A DNA stretch of 64,000 nucleotides from contig CBDCNP010000001.1 in the NCBI GenBank assembly GCA_965219415.1, positions 160,001-224,000 on the forward strand, given 5' to 3'. The DNA comes from Candidatus Marinacidobacterales bacterium (GTDB lineage: Bacteria; Acidobacteriota; Vicinamibacteria; Marinacidobacterales; DATDRI01). Under the pieces are notes generated by a model. That model searched no databases. It was given only the letters and a program-made list of their open reading frames with translations, and was not told the DNA's origin. A program made the position numbers and the translations under genes. This document shows positions 1 to 64,000 of the stretch, piece by piece (position 1 is the first letter of the stretch; each line of letters opens with the position of its first letter).

Positions 1-168
1 CGGCGGTTGGCGCTGGATGCCCTCCCCCTCAGTCGAGGGACTACATTATACCAAAATCGCCGTAACTGTTCAAGTACAAGTACAAGAACTTGGAGCGTGG
101 CACCCGCTCCTTCCTCGACTGTGTTATCCTCCTCAACCCAGTGGTTGCCTTTTCGGCGCCCACCGTCC

Positions 169-3100
169 TTGGAGACAACGCTGCACCGTATCATATTTCT
201 GATTTCCCTGCTCTCCGTTTCCCTGGCCGCCAACTCGCCGGCCATCGCCTCCGCTCAAGCTGAAACCAGCCCGCTGAAGGCGGAAGCCTTCACGGGGTTG
301 GCCCTCCGGTGCATCGGTCCCGCTCGAATGTCGGGCCGCATTGCCGACATCGCCATCCATCCTCGGGATCGCAGTACCTGGTACGTGGCCGTCGGCTCGG
401 GGGGCGTCTGGAAAACGACCAATGCGGGGACCACGTGGACGCCCATTTTCGACGGCGAATCGTCGTATTCCATTGGCTGCGTGGCGATCGACCCCCAGAA
501 TCCGGAAATCGTGTGGGCAGGGAGCGGCGAGAACGTGAGCGGTCGCCACGTGGGCTATGGGGACGGCGTTTATAGGAGCCTCGACGGCGGAAAGACCTGG
601 AAAAACGTGGGGCTCAAGGCATCGGAGCACATCGGCAAGATCCTCATCGACCCCCGCGACTCGGATGTCGTCTATGTGGCGGCTGAGGGCCCCCTGTGGG
701 CGGCGGGCGGCGAACCGAGGTGTGTCTACAAGACCGGGGACGGTGGGGAGGAGACCTGGGACCACGTCCTCGATATCAGCGAGAACACCGGCGTGACGGA
801 TCTGGAGCTCGATCCGCGGAATCCCGACGTCTTGTACGCAGCCGCATACCAGCGCCGGCGACACATTTGGTCGCTGCTGGCAGGGGGTGAGGAGTCGGGA
901 ATCTACAAAACCACGAATGCAGGGGCGGACTGGAGGGAGCTCGACAACGGTCTACCTTCGGGAGACATGGGGCGTATCGGCTTGGCGGTGTCCCCCATCG
1001 AGCCCGACATCGTCTACGCCACCATCGAGGCGGGCGAGGATGACAAGGGATTTTACCGCTCGGCCAACGGCGGGGAGGGCTGGGAGAAGAGGAGCGACTA
1101 CATCAGCGGTGGAACCGGCCCTCATTATTATCAAGAGATCTACGCCTCGCCGCACAAGCTCGACCGTATCTACCAAATGGATCCTTGGATCCATGTCAAC
1201 GAAGACGGGGGGAAAACGTTCGACCGACTGGGCGAGCCCTATAAACACGTCGACAACCATGCCTTGGCCTTCGACCCGGATGATCCCGACTACTTGCTTT
1301 CCGGATGCGACGGGGGGCTGTATCAAACGTGGGACCATGCCGAGAGCTGGAGCTTCGTCGCCAACCTCCCGGTGACTCAGTTCTACAAGATGGCCGTCGA
1401 CAACGACTATCCGTTCTACAATGTCGTGGGCGGCACTCAGGACAACAACACCCAGGTCGGACCGTCACAGACCGGGAACCAGAACGGGATCCAAAACAGC
1501 GATTGGTACGTCACGGTTGGTGGTGACGGGTACGCCTGTCAAATCGACCCGACCGACCCCAACATTATCTACTCCGAGTCGCAGTACGGGGGCTTGATGC
1601 GCTACGACCGGCAAAACGGCGAGCTTCTGGATATCAAGCCTCAGCCGGCCAAGGGCGATCCCCCAGAGCGATGGAATTGGGACTCACCGATCCTTTACGT
1701 GGGGACCGATGACGGCATCATCCAAGTGACGGAAGATGGCGGCGGGAGCTGGCGGCGTATCGACACGTTTCCGGGCGTTCCCGATCTGGCGTTCGTCAGT
1801 GAGGTCAAGGCGTCGGTCCGCAACGCAAACACGGTCTTCGCCGTTCTCGACAACCACAAGGTGGGAGACTTCAATCCGTACATCTTGAAGAGCGCGGACC
1901 GGGGAGCGACGTGGACTTCGATCTCGGGTGACATGCCGGCGCGCCATATTGTCTGGTCCATTGTTCAAGACCACATCGATGCAAACCTGCTCTTTGCGGG
2001 GACGGAGTTCGGAATCTTCTTCAGCGTCGACGGTGGTGCACACTGGGTGAGGCTCGAAGGCGGAGTGCCGACGATCTCGTTTCGGGACCTCGAGATCCAG
2101 CGGCGGGAGAGTGACCTGGTGGGCGCGTCGTTCGGTCGCGGTTTCTACATCTTGGACGACTACTCTCCCCTTCGCAGGCTGGACGCCGCCACGCTGGCCT
2201 CGGACGCCCATCTCTTTCCGGTCAAGAACGCACTGCTTTATGTCCCCTCCATCCCACTCGGTTTGAGGGGCAACGCGAGTCTGGGCGGCAGTCATTTCAC
2301 GGCTCCCAACCCACCCTTCGGGGCGGTTTTCACCTACCATTTGAAGGAGTCACCCAAATCCAGCAAGGAGCTTCGAAGGGATGAAGAAAAGGAAATTCGG
2401 GAGAAGGGTGACGACGTGCCGTTTCCGAGATGGGAGGCCCTCGAGCGGGAAGATCGCGAGGAGGAGCCCTCGATCATTCTTACGGTGAAGGACGACGGCG
2501 GAAACGTCGTGCGACGCATCTCGGGACCTTCGGGCAAGGGTTTTCATCGGATCGCTTGGAACTTGCGGTATCCAGCGCCGAACCCGACCGACGTCGATCC
2601 ACCCGCGGTGACCTCGCCGTGGCAACGTCAACCCCAGGGCCCGCGGGCTATGTCTGGGCAGTACTCGGTGGAATTGAGCAAGTTGGTGAACGGGAAACTC
2701 GAGTCCTTGGGGGAGAGCCAGACATTTCAGGTCGTTCCCTTGGAGAACTCGACCCTTCCTCCGCAGAATCGTGAGGCGGTGCGCGCTTTCGAGAAGAAGA
2801 CCGCCGATCTCGTGCGAAGGGCGTTGGGGGCGGTCGATGCCACCGAGGAAGCGCTCAACCGGATCGAGCACTTGAAGCAAGCCATCGTCGATACGCCGGG
2901 CGCATCGCCGGAGCTTCTGTCGCAAGCGGAGGACATCGAGCTGCGACTCAAAGACGTCCAGAAGAAACTGGAGGGCGATCCGGTCGTCCGGCGGCTGCGA
3001 GAACCGCAGACGCCCTCGATCGTCGGGCGTATTTCACAGATCACGTACGGTTCGTGGAAGTCGACTTACGGGCCCACCGAAACCCATCGCCAGAGCTTAG

Positions 3101-3237
3101 AGCTTGCCGCCGAAGAATTCGCGGAGGCGAGCGCCGAGCTCCGGCGACTCACCGAAACGGACATCAAACAACTCGAGTCAGTATTGGAGCAAGCCGGTGC
3201 GCCTTGGACACCTGGTCGAGCCGTTCCGCAAGACTAG
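169..3237 (+). CDS. Secreted VPS10/sortilin-like BNR-repeat beta-propeller protein (glycosyl hydrolase-like)
   Basis: Signal peptide (IIFLISLLSVSLAANSPAIASA), IGPAxMSGRIADIA start motif, many SxDGGxTW BNR repeats, helical C-terminus. True start uncertain (169 TTG or 181 CTG after GGAG); the ORF is open from 7. Confidence 0.85.
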   Translation: METTLHRIIFLISLLSVSLAANSPAIASAQAETSPLKAEAFTGLALRCIGPARMSGRIADIAIHPRDRSTWYVAVGSGGVWKTTNAGTTWTPIFDGESSYSIGCVAIDPQNPEIVWAGSGENVSGRHVGYGDGVYRSLDGGKTWKNVGLKASEHIGKILIDPRDSDVVYVAAEGPLWAAGGEPRCVYKTGDGGEETWDHVLDISENTGVTDLELDPRNPDVLYAAAYQRRRHIWSLLAGGEESGIYKTTNAGADWRELDNGLPSGDMGRIGLAVSPIEPDIVYATIEAGEDDKGFYRSANGGEGWEKRSDYISGGTGPHYYQEIYASPHKLDRIYQMDPWIHVNEDGGKTFDRLGEPYKHVDNHALAFDPDDPDYLLSGCDGGLYQTWDHAESWSFVANLPVTQFYKMAVDNDYPFYNVVGGTQDNNTQVGPSQTGNQNGIQNSDWYVTVGGDGYACQIDPTDPNIIYSESQYGGLMRYDRQNGELLDIKPQPAKGDPPERWNWDSPILYVGTDDGIIQVTEDGGGSWRRIDTFPGVPDLAFVSEVKASVRNANTVFAVLDNHKVGDFNPYILKSADRGATWTSISGDMPARHIVWSIVQDHIDANLLFAGTEFGIFFSVDGGAHWVRLEGGVPTISFRDLEIQRRESDLVGASFGRGFYILDDYSPLRRLDAATLASDAHLFPVKNALLYVPSIPLGLRGNASLGGSHFTAPNPPFGAVFTYHLKESPKSSKELRRDEEKEIREKGDDVPFPRWEALEREDREEEPSIILTVKDDGGNVVRRISGPSGKGFHRIAWNLRYPAPNPTDVDPPAVTSPWQRQPQGPRAMSGQYSVELSKLVNGKLESLGESQTFQVVPLENSTLPPQNREAVRAFEKKTADLVRRALGAVDATEEALNRIEHLKQAIVDTPGASPELLSQAEDIELRLKDVQKKLEGDPVVRRLREPQTPSIVGRISQITYGSWKSTYGPTETHRQSLELAAEEFAEASAELRRLTETDIKQLESVLEQAGAPWTPGRAVPQD

Positions 3238-3253
3238 CGGGGTCGATTTCTAA

Positions 3254-3841
3254 ATGGAGACCCTGAAGAACCTCCTCCTCACCTGGGGCGTTCCGGGTTT
3301 GTTTTTCATCGCGCTCTTGGACTCCGCCGGAGTCCCCCTTCCGGGTGGCCCCGATGCCGTAGTCATGCTGCTGAGTTGGCAGCGCCCCAACTCGATGCTT
3401 TTCATCGCGCTTGCCGCGTCACTCGGCTCCACTGTGGGGAACTGGCTCCTCTACCAAGTTGGGAGAAAGGGTGGCGGAGCCGCGCTCGCCCGCTTCGACC
3501 CAAAGAAAAGAGACTGGGTGACGGACAAGCTCAAGCGGAACGACTTCTTGGCGATCCTGATCGCGATGCTCGGCCCGCCGCCGTTCCCCACCAAGATCTT
3601 CATCCTCATGGCCGGCGCCTTCGAGATGCGTATGGGGCGGTTCCTCCTAGCGGTGTTCAGTGGACGCCTTGTTCGCTTCCTCGGCGAGGCCTATCTGGGA
3701 GCGCGATTCGGTGACGAGGCGGCCGAGGTCCTCGCGAACCATTACGGGACGATCGCTGTCGTCTTGATTGGGGTGGTCGTGGGTTCCCTGCTGGGGCGGT
3801 ACTTTTGGTCTAGAAGGCAAGCGCCTGCGCCAACGCCTTGA
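3254..3841 (+). CDS. DedA/YqaA (VTT domain) membrane protein
   Basis: Hydrophobic 195 aa; GSTVGNWLLYQVGRKGG, PPPFPTKIF and GRLVRF motifs typical of the DedA/SNARE-associated family. Confidence 0.85.
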   Translation: METLKNLLLTWGVPGLFFIALLDSAGVPLPGGPDAVVMLLSWQRPNSMLFIALAASLGSTVGNWLLYQVGRKGGGAALARFDPKKRDWVTDKLKRNDFLAILIAMLGPPPFPTKIFILMAGAFEMRMGRFLLAVFSGRLVRFLGEAYLGARFGDEAAEVLANHYGTIAVVLIGVVVGSLLGRYFWSRRQAPAPTP

Positions 3842-5372
3842 CGCCCTTCTTGATATCCCTCTCGTCCAGGCAGGCATAGCCCATCACCAAGCCCGACCGC
3901 TTGCGAGGACCGAGGTAATAGCGAGAAAGCGGAGCGACATCTACACCTAGCTCGGCTGCTTTCTTCTCAACCCACTCGTCAAGCTCGGCAGGCTCGGGGT
4001 CGGATCCAGTTTTGTGCCCGCACAGAATTGGATCCGACCCCTGTGGCGAAACGAGATCCGACCCCGGTTCTTGCAGCTCCCCAATGAGGTGCATTCCGGC
4101 GTCTGCGGGCTGCACGGACAGGCGTCCCGCGAGATGGCGTCCCACCTCTTTCACTAGCATCGCTTGTCTCTCGCGGTAGAGCCGGCGCATGCGGCGGATG
4201 TGGGATCCGAAATGACCGCCATCGATGAAGTCGGCGACTACCGCTTGGGTAAGCGTGGAGCTGTGGCGGTCCACGAAACTGCGGGCCGCGATGAGCGGGT
4301 CCACGAGGTCGGGAGGTGCGACAAGGTAGCCAAGCCTCAGCGAGGGAAACAGCACTTTCGTAAAAGTCCCGACATAAATCACGCGCGCCGTGTTGTCGAG
4401 ACCTTGTAGAGCGGCCAGCGGCCGCCCCTTGTATCGGTACTCGCTATCGTAGTCGTCCTCGATGATCCAAGCACCTGCGGAGCGTGCCCAATCGAGAAGC
4501 GCGAAGCGGCGAGCAAGACTGAGAGTGGAGCCGAGTGGATATTGGCGAGACGGAGTGACGTACGCAAGGCGCGCACTCGGAGCCAACTCGATTCCGGTTT
4601 CGACTTGTAAACCCTCGTCGTCGACAGGAACCGGTACCAAAGAGAGTCCCGCCGCGGTGAAGGCTCCCCGCGCGCCGAGATAGCCGGGCTCCTCGAGCCA
4701 GACGGCGTCTCCGGGATCGGTTAGAACTCTGACCGCGATGTCGAGAGCTTGCTGCGAGCTCGTATTGATGATGATCTGTTCCGGCTCACACTGAACCCCA
4801 CGTGCCCCCGCCAAGTACGTCGCGATGGCTTCGCGAAGCGGTCGGTAGCCAGCCGGATCGCCATAGCAAAGATTTTCGCGACTCACGCGACGACTGCGTC
4901 GAGAAAGCAACCGATGCCATAGATCGACGGGAAACTGATCGACTGCCGGGACACCGGCAGCGAACGGCCGTGGGTTCATCGCATCTCGACCGATGGGTGT
5001 CGCGCTGATGGCTTTTCCCCGGTCTGAGATCGATCGCCCTTTCACCGGTCGGGCGGGCTTGGGTTTGGTGTCGCGCCGGGCGATGGTTCCGACGTCCTCT
5101 GCGATCGAGGACGCGACGTAGGTACCGTCCCCGAGTCGGCTCTCGACATATCCCTCCGCGACGAGCTGATCGATCGCGACGAGGATCGTATTTCGCGAAA
5201 GGCTCAGGTCATCGGCTAGAGTCCGGCTGGAGGGGAGGCGCGCTCCTCGGGGAAGTTTGCCCTCGAGGATCAGCTCGCGGATACGCTGATAGACCTGTTG
5301 GTACAAGGGCTGGGACGAGCTCGGGTCCACCATGGGGGCCGCAAGTAATGCTCCCATTGGACTTTTGGCCAT
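3810..5372 (-). CDS. MocR/GabR-family transcriptional regulator (GntR HTH + PLP aminotransferase domain)
   Basis: LPSSRTLADDLSLSRNT HTH; IIEDDYDSEYRY; GTFTKVLFPSLRLGY PLP-lysine motif. Confidence 0.95.
   Translation of the reverse strand: MAKSPMGALLAAPMVDPSSSQPLYQQVYQRIRELILEGKLPRGARLPSSRTLADDLSLSRNTILVAIDQLVAEGYVESRLGDGTYVASSIAEDVGTIARRDTKPKPARPVKGRSISDRGKAISATPIGRDAMNPRPFAAGVPAVDQFPVDLWHRLLSRRSRRVSRENLCYGDPAGYRPLREAIATYLAGARGVQCEPEQIIINTSSQQALDIAVRVLTDPGDAVWLEEPGYLGARGAFTAAGLSLVPVPVDDEGLQVETGIELAPSARLAYVTPSRQYPLGSTLSLARRFALLDWARSAGAWIIEDDYDSEYRYKGRPLAALQGLDNTARVIYVGTFTKVLFPSLRLGYLVAPPDLVDPLIAARSFVDRHSSTLTQAVVADFIDGGHFGSHIRRMRRLYRERQAMLVKEVGRHLAGRLSVQPADAGMHLIGELQEPGSDLVSPQGSDPILCGHKTGSDPEPAELDEWVEKKAAELGVDVAPLSRYYLGPRKRSGLVMGYACLDERDIKKGVKALAQALAF
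3996..4065. repeat. REP-like palindromic element inside the MocR CDS
   Basis: GGGGTCGGATCCAGTTTTGTGC-CC-GCACAGAATTGGATCCGACCCC (20/22 arm match), plus a third GATCCGACCCC at 4055-4065. Confidence 0.8.
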
Positions 5373-5483
5373 CCCGACCCTCCGGAGGACGGCACCCAGA
5401 TTGGCACCGTCGTCCCCATAATAGCGGATCTCTCGAAGGTACCACTTGCAGCCTATCCTCTACCCAGCATGCTATTCTGACGC

Positions 5484-6281
5484 GTGCTAGCGAAGCACCG
5501 ACTCGCCATAGCCTTCTTAACCCTCCTCTTCGTCCCGGTCGCGACCGCCAGCGCTCAAGTCCAGCTTTCCACTCCCCGTGATCGCTCGGTTCACGATTTC
5601 GCTGGCGTCATATCACCTCAAGACGCCGCCACGATGGAAAGACTCCACAAAGCGCTCTTCGACCAGACGGGCGTCGCGATCGTTGTGGTTACCGTTCCGC
5701 GTCTCGAGGGGGAGCCCATCGCAGACTTCGCCGTTCGCGTAGGCCAAGACTGGGGTGTGGGAAGAAAGGGCGAGGATCGTGGGATCGTTTTGGCCCTGGC
5801 CACCGAAGACCGGAAAGTGTTCATTGCCACGGGCTACGGCGTAGAGGGTTACCTCCCCGACGGTCGTGTTGGAAGGATCCTCGATCGGTTCGCGATGCCT
5901 TCCCTCAGACAAGGCGACTGGTCCACCGCGATGCTGCAAACGAGTACCGCGCTGGTGCAAGCCAGTGCCGAGGAGTATGGCGTTGTGGTCGGTGAAACCA
6001 GCAGCGTCGCACCCGAGAGGAGCAGCCCAAGGACTACCGCCCCAGGCGGGGCCTCACAGCGCAGACGTCCGGGGCTGCTCGGTTTCGTGTTTCGGATTCT
6101 CTTCTTTATCTTCATCGTGTACATGATCATTCGCCATCCGCAGCTATTATTTTGGCTGCTCCTCTCGGGCCGCGGAGGAAGGGGCGGATTCGGCGGTGGT
6201 GGTGGATTCGGTGGCGGTGGTGGTTTTGGGGGGTTTGGCGGAGGAGGCTTCGGCGGCGGCGGCGCCGGACGAAGTTTCTAG
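5484..6281 (+). CDS. TPM-domain (YgcG-like) membrane protein with Gly-rich tail
   Basis: VHDFAGVIS, WGVGRKGEDRG, IATGYGVEGYLPDG; C-terminal GGFGGFGGGGFGGGGAGRSF. Confidence 0.93.
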   Translation: MLAKHRLAIAFLTLLFVPVATASAQVQLSTPRDRSVHDFAGVISPQDAATMERLHKALFDQTGVAIVVVTVPRLEGEPIADFAVRVGQDWGVGRKGEDRGIVLALATEDRKVFIATGYGVEGYLPDGRVGRILDRFAMPSLRQGDWSTAMLQTSTALVQASAEEYGVVVGETSSVAPERSSPRTTAPGGASQRRRPGLLGFVFRILFFIFIVYMIIRHPQLLFWLLLSGRGGRGGFGGGGGFGGGGGFGGFGGGGFGGGGAGRSF

Positions 6282-6299
6282 CGCTCAGGAGGGATTAGC

Positions 6300-7016
6300 A
6301 TGGCTTCGGAATTGAAGGACCATCCCACACTAAAGAAGATCCTCACCGATCTCGAGGAATCCGTGGGTGACCGACTCCACAGCGTGGTGCTCTACGGATC
6401 GACGGCACGCGGCGACTACGAGAAAGCCACTAGCGACCTCAACTTGATCGTCGTCCTCGAGAACCTAGATCCGTCCACGCTCGAAGCACTCGAGCCTGCG
6501 TTCACCCATTGGCGCAAAGCGAATCAACCCGTCCCTCGCATCTTCTCCCCTACGCTCATTGCCGAGTCGGCCGACGTGTTTCCCATCGAGTTCTTCGATA
6601 TCAGCCGGCGACGGATCGTCCTTCAGGGGAAGGACCCGTTCGACGAGCTGGAAATCCACGTGAACCACTTGCGCCATCAGTGCGAAAGAGAGCTTCGCGA
6701 AAAGATGATGCGCCTCAGAGAAGCCTTCATCGAGACCCGAGGCAAATCGAAGGCCTTGAAGCTTCTAATGACCGAGTCCTACCCTTCTTTCGTCGCCCTC
6801 TTCCGGGGCTGCCTCCATCTCATGAACCAGGAAGTACCCATCCACAACGAGGAAGTCGTCGCCGCCTTCGGTGAGCAGGCCGACCTCGACACGGCTCCCT
6901 TTCTCGAGATCGAGCGGCTACGGGGCGGTGAAACGATCGACAGCGACCCCCGAGCCCTTTTCGATCGCTATTACAAAGAGCTCACCAAGGCCGTCCACCG
7001 TGTGGATCGCTTCTAG
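6300..7016 (+). CDS. Nucleotidyltransferase-domain protein
   Basis: LYGSTARGDY...SDLNL Pol-beta-like motif, ADVFPIEF; RBS AGGAGG. Confidence 0.8.
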   Translation: MASELKDHPTLKKILTDLEESVGDRLHSVVLYGSTARGDYEKATSDLNLIVVLENLDPSTLEALEPAFTHWRKANQPVPRIFSPTLIAESADVFPIEFFDISRRRIVLQGKDPFDELEIHVNHLRHQCERELREKMMRLREAFIETRGKSKALKLLMTESYPSFVALFRGCLHLMNQEVPIHNEEVVAAFGEQADLDTAPFLEIERLRGGETIDSDPRALFDRYYKELTKAVHRVDRF

Positions 7017-7020
7017 CCCC

Positions 7021-7075
7021 CTCCTCTTGACAATCTACAGAGCTCGGCCTATTCTCCTGTAGACCGTCTAGGAGA
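7021..7075 (+). promoter_or_regulatory. sigma70 promoter with two putative PadR operator copies
   Basis: TTGACA(7027)-17 bp-TATTCT(7050); palindrome TCTCC..TAGAC-C-GTCTA-GGAGA (7053-7075) and a related copy CTCCTCTTGACAATCTA over the -35. Confidence 0.7.
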
Positions 7076-7083
7076 AAGAGAAC

Positions 7084-7428
7084 GTGGCCGAAACCAAAAG
7101 CGACCTCTTACAAGGCACCCTCGACATGCTCATTCTCAAGACCCTGAGTCTGGATCCGATGCACGGCTGGGGCATCTCGCAGCGCATTCAGCAGATCTCA
7201 AAGGACGTGCTACAGGTCAATCAAGGCTCGCTCTATCCCTCGCTGCATCGCCTGGAACGACAGGGATGGATAGCCTCCGAGTGGGGAACCTCGGAGAACA
7301 ATCGCCGGGCCAAGTTCTATCGCGTGACGAGGGCAGGGCGGAGGCAGCTCGCCGAAGAAACCGAGAACTGGGAGCGATTGTCCGCAGCGATCGCCCGTAT
7401 CATGCAGACCGCCCAGGCAACTCGATGA
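7084..7428 (+). CDS. PadR-family transcriptional regulator (Acidobacterial type)
   Basis: [14 protein letters not shown]...MHGWGI...[11 protein letters not shown]...[13 protein letters not shown]. Confidence 0.95.
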
Positions 7429-7441
7429 TGTCATGGGGTGA

Positions 7442-10094
7442 GTGGTGTTAAGGAAGATCGGCATCGCACTACGTAGCCTTTTCCAAAAGAACCGGGTCGA
7501 AAAGGATCTGGATGAAGAGCTCCGCTTCCACCTCGAGATGCAAACAAAAAAGAACATCGAACGCGGTTTAGATCCCGAAGAAGCTAACTACGCAGCTCGT
7601 CGTAGCTTTGGAGGGTTCGAGCAAGTGAAGGAGGAGTGCCGAGACCTGCGGGGTACCGGCTTCATAGAGACTTTCTGGCAAGACACGCGGTTCGCAATCC
7701 GAACGTTGATGAAGCGGCCGGGCTTCACCGCCATCTTCGTGTTGACGCTCACACTAGGCATCGGAGCGAACACCGCCATCTTCAGCGTCATCAACGGCGT
7801 CCTCTTGCGTCCGCTCCCCTACCAAGATGGCGAACAGCTGGTCGTCCTTCGTCAGCAAGCTCCCTTGGCCGACGTCGACAACATGCCTTTCTCGGTGAAA
7901 GAGATCTTCGACTATCGAGAGCAAAACCAAACGTTGGAAGCAATCGTCGAATACCACACCATGCCCTTCATCCTGCTCGGACGTGGGGAGCCGGAGCGCG
8001 TCCAAACCGGGGTGGTCTCCGCGGAATTTTTTGACGTCTTGAGAGTCCAACCCTACCTGGGCCGGACGTTCCTGCCTGGAGAGGACGAAATCGGTGCCGA
8101 TCCGGTCCTCGTGCTGAGCTACGAATTCTGGCAGAGGAACGGCGGCAATCCCGACATCGTGGGCCAGACGTTCGAGATGAACGACCGAGTCCACACCATC
8201 ATCGGGGTCCTTCCGCCGGTGCCTCAGTTCCCCGACGAAAACGACATCTATATGGCGGTTTCATCCTGCCCGTTCCGCTCCTCGGACGCTCTACGCGACA
8301 ATCGGAACGGCCGCATGATGCGGGTCTTCGGAAAACTCAAGCCCGAATTCTCCCTGGAAGAAGCCCAAGCCGATCTCTCGACGATCGCCCATCGGCTGGA
8401 GGGCGATTACCCAGAGTCCTACCCCAAGGCTCGGGGCTACGCGGTTGCCGCAAACTTTCTACAGGAAGAGCTCACCCAACAGGCACGGCCAACGTTGCTC
8501 GTCCTTCTGGGTACGGTTGCGCTGGTTCTTTTAATCGCCTGCGCCAACGTGGCCAACCTCACGCTGTCTCGCCTCCTCCGTCGCGAACGGGAACTTGCGG
8601 TCCGTTCGGCCATGGGCGCGAGCCGGGGTCGGTTGCTTCGGCAACTACTCACCGAGAGTACCTTGCTGGCCATTGTGGGCGGTGCCTTCGGTCTGCTTCT
8701 CGCCGCCGGTGCGCTCGATGTGCTGGCCGCCTTTACCGCCCGGTTCACCGCGCGTGCCGGCGAGATCGCCATCGACGGGCCAGTCTTACTCTTCACGGTC
8801 CTGGTGTCGATTGCCACGGGCGTCGTCTTCGGATCGATCCCCGCGTTTACCGCGAAACAAAACCTCGTAACCGCACTCAACGAGGGAAGCGGACGCACCA
8901 CGAGTGGCACCGGCGGCCATCGCGTTCGGAGCGTGCTCGTCGTGTCGCAGATCGCGATTTCTCTGATTCTGTTGACCGGTGCCGGGCTCATGATGCGTAG
9001 CTTCATCAAACTGCAGCAAGTGGACGGGGGTTTCCAGACGGAGCGAGTTCTAACCCTACTGCTCGATCTCAACTGGTCCAAATACGACACGGCGGACAAG
9101 CAGCGCGATTTTCATCGTTCTCTCCTCACCAAAGTCCAATCCCTGCCCGGGGTGACGTCGGCCGCAATTACTCGGACCTTTCCGCTCAACGAGATCGGGC
9201 CCGTTCACTCGGCGGCTCCAAATCGAGGGTCGCCTCGTGGAAGAAGGACAATTGTTGCCGCAAGTCGACATCCACACCGCGAGCCCGGACTACTTCCAGG
9301 CGATCGACATACCGTTGGTTAACGGGCGAACGTTCACGACACTCGACCATGCGGAAGCCCCGAGAGTCGCCATCATCAACCAATCGATGGCCCGCCATTA
9401 TTGGGAACGAGAAGACCCAGTTGGGCAGCGCTTGTCACTCGACGGCGGAGAAACCTGGACGACGATCGTTGGGATTCTAGGCGACGTCAGACAGTATGGC
9501 CTGGATACCGACGTCGAAGACGTCATCTATCTGCCTCTCGAGCAGTTTCCCAATCGCGTCACGAGCCTAGTCGCACGCACTGCCGCGAGCCCGCTCGCGA
9601 TGGGACGTCAGTTGACCAAGGCGGTCTATGAGGTGGACCCCAACCAGCCCGTTGCGAGAGTGCGGACGCTCGAACAAGTGCGAAGCGATTCGATCGCCGC
9701 GCCACGCTTGACGACTCTATTGCTTGGTCTCTTCGCGGGGTTGGCGCTCCTAATCACGGCGGCGGGCATCAGTGGAGTCTTGGCGCTTTCCGTCACCGAA
9801 AGAACGCGCGAGATCGGCATACGCATGGCCTTCGGCGCCACGCGCGCGGACATGCTCAAGATGGTTCTAAAACAAGGAATCGTCCTCGTGCTGATCGGAC
9901 TGGCGTTTGGGATCGTGGGCGCCTACGCCTTGGCTCAGCTCCTGTCCGGTCTACTCTTCGAAATCGAACCGACCGACCCGATCACCTTCCTCGCGGTGTC
10001 TCTCCTGCTGGCGGTTGTGGCGATCATCGCTTCGGCCCTGCCGGCGCGGCGTGCCACTGGGATCGATCCGATGAGCGCCCTGAGAAGCAACTAA
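7442..10094 (+). CDS. Duplicated orphan ABC permease (MacB/FtsX-like, ADOP type), frameshifted near 9200
   Basis: ELRFHLEM permease prefix, LLIACANVANL, RTREIGIRMA, PARRATGIDPMSALR; two overlapping ORFs (7442-9322, 9237-10094). Confidence 0.9.
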
Positions 10095-10176
10095 TCATCT
10101 CCCTCTCCCTTTGGGTGAGTACGGCGTCAAAACACAGCGTGCCGCTATCAAAGTGGCCAGACGCCGGGTGAAGGTC

Positions 10177-10921
10177 CTAATACCACTCCAGCAACCGCAC
10201 CTCGATCTCCGGCCGCTCCTTCAAGGGCGCGGCGAACTCGCTTAGATCCGACCCCCGATAGTGGTACGGGTAGACGATCTTCGGAGCGAACGCCTTCACA
10301 CAATCGGCCGCCTCATTGGGAGGCATGGTGTAAGGCAAGGTTCATCGTGATGAAAGCGACGTCGATGTTCTCGAGCGCGCGAATCTCCGGCACGCATTCG
10401 GTGTCGCCTGAGAAATAGATTCGCTTCCCCCCGAGCGTGAGGATGTAGCCGTTGCCCCGGCCCCTGTCGTGAAAGAGCTTACCCTCCTCGGGGCCGCGGA
10501 CTAAGTTGTACATCGGAACACCTTCGATCGCGACGCCAGCGACCATCCTGGTCTCGCCGTTCGCTAGGACAGTCGGATTCTCAATTTTCGAGGCCGCCGC
10601 GGCAGGCGCAACGACTGGCGTGCCCGATTTTCTGAGCTTGGTGATCATCTCAGGATCTAGGTGGTCCCCATGAATGTCGGTTACCAGAATGAGATCTGCT
10701 GGTGGTGCGCCCGAGTAGTCGCCGCGGCTCCAGGGATCAACGTAGATGACCTTGCCGCCGTACTCGATCTGGACGCTGCCGTGCGTGATGGGAGCAATCT
10801 CGATGTCTCCCCCACTGGCGGGGACGGTGTCGGAATCCCCAGCTATTGCCACGATGGCTTGGCCGAGAACGAATGGAAAGACGGCCACGAGAAACGCTAT
10901 CCCTATCTTTTTGGTCATCAT
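10177..10921 (-). CDS. Secreted MBL-fold metallo-hydrolase, frameshifted near 10330
   Basis: Signal peptide, TDIHGDHLD, YFSGDTE; the C-terminus (YPYHYRGSDL...EVRLLEWY*) continues in another frame to TAG at 10177. Confidence 0.85.
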
Positions 10922-10978
10922 TTAGTCCTCCTTCAGGCAATTACTCGCCATTGTACTGTCCCTCTGTTTGCCATCGCA

Positions 10979-11007
10979 TTGCGCGACTTCGGTCCAAAGC
11001 CTATAAT
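10979..11007 (+). promoter_or_regulatory. sigma70-like promoter
   Basis: TTGCGC-17 bp-TATAAT upstream of 11033. Confidence 0.55.
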
Positions 11008-11032
11008 CGGTGACCCTTGAGCCAATGACCCG

Positions 11033-11533
11033 ATGACAGTTGCCCTACTTACCTTGAACGTGATCTCGCTCGCCACCATCGCGGCGACGGTATTCTATGG
11101 CAACATCATTCCGCAAGGAGGCGGAGCGCTCGGGCGCCACCTGACCTTGGGGCTCATTGCCATCCTCCTCGCCTTGTTTGCCCACACCATGACGTTCTTC
11201 TACTTCATCGGTGTCAGCACTTCCATTCGAAACGCGGTCCAAGAAACCGGCGTCGGTGCGGACCAACTCCAGCAGGTCCGGCGCCTGAGGAGCCAGGTCT
11301 TTCCATGGGCGGGCGGAGCGATGTTGACGCTTATGATTGCGTTCATCCTCGGAGGCGCTGCGCACACCATGGCGCTACCGAGCTGGGTCCATGGCGGGTT
11401 TGGGTACTTTGCGTTCCTGAGCGGCCTGGTCGCGTTCATCGTGGAGGCACTCTATCTCATGCGCCAGAACCGGGTGGTGCACGACCTGGAGGGGCAGCTT
11501 CGGTCCAAGACGTCTCATCCGGAGCCGACGTAG
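11033..11533 (+). CDS. Hypothetical 4-TM membrane protein
   Basis: Four hydrophobic segments with spaced His residues. Confidence 0.7.
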   Translation: MTVALLTLNVISLATIAATVFYGNIIPQGGGALGRHLTLGLIAILLALFAHTMTFFYFIGVSTSIRNAVQETGVGADQLQQVRRLRSQVFPWAGGAMLTLMIAFILGGAAHTMALPSWVHGGFGYFAFLSGLVAFIVEALYLMRQNRVVHDLEGQLRSKTSHPEPT

Positions 11534-11783
11534 TTCACTTTCCGATGGAAGAGTAGTCCAAAAACAGGAAAGCCACCTCCGCAGCCTGCCCGCCCTGGCG
11601 ATTTGCAAGTTGGCAATTGAGCCAATTGATAACCGACTGCTATTCCCCATAGAATCGGACCGGAAACGGCCTGCGGACCTTGCGGTCGATATTGGATATC
11701 CAGGCGAACGCTGGTCGTACAACTTCGCACACTCTCACCTTCTACTGCCGCTGCTCGCTGGCTACGAACCGGAATGAGAAAGC

Positions 11784-12200
11784 ATGCCTCGCCGTAAGGA
11801 TCGCGCGGTAGCTTGGGTTGGTACCTTGGTCGTCGCCGTGCACGGCCTAGTCAACGCAGCACACGGGTCGGCTCATTTGGAACTAGGCGTCGAACTGTCG
11901 AAGTGGCAGGAAACATTCGTCCTGGTTGTCATTGGACTGAGTCCCCTAGCAGCTGCGGTGCTTCTTTGGACCTCCCATGCACGGCTAGGCGCAGTCATCC
12001 TGGGTGGCTCGATGGCGGCGGCACTCGTCTTCGGAGTCTATTATCACTACGTTGCGGTTTCGCCGGACCATGTGGAGCATTTGCCTCCGGGGGATGCACG
12101 GGGGTTGTTTCGAGCAAGCGCTCTACTTGTTGCCGCATCGCAGGCTCTGGGCACTGGCGTGGGCCTATGGGGTATCCGAAGACTTCGAGGAGCGTTATAG
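11784..12200 (+). CDS. Hypothetical His-containing membrane protein
   Basis: Four hydrophobic helices; HGLVNAAHGSAH and YYHYVAVSPDHV. Confidence 0.7.
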   Translation: MPRRKDRAVAWVGTLVVAVHGLVNAAHGSAHLELGVELSKWQETFVLVVIGLSPLAAAVLLWTSHARLGAVILGGSMAAALVFGVYYHYVAVSPDHVEHLPPGDARGLFRASALLVAASQALGTGVGLWGIRRLRGAL

Positions 12201-12315
12201 ACGCTATCGTGCTGTGGGAGATCGTTGCAGCCCGCCAACCTCGGCGGAGCAGACGGCGCCCGATGGAAGAAACGTCGACACCGCTGTTCGGCTCGACTGT
12301 AAGGCATCAATCGAC

Positions 12316-13347
12316 ATGATGGCAGCTGTCGTTCATCGCCCGGGCAAACCCGAAGTGCTTGAGCTAAGAGAAGTGCTAAGACCCAAGTCGCGATCAGGCT
12401 GGGTGCTGATAAAGGTGATGGCCTTTGGTCTGAACCGATCGGAGCTTTTCACCCGTCAGGGCCATTCAGGTTCGGCCGTAACGTTTCCCCGCATCTTGGG
12501 CATGGAGTGCGTAGGTGTAGTCGAGGCGGCGCCGGACTCTCCTCTTGAGCCGGGGCAAAAGGTTGCGGCAGTCATGGGCGGCATGGGGCGGGCTTATGAT
12601 GGGAGCTATGCCGAATACACGTTGGTCCCCGAGAAATACGTGATGCCCGTGGCGACGGCGCTCCCATGGGAAACTTTAGCAGCCATACCGGAAGCCTTTC
12701 TGACGGCCTGGGGTTCTCTCGTCACATCTTTGAATGTCAGAAAGGGAAACACGCTTTTGATTCGGAGCGGCACATCATCCGTAGGGATGGCGGCTGCGAC
12801 ACTGGCCAAGAGCCTCGGTGTAACAGTCGTCGCTACGACACGGAGTGCAGCAAAGAAGCAAGCGCTGATCGCGAACGGTGCCGATCATGTCCTGATAGAT
12901 GGGAGTATCTCAGACGCTGTCCGCGAGCTCTTCCCAAATGGTGTCACTCATGTTCTGGAATTGATTGGCCCCGCGACTCTTCTCGACTCCCTGAAAGCTG
13001 CGGCGCGACAAGGAGTTGTCTGCAACACCGGAATCCTGGGAAATGCTTGGGTGCTAAAGGAGTTCGAGCCGATGGCGGCGATCCCCTCCAGCGTTCACTT
13101 GACCACGTTCCTCAGCGAGACGGTGGACGCCTCGACTTCGACCTCGCAGCTGCAAAGGGTTCTGGATGCAGCGTCGGATGGGCACTACCCCATAAACCCG
13201 AATAGAGTATTTCGCCTGGACGAGATCGTCGAGGCCCATCGCTACATGGAAGCGAACCAAGCGACCGGCAAAATTGTAGTTAGAGTCTCCGGGTCGTCTT
13301 CGGAGATTGCAGCGAATCGCGAGGACAAGGTGAGATCGGAAGCATGA
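12316..13347 (+). CDS. MDR-family NADPH:quinone oxidoreductase / zinc-binding dehydrogenase-like
   Basis: KVMAFGLNRSELFTRQG, ILGMECVG, GSYAEY, AHRYMEANQATGKIV. Confidence 0.9.
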   Translation: MMAAVVHRPGKPEVLELREVLRPKSRSGWVLIKVMAFGLNRSELFTRQGHSGSAVTFPRILGMECVGVVEAAPDSPLEPGQKVAAVMGGMGRAYDGSYAEYTLVPEKYVMPVATALPWETLAAIPEAFLTAWGSLVTSLNVRKGNTLLIRSGTSSVGMAAATLAKSLGVTVVATTRSAAKKQALIANGADHVLIDGSISDAVRELFPNGVTHVLELIGPATLLDSLKAAARQGVVCNTGILGNAWVLKEFEPMAAIPSSVHLTTFLSETVDASTSTSQLQRVLDAASDGHYPINPNRVFRLDEIVEAHRYMEANQATGKIVVRVSGSSSEIAANREDKVRSEA

Positions 13348-13789
13348 CACTGCAAGATGTCCGCAAGACCTCAGCCGACAAGCTGGCAGGAAGTATCAGA
13401 CTGCTGTTGGGCGTGCTCTTTCTGATGACGGGAGTCATGAAGCTGGTCGTTCCCATGCTCGCGGAGGCGTGGTCTGGGCAACTCCTGGCTGCCGGGCCCC
13501 GTTGTATTCCCTGACGAGGTGGAGTGTACCCTTCCTTGAAATATTCCTGGGTATGGTGCTCTTGTGGGGGGCGTTTGCGAGAGTTGCCGTCCTGGTGGTC
13601 ATCGGCATCATGCTCGTCGCCACGTACGTACACGTGGTAGTCGATGATCCCTTGCTGTTTCCGCTCCAGCCGAACGAGCCCGTTATCCCGATCGTCGTCA
13701 TGGCGGCGAGCGGGTACATCCTTTGGCGGGGGGCAGGAACGTGGAGTCTGGACTTGGCCGCCACACGGCGCGCTCCAGCGGAGGGTTGA
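13344..13789 (+). CDS. DoxX-family membrane protein, frameshifted near 13497
   Basis: ATGA overlap with the upstream gene; IRLLLGVLFLMTGVMKL then LWRGAGTWSLD. Confidence 0.75.
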
Positions 13790-13833
13790 GTCTTCTTATT
13801 TGACGAACATAAGATGATTGCGAGGCAGCGTCG

Positions 13834-15054
13834 ATGACGACAGAAAATCCTCCTTCGCGAAAGAAGACGGCGTGGGCCCGCGCCAAAGATCTCGCTGCGC
13901 GAACTCCCGAAACGCGAAACAGGTACGCCGATTTCCTTCGAGCCGCCTCCATCACCGTCGTCGTCATCGGTCACTGGTTGATCGCTGCCGCGCACGTAGA
14001 AAACGGCCAACTCAAGTTGGGCGACATGTTGCGGTTGGCACCCTGGACGCAGTGGCTCACTTGGCTTTTTCAGGTCATGCCCATCTTCTTCATCGTTGGA
14101 GGCTATTCGAACGGAGCGTCTTGGGCGGCCGCCCGCCGGTCAGGCAAGGACTACGGACTCTGGCTGGGCACGAGGCTAAAGAGACTCATTGGCCCAGTGG
14201 TTCCTCTCCTCATCGTGTGGTCGGTAATTGCGATGATCGCACATCGGTTCGGTGTCCATCCGCAGATGATCAAGACTGGCTCTCAAGCAGCGCTCATCCC
14301 CACCTGGTTTCTCGCGGTCTACATCATGGTCGTGATCACCGCGCCCGCCACCCATTGGGCGTGGCGCCGCTTCGGGATGGCCTCGTTTTGGGGGCTCGTG
14401 CTAGGCGCGGTGGTGGTGGACACGGTGGCCTTCAAGACCGACTTTCCTGCCATTCGTTGGGCCAACTACGTGTTCGTGTGGCTTGCGGTGCATCATCTGG
14501 GCTACGCGTGGCGAGACGGAAAGATCGCCGGCGCCGCCAGAGCACTGCCATGGGCCGTCGGAGGACTGGGAGTCTTGATTTACCTCGTGACCATGGCCTC
14601 CTATCCGATCAGCATGATCACAGTACCCGGCCAAGAAGTATCGAACAGCAGGCCGCCCGCACTGGCGCTTCTTGCTTTGGGGGCATTCCAGGGAGGGCTG
14701 GTGCTGGCATTCGAAGCGCCGGCTCGTCGATGGCTGGCAAACCTCCGGCCTTGGGCGGCGACGGTTCTTGTGAACGGCACGATTATGACTCTCTACCTAT
14801 GGCATCTCACCGTCATGGTGGCTGGTCAGAGGAGAGGAGTCGCGGCTTCCATTCCGACCTGGCGAGCGATATCTGGCGCGTTGGGCATGTGCATCGGGCT
14901 CGCGCTTCTCGCTCTGAATGGGATCGGAGACCAGGGACTGCTGGGAATTCGGATCGGAACTGTAGCCATGGCGATCGCTGGCGCAGCACTGGTTCTAGGT
15001 TTGCCCCAGCGTCAGAGGTCATCGGGTCCTAGCGACCCACGTGAAGCCAACTGA
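13834..15054 (+). CDS. Acyltransferase-3 family membrane protein
   Basis: RNRYADFLRA..VVIGHW, QVMPIFFIVGG, WFLAVY, MTLYLWH. Confidence 0.9.
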   Translation: MTTENPPSRKKTAWARAKDLAARTPETRNRYADFLRAASITVVVIGHWLIAAAHVENGQLKLGDMLRLAPWTQWLTWLFQVMPIFFIVGGYSNGASWAAARRSGKDYGLWLGTRLKRLIGPVVPLLIVWSVIAMIAHRFGVHPQMIKTGSQAALIPTWFLAVYIMVVITAPATHWAWRRFGMASFWGLVLGAVVVDTVAFKTDFPAIRWANYVFVWLAVHHLGYAWRDGKIAGAARALPWAVGGLGVLIYLVTMASYPISMITVPGQEVSNSRPPALALLALGAFQGGLVLAFEAPARRWLANLRPWAATVLVNGTIMTLYLWHLTVMVAGQRRGVAASIPTWRAISGALGMCIGLALLALNGIGDQGLLGIRIGTVAMAIAGAALVLGLPQRQRSSGPSDPREAN

Positions 15055-15081
15055 CGCTATGAACTGGCGGGCGTCCCCGAC

Positions 15082-15294
15082 ATGGGCCACTACTTGCGCA
15101 GCATATGGAATCCCGATAAAGACGCCGACGACATCCTCGAGGAAACGTCAGACATATTAGGCTGGGACACCCGACTCTCCGAGGTAGGATACTCTCACGA
15201 CGATGACGGAATATTCGGCAAATACACAGACTACCTCGCGCACAGAGTCGATTTGACGTTGTTTACCGAGCTTCACTTTGCGCTGCCGAACTAG
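15082..15294 (+). CDS. Short hypothetical ORF or gene fragment
   Basis: 70 aa acidic ORF filling the gap; no recognised motif. Confidence 0.3.
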   Translation: MGHYLRSIWNPDKDADDILEETSDILGWDTRLSEVGYSHDDDGIFGKYTDYLAHRVDLTLFTELHFALPN

Positions 15295-15295
15295 C

Positions 15296-17497
15296 ATGAT
15301 CAAAAGAACGCGCCTCCTCCTACTGCCGCTGGTGTCGTTGCTTGTCTCGTCGAGCATTAGCCCCGCTGTCCTGCCCGAGGCCGCCTCGCGAGAGGCTATC
15401 TACGATGTGTACTTCCGCGGTGTCCAGACCGTCGAGCTGACCGTGGGTCCTGTCGAAGATGAATCTACGGCTTTCACCATTCGGCGCAAGAATTGGCGTA
15501 CCAACCAATGGGGTACTTCGACTTCGGCAACCGGTGACAAAGCTGCGGACGACGAGAGGTTCGAGCTTCCCGGAGCTCTCGAGAAACTCCCCGCTCATAT
15601 AACTGAGATCGGGCTCATCGATTGGAACGCTCACCGGGTTGTGGCTTGGCCCGATAGCACATCACTCTACGTGCGAAACCGAGTTATCGAATCCAAGATC
15701 GATGGCCAGTCCGCAAAGGCGACGCATTGGGCACTACAGGACGCAACCTTGCCCATGGACCTCGTGATCGGAACGGACAATCAGTTTCTCGCAGCGATCG
15801 ACGTGACGAGGGACGTGGTGCTAGTCCGCCGTGGATTCGAGTCGTTCACGATCGTAGGCGATTGGAACGCTCCATCCGTATCACCTTCTCGCTACGCGGT
15901 TCGGGAGCTGAATGGCGTTGCCATGCACGCAAGGGACGGCGTGAAACTCTCCACCCTCGTGTACTTGCCGGAAGGGGAAGGCGCGAATGGCCCTTTCCCC
16001 GCCATCTTCGTTCGGACGCCATACGGCATAACGGATCTCATCGATCGATACTGGCCGTACGTCGCGCGGGGGTACGCGGTCGTGCTACAAGCCACACGTG
16101 GACGAGCCTACTGGGATCCTACGAATCGGTCTGAGGGTGATTGGACCCCTATGATCGACGAACCTTCTGATGGAGCCGATGCTTTGGCTTGGATTGCTAA
16201 ACAACCCTGGTCGGACGGACAAATATGCATGGAAGGCGACTCCTACGTGGGGTACACGCAGTGGACCGCGACGATGGCAGGGAACCCCGCGCTCAAGTGC
16301 ATCATCCCCGAAAGCTCGATGGGCACAGCGTTCAGCGACCAACCCTATCGCGGCGGCGGCATGCTCGAAGGCATGGCCTTACTACGTCTTTTGGATGCTC
16401 AACAAGCCGATCCTGCCAGGTCGCAACTGGACGGACATTGTCCATCATCGTCCACTCGTAGACATCGACGAGTTCGCAACCGGGGAGGATATTCCGGAGT
16501 GGAATACCTTCTTCGAGCACTCGGTTAACGACTCTTACTGGCAAAAGCAAAACTGGTACCGCTCGACCGAACCCCGGGAGTTCGGGACACTGCAGATCAG
16601 CGGCTGGTTCGACGACGACGTGACGGGCACGCAAAGCAACTGGGAACTGATGAGGCGTCGCGGGACGCGACCGCAGCGGCTCATTCTCGGCCCCTGGAGG
16701 CACGGCTATAACCAGGATCGGAAGCTCAATGGTTTCGCTTTCGGAGCCAACGCAGTGCGGGACGACATCTGGCTTACTAAACAGCGTTGGTACGATCACT
16801 TTCTACGCGGCGCCGACAATGGGGTCGAACGGCCCCAAGTCGAGTACTTCGTCCTTGGATCGAATGAATGGCGACGGGCATCCACCTGGCCGCCCGCGGA
16901 GGCGAAGCCCGAGGCATGGTACTTCCACAGCGACGGGCAGGCGAACCGCTTGACGAACCGGGGCATCTTGAATCGAGCCGCGCCCAACGGCGCTGAACCT
17001 TCCGACGAGTATCGTTACGATCCTGCCCATCCTCCCACGAACTGGATGAGCTTCGACCTCCTGAAATCTTGGGGTGACTATCAGCGTTATCCGTACGACT
17101 TTAAAGACATCGAGGGTCGGCCGGACGTGGTGACGTTTACATCCGCTCCTACAGTTCCATCCGCCTGACGACCGGGATGTTGCGCGCATGTTTCCGAGGC
17201 CTCGACGACCCGCTTCATCAAGCTTTCGCAGCGAATTTCGAGCGTGAGGAACTTCTCAGCGAGGAGCTCGAGGATGTCGTTCGGTACCGCTTCAGCATCC
17301 CGGCAATCGCCAACATGTTCAAGAAGGGGCACCGCATCCGGGTTGCGGTCTTGAACGCTCTCGACAACTACTACTTCCCCAACTCCAACACCGGGGGGGA
17401 CGAAGGCACGGCCACGCGGACGGTGATCGGCACCATGCGGATACACCGTAGCGCGGACTATCCAAGCCATGTGTCGCTGCCCGTTCTGCCACATTGA
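15296..17497 (+). pseudogene. CocE/NonD (peptidase S15) hydrolase, frameshifted (~16378) with an internal deletion (~17150)
   Basis: RDGVKLST, VRTPYG, GDSYVG nucleophile, GWFDD, GPWRHG, C-terminal FKKGHRIRV...YPSHVSLP spread over three frames. Confidence 0.85.
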
Positions 17498-17544
17498 GGG
17501 TAGGCGTGCTGGAGAACCACCTGTTTATCTGAAACGGAGCAACT

Positions 17545-17642
17545 ATGGCCGACGTTTTTCATGACTTTCCCAATCAAAGCCTCACCAGAAAAAGTCTTTC
17601 AGGCGGTGACGAGCCCCCCCGGATCGATCAATGGTGGACAAC
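17545..17642 (+). pseudogene. N-terminal remnant of an SRPBCC/AHSA1-like gene
   Basis: RBS GGAG + ATG; reads MADVFHDFP-IKASPEKVFQAVTSPPG-DQWWT across frameshifts, then stops abruptly. Confidence 0.6.
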
Positions 17643-18104
17643 GTGAGTAGCGAAACCGGCGATATCGTCGCATCTATCGAAAAGACACGCGCTTCTGTAC
17701 TGGAATCCGTTGCCGATCTGACCGAAGCCCAGGGTGCATTCAAAGCCTCAGAGAACGAGTGGTCGATCGCCGAAGTGATGGAGCATCTCTACCTCGCGGA
17801 GCTAGCCGGCATCACCAAGGTTTGGTCCGCACTCGAGGACGTACAGGCAGGTATACCTTGGACCAAGGAGCTCCCGAATCAGGGCAAGACGATCGACGAA
17901 GTGGTCGCCGAGACTTGGAAGCCGAAAGAGGTCGCACCACAGGTAGCGACCCCCTTCATGGGTGGGCCGCTCCGGTCCTGGTGCTCTGCCTTTGACTCGC
18001 TTACACGAATTCTGGCAGACCTCGTCGCCGAGCTCGAAGGGGAAACGCTCGATGAAATCGTCTTTCCGCATGTTCTTTCAGGTCCGTTTTCCACGTCGCA
18101 ATGA
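17643..18104 (+). pseudogene. DinB-family protein, apparently C-terminally truncated
   Basis: WSIAEVMEHLYLAE, FPHVLSGP; the last helix carrying the HxxxH metal ligands is missing. Confidence 0.7.
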
Positions 18105-18239
18105 CCCCAGAGGAACTAGGGAAGGCAGGACTGGAGGATCTTGGCAAAAAGTGGGCGTAGGCTCGGATAGCGGCCGGCAGGAAGAATCGCACCGCCCCGA
18201 TTTTTTGGGCCGCCTGGCAGCAAGGGGGAGGTTTGTCCA

Positions 18240-18758
18240 TTGAGCTACTTCATGGTCGACATCGAAGCCGATGGGCCTATTCCGGGTGACTATTCGATGG
18301 TTTGCTTCGGGGCGGTCATCGTGGAACCGGGGCTGGAACGAACGTTCTACGGCCGGCTCAAGCCCGCGACCGATTTGTGGATTCCCGAGGCGCTCAAGGT
18401 AAGCGGTTTTACCCGCGAAGAAACGCTGTCATTCGATGACCCGAAGGCGGTGATGCGTGAGTTCGGGGATTGGGTGAAAAAGGAGACCAAGGGACGCTCG
18501 ATGTTCGTCTCGGACAACAACGGCTTCGACTGGCAGTTCATCAATTGGTACTTCCATCACTTCCTTGGAGAGAATCCCTTTGGACACAGCTCAACCAACT
18601 TGGGCTCGTTATACAAGGGATGCGAGCGGGACATGTTCAAGAACTTCAAACATCTCCGGCAGACCGAGCACACGCACGATCCCCTGGACGATGCGAAGGG
18701 GAACGCCGAAGCCCTGCTCTCGATCAAAGAACAATACGGATTGCGGATCAGCCTATAG
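18240..18758 (+). CDS. DEDDh 3'-5' exoribonuclease (Rv2179c/RNase AS-like)
   Basis: VDIEADGP, NGFDWQF, HTHDPLDDAKGNA. Confidence 0.88.
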   Translation: MSYFMVDIEADGPIPGDYSMVCFGAVIVEPGLERTFYGRLKPATDLWIPEALKVSGFTREETLSFDDPKAVMREFGDWVKKETKGRSMFVSDNNGFDWQFINWYFHHFLGENPFGHSSTNLGSLYKGCERDMFKNFKHLRQTEHTHDPLDDAKGNAEALLSIKEQYGLRISL

Positions 18759-20049
18759 GCCCGATGGAGAAGAAGGCGGGTCGAGGAGTCCTGGCTCGGC
18801 GATGACCCTTTCGATGTCCTCTGCCTCCATCGGAAGAATCTTCGACAGTACCTCATGCCCGCCCGGCGTAACGAGGATCATGTCCTCGAGGGTGACGCGG
18901 AAGTTATTGAGATCGGGCAAAGGGGTCGCCCCGTCCCGTGACGGGCAATATAGTCTTCGGCTCCTCGAACTAAGTAGTCCTCTTTGAGATCCGGTAGCTG
19001 CTTCTTCATCGCTTCGACCGAAGCCATCGCGATGTCCTTCTGCGTGACGCCAGGCTTGATGGCCGCGAGAGCCGCGCGGTAAGCGACCAGATATATATCG
19101 TAGAGAGCGCGCTGCTGCGCGGTGAATTTACCTGAGACCGGCGCGGTGCGTGCGACGTCGGTCTTGAAATAGTCATACTCGCACGAGAGATCCACCAGCA
19201 TCAGCTCACCGGCTTGCATGACTCGATCCAGCTTGTTGTAGTGGTTGAACATCTCTATGAAGCTCTTGACGAAGTTAGGACCCGACTGGAGGTCTTCCGA
19301 GTACGCCAGCCGTTGCGCGCCCTCTTGCCGGCAAGCGAATCGCGAAACCCCCGCGAGCTGGCTTTCGCGGATGCCGGGCCGAACCGAGCGGAGTGTCTCC
19401 AAGAGCGCCAGGCTCAAGATCTCGACCGATCGGCGAATGGTCTCGATCTCGTCAGCGTCTTTAACTGCCCTCAATTCGGTGAGTATGGGGTCCAGGTTCT
19501 CGAACTCCATCCAATCGAAGCGGAAAGACTGGTCTTCAGGTCTTGCTGGCGATCGGTCGGTTCGTCCAGCCCCTCGGGGAAGATTCTTTTCGATCCAAAT
19601 GGGATCTCTCCAGGTTTACGCCCTAGCAAGAGAAAGATCGCGGGACGACGCTCGGCCAAAGCGTCTAAGTCCCCGAGCAGCGAAGTCATCGGAGCAACTC
19701 GCTCGAGGCCTGCCGAAGCAGGCACGGATGACTTCTTCTTGGCCTCGTCCCGTAGATAGAGCGTGGTCTTTCGCGTCTTGCCGTCGACAAGGAGAACCGC
19801 GCTCTTCACGCCGAGACCGGTGAGGTAGTAGAAGTGGACTTCCTGCTTGAACTCCTGTGGAAAGTAGGTGGGGTCGTAGCGATGGGCCTGCCAGGAGGTG
19901 CCGAAGTCCGGCTCCGCCAGCAGCAGCGCGACGCCCCCGTCGAGCTTGTCGTAAAGCGCGGCGCGGCGCCTGGTTGGTTGGGCGTCGGCCAGAGCCGCAG
20001 AGGTTAGAACGACAAGGACAACGATGGAACAGACTTTTTGGGATAGCAT
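18753..20049 (-). pseudogene. Secreted Xaa-Pro aminopeptidase (M24B), frameshifted with a deletion near 18915
   Basis: RBS AGGAGG, signal peptide, FYYLTG, LRAVKDADEI, VDLSCEYDYFKTDVART, EDMILVTPGGHEVLS. Confidence 0.85.
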
Positions 20050-20059
20050 GTTTTCCTCC

Positions 20060-21181
20060 TTAGCCGTCGACCTCGACTTCCATGGATTGGAGCTCACGCA
20101 AAATCGTCTCCACCTTCTCGGCGGGCAGGCTGTGTCGCTCTGCCACTTCCTCGATCTGTTGCATCTTGATGCGGCGAGGAGAAAGGGGCACCGTCGGCTC
20201 GAAGTCCTTGTCTCGGATCTGGAGTGAGACCACATCCCACCGACTGTAATGTCCCATGCAATCGAAGACGTTCTTGGCCACGATGCGATCGGCAAGATCC
20301 AAGTCGGCGACCACCAGCTCCTCGCGATTGAAAACCGGCTCCGCTGCGTAGGCGCCGAACGGGTTCACGATCGCGCTGCCACCCATAGCCCACTTCCAGC
20401 TCGCGGTCTTCTTATAGGGGAAGTCGTCCGGCACCGAGTCCTCCGGCAGGTAGAGGCTGGCACTGACCACGAAGGTCTGAGTCTCGAAGGCGTATTCCCG
20501 TATCGCGCAGTCCTGATCGGAAGCGTGGAGCGGTCCCTCGGAGCCCGTCATGTCCCGCACCGAATTTCCCTTTCCGCCATAGCTCCACCAGCCCGGCCAA
20601 ACCGCGGCGTGTACCTCCTCCCCCTTGATGGCCATCGCAGCCTTCAAGAGAGTCATGTGGTTCTCGAAACAAATAAGCCCGCCTAGTCGACCAAAGCTGG
20701 TATCGAAGACTCGCAGGTCGGATGCGTCACCCCGCCCCCAAAAAAAGCGCTCTTGATGTGTGGGCATGAGCTTGCGATGGCGGCCTAGAATCTCGCCATC
20801 GGAGCCGATGAATAGAAGCGTGTTGTACAAAGTCGCCGAGCCCGCACGGTCATCCTGTTCGTTGAGGCCGATGACCGCGACCACCCCGGCGCTCGCCGCC
20901 GCCCGACACAGAACGTCGGTCTCTGGACTGGGTATGCGGACCGACTGCTCGTAGAAGTCGACCACCGTATCTTTCCAAAGCACCGCCGAGTCGGGTGACG
21001 TGTAGCCGAAGTTGTTTCGCCAATACGGGTAGGTCGGGATCCCGGTCTCGGGCGTCACCAGAAGTTTCACGCCCTGTCGTCCCGCCTCAACGATGGTCTC
21101 TGCGTACTTCTCCACAGACTCCCGTTTCTTCATGAAGACGGGCGAGATTTGTGCTGCTGCAACGCGAAGAGGTCTTTTCAT
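20060..21181 (-). CDS. Nitrilase (carbon-nitrogen hydrolase)
   Basis: E-K-C triad: TPETGIPTYP, HRKLMPTHQER, LICFENH; FDCMGHYSR. Confidence 0.93.
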   Translation of the reverse strand: MKRPLRVAAAQISPVFMKKRESVEKYAETIVEAGRQGVKLLVTPETGIPTYPYWRNNFGYTSPDSAVLWKDTVVDFYEQSVRIPSPETDVLCRAAASAGVVAVIGLNEQDDRAGSATLYNTLLFIGSDGEILGRHRKLMPTHQERFFWGRGDASDLRVFDTSFGRLGGLICFENHMTLLKAAMAIKGEEVHAAVWPGWWSYGGKGNSVRDMTGSEGPLHASDQDCAIREYAFETQTFVVSASLYLPEDSVPDDFPYKKTASWKWAMGGSAIVNPFGAYAAEPVFNREELVVADLDLADRIVAKNVFDCMGHYSRWDVVSLQIRDKDFEPTVPLSPRRIKMQQIEEVAERHSLPAEKVETILRELQSMEVEVDG

Positions 21182-21308
21182 GATTTAGTCCCGCGAGGCT
21201 CCTCGCCTCGCGGGCGCCCTCGCTCTTCCATCAATGGCGCGGGGCCCCACCCCCACGCCTCATGCTCCGTCGCTCCGCGACTGCGCACGGGCTCAAGGCT
21301 GCGCTCGC

Positions 21309-24212
21309 TCACGGGTCGGTGCCTGGCTCGTAGGTCTCCATGGGCGGGCAGGTGCACATCAGATTGCGATCCCCATAGGCGTTATCAATGCGGGCAACCG
21401 GAGGCCAGAACTTGTGCTCCCGAATCCAAGGCGCGGGGAAGGCTGCTTGCTCGCGGGTGTAGGGACGGTCCCAATCGTCCGCCGTCACGGCGCGCGAGGT
21501 GTGGGGGGCCTTCTTGAGCACGTTGTTCTCACGCTCGGCGCGGCCTTCTTCGATCGCACGGACCTCTTCGCGGATTCCGATGAGAGCATCGCAATAGCGA
21601 TCCAACTCGACTTTGGACTCGCTCTCGGTGGGCTCGATCATGAGCGTCCCCGGAACCGGCCAGGACATGGTCGGCGCATGGAATCCGTAATCCATCAGGC
21701 GCTTGGCGATGTCTTCGACCTCGACACCGGCACTTTTCTTGAAGGGACGGCCATCAATGATGAACTCGTGCGCCACGCGACCGTTCTTCCCGGTGTACAG
21801 GATTCCGTAGTGCTCTTCGAGACGCTTGGCCATGTAGTTCGCGTTCAAGATCGCGACTTGCGTCGCCTTGGTCAATCCCTTAGCACCCATCAGGGCGATA
21901 TACGCCCAAGAGATCGGCAAAATGCTGGGGCTCCCATAAGGAGCCTCGGAGACAGGGCCGATCGCTTGCTCTCCCCCGACGTTCGCCATGGGATGTCCCG
22001 GCAGAAACGGCGCGATGTGCTTCTGAACACAGATCGGCCCCATTCCAGGCCCGCCGCCGCCGTGTGGAATGCAAAACGTTTTGTGGAGATTCAGATGACA
22101 GACGTCGGCACCCATGTCGCCCGGTCGCGTCAATCCGACTTGAGCGTTCATGTTCGCACCGTCCATGTAAACTTGACCGCCGTGCCTATGCACGATCTCG
22201 CAGACCTCGCGGATGCTTTCCTCGAAGACACCATGCGTCGATGGATAGGTGACCATCAACGCGCCGAGCGACTCGGCGTGTTGCGAAGCCTTGGCCTTCA
22301 GATCACCGACGTCAATGTTGCCGCGGTCGTCGCATGCCACCGGAACCACCTTGAAGCCAGCCATCACCGCACTCGCTGGATTGGTTCCGTGCGCCGACGC
22401 CGGTATCAAACAAATGTTCCGATCTCCATCACCGCGGCTCTTGTGGTAGGCATGGATAACCAGGAGACCCGCATACTCACCTTGTGAGCCCGCGTTAGGC
22501 TGCAACGACACAGCGCCGAGACCGGTGATCTCGGCCAGCCACTTCTCGAGCTGATCGAAGAGCTCCGCGTAGCCCTCCGCTTGATCGGCGGGCGCGAACG
22601 GGTGCAAGCCGGAAAACCCCGGCCAGGTGATGGGAGTCATCTCGGTGGTACCGTTGAGCTTCATCGTGCAAGAGCCGAGGGGAATCATCGACGTGGTCAT
22701 CGACAAGTCCCTGGCCTGAAGTCGGTGGATGTATCGCAATATCTCGTGCTCGGAGTGAAATCGGTGGAAGACCTGGTGGGTCATGAAAGCGCTGCTGCGC
22801 ACCAAGTTGGCCGGAGGCGCGGGGTCGATATCATCGGCGAGGTCCCCGATGGTGAACGGGATCGTGTCCGAGCTCGAAAACACTTCGAACAGCGCCGACA
22901 AGTCATGGGTCGTCGTCGTCTCGTCGAGGGAGACGCCGAGCGATCCGTCTTCGAAGCGGCGCAGGTTCATATGGCGGGCGCGCGCCGCTTGATGAATCCT
23001 TTCGGAACGCTCAGGCGGCAACGCTACCTTCAAGGTATCGAAGAATGGTCCGCCACCCACATCGAGCCCCAGGCGCTCGAGCCCACGGGCGAGTATCGCG
23101 GTCAAAGCCTGAACCCGACGAGCGATTCGCGAAAGCCCTTCCGGCCCGTGATAAACCGCGTACATGCTGGCCAGGATCGCAGGGAGAACCTGCGCGGTAC
23201 AGATGTTGCTCGTCGCCCGGTCCCGGCGGATGTGCTGCTCGCGCGTCTGAAGAGCCAATCGAAAACCTGATTGTCCGTCGGCATCTTGCGAAACGCCCAC
23301 GATGCGCCCTGGCACCCGGCGCGCGTACTCTTCACGAGTCGAGAGAAACGCCGCATGCGGCCCGCCGAATCCGAGCGGGACACCGAAACGTTGGGTCGAG
23401 CCGACAGCGATGTCGGCGCCGAGCTCTCCCGGCGGGCGGATAAGGGTCAGCGCCAAGAGGTCGGTCGCTACAACTACGGTGGCGTTTCCAGCATGTGCAC
23501 GCGCGATGACTTCGGAGTAGTCCGAAATCACTCCGTCCGTCGCCGGGTACTGGAGGAGTACGCCAAAGAGCTCGGGATCACCGAAGTCGGCATCTCCCGG
23601 AGATCCCACCTGGATCCGAATGCCCAGAGGTAAGCCACGCGTCTCGAGCAGCGCGATCGTCTGAGGATGGCAACTCTCGGCAACGAAGAAGACCTTTTGC
23701 TTGGCACCATGAATGGCCAGGCACATGCTCATCGCTTCCGCTGCTGCCGTCGCCTCGTCCAGCAAGGAGGCGTTGGCCAACGGCAGCCCGGTGAGATCGG
23801 CGACCATGGTTTGGAAATTCAGAAGCGCTTCCAGTCGTCCCTGCGCGATCTCCGACTGATACGGTGTGTACTGAGTGTACCAGCCTGGATTCTCCAAGAT
23901 GTTTCGCTGGATGACGGGTGGTGTGATGCAATCGTAAAAGCCCATCCCCAGGAACGAGCGGAACACCCGATTGCGATCCGCCATCCGGCGCATCTCGCCC
24001 TGGAGCTCGTACTCGCCTCGCTCCTCGGGGATATTCAGGGGGGCTCGAAGGCGGATACTCTCTGGAATCGTGGCGTCGATCAGATCCTCGAGCGAGGAGA
24101 CACCCAACGTCCCCAACATCGCCTCGACGTCTTTGTCGCTCGGGCCGATGTGCCGCCGGGCGAACGTATCAATCGTGCCAAGTAGATCTTTCGCTTTCGA
24201 GGCCTTGATCAT
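21309..24212 (-). CDS. gcvP: Glycine dehydrogenase (decarboxylating), P protein
   Basis: [47 protein letters not shown]. Confidence 0.99.
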
Positions 24213-24231
24213 CTACCGCACTCCGCCAAGC

Positions 24232-24621
24232 TCAATCCGCTCCCTCCTTGTCGACAAGCTCCTGGTACTGCGTCGCTGTGAGCAACTTACCAAGCTCCAT
24301 CGCTTCATCGACTTTGATGATCATGAGCCAGGAATTCCCGTGGGGATCTTTGTTCACCATCTCCGGTGAGTCCACCACGCTTTGGTTGACGTCCACGACT
24401 TCTCCCCCCACCGGGCTGAAGAGCTCGGAGACCGCTTTTACCGACTCGATGGTGCCGAAGACCTCGTTGGCGGTCAACTTGACGCCAACGTCGGGCAGTT
24501 CGACATAGACCACATCACCGAGTTGTTTCTGGGCGTAGTCGGTGATGCCGACGCTGCCACGGTCACCCTCCATCTTGATCCACTCGTGCTCTTTGGAATA
24601 TTGGCGATCGTCAGGGTACAT
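24232..24621 (-). CDS. gcvH: Glycine cleavage system H protein
   Basis: YSKEHEW, GITDYAQKQLGDVVYVELP, IESVKAVSE lipoyl-Lys. Confidence 0.99.
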   Translation of the reverse strand: MYPDDRQYSKEHEWIKMEGDRGSVGITDYAQKQLGDVVYVELPDVGVKLTANEVFGTIESVKAVSELFSPVGGEVVDVNQSVVDSPEMVNKDPHGNSWLMIIKVDEAMELGKLLTATQYQELVDKEGAD

Positions 24622-24687
24622 ATCTGTCTCTCCTAGCCTTGGTCATGAACATCCGCGCATCAATCTCTTCCTATTCTAGTCTTCGCC

Positions 24688-25803
24688 TCAGGTGTCAGCG
24701 CGCACTTTTTTGCGTTTGTAGAAAGGCGTGGGAACCACCCGCGCTCGGACGCGGCGGCCCCGGATCTCCACCTCGAGATCCGTACCATCGGCCCAGGCCG
24801 AAGCCGGCAGATAGCAGAGGCCGATGGCCTTCTTTAAATAGGGAGCGAAACTGCCACTGGTCACAGCACCGGTAGCGTCGCCATCGACGAAAACGGGATA
24901 GCCCTTGCGCGCGATCCCGCGGTCCACCATCTCGAAGCCCACGAGCTTCTGCGAAACACCCTCTTCTTGTTGCCTTGCGAGGACTTCGCGGCCAAGGAAA
25001 TCGCCTTTGTCGAGCTTGATCATCCAACCCAAGTCCGCTTCGAGTACGGTGTGGTCCTCATCGATATCGTTTCCATAGAGCGCCATTTTGGCTTCGAGCC
25101 GCAGCGTGTCGCGCGCTCCCAAGCCGGCAGGCCTTAGCCCCGATGATTGCCCCGCCTCCATCACTTTTTCCCATAGCGCCTCGGCGTGTTCGGCTGGCAC
25201 CAAAAGCTCGAATCCATCTTCGCCCGTGTAGCCGGTGCGAAAGATGGTGACAATGTGTCCGGCGACCTCTCCCCCGACGAAGTTGTAATACTTCAGACCA
25301 TCGAGCTTTTCGGCAGTCAAGGTGGAGAGAATGTCCCGAGCACGCGGCCCCTGGAGGGCGATCAGCGCGTAATCATCACTCACGTTCTTCACTTCGCCTT
25401 CGCCGCGGCGATGAGATTCGATCCAATCGAAGTCCTTTTGAATGTTCGCGGCATTGACGATAGCCAGGTAGCTCGAATCACTCCAACGCGAGATGATCAG
25501 ATCGTCGATGAAACATCCTTCGGGCGTTGTGAGGGCCGAGTAGTGCGCTTTTCCCATTGTGAGACGCGATACGTCGTTGGGTGTTAACCGTTGTAGGAGC
25601 TCCAGAGCTCCCGATCCTTCGAAAAGGAACTCGCCCATGTGGCTCACGTCGAACAACCCAGCGGCGTTACGAACCGCAAGATGCTCATCGACGAGGGCGC
25701 CGTAATCCACCGGCATGTCCCAGCCGGCGAAATCCACCAGCCGTGCATTCAGCTGTCGATGTACGGAGCAAAGGGGCGTTCTCTGCGGCGGGGAGCTAGG
25801 CAT
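24688..25803 (-). CDS. gcvT: Glycine cleavage system aminomethyltransferase T
   Basis: FAGWDMPV, GLFDVSHMGE, RTGYTGEDGFE, GLGARDTLRLEA. Confidence 0.99.
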   Translation of the reverse strand: MPSSPPQRTPLCSVHRQLNARLVDFAGWDMPVDYGALVDEHLAVRNAAGLFDVSHMGEFLFEGSGALELLQRLTPNDVSRLTMGKAHYSALTTPEGCFIDDLIISRWSDSSYLAIVNAANIQKDFDWIESHRRGEGEVKNVSDDYALIALQGPRARDILSTLTAEKLDGLKYYNFVGGEVAGHIVTIFRTGYTGEDGFELLVPAEHAEALWEKVMEAGQSSGLRPAGLGARDTLRLEAKMALYGNDIDEDHTVLEADLGWMIKLDKGDFLGREVLARQQEEGVSQKLVGFEMVDRGIARKGYPVFVDGDATGAVTSGSFAPYLKKAIGLCYLPASAWADGTDLEVEIRGRRVRARVVPTPFYKRKKVRADT

Positions 25804-25865
25804 TCATACCGTTGGGGCAATAAAAATGAAATGGCCGGCCCGAATTGACCTCGCTACGGGCGGCC

Positions 25866-25933
25866 ACGCTATCATAGGGCTCTTCACGGTGTCAAGGAAA
25901 CCCTTGCCTTGCGTGGGCAAAGCTTCTTATAAT
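25866..25933. promoter_or_regulatory. Divergent sigma70-like promoters (gcvT and the pilB-like gene)
   Basis: + strand TTGCCT(25904)-18-TATAAT(25928); - strand TTGACA(25895)-18-TAGCGT. Confidence 0.45.
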
Positions 25934-25979
25934 AGAGGAGGTTAGGGCGTCCCCTTATAGTTAGTATTTCCAGGGCAAA

Positions 25980-27584
25980 ATGGCCAAAGTCAGCCAAGCA
26001 TACGTCGTTCGCTGCTGGAACTGTCTGAACGATTTCGAGGCGATCGAAGCCGTTTGGTGCAACTGCGATCCCCGCAAACCCAGCAAGCTGTGCCCGTTCT
26101 GCCTTCAATGCTTTTGCCCCGCTGACGACAATTACAAAACCAACTTCTGGGACCTGGCACCCGAGGCGCTGAAGGAAGAGGTCGCGCTCCTCGAACGGAG
26201 CCAGGATCGCTTGGGTGAGATCCTCGTCCGCAACCAGAAACTCACGACCCCCGAGCTGCTCCGCGCCCTGGTGGAGCAGAAACGGACCGGGGACCTGCTG
26301 GGCAAGATCCTGGTCCAGAAGGGGTGGGTGAGCCAGAACGATATCGAGGAGGGGCTCCGCTACCAGGGCTACAAGCCGCTCGTCGATACGGACGGCGGCG
26401 AGGTCCATGCGACACCGGGCGCGGACCAATCGGTTCCCCAGGAAACACTGAACTACCTTCTTACGCTCGGTGCGAAAAAGGGTGCTTCCGACATCCATAT
26501 CGAGCCCGCCGGCGATGAGCTGGGGGTCAAGTTTAGAATCGATGGGTACTTCTACAAGCTGAAGCCGCTTCCGAGGACCGCCCTCGAGCCGTTGTCGGCA
26601 AAGATCGGCTCGCTATTTCGCCTCGATCCGACCCGCGATGGAGTACCCCAAAAGGGTCGGGCCGTGACGCAGCTCATGGAGCGCGAATACGACCTTCTCG
26701 CTCAGACTCTTCCGACTCAAAAGGGAACCAGCACAACGATAAAGCTCGTCGACCGCCGTTTCTTCCTGAAGAACTTCACCGCGCTAGGACTAACCCCGGC
26801 GAACCAGCTGTTCTTGGTCCGGGCGATGGACGCTTCCGCCGGCCTGATACTCGTCTCTTCGCCTCCGTTCAACGGTGCCATGACGACGTGCTACTCGCTC
26901 ATGGACCATTTGGCCAAGTCGGAACGCAAGGTCGTAAGTCTCGAACCGTCCATTCAGTGGCAGGTTCCTTACGTCAACCAGATAGAAGTAAACGAAGAAC
27001 GAGGATTCGGTTTCCCCGAGGCGATGCGCTCTGTCACAACCGTAAAGCCCGACGTACTTTTCGCACTGGACTTGTCGGATCGGCCAATCGCCACACAAGT
27101 CTGTCAGCTCGCCACTTCGGTACTCGTAATCGCTACACTACCCGCATTCAACGCGGTAGAGGCTCTCTGGCGACTCTACGAGTACGGCGTGCCGCCGTCC
27201 GTTATCTCCCGGTCGCTGTCTTTGGTCATGAACCAACGATTGGTTCGACGCATTTGTACGAACTGCCGCGAAGGAGGAAATCTGGCCGACCCGAAAAAAC
27301 TCGCCCCTCATGGCGTCAGTGAAGAGGAGGTCGCCGGCGTAAGGCTCTATCGCGGCAAGGGCTGCGCAGCCTGTAACCGCATTGGCTATCGGCGTCGCAA
27401 GGGAATCTTCGAGGTTATGATTGTCGACGAAGAGATGAGGCGGCTCCTCGCCAAGCGACCTGCCCTCCCGGGCATCGAGGCCGCAGCGCGGCAATCCGGC
27501 ATGGAGTCGCTACGCGAGCGGGCCCTCCGCGATGTGTCCGACGGCATTACCTCCATCGACGAGTTCATTCGTTGGAGACTCTGA
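25980..27584 (+). CDS. GspE/PilB-like protein with Cys-rich N-terminus and MshEN motif; ATPase motifs degenerate
   Basis: GASDIHIEP, FRIDG, NQRLVRRICxxC...CxxCNRIGYRRRKGIFE; Walker A reads SPPFNGAMTT. Confidence 0.9.
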   Translation: MAKVSQAYVVRCWNCLNDFEAIEAVWCNCDPRKPSKLCPFCLQCFCPADDNYKTNFWDLAPEALKEEVALLERSQDRLGEILVRNQKLTTPELLRALVEQKRTGDLLGKILVQKGWVSQNDIEEGLRYQGYKPLVDTDGGEVHATPGADQSVPQETLNYLLTLGAKKGASDIHIEPAGDELGVKFRIDGYFYKLKPLPRTALEPLSAKIGSLFRLDPTRDGVPQKGRAVTQLMEREYDLLAQTLPTQKGTSTTIKLVDRRFFLKNFTALGLTPANQLFLVRAMDASAGLILVSSPPFNGAMTTCYSLMDHLAKSERKVVSLEPSIQWQVPYVNQIEVNEERGFGFPEAMRSVTTVKPDVLFALDLSDRPIATQVCQLATSVLVIATLPAFNAVEALWRLYEYGVPPSVISRSLSLVMNQRLVRRICTNCREGGNLADPKKLAPHGVSEEEVAGVRLYRGKGCAACNRIGYRRRKGIFEVMIVDEEMRRLLAKRPALPGIEAAARQSGMESLRERALRDVSDGITSIDEFIRWRL

Positions 27585-27587
27585 GCG

Positions 27588-28184
27588 GTGAAGATCGCTT
27601 TCATCGGCACGCACGGAGTCGGAAAGACCACCCTCTGCTATCACCTGGCGGGGATTCTCAAGAAGAAGCTTCCTAGCGTCGATATCGTCAAGGAGGTCGC
27701 GCGCGCCTGTCCCTTGCCGATCAATCGCGACACGAACTTGGCGGCCCAGTCCTGGATTCTTCACTCGCAGATTGCGATGGAGATGGCAGCCCAGGATCAA
27801 CACCATACGGTGATCTGCGACCGGAGCGTTCTCGACAACTATGCCTACCTCGTGCACGCGGAGGGAGCGCATCCGGTGCTCGATCAGCTCGTGACCTACT
27901 GGATGGAGACCTACGATTTTCTCTTCAAAGTCCCGGTGGGTTTCGTACTGCAACAAGACGGTGTGCGCGACACGGACACCGAGTTTCAACTCGAGATCGA
28001 CCGGCTGGTTGGCGATATGCTCAACGAGCGGGGGCTGCGTTATTACAACCTTTCAGGTAGCAACCGTGAAATATGGATCGCCTTCGTCGTCGGCGTCGTC
28101 GAACGAGGCGATTCTTCACCAAAGTCCACCACGGCGCTCGGCGCCCCACGCCAAATGTCGCTGCCCATGACGAATGACGGGTGA
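27588..28184 (+). CDS. P-loop NTPase, NadR/AAA_28-like (nucleotide-kinase fold)
   Basis: KIAFIGTHGVGKTT, EVAR, ICDRSVLDNYAY, DGVRD. Confidence 0.85.
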   Translation: MKIAFIGTHGVGKTTLCYHLAGILKKKLPSVDIVKEVARACPLPINRDTNLAAQSWILHSQIAMEMAAQDQHHTVICDRSVLDNYAYLVHAEGAHPVLDQLVTYWMETYDFLFKVPVGFVLQQDGVRDTDTEFQLEIDRLVGDMLNERGLRYYNLSGSNREIWIAFVVGVVERGDSSPKSTTALGAPRQMSLPMTNDG

Positions 28185-28331
28185 GTCAGACCGAGAACCG
28201 ACTCCGGGCAGCGAACCTCCCAAACTCTACAAAACTTTACATAGCCGACAAACTCCTGAAACCACGAGTGGCTAGTTTTGGGGAGTGAGGATCGCAATGG
28301 AGCGAGGCCTCACGAACAAAGGAGCCACAAA

Positions 28332-28862
28332 ATGAGTCCCGAGAATAAACATGAGGTTAAGCGCAAACACCGCTCGACAGGGTTCTGGGTATTCGTCCTG
28401 ATCGCCGGGCTCGTGGGCGCGGTCCTGGTAGGAGGGGCGTTCGTTTCGACACAGGCCTCCGGCTTTTTCGGCCACTCCGGTCACGAGCGCCGGGGACACT
28501 TCACCAGAGATCCGGAAATGGCTCGCCAGCACGCCGAGTTCGCGGCGTCCTGGGTGCTGGGCCGTATCGATATGCCACCGACGACCAGAAGGAGCAAGTA
28601 CAGGCGATCGTCGGCAACGGTGTCGAGGACCTTGTCGCGCTCGCACAACGGCGTGGGGAGAATCACGAGGCCTGGCGAGCTGAGCTCTCCAAACCCACCA
28701 TCGGATCGGGTCGCGCTCGAACAGCTTCGGACAGAGGGAATCGAGCTCGCCGATACCGCTTCGACCCGGCTGGTAGAGGCCCTCGCCGATGCGGCCGAAG
28801 TACTGACACCAGAGCAGCGGGCCGAGCTCATGGAAATGGCCGACCGCTTTCACGAGCGCTAG
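28332..28862 (+). CDS. Spy/CpxP-like periplasmic protein (central part out of frame via compensating indels)
   Basis: N-terminal TM, His/Gly-rich stretch, C-terminal VLTPEQRAEL (LTxxQ motif). Confidence 0.8.
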   Translation: MSPENKHEVKRKHRSTGFWVFVLIAGLVGAVLVGGAFVSTQASGFFGHSGHERRGHFTRDPEMARQHAEFAASWVLGRIDMPPTTRRSKYRRSSATVSRTLSRSHNGVGRITRPGELSSPNPPSDRVALEQLRTEGIELADTASTRLVEALADAAEVLTPEQRAELMEMADRFHER

Positions 28863-28888
28863 AGTGGGTTGCTGTCATCGATCAATCT

Positions 28889-28910
28889 GGGGGGCCGCAA
28901 GCGGCCCCCC
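28889..28910 (+). terminator. GC-rich hairpin after the Spy-like gene
   Basis: GGGGGGCCGC-AA-GCGGCCCCCC perfect inverted repeat; no U-tract. Confidence 0.45.
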
Positions 28911-28933
28911 GGATTCCGGCTCTGAAGCCAGGA

Positions 28934-29746
28934 GTGTGCGGTGGGGTCGGCGCCTATCCGATCGCCCGGCGCATCACACGCCGCGTGGAGCGGCTCCAAA
29001 GCCGTGTGGACGAGCTGGGGGCGGGAGACCTCTCGGCGCGCGTTACGGTGGAAGGGAACGATGAAGTGGCCAGCCTCGCGCGAAGTTTCAATCAGGCCGC
29101 CGATCGGATCGAGCGCCTGGTCAACGCGCAACGCCATACCTTGGTTAGCGCGTCTCATGAGCTTCGCTCGCCGCTCGCACGTATGCGAATCGCCGTCGAG
29201 CTCTTGGGCGACGGTGATCGCCCGGATGTGCGTGCTCGGATCACGAAGGACATCGCCGAGCTCGATGGGTTCATCGAGGAGCTGCTGCTCGCAAGCCGCC
29301 TGGACGCTCTGGATCACCTCGAAAAAACGGAAGAGGTCGATCTCCTGGCGCTATTGGCCGAGGAGGGAACCCGTGTGGAGGCGTCGATCACCGGTGAGCC
29401 GGTTCGCATCCAAGGGGACGCGCGCATGCTCCGGCGCCTCATCCGTAACCTCCTCGAGAACGCACGGCGCTACGCCGAGGGTTCTCCCGTCGAAGCCTCG
29501 GTCGCTCCAATGAGAAGCGGCGCCCGCCTACTCATCGAGGATCGAGGGCCCGGGGTTCCAGCCGAGGAGCGGGAAAACATCTTCAAACCGTTTTACCGAC
29601 CACCCGGCATGCGAGAGACCGCTGAGGGTGGTGTAGGACTTGGGCTCGCGCTGGTCCGACAAATCGCGCATCGCCACGAAGGAGAAGCGCGCTGCCTCCC
29701 ACGGGAGGGCGGTGGCACTCGCTTCGAAGTGACCCTGCGGACCTAG
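28934..29746 (+). pseudogene. Sensor histidine kinase (HAMP-HisKA-HATPase), N-terminus missing
   Basis: ASHELRSPLARM, NLLENARRY, DRGPGV, GVGLGLAL; starts mid-TM with no RBS. Confidence 0.85.
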
Positions 29747-29769
29747 AGAACCGGCAGTCTCGTCCACGC

Positions 29770-30124
29770 CTAGAAAGGCGGCACTAATGGGTCTTCAGAA
29801 GAGTCGGGCGACGAGTCGGGCTCCGTTCGCTTCGCGTCGCTAGAATTTCCCCCCGCGAGCTCACCCTCTTTCCACCGCTTGTAACTCTCGAGAAGGTCGG
29901 CGAGCAAGCGATCGCTGATCTCTGGGCTCTCGAACGTGACCTGTTTCCAGTATCTCTGTTCGCCGTTGACCCTCACCGGCTTCGAAGGAACGGCCGCGAA
30001 CACTCCGTTCGCGCCGTCGACCACTCGGAATCCGCGGACGATAACAACCTTCACCAACCGTGACGTCGGCGAAAGCCAGAATCTTGGTATCTCTCCCCTT
30101 CGGAAAACTGAATTCAACCTTCAT
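29770..30124 (-). CDS. spoVG: SpoVG-family nucleic-acid-binding protein, frameshifted near 30048
   Basis: KILAFADVT / IVRGFRVVDGANGVFAAVPSK...YWKQV; RBS GGAGG. Confidence 0.8.
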
Positions 30125-30151
30125 GTCATCCCTCCATTTCTTCTTGTTGAC

Positions 30152-30749
30152 TCAAAAACCCTTTAAGGCAGATGGCTCCCATCGGCCGGCTCGGTATCGG
30201 GCCAAGCGGACCCGTCCCGATGTACCGAGGACGATCACCGCATAGATAAATCCCTGCTCGTTGCTGAGAAAGAGCGTTCCGCTGGTCGAAGTGCCGATCG
30301 GCGAGAACGACAGAATCCTGCCTCGGCCGAACCGAAGCGGTGGAAAGCTGGGCTGCTCCCGAGCGCTTGCAGTACCGGCAGTACTTGGCGGACTCCCGTA
30401 CCGAACGCCGGAGAAGTAATCGCTGAGCCTCCAATAGTCTCGGATCCTTCGATCCACCCCAGATCGGATATCCGCGCGACGTACTCCGTTGCTGTTTCCA
30501 TTCGATGTAGAGGGAAAGCACCGGCTCTCTTTCGACCTCATCGAATACGATCGCGGTGTAGCGACCCTTTGCGGCGGCCTCAGATCGGACCTGGCGGATG
30601 AGCCCCCTGAAGTAGTACGCCGCCCCACGGAGCCGGTACTCCTTCGCCAAATCCCAACCTCGAGGAATCGACAGCCCGGCCACAATCGTCATGAGTAGAA
30701 CCACGATCATCAACTCCAACAACGTGTAGGCCGATTCGTTCGGACGCAT
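30152..30749 (-). CDS. FimT/GspH-like minor (pseudo)pilin, frameshifted near 30500
   Basis: Prepilin-like AYTLLELMIVV; C-terminal LSFSPIGTSTSGTLFL...VLGTSGRVR. Confidence 0.82.
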
Positions 30750-30864
30750 GGTTTGGTGCTCCCGTAAATAAGGACTGGCCCCGAGGTGTGTTACTGGGGG
30801 CCTTCCGTTACTCCCGGTGAGGATGGTTCAGCACCCCGGGACCAGCCCTCTGGTCCTACGCTCC

Positions 30865-31218
30865 TTACTTGGTGCGCTTCCCGCTCGCCTCGACGAACAG
30901 GTAAGGCCGCAGACGCAGAAACGTCTTCTCGCCGATGCCCTTGACGTTCATGACTTCCTCGACCTTCGTGAAGCTCCCGTTCTTCTTGCGGTAGGCCACG
31001 ATCCGGGAGGCGACGATATCGCCAATCCCTGAAAGCGCGGTGAACTCCTCGCCGGTCGCGGTATTCAAGTCGACCCGGAGCTCAGCGGCGGCCCCGGATT
31101 TCTTGGACGTCTCGTCCACAGCAGGCGCAGCAGGCGCGGCAGGCACGGCAAGCGCCGCAGTCGGGACAAGCGCGGCAGGCGCGACCCCGAGGAAGACCAT
31201 CGAGACGACTACCAACAT
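30865..31218 (-). CDS. comEA: ComEA-family helix-hairpin-helix DNA-binding protein
   Basis: Signal peptide; VDLNTAT..LSGIG..IVAYRKKNGSF..VKGIGEKTF. Confidence 0.92.
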   Translation of the reverse strand: MLVVVSMVFLGVAPAALVPTAALAVPAAPAAPAVDETSKKSGAAAELRVDLNTATGEEFTALSGIGDIVASRIVAYRKKNGSFTKVEEVMNVKGIGEKTFLRLRPYLFVEASGKRTK

Positions 31219-31537
31219 TGTTCGTTTCGTCGTTCCCTCCCTAATAGATGTCCGTGGGCGGCTGAGAATGGGGTGCCGTTTGCCCTCGCGAACCCGATGG
31301 CGGCCGGCCCTCCGCCCTCGTCGACCGCCCATCCGCGACGAGGACATCAAGAAGAGACGGAAAAACGGGAGGAGAACCCTCCCCGGCTTCTTGAAAAAAA
31401 TGAATCTCGTCGACGCAATGCTGAGCCTCAGGGGTTTAGAATCGGATTAAGGTAGCTAGAAAGAGGGGTTTATGGTAAGCTTTAAAGTGGTGTGTTAACT
31501 TTGGCAGGCTTTGGTCTGCCCAAGGCTCACCTGATCA

Positions 31538-33373
31538 ATGGGTGTACAAGACTCCGGAAATCTGAATCAGAGAGCATTCCTGGCGCTGCTCGTTGAGCTC
31601 CACCAGAAGAGCGCTACGGGTTCGCTCAAGCTCGAGCGGGCCCCGCTTCAAAAGGCTGTCTATCTCCGCGACGGCCAGATCCTCTTCGCCGCCTCGAACG
31701 ATCCGCAGGATCAGCTGGCATCCATCCTGGTCGATGAGGGGAAGCTCTCCAAAGATCAAATGCAGGTGGCACAAGCCCGTGTATCGGCCGGAAACCCCCT
31801 AGCCAAGGTTCTTACCGAGCTTGGTTACATCTCGCAAAGAGAGCTGGCGGACGCAGCACGACTCAAGGTCGAGAAGATCCTCACCGATCTCTACGGGTGG
31901 AAGGAGGGGACCTTCCAGTTCGTGGAACGATCGCTGCCCAAGGGTGCGATCGATTTGGAGCTATCCACGCCGCGCTTGATCTTCAACAGTGTGCAACGCA
32001 TCGAGGACCGAGAGTGGATCTTGGAACAACTGGGCTCCCTGGATTCGGTTCTCTCTGCGACCCCTTTGCTGGAAGGCTTTCTCGCCAAAGCGTCGCCCGA
32101 TCCGAGTGCTGGCGACGTACTGCGCTTGGTCGATGGTGTACAGTCCATCAAGCAGATCGGGGCGCTCTCCACTTTGGGCGAATTCGAGGTCTGCAAGATC
32201 TTAACTGCTGCCCTACTGACCGGAGCGCTAGAAAAGTCTTCGGCAGGTACCCCCTTCGCCAAGGAACCGGCTTCCCCAGCCGCACCGCCACCCAGCGAAG
32301 CCAGTTTCCCTTTTCCAGCGGACGCAGGAGAAACAACCGCTCTCAATATCGGAGGAGGCGAATCGAATTCCGCAGAGGCCGGGTACACCGACCCGCCGGC
32401 GGTTCCGTTAGCGGAGATCGAGCGGGCATCGGCCCCTCCAGCTAGCCAACCGTCCGGAAATTTCGTCTTCGACGAACCGCCGAGCACCGATTCGCCTGAG
32501 CAAAAGAGAATGCCCCCGCGTCCTCGAAAGATGAACCGCGGCGGCGGACTAAAGAAAGCACTCACGGCTGCGGCCGCTCTCTTGGCGATCGGAGGAGTTG
32601 CCGGAGCCGCGTACTACTTCTTCTGGGGGCAGGAAGAATCGTCGGCCGGAACCAATGGGTCTCCGCCGGTTACCACACAGGCGGGCCAAACTCCGAAGCC
32701 ACCCCCGACGGCCACCAAGAAGCCACCGACTTCCACAACGGCTCCGCCGACGACAACGCCTCCTCCATCGGGTCCGACTCCGACGAGCCCATCGACGACC
32801 AGACCGCCGAGGCCGACGACCGGGCCGCCGCCCACCGCGACTCCTTCTCAGCCCACACAAAAACGGCCTGCAGGGAACAAGACGAAGACTCCGCCGAAGA
32901 CCGCTTCGTCGACCAAGACGCCTTCCCCGCCTCCGAGGACCAGGACGACCACCACCACCGCTCCACCGCGGACATCACCGTCTTCGAACCCGAAACCAAC
33001 GTCCACTGGTAGCCGGCCGGGCACCTCTTCCGGACAATCCTTGGCCCAAGGACAACAACAGCTCAAGAGCGGCAACTACCCTCAGGCGGCAGCCACGTTT
33101 CTTGGCCACCTTCGAAAAGTGGGTCCTGACAAGTTCACGATTGCGGTGGGTGTTTTCTGCGACGCGAGTAATGTAAACCGCGTCGTCCAGAACTCAGGGG
33201 GATCCGAGCAGCTACTCGTTCTTTCCTTCGACAACAAGGGGCGCTCGTGCTACCGAGTATTCTGGGGAATCTTCAACTCGAGGGCGGAAGCGCAGCGGGC
33301 GATCGCATCGGTCCCCGCCAGCGTACGAGCGCGTGACTCGGCACCGGTCGCTATAGCCCGCCTCATTTCCTAA
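31538..33373 (+). CDS. DUF4388 (PatA-N-like) protein with TM, Pro/Thr linker and SPOR-like C-terminus
   Basis: ATGSLKL...GQILFAASN, LYGWKEGTFQF; TM near aa 345-365; CYRVFWGIFNSRAEAQRA. Confidence 0.8.
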   Translation: MGVQDSGNLNQRAFLALLVELHQKSATGSLKLERAPLQKAVYLRDGQILFAASNDPQDQLASILVDEGKLSKDQMQVAQARVSAGNPLAKVLTELGYISQRELADAARLKVEKILTDLYGWKEGTFQFVERSLPKGAIDLELSTPRLIFNSVQRIEDREWILEQLGSLDSVLSATPLLEGFLAKASPDPSAGDVLRLVDGVQSIKQIGALSTLGEFEVCKILTAALLTGALEKSSAGTPFAKEPASPAAPPPSEASFPFPADAGETTALNIGGGESNSAEAGYTDPPAVPLAEIERASAPPASQPSGNFVFDEPPSTDSPEQKRMPPRPRKMNRGGGLKKALTAAAALLAIGGVAGAAYYFFWGQEESSAGTNGSPPVTTQAGQTPKPPPTATKKPPTSTTAPPTTTPPPSGPTPTSPSTTRPPRPTTGPPPTATPSQPTQKRPAGNKTKTPPKTASSTKTPSPPPRTRTTTTTAPPRTSPSSNPKPTSTGSRPGTSSGQSLAQGQQQLKSGNYPQAAATFLGHLRKVGPDKFTIAVGVFCDASNVNRVVQNSGGSEQLLVLSFDNKGRSCYRVFWGIFNSRAEAQRAIASVPASVRARDSAPVAIARLIS

Positions 33374-33386
33374 CTCAGCTCTCGGT

Positions 33387-34761
33387 ATGGTGCCGGCTCT
33401 TTTCTCCCGACGCACCCTTCGCCGCTTTCGCGAATTGAAACTCGCGCCGCCGACGGCCCTCCTCCTCCTCGTCGTCCTCCTCGCCACTCCCCTTGGCGCG
33501 GAGATGCTCTATTTGACGAACGGCCGGCAAATCCAAGTGGAGCGTTATTGGGAAGAAGGCAACCAGGTCTTCTACGAGAGAAACGGCAGCATCTTCGGGT
33601 TTCCTAGTTCGCTCCTCGAGCGAGTGGGGCACGGCGAGGGACGCGCCGCCACCAAGAAGAAGTCAGAATCGGCGAAAGACGCCGTCGAGCCCGGATTTCG
33701 GAACCAGCCCTACGCGAAAGCCGTCGAGCAAGCACGGGCTTCAGCCGACGAAGGCGATCTCGACAAAGCCTCACACTACTACCGTCAAGCCTTACACGCC
33801 GCTCCCGAATCGGTGGTCGCCCGTGTCGAGCTTGGGGAGCTCTACCTGGAACGCGGCGGTCTGTCGGCGGCGCAGATCCAGCTGGAGCTAGCCCAAACGT
33901 AGTGCCCCAGAAGACGCGACCATTCGAGAGCTCTTGGGGGACGCCTACTACCGGCGAGGTCGCACCGCGCTCGCAATCCGAGAGTGGCAAAAGGCACTCG
34001 AGCTCGACCCGGGAGCGAGCATTCTGGACAAGCTGAAACAGGCCCTGCGGGAGAACGACCAGGACATCGACTTCGACGAGATGCGCCGGCCCCACTTCCT
34101 CATCCGCTATGACGGCGCGGTGAACCAATCCATCCGGCGAGAAGTGGCGATGGCTCTCAAGTCGGAATACGAGGAGCTAGCTCAGGAATTTCGCTTCACT
34201 CCCCAAGCTCCGGTGAAAATAACTCTTTACACGAACCGTGAGTTCAGCGAAGTCACCCACGCACCGTCCTGGGTCTCCGCTCTCAATGATGGCGAGATAC
34301 GGATCCCCGTTGAAGGGCTCGACGAATTGAACCCCAAGGTGATTCGGCTGTTGCGACACGAGCTGACCCACACCTTCATCAATGCGCGCACCGGAAACAA
34401 CTGCCCGACCTGGTTTCACGAGGGTTACGCCCAGTTGCGAGCGAACCAAATGCCGGACGGGATGTACGAGTCTCTCAAGGTGGCGAAGGAGTCGGGAGCG
34501 CTGCTGCCGCTTTGGAGCTTGGAGGGCCCGCTCCTCAGTTACTCAACGGAACAGGCGAGATTGGCCTACTATCAATCGCTTGCCGCAACGGAGTACCTCG
34601 TGAAGCGGAAGGGGAAAAATTCGTTGACCCGGATCATGGATCTGTTGGCGCGGCGCTACACCATGAACGATGCGTTGAACAAAGTCATTGGCCTCGACTA
34701 TCAAGAGCTTCAGACCGCCTGGGAAGCGGACCTCGGCCGTTACCGTCCGGGGATGCAGTAG
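33387..34761 (+). CDS. TPR protein with peptidase MA-like (HExxH) domain, frameshifted near 33900
   Basis: TPR repeats, LRHELTHTF, PTWFHEGYAQ. Confidence 0.82.
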
Positions 34762-34861
34762 GGGTCGGGTTCTGTTTCGCGTAGCGACGCCGGGTGCAAG
34801 ACGGTGCGGACCTGATGCTGTGGAGAACTTCCGCCGAGGGCTTGGCAAGGAGGTCGAGAAA

Positions 34862-35317
34862 ATGCAGAAGTGGTTGAAGTTTTGTAGCGCAGCGGTTGTT
34901 GCGCTATCGCTAGCGGGAACCGGCTTCTTTTCTGTCCATGTCCTGGCCCAGTCGATGGGCAAGGACGCGACCTACGTCAGCCCTACCGGTGGAACCAAGC
35001 TTCGAATCCTCCTCGACGACAGCAACCTAGGCGGCTCCGAAGTCGAGGTGGCGGAGATCGAGTTTCCTCCGGGAGTCGACTCCGGCGCTCACGTGCATGG
35101 GGCAGTGGAAATCTTCTATGTCATCGAAGGCGAGCTCGAGCACATCGTCAATGGAAAGAAATACGTGCTCGGACCGGGCATGATCGATCACGTCCGTCCG
35201 CCCGACGAAGTGATCCACCGCGTCAAAGCGGACGGTCCTCCTTGTAAAGCATTGGTCATCTGGGCTCCCGGCGGCGAAGGGACCCGTATCGCCGAACAGT
35301 GGGAGGCCGAGAACTGA
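34862..35317 (+). CDS. Secreted cupin-domain protein
   Basis: RBS AAGGAGG, signal peptide, HVHGAVEIFYVIEGE...H. Confidence 0.88.
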   Translation: MQKWLKFCSAAVVALSLAGTGFFSVHVLAQSMGKDATYVSPTGGTKLRILLDDSNLGGSEVEVAEIEFPPGVDSGAHVHGAVEIFYVIEGELEHIVNGKKYVLGPGMIDHVRPPDEVIHRVKADGPPCKALVIWAPGGEGTRIAEQWEAEN

Positions 35318-35365
35318 GAGCGATTGATGCTCCATGGAATCTTGTCCGGGCGAGGTTCGGATGTA

Positions 35366-36694
35366 CTACCGTCCCCCCGATTCACTAGGCGTCGGGGTCC
35401 GCACTCGGCGGGCCGCGCGGTGGGTGGCGCTCGATGGCGCCATTCTTTCCGCCAGCTCTTTTATTCTCTCGAGGTACGCGTCCATGTACTCGGCCGCGAT
35501 CGGTGGGCCCGGAGGGAAGATCTGCTTGAGCGGATTCACTGGCTTCCCGTGACGAATGAGCCGGAAATCCAAGTGAGCACCGGTCGCCAAGCCGGTGGAT
35601 CCCACGTAGCCGATCACTTCTTTCTGGCCCACGCGCTTGCCGGTCCGTAGCCCCTTGGCGAAGTGAGACAGGTGTAGGTACTTGGACTGGTAACCCATCG
35701 CATGGCGGAGGGTCACCATGCGGCCCGAACCTCCTTTGGTGGAGATACCGGTCACGGTGCCGGCGGCGACCGAATGCACCGGCGTCCCCCGCGGAGCCGC
35801 ATAATCCACACCGAGATGCGGCATGCGGCGTCGATGCACCGGATGAAGCCGACTATAAGAAAACCGCGAGCTGATTCGCTGAAACTTGAGCGGTGCTCTG
35901 AGGAAAGCCTTACGCATCGACTTACCGTTAGGGTCGAAGTAACCCTTCTTCTTGCCTTCCGGATCCACGAAGAGAAAGGCGGAGAGATCGGTCGCCCCGG
36001 AAACGTAACGGGCCGCCAGAAGGTCACCGTAGCCGGCAAATCGGTCGTCGCGGTATAGCTTCTCTACGAGAAGTTCAAACCGATCCCCAGGCCGACTCTG
36101 GGTGTAAAAATCGAAGTCCCAAGCGAAGACTTCGGCGAAGGCGACAACCAAGGGCGCCGACTCTCCTAACGACCCCAGGCTTGCGAAGAGACTTCCTTGC
36201 ACCGAACCCTGGTGCGATACCTCTCGATGCTCGATGACGATGGTGAGTTGGTCACCCACCCAACCACCGTTCTCCGGGCGAACCTCATAAGTCTCGAGGG
36301 CTCCGCGATGAATCCAAATCGCTTCCACATCTGCGGCGCCGGTGTATCGGATCTCGACTTCGTCCCCGGGACGCAAGTGCCGGAGATTGACATGAGGCGT
36401 TAGGGCCTCCGCCATTTGGTGTACCTCGAGCGGAGCGAACCCGTTGCGCTGGAGAAGCGTGGCCAGCGTTTCCCCGCGACGCACACGATCGGGTACGACC
36501 ACCCACGGGTCACGTTCGGTAGACGGGAGGAAGCTGACTTCCGCTAGCTGGGGCGCTTGGAAAGTCGGCAGGTCGACAGGCGAGAAACGCTCCCACGCCG
36601 CCAAACCGACGACGCTCATCCCGTAGAGGCCAACCGCGGCCAACAAGAAGCGTCGCAGTAGGCGAAGTTTCCTACTCGGGCGTGACTTCTTCAC
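35366..36694 (-). CDS. M23 metallopeptidase (MepM/Csd3-like)
   Basis: HLGVDYAAPRGTP, YLHLS, GSTGLATGAHLDFR. Confidence 0.93.
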   Translation of the reverse strand: MKKSRPSRKLRLLRRFLLAAVGLYGMSVVGLAAWERFSPVDLPTFQAPQLAEVSFLPSTERDPWVVVPDRVRRGETLATLLQRNGFAPLEVHQMAEALTPHVNLRHLRPGDEVEIRYTGAADVEAIWIHRGALETYEVRPENGGWVGDQLTIVIEHREVSHQGSVQGSLFASLGSLGESAPLVVAFAEVFAWDFDFYTQSRPGDRFELLVEKLYRDDRFAGYGDLLAARYVSGATDLSAFLFVDPEGKKKGYFDPNGKSMRKAFLRAPLKFQRISSRFSYSRLHPVHRRRMPHLGVDYAAPRGTPVHSVAAGTVTGISTKGGSGRMVTLRHAMGYQSKYLHLSHFAKGLRTGKRVGQKEVIGYVGSTGLATGAHLDFRLIRHGKPVNPLKQIFPPGPPIAAEYMDAYLERIKELAERMAPSSATHRAARRVRTPTPSESGGR

Positions 36695-37638
36695 GCTTGC
36701 GCTCCCGGAGCGACTCCGTAAAAGGCCAGGCTCTTCTCGAGACCTTGAGAGAGAGAAAAGCGCGGCTTGTAATCGAGCTCCTCGGCAAGACGTGAGATAT
36801 CGGCTTGCGAGTGGCGAACGTCACCGGCGCGGGGAGACTCGTAAACGGGTTTCGCCTTGTTCCCCACCAGTGTCGCCATCGTCTTCCAAAGATCGTTCAA
36901 GGAGATGCGATCCCCGCACCCGACGTTGTATATCCGACCCCCGGCGCGCGGTGAGTGGCAAGCGGCCAGGTTCACGTCCGCCACGTTGTCGACGTAAGTG
37001 AAGTCGCGGGTCTGTTCACCGTCGCCATAGATAGTGGGTGGCTTGCCCGATACGATGGAGTCGATGAAGCGACTGATGACGCCCGAGTACGCGGAGCTGG
37101 GATCTTGGCGCGGACCGAAGACGTTGAAGTATCGCAAGGCGACCGTTTCCAGACCGTACAATCGGTGAAACACCATGCAGTACTGTTCCCCAGTCAGCTT
37201 CGAGACCGCGTAGGGCGAGAGTGGCTCGGGCCGAACGCTTTCTTTTTTGGGAAGCTCCTCGCTGGCTCCGTATACCGAAGAAGAAGACGCATAGACGACA
37301 CGGCGGACCTTGGCTCGACTGGCGGCGTGAAGCAGCATCAACGTTCCGGTGGCATTGGCGGCATGGGACTCGAGCGGTCGCTCCACAGAACGAGGAACCG
37401 ACGGGATCGCCGCTTCATGGAAGACGAAGTCGACACCGGTGACGGCCTTTTGGACGTCCTCCGAGTCGCAAAGATCCCCCCGCTGGAGCTCGATCTGGCC
37501 TTTTACCTCCTCGAGGTTCGCCTCTCTACCGGTTGCGAAGTTATCCAGAACGCGAACTTTCTCCCCGTCCTCGAGCAATCGGCGCACTAGGCTCGAGCCA
37601 ATGAAGCCTGCACCACCGGTCACCAGAAAGAGCCCCAC
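36691..37638 (-). CDS. NAD-dependent UDP-sugar 4-epimerase (extended SDR)
   Basis: TGGAGFIGS, YAVSK, LRYFNVFGPRQDP, GDGEQTRDFTYV. Confidence 0.95.
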   Translation of the reverse strand: MGLFLVTGGAGFIGSSLVRRLLEDGEKVRVLDNFATGREANLEEVKGQIELQRGDLCDSEDVQKAVTGVDFVFHEAAIPSVPRSVERPLESHAANATGTLMLLHAASRAKVRRVVYASSSSVYGASEELPKKESVRPEPLSPYAVSKLTGEQYCMVFHRLYGLETVALRYFNVFGPRQDPSSAYSGVISRFIDSIVSGKPPTIYGDGEQTRDFTYVDNVADVNLAACHSPRAGGRIYNVGCGDRISLNDLWKTMATLVGNKAKPVYESPRAGDVRHSQADISRLAEELDYKPRFSLSQGLEKSLAFYGVAPGAQA

Positions 37639-37820
37639 TCGCCTCCTCGAAAACGCATCGCTAAGTCAAAATTGACCGACCAACAGTGTAGGGGAGCTGC
37701 ATGTGCCTCGTCAACCGTAACTTACGCCGTTGGGCCTGGGGCAGTCCGTTTCGGATACGCTCAGCCTATGTTAAGATAAGTGTTGGGAAATACCTTCGCC
37801 GAAGAACCCAGGAGCTATTT

Positions 37821-39446
37821 GTGCAGGGAGACCTTAGCCAGGATACCCTCGCTGGGGTAATCCGCGGCCTGTACCTCGACCGCAAGAGCGGCATCTTGCA
37901 CCTCGAGCGGGAGGGGATCGAGAAGCGGATTTACTTCAAGAAGGGGTCCATGATCTTCGCTAACTCGGACGTCAATGACGACCGAATCGGCGAGTTCCTG
38001 ATCCGCAACAACGCCATCGATCGTGCTGCCTTCGAGATGGCGGTCAAGGTCGCCAAAGATACCCGGAAGCATTTCGGTAAGACTATCGTCGAGATGGGTC
38101 ACATGTCCGCCGAAGAGATGGAGACCCAAGTTACCGGGCAAATCGAAGCCATCATTTACTCCTTGTTTCTGTGGGAGTCGGGAGACTGGAAACTAGAGCC
38201 ACACGAAGATCCGGTCGATGCGGATATCGTGCTGAACCTCTCCACCGCGGACATCATCCTGGAAGGCATCCGTCGGATGACTGACTTCGAGGCGATCGGC
38301 GGACGCGCAAGGCATGCTGCGACACTCCGAAAATCCTCTTCTGCTTTACCAAAAGATCAGCTTGACGCCTTCGGAAGGATTTGTGCTGTCACGTGTGGAC
38401 GGCGTATCCACGGTTGCCGATATCGCGGCTATTTCACCATTGGGCGAGGAAGAAACACTTCGTTGTGTCTACGGGTTGGTTTCCGCCGGAGTTCTCGACG
38501 TCGTGGGCAGTAGCGCACAGCCAGCCGCGGCGCCGGCAGCAGAGGACAAGGTCGACATCCCGGCGCCCGAGGCCGAGACCTTGGAACGCAAAGAGGATAA
38601 GTCGGTTGCTCCACCGACACCATCGGGACCCACGCCCGAAGAGCAAGAGATCCGAGACGACATCATGGCCCGGCGCGCTTCTCTAGAGACTGCAAACCTC
38701 TACGATCTCCTAGGACCAACCTCAACGCGGGTGGCCCCGAAATCAAAAAAGCCTATTACAAGATGGCGAAGAAATACCATCCGGATCGCCATCACTCGCC
38801 ACATCTTCACGACGTGCACGGCCAGCTGGAGGAGCTCTTCGTGAAGATCACCAAGGCGTATCAGAAACTCTCCGACCCCTTGGCTCGTCGACGCTATGAC
38901 GCTTCTCTGCGGACCGAGGCTCCCCCGGGCGGTGCCGGCGTTGGGGCGCCGGGAACACCGTTACGCGACGGCGGAACGCCGTCCATGCCGGAGGGGCCGA
39001 CTCATCAAGAAAAAATGGCAGCTATGCAATTCCAGGAGGGCAGACGACACTACGTGGAGTTGCATTTCTTTGATGCCATCCAATGTTTACGCGAGGCGGT
39101 TCGACTCGCTCCGCACAAGGGTCCGTACCACAAGCTACTCGCGCAGGCCTTGATCAAGAATCCTCATTGGCGGAAGGAAGCCGAGGAGCATTTCCACGAG
39201 GCGCTCAAAACGAGTCAGTTCGATCCGGAGTGTTTCGTCGGACTGGGTGAGATCTACGAAGGCGAAGACATGACCAGCCGCGCCTTGAAGATGTACCAAC
39301 AGGCGCTCAACTACGATCCCAGCAACGAGTTCGCGCAGGAAAAACTCGATGCACATAAACCCAAGAGCGCCATGGAGGGACTCAAAGGCATGCTCCGTCG
39401 AAAGAAGGACAAAGGAGAAAAAGAGGAAAAGGTTTCGGAAGAATAA
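37821..39446 (+). CDS. DUF4388 + J-domain + TPR protein, two frameshifts (~38300, ~38720)
   Basis: KSGILHL..KRIYFKKG; IKKAYYKMAKKYHPDR (HPD motif); TPRs. Confidence 0.85.
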
Positions 39447-39449
39447 CGT

Positions 39450-40853
39450 TCACTTTACGCCTCTTTGCTCTAGTTTACTCGCCTCCCTTTTGATCTCCAG
39501 GTTGAGCTCCAGAACATCCCGCCGGATCTTGTCCACGTCCACGGTTCCTATTACGCGATTTTCCATAATGATGCGTCCGTGAATAACGGTGGTCGTCACG
39601 TTGGCGGCCGACGCCGCGTAAACCAGCGCTGAGTAGACGTCGTACATCGGGATCATGTTGACCGCATCCTTGTCGACGATGATGATGTCGGCGAACTTGC
39701 CGACCTCCAGGGAACCGATCCGGTCTCCCATGTCGAGGGCCTTCGCCCCCCCGATGGTCGCCATTTCGATGACGTCGACCGGCGGCATGACGGTACGGTC
39801 CTGGTTGACCAGCTTGTGTATCTTGGCCACGTAGCCCAACTGGGTAACCATATCGAGCGTGTTGCCGCTCATCGCACCGTCGGTGCCCAAACCGACGTCG
39901 ACTCCCCGTGCGAGCATGGTCAGAACCGGCGCCACGCCTTTCCCCGCCTTGATGTTAGAGACCATATTGTGACTGACGCCGACTCCGCGGCGTTTCAGTA
40001 AGTCGATATCCGACTCGGTGACGAGGATACAGTGGGCGGCCACCAGGCGAGAACTCAGCAGACCCACCGAGTCCAGATACTCCACGGGCGTCTTGCCGAA
40101 ATCGCGGCGGATTTGCTCGATCTCGGCCTTCGTTTCCGAGAGGTGGGTCAGGACCGGCACGTCGAGCTTTTCCGCCCATTCCGCGATCAACGCGAGTTGC
40201 TCCTTCTCAATGGAGTAAGGCGCGTGCGGGGCCAACGCGGGGGTGATGAGCTCGTTCCCTTTGTACTCTTCGATGAATTTGATAGCGTACTCGAGCCCGC
40301 CGTAAGGCTCCTTCGCGTCGGGGGCGGGGTACTTGATCACCGTCTCGCCGGCGATGGCACGCATGCCGACTTCGACCGCGGCGCGCGCTACCTGATCTTC
40401 GAAGTAATACATGTCGGTGAACGTCGTCACCCCGCCTTGCACCATCTCTACCGCGGCGAGGAGAGTCCCGCTATAGACGTTTTCGGGATCGACGACCGTT
40501 CTCTCGAGCGGAAAGATGAAACGCTCAAGGCGATCGGGTACGTCGTCGGCCAATCCGCGGAAGATGGTCATGGGGGCGTGGCTGTGGGTGTTCACCATGC
40601 CGGGCATCACGATGTCCCCGCCGGCGTCGATGACCTTGCCGGCGGTGTAGGTGGCGGCGAGCTCCGCCCCGCCCACCGCGATGATCTTGGAGCCGCGGAT
40701 GACGAGCGTGCCTCGAGGGATCACCGCCTTCTCCTCGTTCATGGTGACGAGGTGGGCGTTCTTTACCAGAATGTCGGCCGATCGTTGTGACTGAGCGGCC
40801 ACGAATTGTGGTGTAGAGACGGCCAGGGTCAGAACCCAACAAAGAATTCTCAA
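39450..40853 (-). CDS. Amidohydrolase, MTA/SAH-deaminase-like, with signal peptide
   Basis: PGMVNTHSH, APHAPY, THLSET, GLGTDG; RBS GAGGAGG. Confidence 0.9.
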   Translation of the reverse strand: MRILCWVLTLAVSTPQFVAAQSQRSADILVKNAHLVTMNEEKAVIPRGTLVIRGSKIIAVGGAELAATYTAGKVIDAGGDIVMPGMVNTHSHAPMTIFRGLADDVPDRLERFIFPLERTVVDPENVYSGTLLAAVEMVQGGVTTFTDMYYFEDQVARAAVEVGMRAIAGETVIKYPAPDAKEPYGGLEYAIKFIEEYKGNELITPALAPHAPYSIEKEQLALIAEWAEKLDVPVLTHLSETKAEIEQIRRDFGKTPVEYLDSVGLLSSRLVAAHCILVTESDIDLLKRRGVGVSHNMVSNIKAGKGVAPVLTMLARGVDVGLGTDGAMSGNTLDMVTQLGYVAKIHKLVNQDRTVMPPVDVIEMATIGGAKALDMGDRIGSLEVGKFADIIIVDKDAVNMIPMYDVYSALVYAASAANVTTTVIHGRIIMENRVIGTVDVDKIRRDVLELNLEIKREASKLEQRGVK

Positions 40854-40956
40854 GAGTCCTCCTCAGACGAGCGAGGTAGCGACCTTACGGGGAGGGAAGT
40901 TAGCATATTGGGGCCCACCAGCGATAAAATACTAGAGAGCGCGCCGGAGGCGAAAT

Positions 40957-41481
40957 ATGAGAAATATACCCTCTTGCTCGAAACCGGCTTCTCAGACCGC
41001 CCTCGCGCTACTGGCGTTCGTGGCCTGGGTCGCCTGCAATACCTCCAATGAAGATAGTCCTTTAGCACCGAGTGAGCCCGTTCCTACTCAGGTCGAGCCC
41101 ACCAAATCCGAAGGCGAAACTCAAATCTCGTTCGTCTCCGCGGACCCGCCCCCCGGATCCACCATCGCAGGATGCGGTCCTCAGATCGGCGGTTGCACCG
41201 GGAGAATCGGTATGAGGTTCCGGCTCGTTGGGAGCGCCGATGGGCACGTCCAATCGTTTGACGTCTACCTTCACAGCACCGGGCTGACGGCGTGTCTCAT
41301 GGCGACCGTTCCCTCGTTCGAAATTGCAGCGGAACAACCTACTGATGTCGACGTGCGATTCGACGACTCTGATGACTGCCCAACGCCGACGAACGTCGAC
41401 AACATGTCTGCCGTGCTCAGCGGCGGCGTCGAGCTCGGTTCCCGACAGGAGTGGGCTCTCAATTATATGTTCAACCCCTAG
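40957..41481 (+). CDS. Hypothetical lipoprotein
   Basis: Lipobox-like WVAC after a hydrophobic stretch; RBS GGAGG; four further Cys. Confidence 0.65.
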   Translation: MRNIPSCSKPASQTALALLAFVAWVACNTSNEDSPLAPSEPVPTQVEPTKSEGETQISFVSADPPPGSTIAGCGPQIGGCTGRIGMRFRLVGSADGHVQSFDVYLHSTGLTACLMATVPSFEIAAEQPTDVDVRFDDSDDCPTPTNVDNMSAVLSGGVELGSRQEWALNYMFNP

Positions 41482-41960
41482 CCGGCTGCCGGCTCTCCCG
41501 AGCCTGGTAGCGCTCGATCGCAGTCCGCCAGGACTCGATGTAGTCCTGATAGTGGGTCTCGGTGAAAACCGCTAGGTACTTGTTGCCCGCTTCCGACAGA
41601 GCCGTAAACGTGTAGGTCGCGCGCAACCGGGTCGTCCCCTCGGCTGCCTCTTCGCACTGGACCTCTACGATCGCGACGCGGGAGCCCGGCGTCACTCTCG
41701 CATACTTGGCCCGAAACTCTAGCGGGCTCGCATTCCATGACCGCCCAAATCGTGTCCGGCTCGCCATCCTGACTCGTCGTGAAGATACCGCCCTCGGCGA
41801 GCTCACCGGAACGAGGGTGGTGGAAAGTGGGATCCCAGCCCGGGACCCAGTCCGTTTCCCCCAAGGGGGTAAACAAAGGAAAGATCTCTTCGCGCGAGCC
41901 GCGGAGCTCGATGGTGTGAGACCTCTCGATATGGTCTGCAACGAAAAGTGTTTGGGGCAT
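41471..41960 (-). CDS. SRPBCC-like hypothetical protein, frameshifted near 41715
   Basis: IFPLFTPLGETDWVPGW...; ATYTFTALSEAGN. Confidence 0.75.
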
Positions 41961-41964
41961 CTGA

Positions 41965-42249
41965 CTATTCTCCTCTATTACTCCGGCCTTCCCGGAGCCG
42001 GTGGCTTGCCGTGGCACCGTAGTCCATTCCATAGACCGTCTTCAGCTGGCGGACTCGCTTGAGGGTCTCCTTGCCGAAAGGCGGCTTTCTCTCGAAGGCG
42101 TGCAAGACGACCCCCTCGAGAAGGTCTCCCAGCGACAAGTCGAGGTACTCGGCCAGTGCCTTGAGCACTTTGAGCATTCTCTTTTCCATCCGCACGCCGG
42201 TCTGAACCCGCTCTACTTCTAGTGAGTCCCCTTTTTTCGTTGCCGGCAT
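41965..42249 (-). CDS. Small ribbon-helix-helix-like DNA-binding protein
   Basis: RVQTGVRMEKRMLKVLKALAEYLDLSLGDLLEGVVLHAF strand-helix-helix pattern; RBS GAGG. Confidence 0.75.
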   Translation of the reverse strand: MPATKKGDSLEVERVQTGVRMEKRMLKVLKALAEYLDLSLGDLLEGVVLHAFERKPPFGKETLKRVRQLKTVYGMDYGATASHRLREGRSNRGE

Positions 42250-42263
42250 TTCGCACCTCGCTG

Positions 42264-43076
42264 TTATCTATGTACCATGGTACCAAAACGGGTGCGGGGT
42301 GTCCAACGGGTGGGATTAGGAAGACGGCTGGCCGAGGCTAGGTAGGGCTCTACTTCGTCGGGACCAACCGTCTTGTCGAGGGCGATGTCCAGGGCCTGCT
42401 CCATGATCTCGGCCATGCGTTGGTGGGAGTTTTCCACACCGAGGACCTCAGCCAAGCGCTCGAACTTCTCCTTGAACTTGCGGTCGGCGGCGAAGCGGAA
42501 ATTGAACACCTCCGGTCTTGCCGGCTCGAGGATGGTCGGTGACACCCGGGGAGTTGGGCGTGGGGTCTCAGACACCACCCGAGGTTGTACAGTCGGAGGC
42601 GGGGTCAGAGCCGACCGAGAAGGGGTCTTTCGAATCGAGCGTGCAAAGACGGGCTTTGGCCGGAGCGCGACCAGGTACTCCTCGGCCTCCCGCTTTGTCA
42701 TTCCAGCGCAATCCCCGAGAAGTTTCTCGACGTTGCTCTCCGTGAGAACGGACGCGAGGAGTCCCGCCACGGTGAGACTCAATCGATTCTCCGCCAGCGC
42801 AACGAGGAGCTGGGGAAAACGCATCGATACATTGGACACCTGAATCCGCAAAGCAACCGAGCCTTCACTCAAACGAAGTCGTCTTACGCGGTAGTCGAAG
42901 AGATTCTTGTAGCCACGCTCGAGATGGCCCTTTCTTCTCGACATCTCCGCGACGTGAGCGATGATGAGCGCCACGTTTCGTTTCTCAGCGCGGACCAGCT
43001 TCTCGGTTGAACGGTCGAGCTCTTCGGTGGAGAGACCTTCAAGCGTTTCAAAGTACGTCTTAACTCTTTCGATCAT
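42264..43076 (-). pseudogene. DUF222-like N-terminal part of an HNH-endonuclease family protein; HNH domain lost
   Basis: GYKNLFDY..RLSEGS..RI, FPQLLVALAENRLSL; family-like sequence ends at ALDK (~42372). Confidence 0.7.
42272..42305 (-). promoter_or_regulatory. Promoter with palindromic operator over the -10
   Basis: TGGACA-17 bp-TACCAT; perfect palindrome GTACCATGGTAC at 42272-42283. Confidence 0.7.
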
Positions 43077-43350
43077 GGCCGTTGCCCCCTCTTCTAAATA
43101 TAGCAACGGACTTTTTCGCGGCCTCAGTAGCCTCGAGCGAGAAACAAACGGAGCCGGTTGAAAAAAAATTCAAGGTAGTGGCGAAAAAATGCGAGAGGGC
43201 GTGTGTGCGTTACCTGAAGGTATCTGTGCTAGTAACTGTTCACTTTTCGATTTTGTCTTGCGGAACTTGTCAAGTGTTTTTTCGTTTTTTTTCGCTGCCT
43301 TGCTCTCCGAATCTTGCCCGGGCGAGTTTTTTCGTGGGGAGTCCTAATCA

Positions 43351-45438
43351 TTGACTTCCGATCCTTCGGAGGACTATTTTTCAGCAACTATGGACATGGA
43401 CGATTTCCGGAAGGCAGTTCGCTATCTCCTAGACCGGACCACTGCAGGTTCGGCGATCCCAGATGGTCCAAAGAGAATGTGCGTGCACTTTCTCGAGCGA
43501 CTACAATCGAAGCCGGGATCGCCGGCACGGGGCCAGGCCGATCGCTTTGGCATCGAGACATCAAATGGCGAGACGTCGCATCGCTATTCCTCGAGGGTTC
43601 AGACATCATCGAGGCCGAGCTGGCCAATGCCGAGCGTCTCGAGCCCGATCTGGGTGTGCGCCTATCCCGCCTTGCGTCGTCGCTGCCACTCCCCGAAACA
43701 CCAACTACCGACCCACCGGCGGAGCTCATCGAGCGCTTCTGGGCGGTATTCATGCCTGACGCCGTCGGCGTTCGCAGCAATTGGGAACAGCGGACCCGGG
43801 AGCTCCGGCAACGACGGATGGTGAACATCGAGTCCTTGTGCTCCGAGCCAATTCAAAGTCCAGGGCGCGAGCTGCTGTGGACATCCAACGTGCTTCTTAC
43901 CTTGCCCGATCCCGGCACGCCGGCTCGAGACCTGAAGCTCAAGCCCGATATTCGCCGGCGGATCGAAGCCATAGACCCCGACAAGCAGACCTACTGGTAT
44001 GACCATCCGGTGCCGATCGGAGTCGCACCCGAGAAGAACGAGCTCCTCTATGGTCTAGGCGGTATCGCCGAGATGTTTCGTTTCGAGAAGGAGCGCGGGA
44101 TGGCCGGTCCCGTTGATCGCCTCGCGGTGGCTCTTTCGGTGAGCGTGACCCACAGCGGACTTGAATCCGTGGCGCGGGAGTACATCCAGGGCGCATTGAC
44201 TCAAAAACCCGGACTCGGAGACCTCGACGTCTACGTATTCACCGAGGCGGATACGCGCCGACTGGTGGAAGAAGTTTCTAGCTCCCGCCGCTAGACTCTT
44301 CGATCTGGATGAACCGGAGCCCGATTCCTTCGCCCGCATCTTCGGCGTCGATGGACCCTATGCTCGACACTACAATTTTCTCAAAGCGATCAGCGCCCTC
44401 TGGCAGACTGTGCGCGATCCAGCGCTCAAGGCGACCTACAAGTTCGATCTCGATCAAGTGTTCCCTCAGGAGAACCTGGTTCGAGAGCTCGGCCGGAGCG
44501 CCTTCGAGCTTCTGACGACCCCCATTTGGGGCGCGACCGGTAGGGACCAGGAGGGCAACGCGGTGGAGCTCGGCATGGTGGCCGGTGCCCTCGTCAATCA
44601 GTCCGACATCGACCGAGGTCTCTTTACTCCGGACGTCACGCTGCCTCACCTGCCGCTTCCCTTCGACCGGTGGGTCTTCCCTACTCAGGTGCCCCAGGCA
44701 CTCTCCACCGTCGCGGAGATGATGACACGCGACATCAATGATGCGGATGAAGGGGGTGATGGGCCGGACGGAAAGCGCACCTGCTCGAGTCGTTTTCACG
44801 TTACCGGCGGGACGACCGGTATTCGAGTGGACGCACTCCGTCAATATCGACCGTTCGCGTATTCTCGGATAAGCCGAGCTGAGGACCAGGCGTATATCAT
44901 GCCCGTCCTCTACCAGCCGGGTCCTCCCTATCTCCGATACGCCCACGTGCCGGGACTGATCATGCGCCACGACAAGCAAGGGCTCTTCGGCGATGCGATG
45001 CGAACCGCCGCGGCGGGAAAGACGGCGGGGGACTATGAGCGAATGATCCTGTTCTCGCACCTTGTGGAAGCGCTCCCATGGTCTCGCGACCGAACGCGCG
45101 ACGCCCTGGCGCCTTTCACGGGAAGCTTCATCCAACCGATAGGTGTGACTTTGGCGCTTCTTGCCTTCGCCCCTCGGATCTTGAGCCTGAAAAACAAGGA
45201 GCAGGCCGAAGAACTTCTTCGGGTGGGCTCACGGAGATTGGGGCCGCTGCTCAGAGATCTGCAGACCGATCCCGACTGGGTTCGGCGAGCTCATCGGGAG
45301 GAGCTGGGGGCTTGGAACGCGTTTTACGACGTTTTGGATCACCTCGAGAAGGGGCTCGAGACCGAATCGGCGGAAGCCCGACAACTCTCCCGTCGAGCCA
45401 ACGCCATCTTGGAGGCCACGAAAGTCGACGTCTCCTGA
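43351..45438 (+). CDS. Large hypothetical protein, possibly glycosyltransferase-A-like, frameshifted (~43570, ~44280)
   Basis: Protein-like pieces in three frames: YWYDHP, YARHYNFLKA, KFDLDQVF (DxD), RAEDQAY. Confidence 0.7.
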
Positions 45439-45446
45439 AGATGAAG

Positions 45447-48269
45447 CTATTCTTCAGCCGCCAATTCCAGAAGCCGTGCCCTGGTTTCGGCCGACCAGCC
45501 GGAGTGGGCTTCGATGACGCGGCCCGCCTCGTCGACGAGAAGGGTCAACGGCACGGTGAGTTGCGGCGACGCGTAAACCTTCATGATGTCCTTCTCATCG
45601 AGCAGGACATTCGTATAGCGGATCGAGCGCTCCTCGAGGTAAGAGAGCGCGGTATCCCGCTGCCCGAAATCCAAGCTGATACCGATTAGATCGACGCCGG
45701 CGGCGGAGAGTTTATCTTGAAGCCGCGACAGCTCGGGCATTTCGACGGAGCACGGGACACACCAAGTCGCCCAGAAGTTCACGACGGTCTTTCGCCCTGG
45801 CTTCAAGAGGGAACCGAGCGTGACCGTGGACGGCGACGACGACGATAAACCCGTCAACGAAAGCTCGGGCAGGACCTCGCCTTTTCGAAAGGCGAGACTA
45901 TGGAAAAGTTGTTCCGACGCCGGCTCGGGGTCGGGCAAGCTTCGGAGTCGCTCCGAAACCACCTCGACCGTCCCGGTTCCCTCCACGAGCCGCAGGCTTT
46001 GACCGGCGCGGACATCACGGTACGTCTCCACCAAGCCGGAGGGCCAGGTCACCGCAAGCTCGTAGCTTTCATGCTGGCTCGAGGGAGGGCCGAGCCCGAA
46101 GACCAGCCGTGGATCGCCAGCGGAAACGAATCCGCTACCCCCCGACTTGATCTTGGTTTGGGTTCCTAGTGGCGTCCGCACACGGACCACGGTCCCGAAA
46201 GCATCTCGAGCCGACTTCGTTCCCACTAGACTCACCCGGAGGAAGCCGTTTTCTTGCCCGACGTTGTTCCGATAGAGAAGCCGCCCTTCGTTTTGAACCG
46301 GCACCACCACGACGTCCAGATCTCCGTCGTTGTCGAGGTCCGCGAACGAGCAGCCCCTGCCATCCCCGATGGAGTCCAGACCCGAAACGCCAGAGATCTC
46401 GAGGTAGCTCCCGTCTCCCCGATTCAAATACAAACCGTCGCGCTCGAAACCACTGAATGACAGGCCCTTTTCGAAGAGCTCGGTCATGTGATGGTTCTGG
46501 TAATCAGCATTCCCCGCCTGCTCGACTTTAGCCGCGGCCGCCACCACGTGGCGCCAAAACAGACTTCACGTGTCTTTCATGGTCTTGCCAGACACGAAGC
46601 CGTTGACGGAGAAGGCATCTTCCCAGCCATCGTTGTCCAAATCGAAAAACCCGCCCCCATATGCCCAACCAGCGCCAAACCCTCCGGCACGCTGCGCGAC
46701 GTTCTTGAACGTACCGTCACCTTGATTTTCGAAGAGCGAGTTGCCGGCGGCGAGTTTCTTGAGAACCACTCCATCCGGGGTGGCGTCGGGCATGAGTCTC
46801 TTCAGAATGCGATTGCCCGCAGTCGAGGACATGTTCGTCACGTGGAGGTCCAAGTCACCGTCGTTGTCGTAGTCCCCGAAGGACACACCCATGCCGTTGC
46901 CGGGATCGACTACACCTCTTTGTACGGCCTCGTCGCGGAAGTGGTCGCCGTAGTTCACGTAGAGAGCGTTCTCGCCGAAGTCGTTCGCCACGTACAGATC
47001 CTGGTGCCCGTCGGCGTTCACGTCGGCAAACGCGGCCGCGTAGCCCCATCGCGAATCATCGACCCCCCACTTCGTCCCGTCCTCTCGGAAACGGCCGTTA
47101 CCCTGATTAATGAAAAGAAGATTGGGCGTTCCGTTGCTTGCCCTGCTCCAGGAGTTGGGCATCACCTGGCCGTAGAGATTGTAGGAAGTGACATAAATGT
47201 CTGTCCACCCGTCTCCATTTACATCCGCCGCCACAGCGCTGAAACCTACCGCTCGGTGGTCAACGCCCGCCTCACTGGACACATCCAAGAAGCGAAGCTC
47301 CCCGGTGGGCTGCAACTGGTTTTGAAGCAAGCTCTGTTCTCCGACGGCGGCAAAGAAAATGTCCAGGTCCCCGTCGTTGTCGTAATCGAGGAGGAGCGTT
47401 CCCGTTCCGTCCCGGCTATACCCGACGAGCGTTTCCTCAGAGACATCGCGAAACGGACCCTCCCATTCGTTCAGAAACAATCGATTTCCCAGAACCCCAC
47501 TCGTCACGATGTCGAGCAAACCGTCGTCGTTGACATCGCCCACCGCCGCACCATGAGCCTTGAAGCCGTCGTTGGGAGGCTCGCCGAAGGCAGGCACGCC
47601 CTCCCACAGCCCGGCGGGTCGAGTCACATCAGAAAACAGATCCTCCTCGGACAGCATGCTTTCAAGCGACTCGAACGACCAACTCCGAACGCTCCACAGC
47701 TCTTCGGGCGCTCTGTCTACACGGAGCCGAATCCATCCACGTACCCATTCGCGCCGGCCCTTCCCGTCGCAGCCTACCACAAAGAAGAAGACGCGGCTTT
47801 CGCCGCGAGTCGGCGTACCGCTGTCGAACTCTGCCGCTTTCACTTTGAGGCGGACGTCCTCGATTTCGGTGAAATGAGACAGAAACGCTTCGATACCTCC
47901 AAGGAAGTCGGCGCGGTCGATTATCTTGGGAACCGTGTTGAGATCCCAGCCGTGCCGGCGGATCCACTTGATGTCGTGCTGAACGGCACCCGACCGAGTG
48001 GGGAATAAAGTGGCCTCGAACTCCTCGGGAAAGTATTTTGCGGCCTTCCCGAGGTCTTGTCGGCGAAGTACGACCGACAAATCCAAGAGCTGGTTCGCGA
48101 GCGACTCTGAATCGTCCTCGATCTGCTCGAGCGCGGCGCGATCGAGCTCGAGAGAAGGCCGTTCCTGAGCCCCGACATCGCTGGAACGGAGGCAAACGAG
48201 GAATGCAAGTGCTACCGCCGCCGGAACGGCGACGCGGCCTCTCCCACGGAACGACGCGCTAGCTAACAT
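45447..48269 (-). CDS. Secreted FG-GAP repeat / ASPIC-UnbV / TlpA-like thioredoxin fusion with in-frame UGA (putative selenoprotein, 940 aa)
   Basis: Signal peptide, many DxDxDGxxD repeats, KDT-UGA-SLFWRHVV in frame, GSGFVSAGDPRLVFGLG, VNFWATWCVPC. Confidence 0.85.
46511..46568 (-). promoter_or_regulatory. UGA codon and SECIS-like hairpin
   Basis: UGA AGUCUG UUUUGG CGCCAC-GUG-GUGGCG ... CUAAAG ... CAGGC; apical loop starts with GU, 18 nt after the UGA. Confidence 0.7.
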
Positions 48270-48453
48270 GGATGTTCATCAGTTTAGACAATCCCCTTGC
48301 GCGTGCCAATAGAGAGTTAGTTTGGATTTTTGACCCCGCCGGTGGCATCCAGACCGTGACAGATTCTACAGCAAAGCTGATAAGCCTTGCGGTTGGGAGG
48401 AGGAGCCGCAGAATGAGCACCACTATATCCGTCCACGGTTTCCTGTACTTCAT
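48259..48453 (-). CDS. Short ORF, possibly the N-terminal remnant of a secreted protein
   Basis: Strong RBS AAGGAG, MKYRKPW followed by a hydrophobic stretch; lower GC. Confidence 0.3.
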   Translation of the reverse strand: MKYRKPWTDIVVLILRLLLPTARLISFAVESVTVWMPPAGSKIQTNSLLARARGLSKLMNIHVS

Positions 48454-48505
48454 TATTTCTGCTCCTTGATTAGAAAAGACACGGCTTGCGTCGCATTCGG
48501 TCCGG

Positions 48506-49687
48506 TCAAAATTTGTAGTTAAAGTCGAATCGGAATCGGCTTCCATCTTGGATGGTGGTGATGGCATCTACAATGTACAGGCGCGCGAGCAAGAGCATGT
48601 TCTTCACCGGCGCATAGCCGCCGCGGATCTCGTGACCCTGGAAATCACTGGCCGCGGTCTGCGTCTGGTTTCCGAATCGAAGCCAGTCGTCTTCGGCATA
48701 CGAGGCGTGCACGGCAAGAGTCTCTATCCACGCGTAGTAGTAGCCGATCACGAAACCTCCGAGCTTGCTAGGGTTGCCAAACCGGACCGACGCCACCGCC
48801 CCAGTCTTTTGATCATGGTTCGCCGCGGTAAAAGGATCCGGATCATTTGGAGAGTAGCTCTTGAGATTGTACGCTAGGTCGAGCCCCAGCGTCATTGGAA
48901 TCCTAGTTGCGAATTTGGCTTGGATGTCACCCGTCCACAGGTCGTAGTCGCGCGCGCCATTGCCATCGAGCAGGTTTCGGGCGCCCTTCTCACCGAGTAG
49001 AAAAAAAGGCCGGTCGCGAAGTTGAAGTTGGCACTGTTGCACTTCCTGCCGTAAACGACCTGTCCCGCTACCATGTTCCCTACGAAATGATCCATGCCGT
49101 CGGCGTTGAAGTAGAAACCGCCAATCAGCGAGAGTCGAGCGTTTTCAGGCTTGAAGTCATGCCGGCCGGTGAACCCAGCCACCGTGACGTCGTCGTCCCA
49201 GAAGAGCTCGTTCTGTTTCCAAAACGGCTAGCTATTTCGGCCCAACCAGGCCGAGCTCCGCTCGCCCTTGATCTGAAAGTAGTACTTGTCGAGGAGCAAG
49301 TCTCTCGGCCCTTTCGGGCTGCCTTCGAAATCGTTGGATGGTGATATGGGGAGACTGCTGAATTTCCCAGGCGCCCGTTCGGAACCGCACTCCAAAGGAG
49401 AACAAGGGAGCCGGTCGGTAGTCGAAGCCGATGCGAGCCCGAATCCGGAGACGCTGGCGATCCGCTCTCTCAACCCCACTCACGCGTTCGGAATCGAAAT
49501 CGTCCTCGAACCGAAAACGAAAATCTCCATAGAGGCCGATCTTGCCGGCTTCATCCAGCTTGATCTCGGCGAGAGCCGGGCCGGGCATGAACAGAAAAAG
49601 GAGGCCCGCCGAGAACCATGTCCAGAACATGATTCGCCAGGCGAGGAAAATTTCAGACCCTCTTGTCTTCCCTGCAGTCTCCCCCAC
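48506..49687 (-). pseudogene. Putative outer-membrane porin with frameshifts and an in-frame TAG
   Basis: Signal peptide, LYGDFRFRFE..DRQRLRIRARIG, ELFWDDD, terminal RFRFDFNYKF; TAG at 49228 in RNS*PFWKQ. Confidence 0.8.
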
Positions 49688-49769
49688 AATGTGGCTCCTC
49701 CAGATAGTTGTCTGCTCTTTCGGGGCGCGGCTGGCCCCTGCGGGTTAGCTTGTCACGCTTTGTCGCCCT

Positions 49770-49958
49770 TTGGCCAATGAGGAGCAGACGCTCTTCGTCA
49801 TGCACCTCGAGCACCGCATGCGCGCCTTCCAAGGCACGTTCCACGCCAGTCCCGATTGCGCCCTGTGGTATGGGTGGAGCGACATGGTCCGCGATCCGGC
49901 CGAGAGCAAAGAGCGCGCGGCGGACTTGAGGGAGCGACACCAAAGGGGCGACCGATAA
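49770..49958 (+). pseudogene. C-terminal remnant resembling an HAO-like multiheme cytochrome c
   Basis: EQTLFVMHLEHRMRAFQGTFHASPDxALWYGWSDM resembles that family's C-terminal helices; no CxxCH part present. Confidence 0.6.
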
Positions 49959-50035
49959 GAGTCTGCTTGGACGAGACACCGCCTTGGGTATTGTAGTCAG
50001 CGGCGCCCGAGACGTGAGACAATCCGCGGACTTGG

Positions 50036-53000
50036 ATGTCTCACGTTCGGGAGGTGCCCCTGATGTTACCCAATCGTTCGAGCCGTATCGCCCTCTGGGC
50101 TGGTCTTTTCCTTAGCTTGGCGCTCATTCCACCGGGCCTGGCGCAGGAAACGCCAGAGGAAGAGCCAAAGGAAGAAGACAAGGGCCTACCCCTCGAGCCG
50201 ACCCGTAAAATCGAGTTCGTCACCGACGAGGCCACTTGGCTGTCTCTCGACGTCTCGCCGGACGGCCAGACGATCCTCCTCGAACTGGTCGGTGATCTCT
50301 ACACGTTGCCGATCGAGGGTGGAGAGGCGATCCCCATTTCCACCGGTCTCGCCTTCGATAGCCAGCCAAAATACTCTCCCGCAGGTGACCGTATCGCGTT
50401 CGTAAGCGATCGCGACGGGGCCGAAAACGTTTGGACCGCTCGCGCCGACGGCAGCGAGCCCAAGAAGCTCAGCCAGGACACGCGCGCCGACTTCGCCTCT
50501 CCGACCTGGACGCCCGACGGCGAATGGGTCGTGGCCTCCCGCTCGTCCTGGGGCCTCGGAACGTTCGAGATCTGGATGTACCACGTCGACGGAGGGGCCG
50601 GCGTGCAAATCACCAAGGCCAAGCCGAAGCCCGAGACGCCACGCAATCAACGACACAATGCCATCGGTGTGGTGGTGTCTCCAGACGGGCAACATTTCTA
50701 CTACGCGCGAAAGATGGGCGGCTTTCAATACAACGCCAACTTCCCACTCTGGCAGATCGCGCGCCGAGACCAGGTGACGGGCGACGAAGACATACTGACG
50801 CAGTCTCAAGGTAGTGCCATCCGCCCGCTCTTGTCTCCAGACGGAACCAAGCTGGTTTATGGCACGCGTTTCGATGCCGAGACCGGTCTACGCCTCCGGA
50901 ATCTGACGACGGGCGAGGACCGGTGGCTCATCCATCCTGTGCAAAGAGACGACCAGGAGTCCCGGTTCACGCGCGACCTGCTTCCTGGATACGCCTTCAC
51001 TCCCGATGGAAGCGAGATCATCGTGACCATCGGCGGCAAGATCCACCGCGTGAATGTCGAGAGCGGTAACTCACGCGTCATTCCATTCAGCGCCACGGTG
51101 TCTCAGGAGCTCGGGCCGAGACTTCATTTTCCACGCCGCGTCGAGGAAGGGCCGGTGCGTGCCCGTATCATCCAAGACCCCGCAACCTCGCCGGATGGGG
51201 AGCGGGTCGCGTTTTCGGCGCTCACCCGGATCTACGTCATGGAGCTCCCGGACGGCTCTCCACGCCAGCTCCTTCCCGGTGAAGCTCGAGGCTTCCAGCC
51301 CGCTTGGTCGCCGGACGGCCAGTGGCTCGTGTACGTGACCTGGTCCGGCGAACGCGGTGAGGGAGGGCAGATTTGGAAAGTGCGAGCCGACGGAACCGGC
51401 AACCAGCGACTTACGACCGTCCCGGCTTTCTACAGCGATCCGGTTTGGGCCCCGGATGGCTCGCGAATCGTTGCGCTTCGGAGCACGCTTCACGAGCGGC
51501 TCACAAGCCCCGTCGATTTTGGGCAAGTCACGGGATTGGACGTCATCTGGATCCCGTCTGGCGGCGGCGATGCGAACCTCGTCATTCCCGCGCGGGGACT
51601 CGGCAAGCCTCACTTCACCGGCGACCCGGAGCGGATCTTCCTGTACTTTGCCAGCACTTTCGGAATGAACCCAAAACATGGTCTCGTTTCGCTCCGATTC
51701 GACGGCACCGATCGACGAGAGCACCTTCAACTGACTGGCCCGGGTCCTTACTTTGCCGAGGAGCCGGTGGGCGCAGACGACATGCGTGTCAGCCCGGACG
51801 GGCGTTGGGCTCTGGCGCGCGTCGGCAACCAACTCTATCTCGTAGCGGTGCCGCCGGTGGGCGGCGCTGCTCCGAAAGTCAACATCGAAAAACCCGCCGT
51901 TCCGCTCAAGAAACTCACCAACATGGGCGCGGATTACTTCGGCTGGTCCGACGACGGGAAGACCATCGCCTGGGCGATCGGATCCACCTTGTTTCGCCGC
52001 GCCCTCGACAGTGTCGTCTTCGATCCTCCCAAGCCTCCCAAGAAAGAAGAGGAAGACTCGGAGGACAAGGCCGACGAGGAGGAAGAGGACGACACACCGC
52101 TGGAGGAGGAAAGTGAAGTCGTCGACCGGATCGACATCGTCATCGAACGGCCTCGACACGCCCCTAAGGGGACCGCGGTGTTACGCGGCGGCACCGTCGT
52201 CACAATGAAAGGTGACGAAGTGATCGCCGATGCCGACATCGTGGTCCGCGACAATCGCATCGTCGCCGTCGGCGCGCGCGGCGAGGTGGACGTCCCCGCG
52301 GATGCCAACACCATCGACGTTAGTGGTACGACCATCGTTCCGGGGTTCATCGACACGCATGCCCATTGGTTCGAGATACGCCGCGGCGTGCTGGACGTCA
52401 TGAACTACAGTTTCTTGGCTAATCTCGCCTATGGCGTGACCGCCGGCCTCGATGTCCAAACGAGCTCGAACGATATGTTCGCTTATCAGGATCTCGTGGA
52501 CATCGGAGAGGGCAAGGGCCCCCGTGCCTATTCGACCGGCCCGGGAATCTTCTCCAATAACGCCTTCAAGAACGTGAAGGAGGCCAAAGGGGTCATCTCT
52601 CGCTACAAGAATCACTACCGCACGAGGAACCTCAAGTCCTACGTCGTGGGCAATCGGAAGCAGAGGCAGTTGATGGTACAGGCCGCCCACCAGCTTCAGA
52701 TGATGCCGACAACGGAAGGTGGACTCGATCTAAAGCTCGACCTCACTCACGTCCTAGACGGTTTTTCCGGCAACGAGCACAGCTTGCCCATTGTGCCGCT
52801 GTACAAAGATGTCGTGGAGCTCGTCGCGCGTTCGGGGATCGGCTATACACCGACTCTTCTCGTGGCATACGGCGGCCCGTGGGCGGAGAACGACTTCTAC
52901 ACGGCAACTGAGGTGCATGATGATGCGAAGCTGCGCCGCTTCCTACCGCACAACATCGTGGACGCCAAGAGCCAAAGGCGCCCGTGGTTTCGCCGCGATG

Positions 53001-53419
53001 AGCACGTTTATCCCAAGATCGCGGCGGCAGCGGCCGAGATCATACGGGCGGGCGGCTACGTCGGTATTGGAAGCCATGGCCAGCTCCAGGGCCTGGGCTA
53101 CCACTGGGAGATGTGGGCGCTGGCGAGCGGTGGCTTGAAACCGATGGAGGTGCTCCGCGCCGCGACGCTCCACGGTGCCCAGATCATCGGCCTCGCGGAG
53201 GACTTGGGAAGCATCGAGCCGGGCAAGATGGCCGACCTGGTGGTGCTGAACAAGAATCCTCTCGAGGAGATTCGGAACACGAACAGCGTGCGGTATGTCA
53301 TGAAGAACGGCGAGTTGTTTGATGGCGACACTCTTCATCAGATCTGGCCGAAGGAAGAAAAGCTCGAACCAATGTGGTGGTGGGATGCCGAACCAGTAAC
53401 GGAGAGTGGAGGGTTTTGA
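50036..53419 (+). CDS. Secreted amidohydrolase with TolB/PD40 beta-propeller repeats
   Basis: WLSLDVSPDG, repeated PxWSPDG, PGFIDTHAH, GSHGQLQGLGYHWE, GSIEPGKMADL. Confidence 0.95.
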   Translation: MSHVREVPLMLPNRSSRIALWAGLFLSLALIPPGLAQETPEEEPKEEDKGLPLEPTRKIEFVTDEATWLSLDVSPDGQTILLELVGDLYTLPIEGGEAIPISTGLAFDSQPKYSPAGDRIAFVSDRDGAENVWTARADGSEPKKLSQDTRADFASPTWTPDGEWVVASRSSWGLGTFEIWMYHVDGGAGVQITKAKPKPETPRNQRHNAIGVVVSPDGQHFYYARKMGGFQYNANFPLWQIARRDQVTGDEDILTQSQGSAIRPLLSPDGTKLVYGTRFDAETGLRLRNLTTGEDRWLIHPVQRDDQESRFTRDLLPGYAFTPDGSEIIVTIGGKIHRVNVESGNSRVIPFSATVSQELGPRLHFPRRVEEGPVRARIIQDPATSPDGERVAFSALTRIYVMELPDGSPRQLLPGEARGFQPAWSPDGQWLVYVTWSGERGEGGQIWKVRADGTGNQRLTTVPAFYSDPVWAPDGSRIVALRSTLHERLTSPVDFGQVTGLDVIWIPSGGGDANLVIPARGLGKPHFTGDPERIFLYFASTFGMNPKHGLVSLRFDGTDRREHLQLTGPGPYFAEEPVGADDMRVSPDGRWALARVGNQLYLVAVPPVGGAAPKVNIEKPAVPLKKLTNMGADYFGWSDDGKTIAWAIGSTLFRRALDSVVFDPPKPPKKEEEDSEDKADEEEEDDTPLEEESEVVDRIDIVIERPRHAPKGTAVLRGGTVVTMKGDEVIADADIVVRDNRIVAVGARGEVDVPADANTIDVSGTTIVPGFIDTHAHWFEIRRGVLDVMNYSFLANLAYGVTAGLDVQTSSNDMFAYQDLVDIGEGKGPRAYSTGPGIFSNNAFKNVKEAKGVISRYKNHYRTRNLKSYVVGNRKQRQLMVQAAHQLQMMPTTEGGLDLKLDLTHVLDGFSGNEHSLPIVPLYKDVVELVARSGIGYTPTLLVAYGGPWAENDFYTATEVHDDAKLRRFLPHNIVDAKSQRRPWFRRDEHVYPKIAAAAAEIIRAGGYVGIGSHGQLQGLGYHWEMWALASGGLKPMEVLRAATLHGAQIIGLAEDLGSIEPGKMADLVVLNKNPLEEIRNTNSVRYVMKNGELFDGDTLHQIWPKEEKLEPMWWWDAEPVTESGGF

Positions 53420-54669
53420 TGAGCACAGAAGCGAAGTCCGATGCGGTTGGCTATCGATGGGTCATTATCTTCTTGATATGGCTCGCTAACACCAGTGGCG
53501 CCCTCACCCAGTTGTCGGGCGGTCCGGTTCAGTTCTCGGTTGCCAAAGAGTTCGGCCTCAGCGCCGCCCAGTTGGCAACGTGGATCAATTTACCCCTGCT
53601 GGCCATCGGTCTCTTCTCGATCCCGGCCGGGATGCTGGTCGATCGCTTCGGAGCTCGCGTCGGTGTGGGGCTCGCGTTGTTCCTGATGGGTGTCTTCGCC
53701 CTTGGGCGCGGCGTCGCTCCCAGCTTTGCATGGCTTTGTATCGCAACCTTCGCGTTCGGGATCGGCTACGCCTTCCTCCTGAGCGGCATGCCGAAGGTGG
53801 TCTCAGAGTGGTTCCCGCCTCAAGAGCTAGGACGAGCCGTCGGATTCTATACGTCCGGGGCTTCCATGGGAGTGCTGACCGTCTTCTGGTTCGCGATACC
53901 TCTCTTCGGGGAAAAATGGAGAGACCTGTTCTTAGCGGCGGGTATCATGATGTCCGCTGCCTTTCTTGCCTGGCTCGTCCTCGGGAAGAGATCGCCCCGC
54001 GCGTCGTCGGGTCATGGAGCTCCGCGGGGAGTCGGCGACATGCTCCGAAGCTTTCGATCGGTGGCGAGCCAGCGCGATGTGAGGCTCCTGGTAGGACTCT
54101 GCGCCATGACGCAGGTCGGTGTCTTCGGCTGGCTGGCTTTTGGTTTTCCGTACTTGGTGATCGCCAAAGGGGCTCCGGAGGAAACGGCGGGCCAGGTGGT
54201 GGCGTTCACCATGGTGGGCTTCCTCTTTGGAGCACTCTCCGTATCCGGACTCTCCGATCGAGTCGGCAAGAGGCGACCCTTTCTGATCGGTCCCGCGCTT
54301 CTCACTTGCCTGCTCTTCTTCGGCCTGATCGTGGTTCCCCTGGGATGGCTCTTCTGGGCCATGGTCCTTTTGATCGGGTTTTGCCTTGCGGCGATTCAAG
54401 TTCTGCTATTCGCGTTGCCGCTCGAGCTTCCGGGGGTTTCGAAGGATCAGGTGGGCGCCTGCGAAGGTCTCATCATTTCAGTGGGGTACTTCTTCGGGAT
54501 CGCGGCCTCTCCGGTCTTGGGATCCATCCTGGGAAGCTACGAGGAGACGACACCCGAGCAGTTCTTCGTCGTGGTGGGCTGCATGGGAGCGGCGTTGGGC
54601 ATCGGGACCGTCCTATCGATGTTGATGAGTGAGACGGGACCGGCCGGTCGAAAGGCTTCTTCCGCATAG
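53419..54669 (+). CDS. MFS transporter
   Basis: About 12 TMs, GMLVDRFGAR and GLSDRVGKRR; TGATG overlap with the upstream gene. Confidence 0.93.
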   Translation: MSTEAKSDAVGYRWVIIFLIWLANTSGALTQLSGGPVQFSVAKEFGLSAAQLATWINLPLLAIGLFSIPAGMLVDRFGARVGVGLALFLMGVFALGRGVAPSFAWLCIATFAFGIGYAFLLSGMPKVVSEWFPPQELGRAVGFYTSGASMGVLTVFWFAIPLFGEKWRDLFLAAGIMMSAAFLAWLVLGKRSPRASSGHGAPRGVGDMLRSFRSVASQRDVRLLVGLCAMTQVGVFGWLAFGFPYLVIAKGAPEETAGQVVAFTMVGFLFGALSVSGLSDRVGKRRPFLIGPALLTCLLFFGLIVVPLGWLFWAMVLLIGFCLAAIQVLLFALPLELPGVSKDQVGACEGLIISVGYFFGIAASPVLGSILGSYEETTPEQFFVVVGCMGAALGIGTVLSMLMSETGPAGRKASSA

Positions 54670-54683
54670 GACCCGTCATCATC

Positions 54684-55865
54684 ATGGACCGTAGGCAGTT
54701 CCTGAAGGCCGGCGCGCTCGCCGGCGCAGGAGCCGCGTACTTCGGCGGCGCTCATCTCTACCTCTCGGACGAGAGGTGGACCCCCAATCGTTCCTACTGG
54801 GTCGCGCAGGGACGCGCGCCCGTGAACCAAGCTCTTGAAGGTAACCACTCGGTCGATCTCGCGGTGATCGGTGGTGGCGTCACGGGTCTCTCCGCTGCGA
54901 TCCACGCCCGGGAAAAGATGCCGAAGATGCAGGTGGCGCTCCTCGAAGCCGAGTACGTCGGCTACGGAGCGACTGGCCGAAGTGGCGGCGTCTTGTCGGA
55001 CGGGACGGAGATGGGTCTCCGAGAAGGCACCGAGGACAACGCGCGCTTTGCGATCGGCCTCATCGATCGCCTCGGGATCGAATGTGATCTCCACCGAGAC
55101 AACGAGGAGTTGGATCCTTACAAGTACGCCGTGGGGTTGAAGGCGGGGGCGGAACGCGCGGGCGTTCGAGTCTACGAAGGCACGCGGGTCGTCGATCTCG
55201 ATAAGGGGAATCCCGTCAAGCTTGCGGGCAAAGGATTCAGTCTTCAGGCGCCGCGAGTCGTCGTCGCAACCAACGGCTACATGCCGAAACTCGGTGTCGC
55301 AGCCGATCGGATCTTCCCGGTTCACACCGGCGCGGCGGTCACGACTCCGATGCCGGAGGAGGTGCTTTCTGGGTTCCCCGCTAGCCTCCACCTCATGACC
55401 AACCGCGAGATGTACACGTGGGGTCGAAAAGTTCCTGGGAAACGCATGCTCATGGGGTCGGGTGCCGAGTACTACTACGACAACGGCCTTCGTGACACGA
55501 GTGACCGCTATCTCTTCCCGGCGCTTCGGCGATTCATGACGAAGGCGCATCCCGTGCTCGCCGACTATCCGTTCGAATACGCGTGGACCGGCCCGATGGG
55601 AGTGACCGGGGATCAAGAACCGGTGATGGGAACGGAGGGCAAAGACGGCAACATCCTCTACTGTGGGGGGTACACTGGCCTCGGGATCGCGATGGGCACG
55701 CGCGCCGGTCAGTGGTTGGCCAGGATGTTGGAAGGGGCCGCCCCTCCCGACTGGATCCTCCGCGATACGTTCCGCTTTCCCGGTGAGCCCTTGCGCTACA
55801 TCGGCGTCAACGGCACCATCAATCTCATGAACCTCAGCCTGCTGAGCATGAAGAAACATGAGTAG
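54684..55865 (+). CDS. Tat-exported FAD-dependent oxidoreductase (DAO/PuuB-like)
   Basis: MDRRQFLK Tat motif, VIGGGVTG, GATGRSGG, GGYTGLGI. Confidence 0.9.
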   Translation: MDRRQFLKAGALAGAGAAYFGGAHLYLSDERWTPNRSYWVAQGRAPVNQALEGNHSVDLAVIGGGVTGLSAAIHAREKMPKMQVALLEAEYVGYGATGRSGGVLSDGTEMGLREGTEDNARFAIGLIDRLGIECDLHRDNEELDPYKYAVGLKAGAERAGVRVYEGTRVVDLDKGNPVKLAGKGFSLQAPRVVVATNGYMPKLGVAADRIFPVHTGAAVTTPMPEEVLSGFPASLHLMTNREMYTWGRKVPGKRMLMGSGAEYYYDNGLRDTSDRYLFPALRRFMTKAHPVLADYPFEYAWTGPMGVTGDQEPVMGTEGKDGNILYCGGYTGLGIAMGTRAGQWLARMLEGAAPPDWILRDTFRFPGEPLRYIGVNGTINLMNLSLLSMKKHE

Positions 55866-56115
55866 CGCGGGCGGCCTTCCCGACTGGCAAGTTCCCAGAG
55901 TCGGCCCGGCGTCTCTCGTGGTGCTCGGAGTCAGTTCGGTCTTGCTCTTTTGGGTACCTTTGTTGGCGCCATTGATTCAACTCGCGACGGTCATGCAGTG
56001 TCTTCGAACGGCGCGATGGGGATTGGCGGAGCCCTGGAGCCTGGCGATTGGGATCGGCGGCGCGCTCTTTGGGTTCAGTTTATTTCTGGCGCTCGAGTTT
56101 CTTTGGGTGATCTAG
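55858..56115 (+). CDS. Small membrane protein
   Basis: Overlaps the upstream stop; hydrophobic segments. Confidence 0.6.
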   Translation: MSSAGGLPDWQVPRVGPASLVVLGVSSVLLFWVPLLAPLIQLATVMQCLRTARWGLAEPWSLAIGIGGALFGFSLFLALEFLWVI

Positions 56116-56222
56116 CAGCGTAACCCCCTGTTTCACAATAGAATACGGTCCCGTCTTTTCCGATTCAACTAATATTTTTAGTGTAACCGACACATTATAA
56201 AGGACTTGTTTACCAGCGAAAC

Positions 56223-56252
56223 TTGACATCGACCCATACTTATACTTAATAT
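56223..56252 (+). promoter_or_regulatory. sigma70-like promoter of the HNH gene
   Basis: TTGACA(56223)-18 bp-TAATAT in an AT-rich tract. Confidence 0.5.
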
Positions 56253-56409
56253 ACACCCACTAGTGCTGGGCGGAATCCCCGGATTGCCATCCGGCCCGCA
56301 CACGTTTCATCCCGCCCGCGGGCGCGGAGCATAAGCTTAGGAGCCCAGAGTACCAACCCCATTCTCATACTTGCGGAAGAAGTGTCTTCCGCCCCAGGAG
56401 GTGTGCGCT

Positions 56410-57496
56410 ATGTCAGAGAAAGAGATCACCGTTTCCCAGGAGCTTTCGATCGCCGAGCTCGACGAACGACTCGAAAAATCCGTTGAGGAGAACGAACGCT
56501 CGGAGAGACTCATTTGTGAGGACCTGTTCGAGATGCGCAAGCGTCGCGGACACGAGAAGTTCGGCTTCGCCAGCATCTTCGATTACGCCTGCGAACGATT
56601 CGGTTTTTCCGCCCGGAAGACTCGCTATCTGTTAGGCCTCGGCTTGTCTCTCCAGAAACTTCCCGAGCTTCGTGCGGCGCTGGCCGAAGGGCGGCTCGGT
56701 TGGAGCAAGGCGACCAAGATCGCTCAAGTCGCCACGCCGCAGGACGAGGTGCGGTGGCTCGACTCCGCACTATCCATGTCGGTCCGGGACTTGGAACAGA
56801 AAATTCGTGAGGACATGGGACGTGACGGAGCCAGGATTCACATCTGGCTTTCCGAGGATCAGAATACGGTCGTGGAAAACGCTTTCGAAGTGTGCCGGCG
56901 GTTGAGTGGTGCGCAGTTGGAACCGGGCCAGTGTCTCGATCTTATTTGTGGAGAATTTCTGGGCACCTACGCTTACTTGGCCCATCAAAAGGAAGTAAGA
57001 GCCGGTGAGGAGCCGGAGGAGGACAAAGCGGCTGAGGTCGAGGATGATGCCGCGGTAGAGCGGACCGAAATGCTCATTTGCCCGGAAAACGACGACCCTC
57101 CGTCGCTCGGCGTTGCCAGCTACGGCAAGACCTGGCGCGGGGTGCTGGAGCGGGACCGCTACCACTGTCAGTACCCGGGTTGTGCGGCCCGCGCACAGCT
57201 TACATGTGCACCACATCGAGTTCAGGAGCCGTAGCGGCAAGAAGAGTCGGGCGAAGAGCAACTCCCCTGAAAATCTATGCTGTCTCTGCGTCTTTCACCA
57301 CCGGGGTGTGCACGCGGGAACGATTGGCCTAAAAGGCCGAGCGCCCTTCGACCTCGAATGGCGTCGCCCGGAGTTGATGCAGAAAGTATTCGAGCGTCAA
57401 GCCGAGAGACCCAGCGCAGCCGAACGGGTGACCGTCGAGGCGAACGAGGCCGTCGACGGGCTCTGCGATCTGGTCGCGGCGCCGGCTGCCGTTTAG
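56410..57496 (+). CDS. DUF222-like + HNH endonuclease, frameshifted near 57200
   Basis: GFASIFDYACERFG, LPELRAALAEGRLGWSK; VLERDRYHCQYPGC / LHVHHIEFRS..NSPENLCCLCVFHHRGVH; RBS AGGAGG. Confidence 0.88.
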
Positions 57497-57765
57497 TCGG
57501 AGTTTATCTAGCATGAGCGGTTGTTCTTGGGATTCGTATGTTGGGGGCACGGGGCGATGAGGAAACCAGTCATCAGACGGGCCGGATCGAGAGCCGGCCG
57601 AGGCTCCGGAACACAAGAAGCTCGGGGTCTTGGAGGAGGTCGTCAGTTCATGTTTCCTTTCTACCCAGATTCGCGGGTGGCAAACGTTTGCCGGTTGCTT
57701 GTCGCAACCGACCGGCCGCTGGCGTAAGATAGCGCCCAGAAAAAACCTCAGATAGGAGGGTAGCC

Positions 57766-58695
57766 ATGCCGGTCCATGACCCGAGCGAAGCCGACACCGC
57801 CGAGCACCGGCCCATCGCCGACGATGACGAGGTCGCTGTCGAGCATCCTCCCCTCTCTTCACTAGTCAGCATCGACTTCGGGGCCGTTTCCGACCGAGGC
57901 AAGAAGCGGTCCAACAACGAAGACAGCTACCTGGTGGCGCGCGGCGGCCGGGCCCTGGAATCCCTACTAACCAATCTCCCCGAAGAAGAAATGCCGACAG
58001 AATTCCGTGAGACCGGCTACGGGATGATCGTGGCCGATGGCATGGGTGGCGCGGCGGCCGGAGAAGTCGCGAGCCGTATGGCCATCAGCACCCTCGTGAA
58101 ACTGGTCACGGAGATCCCCGATTGGATCCTCCAGTTCAGAGACGAGGAGCGGGAAAAGGAAGCGATGAAGCGCGCCGACCGGCACTTGCGGCGCGTCCAC
58201 GAGGCGCTGACCAAGCGCGCCGAATCGGATCCCAAGCTGGCCGGCATGGGGACCACGATGACTCTCGCCACTATCTTGGGCGCTGACGGGATCGTCGCCC
58301 ACGTGGGAGATTCACGGGCCTACCTCTTGCGCGACGGCAAGCTTCACCAGCTGACCAAAGATCAAACCCAGGCTCAGCTACTCCTGGACGCCGGCGTTAC
58401 TAATGAGGACGAATTCTCCAAGCACCGGTACCGCCACGTGCTACTCCAAGCGATCGGCGGAAGGGGCGGATTGGTGGACGTCGAGATACAGCGGATGCGC
58501 TTCCGCAACGACGACCGACTCCTGCTTTGTACGGACGGGCTGACCGACATGGTCGACGACACCAAGATCGCCGACGTACTGAGTCGCGGAGCCTCGTCCC
58601 AGGAGGGATGTCAGGCGCTTGTCGATCTAGCCTTGGAGGCCGGCGGGAAAGACAACGTCACCGTCGTCCTGGCTCATTTGAGCATTCCCGATTAG
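57766..58695 (+). CDS. PP2C-family Ser/Thr protein phosphatase
   Basis: RSNNEDS, VADGMGG, GMGTT, HVGDSRAY, LCTDGL, GGKDNVT. Confidence 0.96.
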   Translation: MPVHDPSEADTAEHRPIADDDEVAVEHPPLSSLVSIDFGAVSDRGKKRSNNEDSYLVARGGRALESLLTNLPEEEMPTEFRETGYGMIVADGMGGAAAGEVASRMAISTLVKLVTEIPDWILQFRDEEREKEAMKRADRHLRRVHEALTKRAESDPKLAGMGTTMTLATILGADGIVAHVGDSRAYLLRDGKLHQLTKDQTQAQLLLDAGVTNEDEFSKHRYRHVLLQAIGGRGGLVDVEIQRMRFRNDDRLLLCTDGLTDMVDDTKIADVLSRGASSQEGCQALVDLALEAGGKDNVTVVLAHLSIPD

Positions 58696-58958
58696 CTAGC
58701 CGCCCGATTCGCGGCCTCCCCACTCGAGTCCAAGGGCCCGTCCAGGGCACTATCACACCTTCCAACCCGTCCAATCCTCAGCACTAACCACTCTGCACCA
58801 AAGAGTTACGCCAGATAAGGCGCGCTTAAGGTAGCGATAAGCCCCCGTCCATGGAGTGTTTTCGCCCCTGCCCCACATTCGCCTCAGTGACACGGTAGTA
58901 TCGGAAGCAACCTCTCGGCGTTCTGTGCTAATTTGAGCCCGTTCTGGAGGTGTGAGCC

Positions 58959-59873
58959 ATGAAGTCTTCTCTCTACATTTTCTCGCTACTGTTTTTTCTG
59001 CTGCCGAACGCGAGCAGCGCGCAGGATAAGTCCACCTACTACACCGTGATGCATGCCGATGAGTTCACGATCGATTGGGCGGGTTGGTACCAGAAAGGGG
59101 ATGAGCTGACCGCGGAGCTGCGTGCGGAGTTCCCCCATCATTTGGATCTAGCCTACGGCGAAGACGCCAAACAGAAACTGGATCTTTATCTCCCCAAGGG
59201 CGACCTCAAGGATGCCCCGGTGTTCCTCTTTCTTCATGGGGGCGGCATGCGAGAGGGAGATCGGGCTCACTACGGCTACATTGGTCGTCCCTTCGTTGAA
59301 AACGGAATCATCGCGGCGATCGCCAGCTATCGACTTACACCCAAGAACATCTACCCCGATCAGCCGAACGACGCCCGAGACGCGGTCGCTTGGCTCTACA
59401 AGAACGTCGCTTCTTACGGAGGCAATCCTCAAGACCTCTACGCGGGTGGCCACTCGGCCGGCGGACACCTTTCGGGCTTCATCTGCGCCAATACCGACTG
59501 GCTCCCCAAGCGATCCGTTCCGAGCGACGCGCTCCAGGGCTGCGTCCCGATGAGCTCAGACCACGGTTTCGAGGCCATCCAGAAGCGCACGACGTACCTT
59601 CCGGACGCCTCGGATCACAAAGACGCCACCCCCATTCTCAACATCAAAAATCCACCCCCCTACTTCGTCGTGACCGCGGGTGGTGACGAAGAGCGCCTAA
59701 TCGAGCCGACCAAGGAGTTCGCCGCGAAACTCCGTGAGGCGGGAAGCACCGCGGTGGTTGTGTTCGGAGAGGACATGGACCATGCCGAAATCGTCTTCTC
59801 CCTAGGAGACCGCGACAGCAAGCTCTTCAAAGCTGTCCTCGAGATGATCCGGTCGGCTCAGCCGGGGACCTAG
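58959..59873 (+). CDS. Secreted alpha/beta hydrolase (HSL/arylformamidase-like)
   Basis: Signal peptide, HGGG, GHSAGG. Confidence 0.92.
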   Translation: MKSSLYIFSLLFFLLPNASSAQDKSTYYTVMHADEFTIDWAGWYQKGDELTAELRAEFPHHLDLAYGEDAKQKLDLYLPKGDLKDAPVFLFLHGGGMREGDRAHYGYIGRPFVENGIIAAIASYRLTPKNIYPDQPNDARDAVAWLYKNVASYGGNPQDLYAGGHSAGGHLSGFICANTDWLPKRSVPSDALQGCVPMSSDHGFEAIQKRTTYLPDASDHKDATPILNIKNPPPYFVVTAGGDEERLIEPTKEFAAKLREAGSTAVVVFGEDMDHAEIVFSLGDRDSKLFKAVLEMIRSAQPGT

Positions 59874-59886
59874 TTCGAACGCCGGC

Positions 59887-60534
59887 TCAACTTGCGAGTT
59901 CGAAAAGCCGCGTGAATTTCTTCAGGGCGGCCGCCGTGCCGGTAAGCGCCCACTTCCCGGTTTTCTCGAGATCGGCTGGGTCGTCGCCCGACTCGAAGCG
60001 GCGAAAGACTTCGGGTGTGGTCGTGACCACGACGTCGGGATCGAGTGCCGATCCTGCGCCGCTGCGTAACTCTCCATCGCGGACGACGGCGTTCAGTACC
60101 TCGTCCCCAACCCGAAATTCACACGAAAGCCTCACTCCCCGGGCGCGCTCGGGTCGAAAGAAGGCTCTCATCGCGACAGCCGTCCACGTAGCGCGGTAGG
60201 TCGCGCTTTTTCTCGCCTTCCGCTGATAACGCTTTCCCCAGCGAACCAGCTCGAGAAGCACCGGTTCCAGGCGTTTGCCCGCCTCGGTGAGCTCGTAGAC
60301 GGAAGCCGCGGCCGGGGGGGGAAGCTTGCTTTGGGTGATAAGCCCATCGTTGGTGAGGCTCTTCAGGCGGTCGGCGAGCAGATTGGTACCGATTCCCGGC
60401 AGGGCATCGAGAAGATCGTTGTATCGCTTCGGCCCGGTCAAGAGCTCACGTACGAGGAGCAGGGTCCAACGCTCCCCGAGGACGTCGAGCGCACCGGCCA
60501 CCGAGCACGTTTGGTTGTAAGTGCGCTTCCTCAT
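59887..60534 (-). CDS. HxlR-family regulator with C-terminal SCP2-like domain
   Basis: YNQTCSVAGALDVLGERWTLLLVRELL.GPKRY; YELTEAG. Confidence 0.92.
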   Translation of the reverse strand: MRKRTYNQTCSVAGALDVLGERWTLLLVRELLTGPKRYNDLLDALPGIGTNLLADRLKSLTNDGLITQSKLPPPAAASVYELTEAGKRLEPVLLELVRWGKRYQRKARKSATYRATWTAVAMRAFFRPERARGVRLSCEFRVGDEVLNAVVRDGELRSGAGSALDPDVVVTTTPEVFRRFESGDDPADLEKTGKWALTGTAAALKKFTRLFELAS

Positions 60535-60555
60535 GACGCTCCAATCATACCACAG

Positions 60556-60589
60556 TTTTTTAAAGTTATTACTTGAAAAAAATATAGTA
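60556..60589. promoter_or_regulatory. AT-rich inverted repeat, putative HxlR operator
   Basis: TTTTTTAAAGT-TATT-ACTTGAAAAAA (10/11 match) and TACT-N12-AGTA between divergent genes. Confidence 0.55.
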
Positions 60590-60619
60590 TTCGATCTATA
60601 TTGGCCTTGGAGGTGAAAC

Positions 60620-60973
60620 ATGACTTGGCAGAAGGCGGTTCTCGGTTTGGTTCTCATTCTCTTCCTGGCGATGACGGGTGAAGTGCTCTACGAGCACGGC
60701 TACTTGGGCTTCTTCGCCATCGCCGTCTCCAACTCCGCCACCCAGCTAATGATGTTCGACCTGGTGATCGCCTTGACGCTCGTCACCCTCTGGATGGTTG
60801 AGGACGCCAATGCGAAGGGAAAGTCCGTCGTCCCCTTCGTCCTCATCACCCTATTCTTCGGAGCAGCCGGCCCGCTGCTCTACCTCATCACTCGCAGCGA
60901 AGGGAAGGTTTTTCAGCGTATCGCGGACAGTGCGGTACTGGCGCTTCTGATGGTCGCAGGGGTGGCGTTATGA
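60620..60973 (+). CDS. DUF2834-like small membrane protein
   Basis: FDLVIAL..WMVEDA..FGAAGPLLYL; RBS GGAGG. Confidence 0.75.
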   Translation: MTWQKAVLGLVLILFLAMTGEVLYEHGYLGFFAIAVSNSATQLMMFDLVIALTLVTLWMVEDANAKGKSVVPFVLITLFFGAAGPLLYLITRSEGKVFQRIADSAVLALLMVAGVAL

Positions 60974-61000
60974 GCTGACGTCCAAGGGAGGTAGCGCCTG

Positions 61001-61371
61001 CTCGAGCCGTCCGTAAGCCGAGTTCTGTTCCCCCCCTTGGTTGCCCGCAGGAGGGCGACGATCATTTATCTAGCCGCGACGATTGCTCGCCGCAGTCGAG
61101 CGACCTACCCGGAAGCTTCGGACGGGCCGCCCTCGAACGCTTCCCTATTTGGTCTTGCTCCGTGCGGGGTTTGCCGTGCCTCGGATGTCACCACCCGAGC
61201 GGTGCGCTCTTACCGCACCATTTCACCCTTACCTTCCCCCGAAGGAAGAGGCGGTATATTTTCTGTGGCACTTTCCTTCCCGTCACCGGGACTGGGGGTT
61301 GCCCAGCGCACTGCCCTGGGGAGTTCGGACTTTCCTCCGGCCCGAAGGCCGGCGATCATCTGGTCGACTCG
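61001..61371 (-). ncRNA. rnpB: RNase P RNA (bacterial type A)
   Basis: Minus strand: GAGGAAAGUCCGAACUC, AGUGCCACAGAAA, GGUGCGGUAAGAGCGCAC, ACAGAACUCGGCUUAC; the ends pair; -10 TATAAT at 61385-61390. Confidence 0.98.
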
Positions 61372-61425
61372 AACAGGCGAGACCATTATACGGCACGCGG
61401 CAAACTGGACACGGTCCGCCGGTGC

Positions 61426-63982
61426 TTACTGAATGTAGCCGAGCGAGCGTAACTGCTGCAGCTGATCGGGAGAGAGCGCCACGTCTTCCGCGGCTTGGAA
61501 CTGGGTGGCGAGCGCCTGATGCGCCTCCCACTGAACTTGGAGTCGCTTGCGGTAAGCCTCGACGAGCTCGGGGTAGCGTTCGTTGACGTTGTGGAGAGCA
61601 TAGGGGTCGGAGAACAAATCGTACAGCAGCAGGCGCGGGGCCTCGGCAAAGTACGGATGCGTGGCACCCCAGCGACCCCCCGACGGGATCGCATGACGGC
61701 CGAGGTTGGGATCGGCGCCTTCCTTCACCGGGCTTACCTCTAGAGACGCCCCCCAGCGGCCATCGATCATTTCGATGTTCCCGTACCATTCTCCAGTCTC
61801 GGCATCGACCCGGAACTCGTCGAAGACGACGGGACGTTGCTCCCACCCGTCTTCCCCGGCAGGTCCGGCAGACCCGCGCAATAGGGGCGCTAGCGATTGC
61901 CCTTGCAAGACGTCCGGCTGCGGCAAGCCCACCAGGTCGAGCACGGTGGGCAACACGTCGATCATGGATACCGGCTCCGCAAAGCGTTGACCGCCCGCGT
62001 GGCGTCCGGGCCAAACGAAGATGAGCGGGATGCGACTATTGAAAGCTCCGAGGAGCGCCCCTTCCCAATCGGGAGGCTCTTCCTCGAGCATTCCTCTTCC
62101 GAAACGCGAGTAGCTGCCGGCGGGATGGCCATGGTCAGCGGCGATGATCAGAAGCGTCCGCTCCCATTCGTCACTTGCCTTCAGCCGGTCGACCAGACGC
62201 CCGAGCTGATAGTCCTGGTGCGCCATGGTCTCATCGTAGAGACCGCGGTGGCGCTCGTAGAATGTTTGGCGAGGAATGCTCTCTCGTTCCAGAGCGTGGC
62301 GATACGCGGCGAAGATGCTCGTAAGCTCCAATTACTTGCTGAACATCTTCCCCTCCCACCTGGGAGAGCTCGGCGCTTTGCTCCGGCGAGACGTACAGGC
62401 CGGCGAAGGGAGGCACCGGTCGATAGGGCCAGTGGACGTCGGTCGTTTGGAAGTGCGCCAGATACGGCTCGGCACCGTACCGTTCGCGAATCCGCCAGAA
62501 ATCTTCCTGAAGATCCTTGGAGGATTCTGAATGATGACCGCCTAGGTGCTCGACAAGAACGTCCATCCCGCGTTCCATGCCGATCAGCCGGCCGGCGTTA
62601 GGGTTGGTGGTAAAAGAAGACGTCAAGTATCCGGCGTCGTGCAAATGCTCCGCCATGGTCGTAGCACTCGGCGGCAACGGGGAAGAGTAGACGCCTCGGC
62701 TCAGCCCGCCCAGGACGCTGTGCTGGAGCGAGGTCATGAACGATGCGGTCGACGGCTGAGTCCAAGTCGAGTTGCTGAAGGCGCGTTCGAAGACCGCCCC
62801 TTCCGCAGACAGGCGTTCTATGTTGGGCGTGGTGCGGCGGTTGTATCCATAAACGCTCATGAAGTCCGCCCCCGCACCGTCGATCACATAGAAGATGACG
62901 TTCGGATGGTCGGATCCGTGATCGCCGCCCAGTGTCGGGGCACCCCAAAGAGCCACCGTCCCTTCGCGGGCCGCGTCGGCTTCGAGGAAGAGCGTTACCG
63001 GGCTTCCTTGGTGGGCCTCATAGCTCGAGAGATCCACACTGATGGGTTTCCAACTAGCGGGGTCGGCGTAGGAGTCTTCGAAAACGACCCCGGCCTCTTC
63101 TCCATCGGCCTGTACAGTGATCTTGAAATCGACCGGAATGTCGGAGCGCACGACTCCCAGTTCGAGATCCAATCGACCCCCTGGCGGCACGTTCACGCGA
63201 TAGCTCAGGCTCGCCGGTGTGTGTGCAAAGAGAGTCCGGCGCACCGAGTTCGCCCGCGCCACGCTCTTGACCCCGTAGGGGTCTCGGAAGGTGCCGCCCG
63301 ACGGGACGGCGCTTATCGAAACGATTTCGAAGCTCGCTTCTTCGAGCGCGCCAACCGCAATGCCCAGATGCTTTCAGGGCTTGTCTTCGCTCACGGATTC
63401 GGGGCCCACGGATTCGGGGCCCATCGATCCGGGACGGGTCACCGGGAAGACGTAAGTCTGCAGCTCACCGTCGCTGAATACCGGCGTCGCCTCGACCATG
63501 CCTGCCAAGTGGCCAAGCATGTCGGAGGGCATGACGCCACCTTCGAACTCGAAACCGATCAGCATGCCCCAAACCGGATCCGACGTGCGGGCGCGCAGCA
63601 CGATCGCTTCCCAATCATCGAAATCCCAATCGTCGAGCTCGGTGTAGAGTCCCCCGATGACCAGCATGCCGGCTCGACCCACCTCGAGGAGGGATAGGCG
63701 CAAGGCGCCGTCTATACTCGCGAGCTCCGTGGAGTGGCGGTTTCCCGATCGGCCCGGAATCGCCAAGGGCTTCCATTCCGGTCGCGGCTCGTCGAACTTC
63801 CACTCGATTTCTCGAAGAGCCTCGGTGGAAGGCCCGGCACTCTCGATCTCCGCCGACTCGAGATGCTGCTCGAGGTGGAGTGCAGTATCCGAATCGAGAG
63901 GGCCAGGCGAGCTTCCGCATCCCCCGCCGAAGACTGGCAATACGAACGCGGCAACGTAGGGAAGGTAGCGCTTCGGCTTCAT
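61426..63982 (-). pseudogene. Sulfatase-like hydrolase/transferase lipoprotein, with in-frame TGA (63374) and frameshift (~62330)
   Basis: PNVIFYVIDG, TTPNIERL, WTQPSTAS, AADHGH, terminal QLRSLGYIQ. Confidence 0.85.
63392..63421. repeat. 15-bp tandem duplication
   Basis: CACGGATTCGGGGCC x2, encoding GPESV-GPESV. Confidence 0.8.
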
Positions 63983-64000
63983 CAGCGGCGGGAACTAACC

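Follow-up and report, generated by a model that had tools for sequence, protein, structure and literature searches.

Bacterial proteins of the CRTAC1/ASPIC-UnbV family are poorly understood. Among the systems relevant to the present locus, Escherichia coli fdhF is the studied case of a bacterial SECIS, and Neisseria PilB is a fusion of thioredoxin-like, MsrA and MsrB domains in which the thioredoxin-like domain recycles the catalytic Cys/Sec domain. The 2026 catalogue contains 119 prokaryotic selenoprotein families, and in the thioredoxin-motif families among them selenocysteine (Sec) lies inside the motif (UxxC, UGC) (PMC13188914 Table 1). The bSECIS model combines an apical loop of 3–9 nt with a stem of 4–16 bp (PMC13188914, section 5, Fig. 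2A legend), a G among the two initial loop nucleotides, a distance of 16–37 nt from the UGA and a minimum free energy (MFE) of ≤ −7.5 kcal/mol (PMC13188914).

We analysed a 64,000-nt stretch of DNA (hereafter the window) from an Acidobacteriota genome, whose assembly is of metagenome type with 8.45% contamination. Two minus-strand ORFs, 48269–46566 (567 aa) and 46547–45447, share one frame, and the TGA at 46568–46566 that closes the first (...ATG AAA GAC ACG TGA) is the sole interruption; translation of the minus strand thus bears out what a sequence-only reading of the window had noticed. When the TGA is translated as U, the frame yields 940 residues with a single recoded codon, U568 (Table 1). 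The sequences on either side of the TGA are most likely one gene that encodes one exported, Sec-containing protein of 940 residues.

Table 1. Coordinates of the read-through gene and of its predicted elements and domains in the window.
Feature	Positions	Strand	Basis or detail
Read-through gene	45447..48269	-	940 codons + TAG stop, one in-frame TGA; orthologs match residues 8–937
Signal-peptide-like segment, residues 1–34 (RGRGR, hydrophobic stretch, VGA|QE)	48168..48269	-	Translation
NTF2-like alpha+beta domain, residues ~44–207	47649..48140	-	Model secondary structure
FG-GAP beta-propeller, residues ~212–670, two-helix insert 568–600 starting at Sec	46260..47636	-	Pfam FG-GAP_3/FG-GAP, model
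Predicted Sec codon TGA (U568)	46566..46568	-	Context KDT-U-SLFWRHVV
SECIS core hairpin CGCCAC-GUG-GUGGCG	46539..46553	-	Apical loop GUG 46547–46545, 18 nt after UGA
UnbV_ASPIC domain, residues 690–759	45993..46202	-	PF07593
TlpA/ResA-like thioredoxin-fold domain, residues 797–925	45495..45881	-	Pfam Redoxin, AhpC-TSA
CVPC redox motif (C837, C840) within WATWCVPC	45750..45761	-	Translation; CxxC in 45/45 Sec forms with the domain

The in-frame TGA is widely conserved. In a search of 401 genomes of the phylum with P0001 as query, the 47 best matches include 45, from 44 genomes, that each form one open frame with a single TGA and have 44–57% identity over residues ~8–937. Loci were fetched according to the TGA flag of that search, and among the 50 picked because they were flagged as having one TGA, 48 have it at the same column (30/30 ortholog loci and 18/20 paralog loci, the latter with 31–38% identity); one TGA-carrying paralog locus belongs to the same genome as the window. 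This recurrence is beyond chance. Site columns were read by pairwise local alignments, and the tree alignment was made by FFT-NS-2. The same position also holds a TGA in nine of 80 further loci on genome contigs, one labelled Pyrinomonadaceae (Acidobacteriota) and eight labelled Phycisphaerae, Planctomycetota, Roseibacillus, Akkermansiaceae, Verrucomicrobiales or Dehalococcoidia. Most likely, the Sec form is common to relatives in several bacterial phyla. The codons just after the UGA vary synonymously (AGC/AGT/TCG, TTC/TTT and CGC/CGG/CGT/CGA) and specify a conserved S-x-F-W-R. Logan contigs of four runs from four studies cover 46566–46568 and have only the letters TGA there, two of these runs being possibly the source of the window.

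TGA/Cys pairs had been expected among homologs, and while TGA does recur, Cys is rare: the 20 non-TGA genome loci carry S (3), E (4), L (1), D (2), Q (1), A (2), N (4) or G (3) and never Cys (0/20), and 29 aligned full-length database homologs carry R (10), S (8), C (3), E (2), A (2), I (2), V (1) or L (1). Two Cys homologs, P0005 and P0050, have the same thioredoxin-CxxC architecture. A column occupied mostly by non-Cys residues is atypical for a catalytic Sec and is counter-evidence.

We then compared the RNA directly 3' of the UGA with the bSECIS model. The apical hairpin agrees with it in four of four constraints (loop GUG, 6-bp stem, distance of 18 nt and segment MFE of −12.5 kcal/mol), and the loop start at GU and the 18-nt spacing given in the sequence-only reading are confirmed. 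Hairpins of TGA relatives have a loop of 3–5 nt starting with G[G/U], in many cases GGUC(G), and a stem of 5–6 bp. Covariation was scored on a structure of our own choice because RNAalifold gave no consensus structure for all 42 aligned sequences. Pair 27–37 of alignment A2, which joins the third codon position of Arg to the first base four codons later, covaries (CG 23, GU 4, UA 4, GC 3 and AU 1) with a score reached in 0 of 500 shuffles. All four core pairs are formed in 37 of 46 TGA sequences versus three of 20 homologs that share the W-R-Q-V-V motif but have no TGA, and the remaining nine TGA sequences have hairpins in a shifted register. The long hairpin first proposed fares less well. 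Its apical part of 5–6 bp is conserved, but the composite with its lower stems (GUCUG/CAGGC and UUUUGG/CUAAAG) is not confirmed as special, and on the 3' side of the apical stem the orthologs have no sequence conservation. Unusual stability of this 71-nt composite fold was rejected, its energy of −21.9 kcal/mol being ordinary (z = 0.37; 126 of 200 shuffles fold equally well). An Rfam scan of 46350–46700 found nothing relevant, with one chance-level match at E 9.9.

The host genome has the machinery that such a hairpin would serve, namely SelA (476 bits), SelB (376 bits, on the contig of the gene at a distance of 34 kb), SelD (328 bits, itself with a TGA in frame) and a tRNA-Sec with anticodon tca, so the genes named for inspection in the sequence-only reading (selA, selB, selD and the tRNA) are all found. 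Of the 44 ortholog-carrying genomes, 40 contain SelA and the other four a tRNA-Sec at 68–76 bits; in one genome the gene immediately downstream of the ortholog is selA. Because SelA is common in the phylum (301 of 401 genomes), its co-occurrence with the gene discriminates weakly.

The AlphaFold model of the whole protein (pLDDT 90.6, pTM 0.89) has low pLDDT at residues 1–36, with a helix at 15–28, and export of the 940-residue protein is predicted from its N-terminal sequence. A lipoprotein reading of Cys26 was dropped, FLVC being judged non-canonical as a lipobox. In the NTF2-like region the model has helices 44–69, 73–79 and 119–130 and then four long strands (135–207); a Pfam search of the 940-aa protein has no match here, and homologs are called 'ketosteroid isomerase-like' by one source, one of them having PF13577. 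Pfam matches above cut-offs are FG-GAP_3 (five stretches; PF13517, 132 bits), FG-GAP (PF01839, 59 bits), UnbV_ASPIC (49.4 bits against a cut-off of 23.4), Redoxin (51.9 bits) and AhpC-TSA (50 bits). Because the FG-GAP stretches span both ORFs, these repeats flank the TGA on both sides, as had been read from the translations. The propeller is modelled with pLDDT mostly >90, and its best solved fold match is murine CRTAC1 (9etn_A, E 1.6e-28, TM 0.73 by target, 21% identity). The Sec, originally placed in a propeller loop, is in the model instead the first residue of helix 568–579, so that the helix headed by Sec568 would be an insertion between the last propeller blades. The C-terminal domain has ResA, TlpA and DsbE structures among its fold matches and scores below the NCBIfam cut-offs for TlpA (64 bits vs 230), ResA (52 vs 170) and DsbE (45 vs 123); judged by these profiles, it is of the TlpA/ResA/DsbE type and not a member of those equivalogs.

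The presence of Sec is closely associated with that of the C-terminal CxxC pair, which in many orthologs provides the sole Cys residues of the protein. Among 68 loci, 45 combine Sec with CxxC; three have Sec without a thioredoxin domain and with a U-x-C motif; 12 are non-Sec with a degenerate motif (SxxC, AxxC, AxxS and similar); seven are non-Sec without the domain; and one is non-Sec with CxxC. Intact CxxC is thus missing in 19 of 20 non-Sec homologs, an association that amounts to about four independent events because the 12 degenerate-motif loci form one clade. CxxC without Sec or Cys at the site occurs in database proteins P0002 (V), P0004 (L) and P0016 (A) and in locus L070 (E). Recycling of the Sec by the fused TlpA-like CxxC, as the sequence-only reading envisaged, is supported by this association (45/45), and the protein is most likely an exported selenoenzyme in which the TlpA-like domain of the same chain recycles the Sec.

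The mechanism that we propose is as follows: (i) the hairpin 18 nt past the UGA would recruit SelB and Sec-tRNA(Sec) during translation, and Sec would be inserted at position 568; (ii) Sec568 would be the redox-active residue that reacts with an oxidised substrate, e.g. a peroxide, sulfoxide or disulfide; (iii) its partner in a selenenylsulfide would then be Cys837, in the fused WCVPC motif, or in the U-x-C relatives the Cys two residues on; (iv) Cys840 would resolve the selenenylsulfide; and (v) the thioredoxin domain would be re-reduced from the cytoplasm via a CcdA/DsbD-type membrane protein. A DsbD_TM-family gene is present in the host genome. In this scheme export, the relay through the selenenylsulfide, the source of electrons and the class of substrate are all inferred.

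Databases record the gene in pieces. Among the 120 matches listed, all 89 homologs of ≤640 aa end in ...DT, i.e. they stop at the Sec codon, as expected if standard pipelines split the gene; these short entries are named 'VCBS/FG-GAP repeat protein' or 'hypothetical protein', and related full-length proteins are named 'CRTAC1 family protein' by NCBI. No NCBIfam selenoprotein model reaches its cut-off on the 940-aa protein, and none of the 119 families in PMC13188914 Table 1 has an FG-GAP, UnbV_ASPIC or CRTAC1 domain, in line with the initial impression that no characterised selenoprotein family matches.

No conserved operon was seen among the neighbours in the window or in the flanks of 29 ortholog loci. 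Five of the 15 neighbouring ORFs in the window have a Pfam match at E ≤ 0.001, none of them redox- or selenium-related, and an upstream porin-like gene is seemingly broken over three frames. The flanks of the 29 loci, scanned through the 49 of 225 ORFs with ≥300 aa, differ from one another (DUF1800/DUF1501 four times, radical SAM three times and SelA once), metal-handling genes do not recur among the scanned neighbours, and nothing thioredoxin-like lies next to the three U-x-C loci. There is no RNA run among the runs listed as containing the stretch.

In brief, we observed directly that the recoded UGA is conserved, that a SECIS follows it, that the genome encodes the Sec machinery and that Sec goes with CxxC; with the hairpin covariation and its non-TGA control and the split database entries, these observations support the selenoprotein first proposed by the sequence-only reading. 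We consider it very probable that the gene encodes an exported 940-residue selenoprotein in which Sec568 is redox-active and is recycled by the protein's own TlpA-like domain.

Alternatively, the protein could be a true selenoprotein that coordinates a metal or metalloid (Cu, Hg, As or Se itself) through Sec568 and the CxxC instead of cycling catalytically between redox states; its role would be that of a chaperone, sensor or scavenger in the periplasm. Copper proteins are targets of TlpA-type domains, the fold matches include 4txo, a complex of TlpA with ScoI, and one Sec and two Cys as the only thiol-type residues would suit a three-ligand site. Many catalogued prokaryotic selenoproteins are also metal-related (PMC13188914 Table 1). 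However, the U-x-C relatives keep Sec though they lack the thioredoxin domain, WCxPC is the motif of reductant-type TlpA/ResA domains and metal-handling genes are not recurrent neighbours, which makes metal binding unlikely. Much less probable is read-through without Sec, in which the hairpin stimulates decoding of the UGA as Trp, Cys or Arg by a near-cognate tRNA, as a regulatory gate on full-length synthesis. The very variable residue in non-TGA homologs suggests that its identity might not matter, and the hairpin is short; yet this hairpin matches the bSECIS model in spacing and G[G/U] loop start, SelA or tRNA-Sec occurs in 44/44 ortholog-carrying genomes, and Sec tracks an intact CxxC or U-x-C partner that a mere gate would not need. 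To our knowledge, conserved non-Sec UGA read-through of such a kind is not established in bacteria.

The TGA might also be a true stop, so that a 567-aa protein and a second polypeptide re-initiated at GTG 46547 assemble as a split propeller. Gene callers do call two ORFs, and GTG, ATG or TTG stands 7–8 codons past the TGA in 40 of 46 sequences. Against this, the 6–7 codons ahead of the GTG encode the conserved S-x-F-W-R, three of the 46 sequences have no ATG, GTG or TTG within the 13 codons examined past the UGA, and GTG 46547 is a conserved Val codon that forms part of the hairpin loop or stem. Furthermore, the stop is always TGA and never TAA or TAG (48 loci), the downstream piece has no signal peptide despite its periplasm-type TlpA domain, and non-TGA homologs are single chains; we regard a split protein as highly improbable. 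That the TGA stems from faulty sequencing or assembly or marks a recent pseudogene, for which the metagenome-type assembly with its contamination and the broken porin-like gene could speak, is refuted by the TGA in 48 other loci, by the uniform Logan contigs and by clear protein-level conservation of both halves.

If the exported selenoprotein is confirmed, it would represent a new selenoprotein family with a beta-propeller fold that is missing from the catalogue of 119 prokaryotic families, with an architecture new to that catalogue: Sec in one domain and a recycling CxxC in a fused thioredoxin domain. It would also provide the first testable chemical hypothesis for the bacterial CRTAC1/ASPIC-UnbV family, and a Sec aligned mostly with non-Cys residues bears on the origin of Sec sites. 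With its members systematically mis-annotated, the family would leave the selenoproteome of Acidobacteriota, a dominant phylum in soil, undercounted. More tentatively, and as a joint proposal that we think less likely than not to hold as a whole, CRTAC1-type propeller selenoenzymes may be a widespread and ancient extracytoplasmic class, with the present protein as its first example, in which Sec with CxxC or U-x-C is ancestral and was lost together with its partner several times. Sec would then not have replaced a catalytic Cys; it would occupy an otherwise variable site directly before S-F-F-W-R-Q-V-V, the most conserved motif of the family, the ancestry concerning the subfamily sampled here. 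If this ancestral class is real, many Sec-less bacterial CRTAC1-like proteins would be redox-dead derivatives, and soil Acidobacteriota together with marine Verrucomicrobiota and Planctomycetota would have a major uncounted use of selenium.

Finally, the locus can be set against the known systems. Its RNA element resembles a bacterial SECIS in being a coding-region stem-loop directly 3' of the UGA with a small apical loop, but it differs in being very short and set in the conserved codons W-R-H/Q-V-V-A, and its recognition by SelB is a prediction. Like the CRTAC1/ASPIC-UnbV family (murine CRTAC1, PDB 9etn), the protein has an FG-GAP propeller followed by UnbV_ASPIC (PF07593), whereas the Sec at the start of a helix insert before the last blade and the N-terminal NTF2-like and C-terminal TlpA-like domains set it apart. 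It would share thiol/selenol redox chemistry and an exported location with catalogued selenoproteins that have Sec in a TlpA/Redoxin-type fold, and the NCBIfam WAxxUGC model matches its C-terminal domain weakly (38 bits vs a cut-off of 300). In contrast to the UxxC and UGC families, however, its motif is all-Cys (WCVPC), and the Sec belongs to another fold 269 residues upstream. With PilB and peroxidases of the GPx/Prx type it would have in common a catalytic chalcogen placed at the N-terminus of a helix, a Cys for resolution and a thioredoxin-fold reductant of its own that receives electrons from DsbD/CcdA; its putative catalytic domain, a beta-propeller, does not resemble Msr, GPx or Prx.

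The two ORFs that the sequence-only reading had joined into one gene do lie in a single frame, split by one TGA, and translating this codon as selenocysteine (Sec, U) yields 940 residues, with U568 as the one recoded position. The read-through protein contains FG-GAP_3 (five stretches), FG-GAP, UnbV_ASPIC and Redoxin/AhpC-TSA domains, all above the Pfam cut-offs. As proposed for the FG-GAP repeats, the domain series runs on both sides of the TGA, which therefore interrupts one series. The product is very probably a genuine selenoprotein; the evidence that the UGA is conserved and recoded, next to a SECIS element and in a Sec-competent genome, consists of (i) the TGA column, (ii) an apical hairpin and (iii) four Sec components.

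A search of 401 genomes from this phylum with the read-through protein gave matches at E ≤ 1e-30 in 130, a tally that, like that for SelA, includes three unpublished, otherwise unused genomes (G049, G152 and G024) on which no site-level claim depends. Loci were sampled by similarity to the read-through protein. Of the top 47 matches, 45 (from 44 genomes; 44–57% identity across residues ∼8–937) contain exactly one TGA in a single frame; the remaining two are a fragment at a contig end, cut off ahead of the site, and a gene with Ser at the site and no thioredoxin domain. All 30 ortholog loci returned share the TGA column, in the context D-T-U-S-x-F-W-R-H/Q-V-V. TGA is also at the homologous column in 18 of 20 more distant loci (31–38% identity), which were fetched because the phylum search had flagged '1 TGA'; these 18 include a second copy in the genome carrying the window (G000:C3, ∼4.03 Mb). 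A wider scan, in which each species was represented by one genome, gave 80 loci, nine with TGA at the site: one is labelled Pyrinomonadaceae (Acidobacteriota) and the others Phycisphaerae, Planctomycetota, Roseibacillus (2), Akkermansiaceae (2), Verrucomicrobiales and Dehalococcoidia. Of the 120 protein-database matches listed, 89 are ≤640 aa and all 89 terminate at ...DT; gene callers halt at this TGA every time among these short homologs. The TGA is thus a conserved feature and no accident.

The Sec column does not alternate between Sec and Cys in the usual way, which is the chief oddity of this case. The column holds S3, E4, L1, D2, Q1, A2, N4 and G3 in 20 fetched non-TGA homologs, with Cys in 0/20, and R10, S8, C3, E2, A2, I2, V1 and L1 in 29 alignable full-length database homologs; the anticipated TGA/Cys pairing is weak, with Cys in 3/29 of the database set and in none of the genome loci. 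Of the three Cys forms, P0005 and P0050 have the full architecture, including the CxxC thioredoxin domain. Over 68 loci, picked by the TGA flag of the phylum search, a Sec site goes with an intact W-C-x-P/A-C in 45 and, in three, with U-x-C and no thioredoxin-like domain, the protein ending after UnbV_ASPIC; at non-Sec sites the domain is present with its first Cys replaced (SxxC, AxxC, AxxS, DxxS, VxxS) in 12, absent in seven and carries an intact CxxC in one. CxxC is kept without Sec or Cys in locus L070 (E) and database homologs P0002 (V), P0004 (L) and P0016 (A). The only Cys residues of the whole protein are, in many orthologs, those of the CxxC pair. In a midpoint-rooted FastTree phylogeny of 64 sequences (six rows left out: four near-duplicates and two with a non-homologous site), Sec forms occur on every deep branch and non-Sec forms are nested at at least four places, so that the association amounts to roughly four independent losses, not 20. 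Sec and its thiol partner evolve together. One subgroup (L060, L062, L065 and L099; one member labelled Dehalococcoidia) lacks the thioredoxin domain and has the context PDG-U-x-C-[VL]-W, with Cys two residues past Sec.

An AlphaFold2 model built on a 47-row alignment (pLDDT 90.6, pTM 0.89) contains a disordered N-terminus with a hydrophobic, signal-peptide-like helix, followed by an alpha+beta domain of NTF2-like pattern and then by propeller, UnbV and thioredoxin-fold domains. U568 opens a helix in a two-helix insert between two strands. TlpA-type domains work in the periplasm, and from such a domain together with the signal-like N-terminus we infer that the protein is exported. A Sec–CxxC relay is a somewhat favoured reading: Sec568, at the helix N-terminus, would be the reactive centre oxidised by substrate, would pair with C837 (in U-x-C forms, with the +2 Cys) in a selenenylsulfide that C840 would resolve, and CxxC would be restored by a CcdA/DsbD-type protein; a DsbD_TM gene is present in this genome. 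Peroxide, sulfoxide or disulfide reduction would be the obvious substrate classes, and we have little confidence in any particular substrate. Alternatively, the same Sec and CxxC could bind a metal or metalloid instead of catalysing, which we consider unlikely.

Immediately past the W-R codons lies CGCCAC-GUG-GUGGCG, a stem of 6 bp capped by a loop of 3 nt that begins with GU, at a spacing of 18 nt from the UGA; the folding energy is −12.5 kcal/mol for the 27-nt segment. It agrees in loop and stem, G position, spacing and MFE with the published bacterial SECIS model, whose four constraints are a loop of 3–9 nt on a stem of 4–16 bp, G at loop position 1 or 2, 16–37 nt from UGA and MFE ≤ −7.5 kcal/mol (PMC13188914, section 5). 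In 42 aligned sequences, the third base of the Arg codon and the first base of the codon four positions on read CG 23, GU 4, UA 4, GC 3, AU 1 and other 7, a covariation score reached by 0/500 shuffles. Because this pair joins a synonymous site with an amino-acid-changing one (Ala/Thr/Ser/Pro), protein constraint alone is hard to accept as an explanation. The four core pairs all form in 37/46 TGA sequences versus 3/20 non-TGA homologs sharing W-R-Q-V-V; the other nine TGA sequences also form hairpins, but with the register shifted and often with a GGUC-type loop. RNAalifold on the whole set gave no consensus structure. Of the long hairpin proposed earlier, the apical part stands; the long form could not be confirmed as a special element, its stability being ordinary (z = 0.37) and its lower stems unconserved.

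All four Sec components sought (SelA, SelB, SelD and tRNA-Sec) are encoded in the genome carrying the window. SelA is present in 40 of the 44 genomes with a TGA ortholog, a weakly discriminating co-occurrence because SelA is widespread in the phylum (301/401); the remaining four genomes (completeness 69, 95, 96 and 99%) all contain tRNA-Sec (68–76 bits). The SelA search gave nothing above the family cut-off in three of these (G230, G318 and G081; 95–99% complete, tRNA-Sec 71–76 bits), where either the gene falls into a gap of the assembly or the situation is an unusual one. Non-Sec read-through of the UGA serving as a gate is very improbable beside this machinery and the hairpin. The selD gene has one in-frame TGA itself (TCAG-U-ASKLS), so SelD would also be a selenoprotein. 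Two related genomes have selA downstream of the Sec-propeller ortholog and in the same orientation.

S-x-F-W-R is encoded right after the TGA, by synonymously varying codons, in almost every one of the 46 distinct sequences (Ser: AGC 32, AGT 6, TCG 1; Phe: TTC 36, TTT 5; Arg: CGC 28, CGG 7, CGT 5, CGA 2, AGG 2), a pattern indicating that the region 3′ of the UGA is translated. A true stop followed by re-initiation would have its earliest possible start at a conserved Val codon 7–8 codons downstream in 40/46, and 3/46 have no start codon in the 13 codons examined; we regard it as extremely unlikely. Sequencing error or a pseudogene can practically be dismissed, Logan contigs from four runs in four studies (two possibly the window's own source) showing no alternative letter at the TGA.

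Coordinates of the read-through gene, its elements and related loci (window positions unless prefixed G)
Feature	Position	Details
Upstream ORF	48269..46566 (-)	567 aa; 3′ end ...AAA GAC ACG TGA
In-frame TGA	46566-46568	U568
Downstream ORF	46547..45447 (-)	in frame with upstream ORF
Hairpin	46553-46539	
NTF2-like domain	residues 44-207	model
Strands flanking insert	residues 551-556, 612-616	model
Helix opened by U568	residues 568-579	model
UnbV_ASPIC	residues 690-759	Pfam
Redoxin/AhpC-TSA	residues 797-925	Pfam
SelA	G000	476 bits; 570 bits with TIGR00474
tRNA-Sec	G000	anticodon tca
SelB	G000, same contig, 34 kb away	376 bits
SelD (L012)	G000:C3:3889655-3890587	328 bits; outside window
Second Sec-type CRTAC1-like gene (L050)	G000:C3:4031740-4034376 (-)	34% identity; open frame ∼1230 aa; TGA at homologous column, KDL-U-SFFWRQVVS; hairpin CGGCA-GGUCG-UGUCG; WCPPC thioredoxin domain; outside window
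selA near ortholog (L046)	G021:C1:1153758-1158321	0.5 kb (467 bp)
selA near ortholog	G175:C9:30879-38751	3.7 kb
Porin_5-like gene	48506-49687 (-)	frames 49687-49232, 49182-48892, 49042-48506; signal peptide at start; C-terminal ...FNYKF
Large exported protein	50036-53419 (+)	1127 aa; PD40/WD40-like beta-propeller repeats fused to amidohydrolase domain
Second amidohydrolase gene	39450-40853	

Directly upstream of the read-through gene, a Porin_5-like outer-membrane protein gene seems split across three frames and may be frameshifted or contain assembly errors.

FG-GAP, UnbV_ASPIC or CRTAC1 domains occur in no family of Table 1, or in the text, of a 2026 review that describes its inventory of 119 families and subfamilies as the most comprehensive one (PMC13188914). 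The main texts of deep-Sep, BSepDB, the GOS survey and the 2016 ISME survey, whose supplements may list more, do not mention FG-GAP, ASPIC, VCBS or propeller, nor CRTAC (deep-Sep, BSepDB) or integrin (GOS, 2016 ISME). A full-text literature search found no paper tying selenocysteine to the FG-GAP/UnbV_ASPIC/CRTAC1 family, and the read-through protein stays below the cut-off of every NCBIfam selenoprotein model. We therefore file it as a putative new selenoprotein family, on a known protein fold, among SelB/SECIS-decoded bacterial selenoproteins. The closest solved fold to the model is murine CRTAC1 (9etn_A, E 1.6e-28), and its C-terminal domain matches the structures of ResA, TlpA and DsbE.
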